Shown one piece after another: positions 1-20,000 of a stretch of 20,000 nucleotides of DNA. The position numbers and the translations under genes are program-made. The first letter of the stretch is position 1, and every line of letters begins with the position of its first letter. The DNA comes from Atractiella rhizophila (lineage: Eukaryota), in assembly GCA_021432655.1 (NCBI GenBank), contig MU271349.1, positions 65,326 through 85,325 on the forward strand. The letters are read 5' to 3'. A model generated the notes under the pieces. That model did not search any database, was not told the DNA's origin, and saw only the letters and a list, made by a program, of their open reading frames with translations.

Positions 1-68
1 TGCATGGTGCATAACAAAGGTAAAAGAGAGGGATAGGACATAAAGAAATGGCATAGCACCCCGAGCGT

Positions 69-870
69 TTACTACATTCACCAATAAGGAACCCATCAGC
101 GAGTGCGCCACAGGAAAGCAAGACATAACACGGACCTCTTCTTCCTCATCAGCAGCCTCTCCGCCGCCAGCAGCTGCGCGAGCCCTCTTTCGCTTAACAC
201 GTCCGGCCCTTCCACCTCCATACGGAGAGGTCAAGGCGAAGTCAATGTGCTATTGCGGTATTTGATCAGCGTCAGGGCTGTGACATCGCAAACAACGTAC
301 TTTCTGAGAATCCAGACGGACGACGAAGGAGGGGACGTTGACGATTTGTTTTCCGACACTGCACAGTAACCATTCAACCCAATGCTTGTATGAATGAGCA
401 AGTTGCGCACCGAATGTGCCTCTGCCTGATGAGGACCCTAGCGTGATGAATGCTCTTCGCGAGACCGGACTTGAAGACCTGAGTCTGGAGCCTCCTCTCC
501 ATGAAATCCTCGATTTTGAGGGCAAGCACATAGTCGAGCCTCATCCTATTCTCATCCAACACCCCGATCCTGACCAACCTCCTAATCAACGCATTACCCT
601 CGAAGAGCCTCTTGGGATCCTTGTCCTCCAACTTGAGAAGTTCACGAGCAGCTCGTCGAATCTTGGACAGGATGAGAGAGATACGCCAAATCTCTCGCTT
701 GTTTCGGAGACCGTATTCTCCAGCGAGACGAAGCTCGGAGTCGAGACGGGGAGCCTCGAATGGTCGACGAGGGACCTTGTAGCTGCCGACAGAGAAATTA
801 ATAACATCAGAGTGGACGGGAGGAGCATGATGGCATACGTTTTTGAAGCGTTCCTTGGAGCCTTCGGCAT
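69..870 (-). CDS. RPS9: 40S ribosomal protein S9 (uS4); exons 870-839, 782-411, 358-301, 249-136, 71-69
   Basis: Spliced translation [20 protein letters not shown]...[19 protein letters not shown]...[84 protein letters not shown]...EEE matches the uS4/S9 family; GT-AG introns with consistent phases. The last exon (stop only) is inferred. Confidence 0.97.
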
Positions 871-1040
871 GATACTACTTACGTTGGACGCTTCTTCGTT
901 AAAATGTTCCTCTGACTGACTTGCGTGGCTCTCGTATTTTTCGGAAAATAAACCTGGCCCCCTAGGTTTGGTTTTGTCTGCTCACGACGATTCAGTTCTC
1001 AGGCTAAGTCCCATTTCTCTTCTCTTTCATCCCCTTCAAG
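871..1040. promoter_or_regulatory. Bidirectional promoter between RPS9 and RPL21
   Basis: 170 bp between divergent start codons. The head-to-head RPS9/RPL21 arrangement is known from other fungi, including S. cerevisiae. Contains a short inverted repeat AAACCT...AGGTTT (~950-968). Confidence 0.75.
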
Positions 1041-1785
1041 AGTACGTTCTTATGCTCTTATGGATGTTGAGATGCTGACTGTTTCTCTTTCCAGTGCCCC
1101 ACTCCTTGTTAGTTTCCTTCCTCACTTCAATGCTTCCATCTCTCCACCAAACGATGCGCTGACCACATGCTGATATTATAGCGGTTACCGTGCCCGCACG
1201 CGGGACATGTTCAAGAGGGGATTCAAAGAACATGGACCGATCAAGCTATCGACTTACCTGAAGGTTTACAAGGTTGGAGATATTGTTGACATCAAGGCAA
1301 ATGCTGCTACTCAGCGTGGTATGCCACACAAGTACTACCACGGGTATGTTTCGTTACATCCTATGTTGGTGCTTGAGAACCTGAGAGGCATACGTGTGTG
1401 GATAAAGCCGTACCGGCGTTGTTTACAACGTCACGAAGAGCTCAGTCGGAGTGATCGTCTACAAAGTCGTCGGCAACCGATACCTCGAGAAGCGAGTCAA
1501 CCTCAGGGTTGAGCACGTTAAGCACTCCAAGTGCAGAGACGACTTTTTGCAGCGCGTCAAGTCCAATGCCCAGAAGAAGAAGGAGGCCAAGGAAGCTGGA
1601 AGTGAGTCTTTGTTCAGGCCTTTCCCCCCTTTCTTCATTCATCAAAATGTGAACTGACGGATGGATGATCAGACACTATCGTCCTCAAGCGTCTGCCTCT
1701 CGCACCCAGGGAGGCTCGTACCGTTTCCACAAAATCAAACATCCCAGAAACCCTCGCCCCTGTTGCTTACGACACCACAATCTAA
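1041..1785 (+). CDS. RPL21: 60S ribosomal protein L21 (eL21); exons 1041, 1095-1107, 1182-1343, 1408-1601, 1673-1785
   Basis: Spliced translation [68 protein letters not shown]...[16 protein letters not shown]...[13 protein letters not shown] is typical eL21; the ATG is formed across the first intron (A|TG). Confidence 0.96.
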
Positions 1786-2311
1786 GCGATTGTTTTGGTT
1801 TCTCCCGCCTATCCTCATATCACCTACTTCTTCCTATGTGCCAATTTCGTCTATGCAAAACATCCATGGTATACGCATGCTCTCTGCACTTTCTCCGTTG
1901 TGTGACACCACTGTTCCGCCTAAGCCTAGCTCCCAGTACAGTTTCAATTTCCTCAGTATCAACTCCCTCCACACAACGACTCCAGCATTTTAATGCATAA
2001 CTAATATTTTATATCACAACTATCCTGACTCCTGACGGAGCGGATGAAGCGGAGCGTGAGCGTTTTTTGGGTGGATATCGCGCGATAGCGGCACATTGAG
2101 ATTACGACTGCCATTCCTCCACACGGCTCAAAATATCCCTGCTATAACTCTTCTACGCTCAGAATCCCATATTGTTCGAGAAGTTCAGGCAAATTTTGCG
2201 ACCCAAAGGAAGTCTCGTCACGTGTCTCACCCCCCAAGTGCGGATCTGAGCCCCTCAATTTTTTTGTCATCCATTCGCCACGACGAGCACTTCTTCCTTC
2301 CGCCTTCCAGC

Positions 2312-4197
2312 ATGCTACGTTCACCCGCCGCCCTTCGTTTGCTTTCACGCACATCTCCCCGCTCAGTGCGAGCATTTTCCAGTCGCTCGCCAATTGTCCG
2401 AAACGCGACTGCAGTCAATGTCAATGTCAACGACACTTTGACCCCTTCGGCCTCCATGCTGGGGTTCTCTGTCCAGGAGCAGGAGAAGGTGGTTGAAAAG
2501 ATGGGACTGCCAAAGGTGGAGGGACGGCCGATATATCTTGACATGCAGGTTCGAACCTCTTCTTAGCTTGATGATGCTTTTTTTGTTTCAAGTTTCATTT
2601 GCAGTCTTGCTAATTAATTGTATTGTGTTGAACAGGCTACAACTCCTATGGACCCCAGAGTCGTCGACAAAATGCTCCCCTTCATGACCACTTACTATGG
2701 GAATCCACATTCTCGCACCCATGCCTACGGTTGGGAGACAGAGGCGGCAGTCGAGGAAGCACGAGCAGTATGTCATCTCCCGGCATAGGCCTATTTCTCA
2801 TCATCTAACCTTCTTTTCCTCGATATTCCAGCATGTTGCTTCAGTCATCGGCGCTGATGCGAAGGATATTGTTTTTACCTCCGGCGCAACTGAGTCGAAC
2901 AACATGTCTATTAAAGGCATTGCGAGGTTTCATAAAGGCAAGAAGAAGCATATAATCACCACGCAGACGGAGCATAAATGCGTTCTCGACTCCTGCAGAG
3001 CGCTTCAAGACGAAGGTTTCGATGTCACGTATCTCCCCGTGTTGCAGAACGGACTGGTGGACCTAAAGGTTCTGGAAGATGCGATTAGGGAGGATACTGT
3101 CTGCGTTTCGGTATGTTGCATTGGTCTTTTTATTCATTCGCTGTAACAAGCGGAGAAGACATCAATCTGATGATGTGGAGCAGATCATGACGGTCAACAA
3201 TGAGATTGGTGTTATCCAGCCGCTGGATCAAATCGGTGAAATTATCAAGAGGCACAAAGGGGTCTACTTCCACACAGATGCAGCTCAAGGTGCGACCTTT
3301 TCGTCCTTCCTCCCAATTGCGACTCTAACAATTTCTTCCAAAGCGGTTGGAAAGATCCCACTTGACGTGAACAAGTCGCAGATCGACCTGATGTCCATTT
3401 CAGGACACAAGCTCTATGGTCCCAAAGGAATAGGAGCCTGCTACGTTCGACGCCGACCCCGCGTTCGATTGGAGCCGATCATTTCTGGAGGTGGACAAGA
3501 GAGGGGGCTGAGGAGTGGAACCGTCCCTGCACCCTTAGTGGTTGGGTTTGGAGAGGCGTGTAGGATCGCCAAGTTGGAGATGGAGAGGGATAGACAGCAT
3601 GTGGAGAGGCTGTCGAAGCGACTTATCGACGGTGTCATGAGTCGCTGTACCCATATTGTGAGGAATGGAGATGTGAATGGGTATCCGGGATGGTACGTAT
3701 TCTTCTCCTTACTCCTTCAACACAGGTACTGATGTACTTCTTGATGCGGATCTAGTGTCAACCTTTCTTTCAATTACATCGAAGGTGAATCCCTCCTCAT
3801 GGCCCTAAAAGACATCGCTCTCTCCTCCGGCTCAGCCTGCACCTCTGCTTCGCTCGAGCCTTCCTACGTCCTCCGCGCTTTAGGGGCTGAAGAAGATGCG
3901 GCGCACTCGTCCATCCGTTTTGGAATCGGGAGATTTACAACGGAACAGGAGATCGACTTTGTTGTCGAGAAACTGGTCAAAGTTGTCGAGAGTGCGTACC
4001 TCCTTTCTGTCTTGTGCGAATGATAGGATGCTGACTGTGCATCTTTGCTGGATTGTAGAGCTCAGGGACCTTTCGCCGCTTTGGGAAATGGTTCAGGAAG
4101 GCATTGACCTCAAGACCATCAATTGGTGAGCTCTCTTCAGTCTTCCGCTAGTTTAGGGGCAAGAGCTAATGAAGGTCATTGCAGGTCGCAACACTGA
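2312..4197 (+). CDS. NFS1: Mitochondrial cysteine desulfurase (class V PLP enzyme); exons 2312-2548, 2636-2767, 2832-3110, 3184-3289, 3344-3692, 3756-3991, 4059-4125, 4185-4197
   Basis: Motifs [58 protein letters not shown] (PLP lysine), SSGSACTS (catalytic Cys) and C-terminal WSQH; Arg/Ser-rich N-terminus resembles a mitochondrial presequence. Confidence 0.97.
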
Positions 4198-4506
4198 GAA
4201 AAGAGCTTTTAATCGTCTTTTGCTCGCTGTATTACTAGTTTAGCTGTTTAATGTTATGATTGCGTCCTTACCAGAGCCACCTTGAAGCGTCCTGTGGCTG
4301 TGTGGAAGATGTCAAAGGCGTATTCCTGTTCTGAAAGTAAGGTTTGAACAATTGTACTATGTTTAAACCTTCGTTCCCGGCGAGTCGACCGATTGCCATA
4401 AAGTGGCGTAACCATCCTCTCTTTGCTGCCTCCCTTTCACCTTTCTTCTTTCTGATCCTTTCTGCATTCCCCCTCTACCTGCACATCCTCCCCAGTTACG
4501 ACCCAA

Positions 4507-6079
4507 ATGCCAAGACGCGAAAACACTTCCTCCTCCCGCCATTCGAAGCGGCTTTCTCGGACTCTCCCCCAACACATCGACTCTGTCGTTTCCCTTGCGG
4601 ATTCACTGGCTCTTTTGCAAAATGAAAGTGGCTTGGAGGGCTCTCAGGGGTATAGGGAGGGACATGCGACGATGGAGGATGCCATGAGAGAGTATTGCAG
4701 AGCTGGTTTGAAGACCCACTGGGATATGGAGGAAAAGGCGAAGAGGAAGGTTATGTGGAGTGAGTCCAGGCAATTTTCACCCAGATTATTGCTTTGATGA
4801 AAAGCCACGGAAGGACACGTTACTGATTCATGACGTTGGGGACAGGTGGATTTCTCATTCGCGCCGGCTTCGACATTCTTTGCTCTTCTTTGTACATCTT
4901 CCCCTTTCGGGACATGATCAAAATATCCATTGATACTGGGGATACCGGGAAATGCAATTGTCTAGTAACTTTACTCCAAACATGTGGCTTTAATGCTAAA
5001 TGCAAGGCGGATAGGTTTGGCTTCCGAATAAGAAGAAACTACTTGAGAGGATCGAGAATGGCACCTCAGCTTATGGCCTTGATGGAAAGGGGAAGAGGGG
5101 GATTGTCGTGAGTCTTCACGGCGGTGGATGGACAATGTATATTTCTCTCATGCGTACAGTCTCCGAAACTAATACGAATCGAACGCAGATGTCGACCTCA
5201 CGTAGATTATACTCTTTGTCGCCACATGGCAGACGAGCTCGAAACGGTGGTGATTGCGTTCGTCTCTCTGCTCTCTACTTACCCATCCGCTGAAGAAAGC
5301 CTAGGCCTGACTATCGCAAAGCGCCTCGCTACCCATACCCACACGCAATCTTTCAACTTCATGCTGTACTTCAGTGGCTCTCATCCGGCGCACTTCTCCC
5401 GCACCTTCCAGCTGCTATACGGCCACTAATCACGTCCCAACGCATATCCCTCCTCGGAAACTCGGCAGGTTCCAACCTATGTGCCTCCCTCACCGTTCTG
5501 TCCATCCTCCAACCGCTTCCCTTTGGAGCAAAGATTGTTTCCTGTTCACTCCTTTACCCCGTCCTCAATCTTTCCATCCCTTATGGAGACAAACTATCGA
5601 TGATGGTTGCGAGCAAGGAAGGACTGCCATCATGGATGTCTCTCCTCTTCCTCCGATGCTACGTCCCACCACCTCGTCTCACAACCGATCTCGCACTCTC
5701 TCCTGCTCTCGCTCCCAACGTCGTGCTAGAGAAGTTTCCCCCCACCGTCGTCTGTTCGGCACAGCGGGACTATTTAGCAAAAGAAGCGGACGATTTCTCC
5801 GACCGGTTGAAGGATCTAGGAGTGAAAGTTCGACATAGGAATTTTGAGCAGGTCGGACACGCCTTCGACGCCAAACCGGAGCTGTGGAGTAAGAGGCAGA
5901 GGGAAATCAATAATAAGGCCCGCGTGGAAGCCTGGAAGATGATTTCGGATGTTATGGTCGACGCCCTCGCAGAAGAGAAGGAGGTAGAAGAGGCTAATGA
6001 GGTGATGCTTCATAGAGCGGTTGAGTCCGCGCAAAGGGATACGGATAGTACGAGGAGCAATGACATCTTGAAGAAGTGA
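4507..6079 (+). CDS. Alpha/beta hydrolase, hormone-sensitive lipase/esterase family (Abhydrolase_3); exons ~4507-4759, 4846-4964, 5015-5136, 5189-5257, 5305-6079
   Basis: Spliced translation has HGGGW (oxyanion hole), PDYRKAPRYPYPHA, nucleophile elbow GNSAG (5456-5470), PPTVV..AQRDYL (Asp) and GHAF (His). Start codon and exon 1 are less certain. Confidence 0.88.
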
Positions 6080-6340
6080 TAATGGATGATATAACGTTTG
6101 TGATGATGTACTTTTAGAATTCTCTCCCTCACTTTAGACGAATCGGTTTAGTGGTGTAGATAATCTCGCATTAGCAACGCATGGACTATCTTGGATAGCT
6201 GTATTTTTCAATCCAACATCTGCTTATACTTACAAACCTGCTCGAGTGCCACCACCCTGAATACTATGGAGCCAGAAGAGTGCAGGTACAAGTTGCCCTG
6301 GACCTGTCAGCCGTAGTATTATCATGTATAGAGATACAAT

Positions 6341-6376
6341 TGATACAACTAACACTTGCAACTAACACTTGTATCA
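6341..6376. repeat. Tandem 13-mer CAACTAACACTTG x2 bracketed by an 8-bp inverted repeat (TGATACAA/TTGTATCA)
   Basis: Read directly: copies at 6346-6358 and 6359-6371. Confidence 0.85.
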
Positions 6377-7122
6377 GGTCTGAGTCTGGTCCAGAAAGAT
6401 TGTCAACTGAAGGATCAATCATTTGGCATTTATATGTGGACAAGAGTTTGTGCCATGACATGTTTCATTTATCCAATGTGAGGTGGGGTTGGTTCAGGAT
6501 TTCCTCGCTCAGTTTCGACATTCTTGTTCCGTTCAACTCGCACCGCCGTTTCTGCCTCTGATAATGCTATTTATAGGATTATATTCATTTACGCTAATGC
6601 TTAAGTCCAAATGCAACGTTAAAGATTTTCTTTACACGAATACTACACCAATCAGGACGAACAACGTTTCGGAAAGGGAAACGAGCGAGCTATTCGTGGA
6701 TGTTCCTCGCCTCTTACGGACAACTACCTGAACATCCCAGGTAAAGGATTGCCACAGCGATCCTGCGAGCGCGTTCGTGCGAGGGGTTACAGCTGATGGA
6801 TGCCTTCAGACAATTGTTTCCTGTGGTCCACGTCATCACGAGAAGTGACGAATATACGGCATCAACGGACATATTACATCCCGTTGCCCGTACAAACAAG
6901 CCCATGTTCACTCGTCAACAGCAATATTCTGTGGCCGTGAAGATCTTACGGGAATGAGTAGATCACGGCTAACTACAGCCTTCTCGGTGTGTGTGGGGTC
7001 GGGGGCGTTGGAAGCGATTCGAGCAGCATCTCATCTCATGATGATCATCCGTTTGGTGCAAGTGGCGGAACATCGGGTCTGTCCAGTGCGCTGTCTTACA
7101 GCCGTCTACTTTCTAGCTAAGC

Positions 7123-7130
7123 TATAAAAG
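7123..7130 (+). promoter_or_regulatory. TATA box of the small secreted protein gene
   Basis: TATAAAAG about 110 nt upstream of ATG 7232, followed by a pyrimidine tract and an A/C-rich 5' leader. Confidence 0.65.
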
Positions 7131-7231
7131 GGGGCATGACTTTCATCTTTCTCTCCATCAACCCGCCACATTATCAACAACACTCAAAGCCTTTTACGAA
7201 CACACCCACGAATCAAACATAAACATACATA

Positions 7232-7861
7232 ATGAAGTTCACACTCAGCATCCTCCTCGCCGCCTCGGCTGCTCTTGCTTCTCCCGTCAAATTCATCAAG
7301 CGTGCTGGTCCCAGCGGCGTGCTTCAGACACCCACGGATTCAACTGTCATCCAGTATGTCAACTTTTTACCCCGGATATAATTTCTAACACTTTTGCAGA
7401 GATATTGATGGCGTTGAAGTGCAATATTCGCGTGTGAATGGTGACCAAGGATTCTACACGGAATACAGTACGTCTCTCCCTGCGGTTGAATGCGTCTGGA
7501 GTGACATGATTCAATTTAGTCGACATTGATCTCATCGATAAGAGCGTGCCGGATGGGCAGACCTATCGAGTAGCGACTGGAATCACATCCAAGGACAAGG
7601 ACACGCCAATCTCGACCTTCTTTAACATTCCCTCTCCTGCTGATGTCCCTACCAACCTTCAGTAAGCCTTTCTCCCTGCTACAGTTGAATTCGGCTGAGA
7701 AACGGTTTAGGGTTCAATGGCAAATCGTGATCACTGAGTATCAGGATGGGCAGGATGGGCGCATCTCTTTCAAAGCAGCCGCTCCTACTTTTACCACCAG
7801 AGTGACTGGTGGTGATCAATGTGCTGGGCGTCCTAACGGGGATTGCGGAAACACTGCTTAA
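7232..7861 (+). CDS. Small secreted protein of unknown function, 160 aa; exons 7232-7353, 7400-7467, 7520-7661, 7711-7861
   Basis: Signal peptide MKFTLSILLAASAALA-SP, short propeptide ending in dibasic KR, three phase-consistent GT-AG introns, total 483 nt ending in TAA. Mostly missed by the ORF track. Confidence 0.88.
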
Positions 7862-8079
7862 AGGAAGTCTTGACCACGGAGAACTCTTATGATGGACACT
7901 TTTTGATTGTAATCAATTTATCATTCTTTTTGCATTATCCATGCTGCGTCGCCAGCTTGAGTCTGAAGACGTAAAGTTGACCCAACCTGAATGCGAGCTC
8001 CTTGTCCTTTCTCCCTTTCCAGTCCATTCGATTTTCGTTTCTTCATCGCTTTATGCTTTCTATGCTTTCACCAGCCACC

Positions 8080-8783
8080 ATGGCCTCTAACAGTCCTTCC
8101 AATGCCAGACGCTTCGGCACAGTCACAGGTAGCTCACGCTTAACAAACCCTCCTTCCACCATAACAAGTTCCCTATTCCTCGGTTGGACCTCCTCTTACA
8201 TCTATTCGTATCACCAAGCGCCGTCTCTGTTTCACCTTTGCTTTTCTTCAGGCGAACACCGTTCCTTGCATCAACCTTCCTGTGGAACTGATAGATTTTG
8301 CGTGTTCTTCGGAGTTCACGTGGGAAGAAACGAGAATTAGTTATTCGAACGTTTCGGACGAATGGACACTTGTGGAGGGATGGGAGAGCAAAGAACAAGT
8401 AGAGAGATACGTGAATGAGCGGTGTGTGGCTTTTGCTCAAATTGCTGCCAATATCTCAGTGGAGAAACAGAGCCGATTTTGTCAAAGAGGTCGTCGACGA
8501 GGTTTCACCAAAACTTGCAAATTGCAATCAGTGGACACACTCGTACGTTCATGACGGCTCTCTCCTTCTGACTGAGTGGTGGTCTAACAGAACAGAGCCA
8601 TTCTTTATTGCTATACCTTTCCCTTCGATTCTTCATACATCGCCATTCCTTGTCATTGATGGACAGGTGTTTCCTTGTTTTGTGTTGAACAATGGGGAAG
8701 TAATTGCGTACAGCATCAGGAAGAGGCGAGCAAAGGAGGTTATTATTGAGATGGTTATGAAGGAGGGACTTACGGGACCTTGA
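8080..8783 (+). other. Possible unresolved or degenerate intron-containing gene of unknown product
   Basis: Kozak-like GCCACCATGG at 8074-8083; segments 8252-8420, 8471-8542 and 8591 onward join in frame through plausible ~50-nt GT-AG introns. I could not splice the 5' part in frame and recognise no family. Confidence 0.3.
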
Positions 8784-9143
8784 GTTTTATTTACCACTGA
8801 ATTGCCTAAAGGCGGAAATAGGGCACGAGGCACATAAGACCTTCACAAGCTGGCTTTATGTATGATTGGAAGTTAGTACATGTAGATTAAGGCAGAGGTA
8901 CGCACTTACTGTAAAGGAGAGCAAAGTGCGACCAGGGAACGACTGCCAGCTTGGTGTGAGGACCGCACCGGTACCGTGTGCCTCTAATTGTTCCTCGTGG
9001 ACTTTATTTGCCATCGGGTTCAATCTTGTCGTGATTCCGTCGGCAAACATGTTGCCATAAAATGAGACAACGATTTCCTGGGTCTGAGTATCAACGCTGT
9101 CCCAGGATCACCTCAGCCTAGCCTCAGCAGCTCTCAAGCTGCC

Positions 9144-12100
9144 ATGCCAGGCTTGCCCTCCCCACCTTCCTTCGACGTCAAAGTCCAAGGGTTGACGATC
9201 TCTCCACCGCCAGGGACGCAGAGGATACCGCTGATACCCTTCACTGTTAATCTGCCAGAAAATTGGTTTGGGAAAAAGCGAGTGCAGAGGAAATTGTTGG
9301 ACAATGTTAGTCTTACGTGCAAGAAAGGCGAGGTACTTGCCATGTAAGTTATGCTCTGCCTTCGGCGAATCGGTGTGTTTGCAAGAGGAAAGATGATCGC
9401 GAGCGCTTTTGCTCATTGTCAAACGGAATACTTTGCCTAACATTGTTATTGATTCTCCAAAGAAGCTCTTCCGGGTTACTTAACACTCTAGCGATATAAT
9501 CAGCTGCAAGGGAACGGAAACATCTTGAATCCTATTGTCACAGTAGCTCCAATGGAGATTTCTCTTTTCTGCAGCGCATTATAGCTGCTTTGGCACTGAG
9601 CCTTTCTTAAGCTGTCTGAAGCTCTCAGCGCTGCAGAGAGACTTCTGTCGAGTCGCAAAGACCGCATCGCAGTGGAGGCGGTGTTTCCCTGTTACAAGCA
9701 ACGCTAAATGCACAATTTCGAAGCACCACGGACTCGAGCAGAGATTTCGACGACCTCATGAACTGAAAATAAGGATTTCGGACCTTCCTGTCCAATTCCA
9801 CTGCTAGTAAAGTTGACAATGTTAATATCCATTGGGTACAATTGCTACGGACCTTCCTGTCCAATTCCACTGCTAGTAAAGTTGACAATGTTAATATCCA
9901 TTGGGTACAATTGCTAGTGTTAGTAGTTGCCCTTTAGCTGACAGGAAAATATGTCCTCTCTTCTCAGGAGTTAAGAGTCCCAGAACCGCACTGATAGTCA
10001 TATTCAGCATTGGGGGCTCAGGAAGCGGCAAGAGCACGCTTCTTTCCTCACTCGCCGCTCGTCTGGCCAATCTCGAAATGGATTCCGGCGAGATCAGCTT
10101 TATCCCTCGCTCTTCAGGTCCATCTGTGTCCGGAGGTTTGAGAATTTCGAAAGAGCACAAACATCCACGAGGGATTAGCAAGATCGTGGGATATGTGAAA
10201 CAAGACCCGAGTTTGTTGCCGTATCTGACTGGTGCGCTTCACACCTTTACTTTCCTGAAATCCTGGATCAGTTGACGTGGTTGGCATGGACAGTGAGGGA
10301 AACTTTGGAAACTGCCGCTGCACTCAGATTGCCTTCGGACGCGCCGGCGAGCATTGTCGCTGAGATTGTGCAACAGACTTTGAACGAGCTGGGCCTGGAA
10401 GAACAGGCGGAAACCATTGTTGGAGCGGAAGGTGGACGAGGGTGGGGGAGGAAGGTTTGCTGCTATCCCCTCTTTTACAACTGAGTTCTGCGTGACTAAC
10501 GTGTCAATGTGCAGGGAATTTCAGGCGGCGAACGCAGACGGTGTGTCCTCCTCTCACCATTTAATGGATAACCCGAACCAAATTATGCGCAGATTGAGCA
10601 TTGGTTGTGTCATGGTCACCCGCCCTTCTGTTCTCCTCTTGGACGAACCCACAACAGGGCTGGACGCCTTCTCGTCGTATCAACTCCTCTCCACGTTATC
10701 CCAATTATCCCGTCGAGGGCGTACAATTATTTTGAGTATCCACCAGCCTCGCTCAGAAGCGTTCAAAATCTTCGACCGTCTAGCGGTCCTCACGAAAGGC
10801 TCTCTCGTCTACGCTGGTGCGACAAAAGATGTCATGTCATATTTCCGGAGCGTTGGGCATAAGCCCTTGTTGAAGCAGCAGAACCCTCTTGATTGGGTCA
10901 TCGATCTAAGTAGCGTCGACACGAGGGACGATGACCTCGAAAGAGAGAGCACGGAGAGAGTGGAGAAGCTGAAGGAAGAGTGGAGAAAGAAGGCAGATTA
11001 TTCAAAGGATTCGAACCATGAACCTTCGACGGAAGCGAAAGCTTCCTCGAATCGATCTTCACTGGAGAAGGAGCCGTTAGACGAGATGTCGACTTACGTC
11101 GACCCAGAGAAACGAGTTTCATCTGTTTTAGATGATAAGTACCCACTGGAGGATCCGTCACCGATTGGAGATATCAAGAAAGATCAAAACGATGAGCTTG
11201 AGCGGTTCTCGTCTTTTGGAGAAGGAAGCGAGCTTATCGGCAAGCGTCCATCGTGGTGGCGACAAACTATCGTACTGACGAGACGAGCACTGCTGAACGT
11301 TCTGAGGAATTATGGGCAGACAGCTGGATTCTTCATACAGACCATCATCATGGCTGTTGTAATTGGGGCCGCATTCTACCAATTACCAGAAAATCCAGGT
11401 GGGATTCAATCTATCAAGACGCTGTGCGTCACTGCCTAATAACTGAGAAGGTAACTTATTACATCATTGCTGCACAGGTGCTATTTCGTCAACGTGATGA
11501 ACTATTATCTCCTCCTTATGGTCTACACCTTCGTCCTTTGCTCTGAATTCCGCGTTTTTGATTATGAGCGCGAGGACGGGCTTTATGGAACCCTGCCTTA
11601 CCTGGTAGCTATTAATTTAGCATATCTCCCCATCAATGTGATAGCGTTCGTTTACTCCTTTGATCTTGATAAATGTTAAACTGATTACTAGACCCACGGT
11701 ATACTCAATCATCGTCTACTTCATGACGGGATTGCGAAAAGACGATCTCGCTTACCATTTTTGCTGCTTCATGGCCAACGTACGGAGGTCGCTTCGTTTA
11801 CCAAACGTCAAACTTATCTATATCAACAGCATATCCTCCAACAAATTGCAAGTTTCGGCTATGGTCTCGTTTCTGCGGCGACAAGTCGATCCTTCGCTCG
11901 TGCAAGTTTAGTTGGAAATTGTGAGCAATAAATTTGGCAGATTTGATGGACTAACAACTCGGATAGCCTCTTCAATAGTTCTCCTTCTTACTGCCGGATA
12001 TGTCTTGGTGGATGTCCCGGTTTACATGTAAGAAGCTAATCTCTTCTACTGCCATAAACAAGACTTACCATCGCCCGAAGCAAATGGGCAAGGTGGATCA

Positions 12101-15058
12101 GTCCGTATTATTACGGCTTCCATTGGCTCGCAACATCTCAATTCGAGGATCGACGGTTTGCCTGCAAAGGTATTTGACTTCGTTTACAAGTAGTGACGGG
12201 AGATGAACTACTTTGCAGGGATCACTGGACCTGCGGCCAATCAATGCATAGGGGAAAACGTGCTTATAGGAATGAAAATCAACGGAAGCATTCCCGATTA
12301 CGGTATAGCTTTATCCTTCTACAGGATCCTACTGATGAGAAACGCTAGCATGGCCGTTGGGGATCCTAGCATTCTGTACTCTTTTGTTCACGTCAGCTAA
12401 TTTCCTCATGGTTGCATCTTGTCACTGATTGCTCTGCTTAACGCTGGGCAGGATATCCTTCATCCTTCTTCAGTGGCATCACCCTGGAGGCGTCAAACAT
12501 GCACGAGCGCGATACACGGATGAAGCTGAGTTAAAACGAACAGAAAAAACAAGCTTGCAAGAACTTGAAAGCCAGCGGACGAGGGACGGCATCAAAGTTT
12601 CCGTGGAGCATTTACGGCTTTCAGTCATCCAGAAGGCTTTCGTCCATCCAAAAGAATCGAAGGAAAAAGTTATCCTCGACGAGTGCTTCGGAGAATTCAT
12701 GCCTGGCAAAGTCACTGCCGTCATGGTAAGTATCCAGAATAAAATAATCCAGGATGCTTACTTCAGAACAGGGACCAAGTGGTGCTGGAAAGAGTAGCCT
12801 TCTGCAACTTCTTGCTGGCCAGCTCCAGGAAGGCGCAATATCTAAATGGAAGTGCGAAGGATCGATTAAATTCAATGAACACGCCGCCGATAACCATCGA
12901 AACATCTGTGGTTTCGTTGAACAAGTGCGTTGGTTTCCGAACACTTGGCCAGACTGATCGTTTATCTTTCTAGAGCGATAAACATCTTCTCCCCGCCCTC
13001 ACTGTAAGCAATGATCTCAGACTGGCGATGGTGACCATAGTTTCCCATAGGTGCGAGAAACGTTGCTATATGCTGCAGTATTGAAGCTCCGAAACATGAC
13101 CAAACGACAAAAAGCAGCCAGGGCAGAACAGGTTTTGAGGATGTGAGTTCTCTCTCTGTGTCGCCACCATAAAATCTAACTTTTTATAGGTTGGGCTTGA
13201 AAGAGTGTGCGGATAACTTGGTGGGAGGTGACTTGATCAAAGGTAGATTTGCGTCTGCTTCTCGCGCTCTCGTTGACTGAACTATACAGGCATCAGCGGG
13301 GGCGAAAAAAGGTGTGTCAAGAGCACATCCTCATGAGGAAGACTAAGGTGTCTGCAGGCGCCTGTCTTTAGCGATCCAACTACTCAGCGATCCGCCAGTG
13401 ATAGTAGCGGATGAACCACTGTCTGGTCTAGATTCCTTCATTGCCCGCAACATCATGGAGTGCCTTTCTGCTATCGCACGCTCGGGGCGAACCGTCATCA
13501 TTTCGATACACCAACCTCGTTCGGACATCTAGGATCTCTTCGATTATGTCCTTTTACTCGCCAAGGGTGGCAAGACAGTGTTCTGGGGTCCAAAGGACGA
13601 AGCTCTTCCAACGTTCGCTTCTATCGGTCTGGAATGCCCCAAAGGTAAGCTCATCTTGAGCCAAGAGTTAGTCTGACGATCCATATAGACTACAACCCAG
13701 CCGATTTTCTCATCGACGCCATCAGCATCAACAAGCGTACAAAGGAAGATGAGCATCGTTCATCGAAACGTTTGAGCCAAATGCTCGATGTATGGAGCCA
13801 GCAAATCTCGTTTGCTTCGAAAACGTCTGAACGCCAACCTGCCAACGACGCAGTTATCGCACATGATACGAAATCTGCGCCAATGCGCTATGCGTTGCCT
13901 ACGGTCATCTCTCGAAGCTGGAAGAATATGCGACGGCAACCTGATGTCTTTCCAGTTAGGGCTGTGAACCCTCCGTTCCTCGCTCTTATCTTTTGGTTTT
14001 TCTATCAACGTCTTTCTCTAGGTCCAACCGGATCGCAGAATCGCATCGGCTTGTTCCAGCAAAACAGTGCTCTTCAGTTCGTCGGAATGTTATCATCCAT
14101 GGCAATCTATCCGAACGAAAGGAATTTGTTCCTTTATGAATGGTCCAGTACTTCGCGATACTCGCCAGAGACTTTTCTCCTTAGCTATACAGCTATTGAG
14201 CTCCCCTTTCAAGTCATCGCCTCCCTGCTTTATGCCATAATCTTCATCTATGGAATGGACCTCCAACACGTGAGCCTACTTTTCCCTTTGTTATTGGCGA
14301 AGTTGAAGTTGAGAACACTGCACAGACGCCGCGCATTTTCTTTGAATATTTTACTTCCTGCTGGGCCCTCATATCTGTGGGCGAGAGCATCGGGGTGCGT
14401 ATACGTTTTCTTCCCTGATCTCACTTCTTATTTCTCGAATATCCAGATCGTCTTTTCCACCTTCGTCGAAAATGGCGGTCTTTCGGTCTCTCTCGTTTCT
14501 TCAGGCACGTCCACTCTCTCCTTCATCAGCCAAGCAAAGGTCGTTAATGGTGTGACTCTCGGAATAGCACTGTCAACGATGGCGATAATCTCTGGCATCG
14601 TATCAGCTAACGTGCCCACCTGGTTCCAAGCTATCGCTTGGGTAGCAGTGATCAAGATCAGTTCGCGAATACAGATTATCAACGAGATGATTGGGCTGCG
14701 ATTCAATTGTACCCAGGACCAAATCGCGAATGGACAATGTCTAGCATGTCAGTATTCGATAACCCTCGATTCCTTACTCTCCCACGATCCCTACCTCTCA
14801 CAAGCTCCTGTATTGGAAGACGTGTGCTGATTCCAAGCGTGGAAAAGTGACGGGTGAACAGGTGCTAGATACCCTTTCGATCAAAGATCGAAACACTGGT
14901 AAATTTATCGGGTCAGTTCTCCTCCTTGCCCTTTCCCTTCATCATTGGAAGGAGAATACTGACACTGTGGATGCGTGTGTAGGATCATGATGGCTGTTGT
15001 TGTTGCGTATAGGCTCGCCGCACTGGCGGCCTTGAGAATCAAAGTTCGATACCTCTAA
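9144..15058 (+). CDS. Full-size ABCG transporter, (NBD-TMD)2 topology, yeast YOL075C-like; ~25 exons; contains one in-frame TAG at 13530-13532
   Basis: NBD1: GGSGSGKST, ISGGERRR, LLLDEPTTGLD, SIHQPRSE. NBD2: GPSGAGKSS, ISGGEKRR, IVADEPLSGLD, SIHQPRSD. Two ABC2-type membrane domains; ends LRIKVRYL* (TAA 15056-15058). Both NBDs are canonical, unlike PDR5-type pumps. The YOL075C-like assignment is inferred from architecture. Confidence 0.92.
9779..9916. repeat. Perfect 69-bp tandem direct duplication in intron 1 of the ABCG gene
   Basis: 9779-9847 is identical to 9848-9916 (CGGACCTTCCTGTCC...GGGTACAATTGCTA). Confidence 0.97.
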
Positions 15059-15292
15059 CCGAGGGACGGTTGGGATGGATAGACAATCTACCGTTTTAGG
15101 AATATGAAGTGTAAGCGCACAGCGTGCGCAATCGTCCATAGAAGTGCTTGCTGACGAAGAGGAGAGAAAGTTTCATTGAGACGTAAAATATGGAGCAATG
15201 AGATTGATGAGACGTGAATGCATGAAGGATAGAGGATGAATTAACTGCGAAATAAGCAAAGGTGACCATACAAAAGATGGACGCAAACCAAT

Positions 15293-16200
15293 CTATGGTG
15301 CGGAAGTGGTAGTCCCCTCCTTCCTCACACCTTCTCCCTCCAAGCCAGGTGGAATGAAACCGGAGCCCTCCATTCTCCGCTCTTCATTTCCCTTCTCGCT
15401 CGAGTTCCCTCCCTTCTCTCCCTCCTCTACTAAGAGGTCGTGTTCGTTCAGGAGACCTTCTAGTGACTGTCCTTCTTCTCCATACTTCTTCCTATGGTTC
15501 TGAACGAGCTGTTCCATGCGCAGCGCAACACATAGCACATACATCAGAACGTGGCGCACGTCAGAAAGAAATAAGGAACGGACCTGAAGATGGTAAGCAG
15601 CGTCATATCCCTTCATGTCCAACTTGGAAATGAATCCTCGCACGCTCTTGCTCTTTCCTTCTTCCACACCGCCGTACCTCGATATCTCTTTCCGAAACGC
15701 ATACGGCCACTCCGGATAGGCATCTTCTCTTCTGGCCAGTTCAGACGAGACCGGGACAATCTTGGAAACGTAAGGTCGCAGCTAACGTCCACGACAGCAC
15801 AAAAATGGTTAAAGTCAGCATTTGGTGAATTGAGGAGGATTGATTGAGGAGAGAGGAAGGCGCAAGACGGTCGAGACGTACGCGAGACTGCTCCCAATCC
15901 GGGTCTTGAGGTGGTACGAAACGGTTCATGCGCTCTGGCATGAGAATATATGCCCCCGGATTCTTGGAGAATCCGTGCCTTCCTTGTCGTTTGGGAGGAA
16001 GACCAGGCAACGTACCCGTTCCTGTACCAAATAAATCCCATCGTTAGAAAGTCAACAAACATCATATTATGGCTGGTATTATGGGCAGCAAGAGGGAGGA
16101 GTGGGAGATACGAACCCTTGTAAAAATGCTTGTTCCCATGTTTTGGCGACATGGGAAACTTCCTGGCCTTCTTCCCGAGTGCTGGCAGTGTGGGACGCAT
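15293..16200 (-). CDS. MRPL27: Mitochondrial ribosomal protein mL41 (MRP-L27 family); exons 16200-16116, 16021-15882, 15781-15584, 15508-15293
   Basis: Spliced translation has PMSPKHGNKHFYKGTGT...GRH...GAYIL...RFVPP...LRPYVS, matching the mL41 core (yeast PLTTKQGNKTMYKG...GRH..GGYVI...LKPYV), plus a long charged C-terminal extension. Confidence 0.85.
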
Positions 16201-16322
16201 GGTTGTCTATGTATGCTTTGGCTCACGAAGCCCTGGCAAAATAATGAAGGAGTTGGTCGTGGTTGGCAATGGTTGGTGTGAAAGTTTTCGCCCGAATTCG
16301 GCAAGGCCGAAGGGACTGTCCG
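16201..16322. promoter_or_regulatory. Compact bidirectional promoter between MRPL27 and the thioesterase
   Basis: 122 bp between divergent ATGs (16200 and 16323), or ~296 bp if the thioesterase starts at 16497. Confidence 0.5.
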
Positions 16323-17940
16323 ATGATGGCCCAACGACGACGCTTTCCCTTTGTTCTTTTTGCTCTCATTCTCACAGCAGCATTGGCTTTCTTCGTCCGC
16401 CTACGCACCTTCCCTTCCACCCAACTGGCCTCCCGCATCGCCACCGCTTGGGCTAGCAGATCAGTCACAAGCACACCATCCGCCAGAACAACAACTATGT
16501 TTTCCTTCCCAGGCAGACCACCCACCAAACAACCTCTGTTGGAGGTGCCGGGGGACCATTTTCACAAAGGTGCTTCAATTATTAAGCTTTCCTGGATGTC
16601 ATATTGACGATGACAACAGCGACGAGGACTTTGACTTTTGAGTCGAAAGAGAAACACACTGCAACCGTGATCTTTGCACATGTAAGTTAGCTCTGTCAAA
16701 AACGTTGAAGAAATAAGAGCAGCCTGACGAGAAGTGATGAAAGGGACTAGGAGATTCGAGTGATGGGTGGATATTCCTCAAAGATTATCTAGGGGACAAG
16801 TTTCCCGCACGTTAAATGGCATGTCCTTCCTTTTTTACCTCCATGGATGCTAATGTGCGACAAAGGATCCTACCCAACGCGTCTGTGATATATCTATCTC
16901 GGAGTCGGATTGCATTTATAATTGTGGATTGGTAGGCCGCACGCCAAGGTAACAGTGAACGGAGGAATGGCGATGAACTCCTGGTCCGTCTCCCATTCAT
17001 TTCCTTTATTCTCATCCACATTATTCCTGATCGCACTGGATACAGGTTTGACATCTATTCCTTCGGACCAACGGGTCCATCCCTCGATAGTTACCAGTCA
17101 GTCTCGATTCCAATCGAGTAAATCAGTGCCTCTTCCCTCTCTCCCTGACGCCAGTTCCACATACGGGATAGGGATGACGAAGATGGGACATTGAAGAGCG
17201 CGAGGACCATCATCGAATTAGTGAAGCTCGAAGTTGAGGCTGGTATCCCGAGCGACAGAGTCGTCATTGGCGGGTTCAGTCAAGGTATCCCTCTCCTCCC
17301 CTTTGTAAATTCGTTTGAGGATCCTGAGAGAGATTGGTGGGCGGGCGCAAGGCGCAACTATCACTTCGCTAGCCGCTATCACCTCCGAGCTCAAACTCGC
17401 AGGTCAGGTCAGTCTCTCTGGAAGGTTGCCGCTCTTTAAGACCGTCCATAATGTCCGTCCTCTCCCTTCTCCTCTCCACTATACGTTGAGCTCATGCTTT
17501 GCTTTGTTGTACTGCGCCAATTATGGAATCAATCAGTTGGCGACGGATCACGCAAGGACCCTGCAGGTGTTTTGGGGACACGGGAAGGCGGATCCGTTGA
17601 TCAAATACCAATGGGCAGAGATGAGCGTTTCCTTGTCGGTCTCCCTTCCTTCTGTCTCCCTCGCTGTCAATGCTCGAGTTGACGGATGCTGATGCGATGC
17701 AATTTGCTGCGTGCGATGTGGGATGTAGGATGCGGGAGAAGTTGAAGATGAAGAATATCGATTTTAGAGGGTATGATGGTACGTTTGGCTTTCCATTCGG
17801 TTCCCCTTCGCAATCTCTGCATGTGACTTATCTACTGCTTGTTACCTGATTGTTTAGGCGTGGTCCATACTGCTTCACAGGAGGAATTGGACGATATGGC
17901 AGAATGGTTGGAGAAGAGGATACCGAAGATCGATGGTTAG
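16323..17940 (+). CDS. Acyl-protein thioesterase 1 / lysophospholipase (Abhydrolase_2), ~10 exons; apparent +1 frameshift at ~16801-16807
   Basis: Motifs KHTATVIFAH/GLGDS..GW, PHVKW/ILPNA/P..KVTVNGGMAMNSW/FDI, GIPSDRVVIGGFSQG, SLSGRLP, FWGHGKADP, YDGVVHT...EELDDMAEWLEKRIP; catalytic Ser/Asp/His all present. Exon 16744-16818 is one base too long to keep frame. Confidence 0.88.
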
Positions 17941-18118
17941 ACGATTGTTGACCTTGTTCATATCATCATGTATGGAAGTTCTGCTCTGTAAAGGTGGCAC
18001 ATAACTATATTATGTTGTCATCAGCTGTTCTCAACAGTATTCCTTTATCGACGAAGAAGAAGACTGCTTAGGGAAGCGAAAAGGTGACATAGTTTTGCAA
18101 ACAGGGACCGTAGTTTCG

Positions 18119-19076
18119 TAAGCTTGGCGACAAGCCTCCTCCTTTGCTTGCGACGGAGCCGAAGCGGTCGGCTTGACCTTCGGCGAATTTTTGGCATTTT
18201 CGACTTCAACTCGACCTACCGTGGTCCCAATGAACAAGTGGGAGAAGTGGTTGGTAGTGGTAGAAAGAGCCGGCTCTAGACTACTAGGCTGCCATACAGC
18301 TAAGGGGGAGAGCGGGTAATGGGGGAGAAATTTCGGTTTGAAATTGATGTGTCTTCCCGTGTTTTGGTCAGAATGGGTTACTTCTCCAGTGAAATTCCAG
18401 AGCTTTCTGAGACTCTTCCACACCCTACACCGACATGCTAACACCTTCAACTTCTAGACTACTATGCCGCTATACAGCTAAGGGGGAGAACGGGTAACGG
18501 GGGAGGAATTTCAGTTTGAAAGTAGTGATTGTTCCCATCTTCACATACTATTGTGATGAGTCCAGGTCTCACCACTTCCAATTCAGGTTTCCGTTTCTTG
18601 TTTTGTAGTCCATAACAGCGAAATGAAATACATTTCATTGGCAGAATACTCCCAAAGCGACATTATATCATAGCAGTGAATCCATTTGCACAGTGAGCCT
18701 GAAGAGAAGGTAACTATGGAAATTTCTGCAGCCTTATCACCCACCAAAAAAGTAGACGGTGTTAGCATGTCGGTGTAGGGTATGGAAGAGTCTCAGATGC
18801 TCTGGAATTTCACTAGAGAAGTAACCCCATCCAGACCAAAACACGGGACGACACATCAATTTCAAACCGAAATTTCTCCCCCATTACTCGTTCTCCCCCT
18901 TAGCTGTATGGCAGCCTAGTAGTCTAGAACCGGCTCTTTCTACCACTACCAACCACTTCTCCCACTTGTTCATTGGGACCACGGTAGGTCGAGTTGAAGT
19001 CGAAAATGCCAAAAATTCGCCGAAGGTCAAGCCGACCGCTTCGGCTCCGTCGCAAGCCTCCTCGTTGCCAAGCTTA
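18119..19076. mobile_element. Non-autonomous Mutator-like (MULE) foldback element, 958 bp
   Basis: TIRs of ~330 bp (18119-18453 and 18750-19076) with few mismatches; termini TAAGCTTGGC...GCCAAGCTTA; exact 9-bp target-site duplication GTAGTTTCG at 18110-18118 and 19077-19085; no transposase ORF. Long TIRs with a 9-bp TSD are typical of the Mutator superfamily. Confidence 0.92.
18453..18521 (+). repeat. Third, diverged copy of a 69-bp TIR sub-segment (direct repeat of 18275-18343)
   Basis: TCTAGACTACTA..ATACAGCTAAGGGGGAGA..GGGTAA.GGGGGAG.AATTTC.GTTTGAAA is present at both positions with scattered substitutions. Confidence 0.9.
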
Positions 19077-19162
19077 GTAGTTTCGGGTTTGAAATAAGAT
19101 ACGGTTTACTGCGAAAGAAGAAGGAAGTTTGTGTGTTGAACTATAGACTCTGCACGAACTCT

Positions 19163-19204
19163 GGCTTGAACCGGCTGGAACCCCGGCTTAAACCAACTTG
19201 AACC
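19163..19204 (+). repeat. Four degenerate copies of a 10-mer GGCTTGAACC
   Basis: GGCTTGAACC GGCTGGAACC CC GGCTTAAACC AACTTGAACC. Confidence 0.7.
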
Positions 19205-20000
19205 GATATCACCACTCACAGCAAGGAACGATCAACGACATTCCCGTGGAATACATATGGAGCACATCTTTCAGGACGATGAATCATTTTCCAATCATCT
19301 CGTGCAGGGCTCAGAGGAGAACTTGATACATGTAACCAGCGAGGAAACTCAAAAGCGGAAGAGGAATAGGTAGGTAAAAATTACCTTGTAATAGTATTGT
19401 CAGGCCGAAATCTCGAACTTGATGGTATCTCTTTAGACAGGTTCTTAGCTGGCAAGTCGTTTCCCCTGCTGCTTGCAGTGCGACATTGCTAACAATTTGC
19501 TATTGAGCAATAGCACTGTGAGTTTATTATTATTAGAATGGTCATAGAGGGTGAACATGGTGACTGATTGTGAATGATAGGAATGCAAGCGGTTCGTATT
19601 TCCACTCTGCTTTTTGGTAGAATATGCTCATGCCTTCTTACTCCTCAGACGGAAAATAAAGGTAAGCTCATCTATCACATTTTCTTGCATTCATAGCTCA
19701 TTCTTTCGATCCAGTGCGACCGTGAGTCTTCAAATTTTGACGCTGCCGATAGTGCTAAAATGTTCTCGCTACCAGGCAAACTGCCCTGTACCGCTTGCAT
19801 TAGTCCGCCCTTTCTTCTCGATTCACTGCCTCCCTTTCATGAGATCTTTAGAGAGAGGAGAAAATGAAAAATGCCATTGGGAGGTTTGTTACTCCGCTCC
19901 TTTGCCCCTGCGCGCTCATGTATCAAGTCCTTAGGAAACGAAGAAGGTATGGCACCCCACAGCAGTTCGAGATTTGATTGTGGCTCATGCAAACTCCGCA

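Follow-up and report, generated by a model that had tools for sequence, protein, structure and literature searches.

Within the stretch of DNA analysed here (20,000 nucleotides of contig MU271349.1 of the Atractiella rhizophila assembly GCA_021432655.1, called the window in the following), an ABCG transporter gene is interrupted by a TAG codon in NBD2. The question raised by this codon is whether the stop is corrected in the RNA or overcome during translation, for which the first-pass annotation had put forward A-to-I editing or readthrough, or whether one copy of the gene has lost its function by an ordinary mutation.

The transporter gene and its public model

The gene and the elements needed to describe its interruption are the following; all positions refer to the window.

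9144..15058, + strand: full-size ABCG transporter gene, NBD-TMD-NBD-TMD, with 25 exons, 1334 codons and a terminal TAA (public protein KAH8922576.1, P0019)
13358..13644, + strand: exon 19, encoding Walker B, D-loop and H-loop of NBD2 and the following strand, stop included (RNA contigs without an internal joint)
13530..13532, + strand: TAG stop, derived from Trp TGG by G>A at 13531, judging from the sister copy and the orthologues
13519..13578, + strand: GT..AG interval of 60 nt modelled as an intron by NCBI (P0019 jumps from 13517/18 to 13579/81)

The gene model was derived from the GT..AG joints found in spliced RNA contigs, combined with an enumeration of frame-consistent possibilities which returned one ABCG model only. 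For this purpose the contigs of four public runs were compared with positions 9000-15200. Those of X1 are unspliced and represent DNA. The GT..AG joints in those of X3, X4 and X5 show that these are RNA, irrespective of how the runs are labelled. The region is transcribed and spliced in all three of these runs, and at least 15 joints used for the model are listed. The introns measure 44-100 nt, apart from intron 1 with 664 nt, and one of them is of the GC-AG type.

Pfam finds ABC_tran twice and ABC2_membrane twice in both P0019 and the sister protein described below (P0002), all above the curated cut-offs, so that two NBDs are each followed by a TMD, as in a full-size ABCG transporter of reverse topology. 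Walker A, signature, Walker B and H-loop are present in both halves; in translation they read GGSGSGKS, GISGGERRR, LLLDEP and SIHQP in NBD1 and GPSGAGKS, GISGGEKRR, IVADEP and SIHQP in NBD2. The signature of NBD1 is encoded on a micro-exon of 26 nt (10515-10540), which is absent from the NCBI model of this locus. Fungal full-size non-PDR ABCG transporters likewise show the order NBD-TMD-NBD-TMD, about 1300 residues and the full motif set in both NBDs, and we take the gene to resemble the yeast YOL075C type of this group. Homologues of 1200-1400 aa are spread over Basidiomycota and Saccharomycotina. The window copy differs from such full-size transporters in being truncated by a stop ahead of TMD2.

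In the assembly sequence, on which the codon rests, this stop is a TAG at 13530-13532 on the + strand, codon 955 of 1334. Positions 13521-13550 read TCG GAC ATC TAG GAT CTC TTC GAT TAT GTC, with the frame open on both sides of the TAG, and the exon translates as ...SIHQPRSDI*DLFDYVLLLAKGGKTVFWG (the asterisk denotes the stop). No other internal stop occurs among the 1334 codons, and the full-size frame is interrupted here and nowhere else. The first-pass annotation was thus right in describing a lone in-frame TAG in NBD2 of a gene of about 25 exons free of other lesions, and also in calling the equivalent position of NBD1 aromatic, since HQPRSEAF is read there. As to other stop codons in the window, where the first-pass annotation names TAG as the normal stop of two other genes, the ABCG gene itself ends in TAA and a neighbouring hydrolase gene in TGA, and TAG closes one of eight other bare stop-to-stop frames examined.

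The public protein KAH8922576.1 (1365 aa) equals the window translation in every exon block and therefore represents the window locus in the public record. Its 60-nt "intron" deletes RSDI*DLFDYVLLLAKGGKTV, i.e. the stop together with 20 conserved codons. The earlier statement that no intron can remove the stop does not hold, since the TAG lies inside five different GT..AG intervals (40-110 nt) that keep the frame, the one chosen by NCBI (13519-13578) among them. This interval is unspliced in contigs from two RNA runs (X4 and X5); exon 19 is crossed without a joint by record 14 of X4 (13356-13642) and record 20 of X5 (13453-13642). The 20 residues skipped by the public model are kept in 14/14 aligned orthologues. 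Because the RNA contigs cross the interval unspliced and the orthologues keep its residues, it is most likely an annotation artefact, a device by which the stop was avoided. The splice-site consensus was also considered as an argument against this intron but dropped, for the real donors of the gene are loose and two of them resemble GTTCGG. With an invented intron over the stop and a missed micro-exon, KAH8922576.1 is unfit as a reference protein.

A sister copy with tryptophan in place of the stop

A search with the exon, the stop being replaced by X (P0001), returned a 1316-aa protein of A. rhizophila with 96% identity and, from the same species, a 1365-aa protein with a 20-residue gap over the stop. 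The sister copy, KAH8921816.1 (P0002), belongs to the same accession series but lies on a scaffold of 79,324 bases, whereas the window locus lies on one of 85,325 bases. Where the window has HQPRSDI*DLFDYV the sister copy reads HQPRSDIWDLFDSV, with Trp at the stop position (HQPRSDIWDLFD). The sequence DIWDLFD, which the first-pass annotation had expected from a restored Trp, is therefore that of the sister copy. A genome-wide reassignment of TAG is out, as the same residue is encoded by TGG in the sister copy.

Two further features of the window bear on the relationship between the copies.

4507..6076, + strand: alpha/beta-hydrolase neighbour gene, found twice in the assembly (KAH8922573.1, KAH8921819.1) and marking the duplicated block
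13545..13547, + strand: TAT (Tyr), the second amino-acid position at which the sister copy differs (Ser); Tyr occurs in 0/14 aligned orthologues

The hydrolase of the 85,325-base scaffold (KAH8922573.1, P0139) is identical to the window translation in 445/445 residues, and that of the 79,324-base scaffold (KAH8921819.1, P0133) differs from it in 2/445. Hydrolase and ABCG gene are three accession numbers apart on both scaffolds, in reversed order between the two. The assembly thus contains two versions of a block of 10 kb or more, with about 99% protein identity, and so offers the syntenic copy carrying the ancestral codon that a sheltered nonsense allele would call for. Most likely the two copies are haplotypes from one isolate, dikaryotic or diploid, that were assembled as separate scaffolds, which is suggested by the similar size of the two scaffolds; a recent segmental duplication appears less likely. 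A literature search for the karyotic state or a genome description of A. rhizophila returned nothing, and the genome data are termed unpublished in a paper that uses them (PMC13347111).

At the second difference the orthologues carry N, Q, H or D. Going by the codons, the copies would differ there by a single base, A or C at 13546, which sits 15 nt from 13531 and is thus usable as a phasing marker within one read. Two other peculiarities of the sister protein may be mentioned. It contains, opposite window positions 11755-11779, a 7-residue out-of-frame block for which two differences in homopolymer length from the window are required, and the G/S difference at its residue 1198 falls in an intron retained by both public models.

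The residue replaced by the stop was tallied in 120 homologues, fragments shorter than 400 aa being excluded here as well as for NBD1. The NBD2 position holds F in 59, W in 42, Y in 10 and other residues in 8 of them, the one gap being that of P0019; at the equivalent position of NBD1 the counts are 106 for F, 8 for Y, 4 for L and 2 for W. Fourteen of the homologues, 8 from Pucciniomycotina and 6 from Agaricomycotina, were used as an orthologue alignment. Tryptophan occupies the stop position in 12/14, among them 8/8 Pucciniomycotina. Since both the sister copy and most of the aligned orthologues have W, TGG is taken as the ancestral codon and the TAG as the product of one G>A transition at 13531. 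The evidence thereby favours what had been named earlier as a fallback, a recent nonsense mutation from TGG.

Other material was searched for the same site. Among short near-identical protein fragments that either end at SDI or read through, the best match had 63% identity and none came from A. rhizophila. The exact pattern around the codon had 0 matches in metagenome contigs, and a protein-guided scan of such contigs gave no close relative, the best of the 80 loci kept reaching 47% identity.

Taken together, the TAG is probably a genuine and young loss-of-function variant (G>A, codon 955) in one of two near-identical syntenic ABCG copies. A single transition at 13531 would have turned TGG into TAG in one copy, and the other copy, with its ancestral Trp, would supply the transporter. 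Sheltered by the intact copy, the null copy may have had no time to gather more lesions. Translation of its mRNA would end after the H-loop of NBD2 and give a protein without TMD2, and with six introns 3' of the stop the mRNA would be an expected target of nonsense-mediated decay. With its single transition, the rest of the gene intact and free of further decay, Trp at the equivalent position of the sister copy and of orthologues, and a duplicated neighbour, the locus has the properties of a heterozygous or duplicate-copy nonsense allele, or of a young unitary pseudogene copy. Nothing distinguishes it in kind from such alleles, and an allelic and a paralogous relationship of the copies both fit. 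The TAG is read as a real but ordinary feature, for which recoding is neither needed nor indicated.

Editing, readthrough and assembly error

The structural argument for editing concerns one predicted element.

13523..13551, + strand: weak stem predicted as MFE structure, CUAG being bulged out and UCUUC forming the loop

The hairpin described in the first-pass annotation was reproduced as the MFE fold, in which GGACAU (13523-28) pairs with AUGUCC (13546-51) and GAUC with GAUU, leaving CUAG as a 4-nt bulge. Its stability, however, does not stand out from that of shuffled sequences. The stem has -8.4 kcal/mol and a z of -1.0, and 32 of 200 shuffles fold at least as well; when it is placed in a 120-nt context, z is -0.13 and 88 of 200 shuffles are at least as good.

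In ascomycetes, A-to-I editing favours hairpin loops, a U at -1 and A or G at +1 and +3 (PMC11156358). In Fusarium graminearum the edited premature stops chiefly go back to TGG, and different species have kept them (PMC10776026). The PSC editing sites of F. graminearum and Neurospora (PUK1, AMD1) are likewise TGG-derived TAG codons in intact genes (PMC10776026, PMC11156358, PMC5496914), and they share with the window TAG the U at -1 and purines at +1 and +3. They differ from it in three respects. These stops are fixed and conserved across species, whereas the window TAG is absent from the sister copy. They lie mostly in hairpin loops, whereas the window TAG lies in the bulge of an unremarkable stem. 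Finally, their hosts are fungi with demonstrated sexual-stage editing, whereas Atractiella is a basidiomycete.

A-to-I mRNA editing was sought in Agaricomycetes and not found (PMC9723688); there, Min et al. (2021) attributed nearly all of the sites reported from Coprinopsis and five Polyporales to matching polymorphism in the DNA, to near-identical copies or to differences between strains, and their conclusion on basidiomycetes is restated in PMC11156358. In the latter paper the editing machinery of ADAT isoforms and its cofactor AME1 are described for filamentous ascomycetes only. A paper of 2026 claims A-to-I sites in Microbotryum, a member of the Pucciniomycotina, with C at -1 (PMC13608869).

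Restorative editing of the Sordariomycete PSC type, by which UAG would become UIG and be read as Trp in some life stage, can draw on several of these observations. The edited premature stops of F. graminearum are most often TAG codons derived from TGG (PMC10776026), the U at -1, G at +1 and A at +3 fit the preference of that fungus (PMC11156358), the remainder of the ABCG gene is intact, and the Microbotryum claim comes from the same subphylum (PMC13608869). Against this, the context CUAGGA matches trivially: a UAG has U at -1 by definition, and the agreement at -1, +1 and +3 holds for any UAG with a purine at +3. The A is not exposed in the loop of a stable hairpin but sits in the 4-nt bulge, the loop being UCUUC, and the stem is no more stable than shuffles. 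Nor is the stop fixed and conserved with the frame kept, as the sister copy encodes Trp by TGG. Furthermore, basidiomycete reports have been traced to near-identical copies or strain differences (PMC9723688, PMC11156358), the Microbotryum sites have C, not U, at -1 (PMC13608869), and machinery and AME1 are described only for filamentous ascomycetes (PMC11156358). Editing of this type is accordingly very improbable here. Even less is it to be expected that Atractiella at large edits UAG to UIG (Trp) in some stage, in an ascomycete-like restorative manner; if true, premature-stop-correcting mRNA editing would thereby be demonstrated for the first time among basidiomycetes, with a TAG allele still polymorphic against TGG.

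Some functional protein might also arise by readthrough of the UAG or by a splice over 13519-13578 that skips it. The donor GTTCGG of this 60-nt interval does resemble the real ABCG donors GTTCGT and GTACGG, and of 13 RNA-contig joints beyond the 15 listed one is unaccounted for; the contigs of the two RNA runs, however, run through the interval unspliced, and the splice would delete 20 residues which all aligned orthologues retain. As for readthrough, the known leaky stop contexts have C at +4 or CAR-YYA after the stop. The codons following this UAG are GAU CUC, unlike those contexts, and the absence of the stop from the sister copy means that there is no conserved recoding signal. Readthrough or skipping therefore deserves very little credence. 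On the whole, the proposal of a stop-correcting process, by editing or by readthrough, finds no support: the sister copy has Trp, the hairpin is unexceptional and the A is bulged.

The codon itself could be an assembly or consensus error, in which case the DNA of the isolate would read TGG on the window scaffold too and there would be no stop. The TAG has its basis in the assembled sequence, and 13531 and 13546, only 15 nt from each other, both show an unusual change to A that is found in neither the sister copy nor the aligned orthologues; the out-of-frame block of seven residues in the sister protein may also hint at imperfect base quality. Yet homopolymer indels are another class of error than a G>A substitution, a consensus built at normal depth seldom contains substitution errors, and the frames of the window scaffold are otherwise clean over 25 ABCG exons and 445/445 hydrolase residues. 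We consider such an error unlikely.

Age of the stop and implications for RNA-editing screens

If the TAG is a genuine nonsense mutation, the differences between the copies may indicate its age. For positions 9132-12211, 40 differences between the window and X1/X3 are listed, 1 upstream, 21 intronic and 18 exonic. The 18 exonic ones comprise 13 synonymous and 5 nonsynonymous bases, the latter in 4 codons, which is what purifying selection on a gene leaves behind. On the 3' side of the stop, the window and P0002 differ in 1 residue (S/Y) in 379 codons. Had drift run since the copies split, about 10 replacements would be expected in these 379 codons, by a rough estimate that assumes a silent divergence of about 2-3% and is an inference rather than a computed test. 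Because one difference is seen against about ten under drift, the stop is read as young: either it is much younger than the split of the copies or the region is still selected, the former being the simpler reading. The lack of further lesions in the frame is equally expected of a maintained, recoded gene.

Among the contigs listed, the X1 contig over the stop site differs from the window in 17 of 1327 places. At codons 84 and 339-343 X1 sides with P0002, while at codon 260 and positions 11755-11779 it agrees with the window; it is therefore a mosaic or a third haplotype. In all four runs the tallies of change types are compatible with further A>G and A>C changes somewhere 3' of 12211; a partial edit would in any case not be visible in contigs. 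RIP-like hypermutation of a duplicate was considered as well and rejected because there is no excess of C>T/G>A; the window and X1 differ by 81 transitions in all four directions and by 42 transversions.

For the study of RNA editing the locus has a practical side. RNA from the TGG copy, when mapped onto the TAG copy, would mimic a restorative change of UAG to UGG (A>G at 13531). The false editing calls in basidiomycetes discussed by Min et al. (PMC9723688) likewise involved near-identical genomic copies, which are about 1-3% apart here; in contrast to those artefacts, a false A>G at 13531 is a prediction for this locus. The risk would be removed if reads were phased with the variant at 13546. 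The ABCG locus is thus a trap for unphased RNA-seq, of the same class of artefact that undid earlier claims of editing in Basidiomycota, and the chief use of its TAG is as a warning to editing screens.

Neighbouring open frames

Three further open frames lie in the window, and their assignments were made by eye:
374-874 (-), presumably ribosomal protein S9
1174-1512 (+), which we take to be ribosomal protein L21e
2688-3732 (+), presumably a cysteine desulfurase (NFS1-like)

Exon-intron structure and the public protein models

The following features of the ABCG transporter gene are considered here:
9344-10007, intron 1, 664 nt
9779-9916, perfect tandem duplication (69 nt x 2) inside intron 1
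10515-10540, micro-exon of 26 nt coding for GISGGERRR, the signature motif of the first nucleotide-binding domain (NBD1)
11125-11244, interval treated as an intron in P0002 (KAH8921816.1, the model of the sister copy) and kept in an RNA contig (X3 record 10)
14505-14567, GC-AG intron, supported by the length of the spliced X3 contig
14748-14847, intron removed by splicing in RNA and translated through in P0019 (KAH8922576.1, the public model of this locus)

Intron 1 measures 664 nt, whereas the other 23 introns of the gene measure 44-100 nt. The contigs of the unspliced DNA run X1 are interrupted within its tandem duplication, record 1 ending at 9808 and record 2 starting at 9887.

The two public models disagree in gene structure at 11125-11244 and 14748-14847. 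Both keep the GC-AG intron in frame, which results in about 21 extra residues that are present in no aligned orthologue. The micro-exon is included in the RNA contig from X3, with three synonymous differences from the window in 24 nt; it is absent from P0019, which instead carries AANADGVSSSHHLMDNPNQIM, translated from intron sequence.

An out-of-frame block in the sister copy

At residues 521-527 of P0002 (window 11755-11779) the sister copy reads HFFAASWPN and the window HFCCFMAN, a difference that constitutes a 7-residue out-of-frame block in the sister copy and requires there two additional bases in a T-run and one in an A-run. Since the window version agrees with the orthologues and no gap was seen at 11755-11779 in the X1, X3 (spliced RNA) and X5 (spliced RNA) contigs, the sister copy, although called 'intact', may itself contain a lesion or an assembly error at this block.
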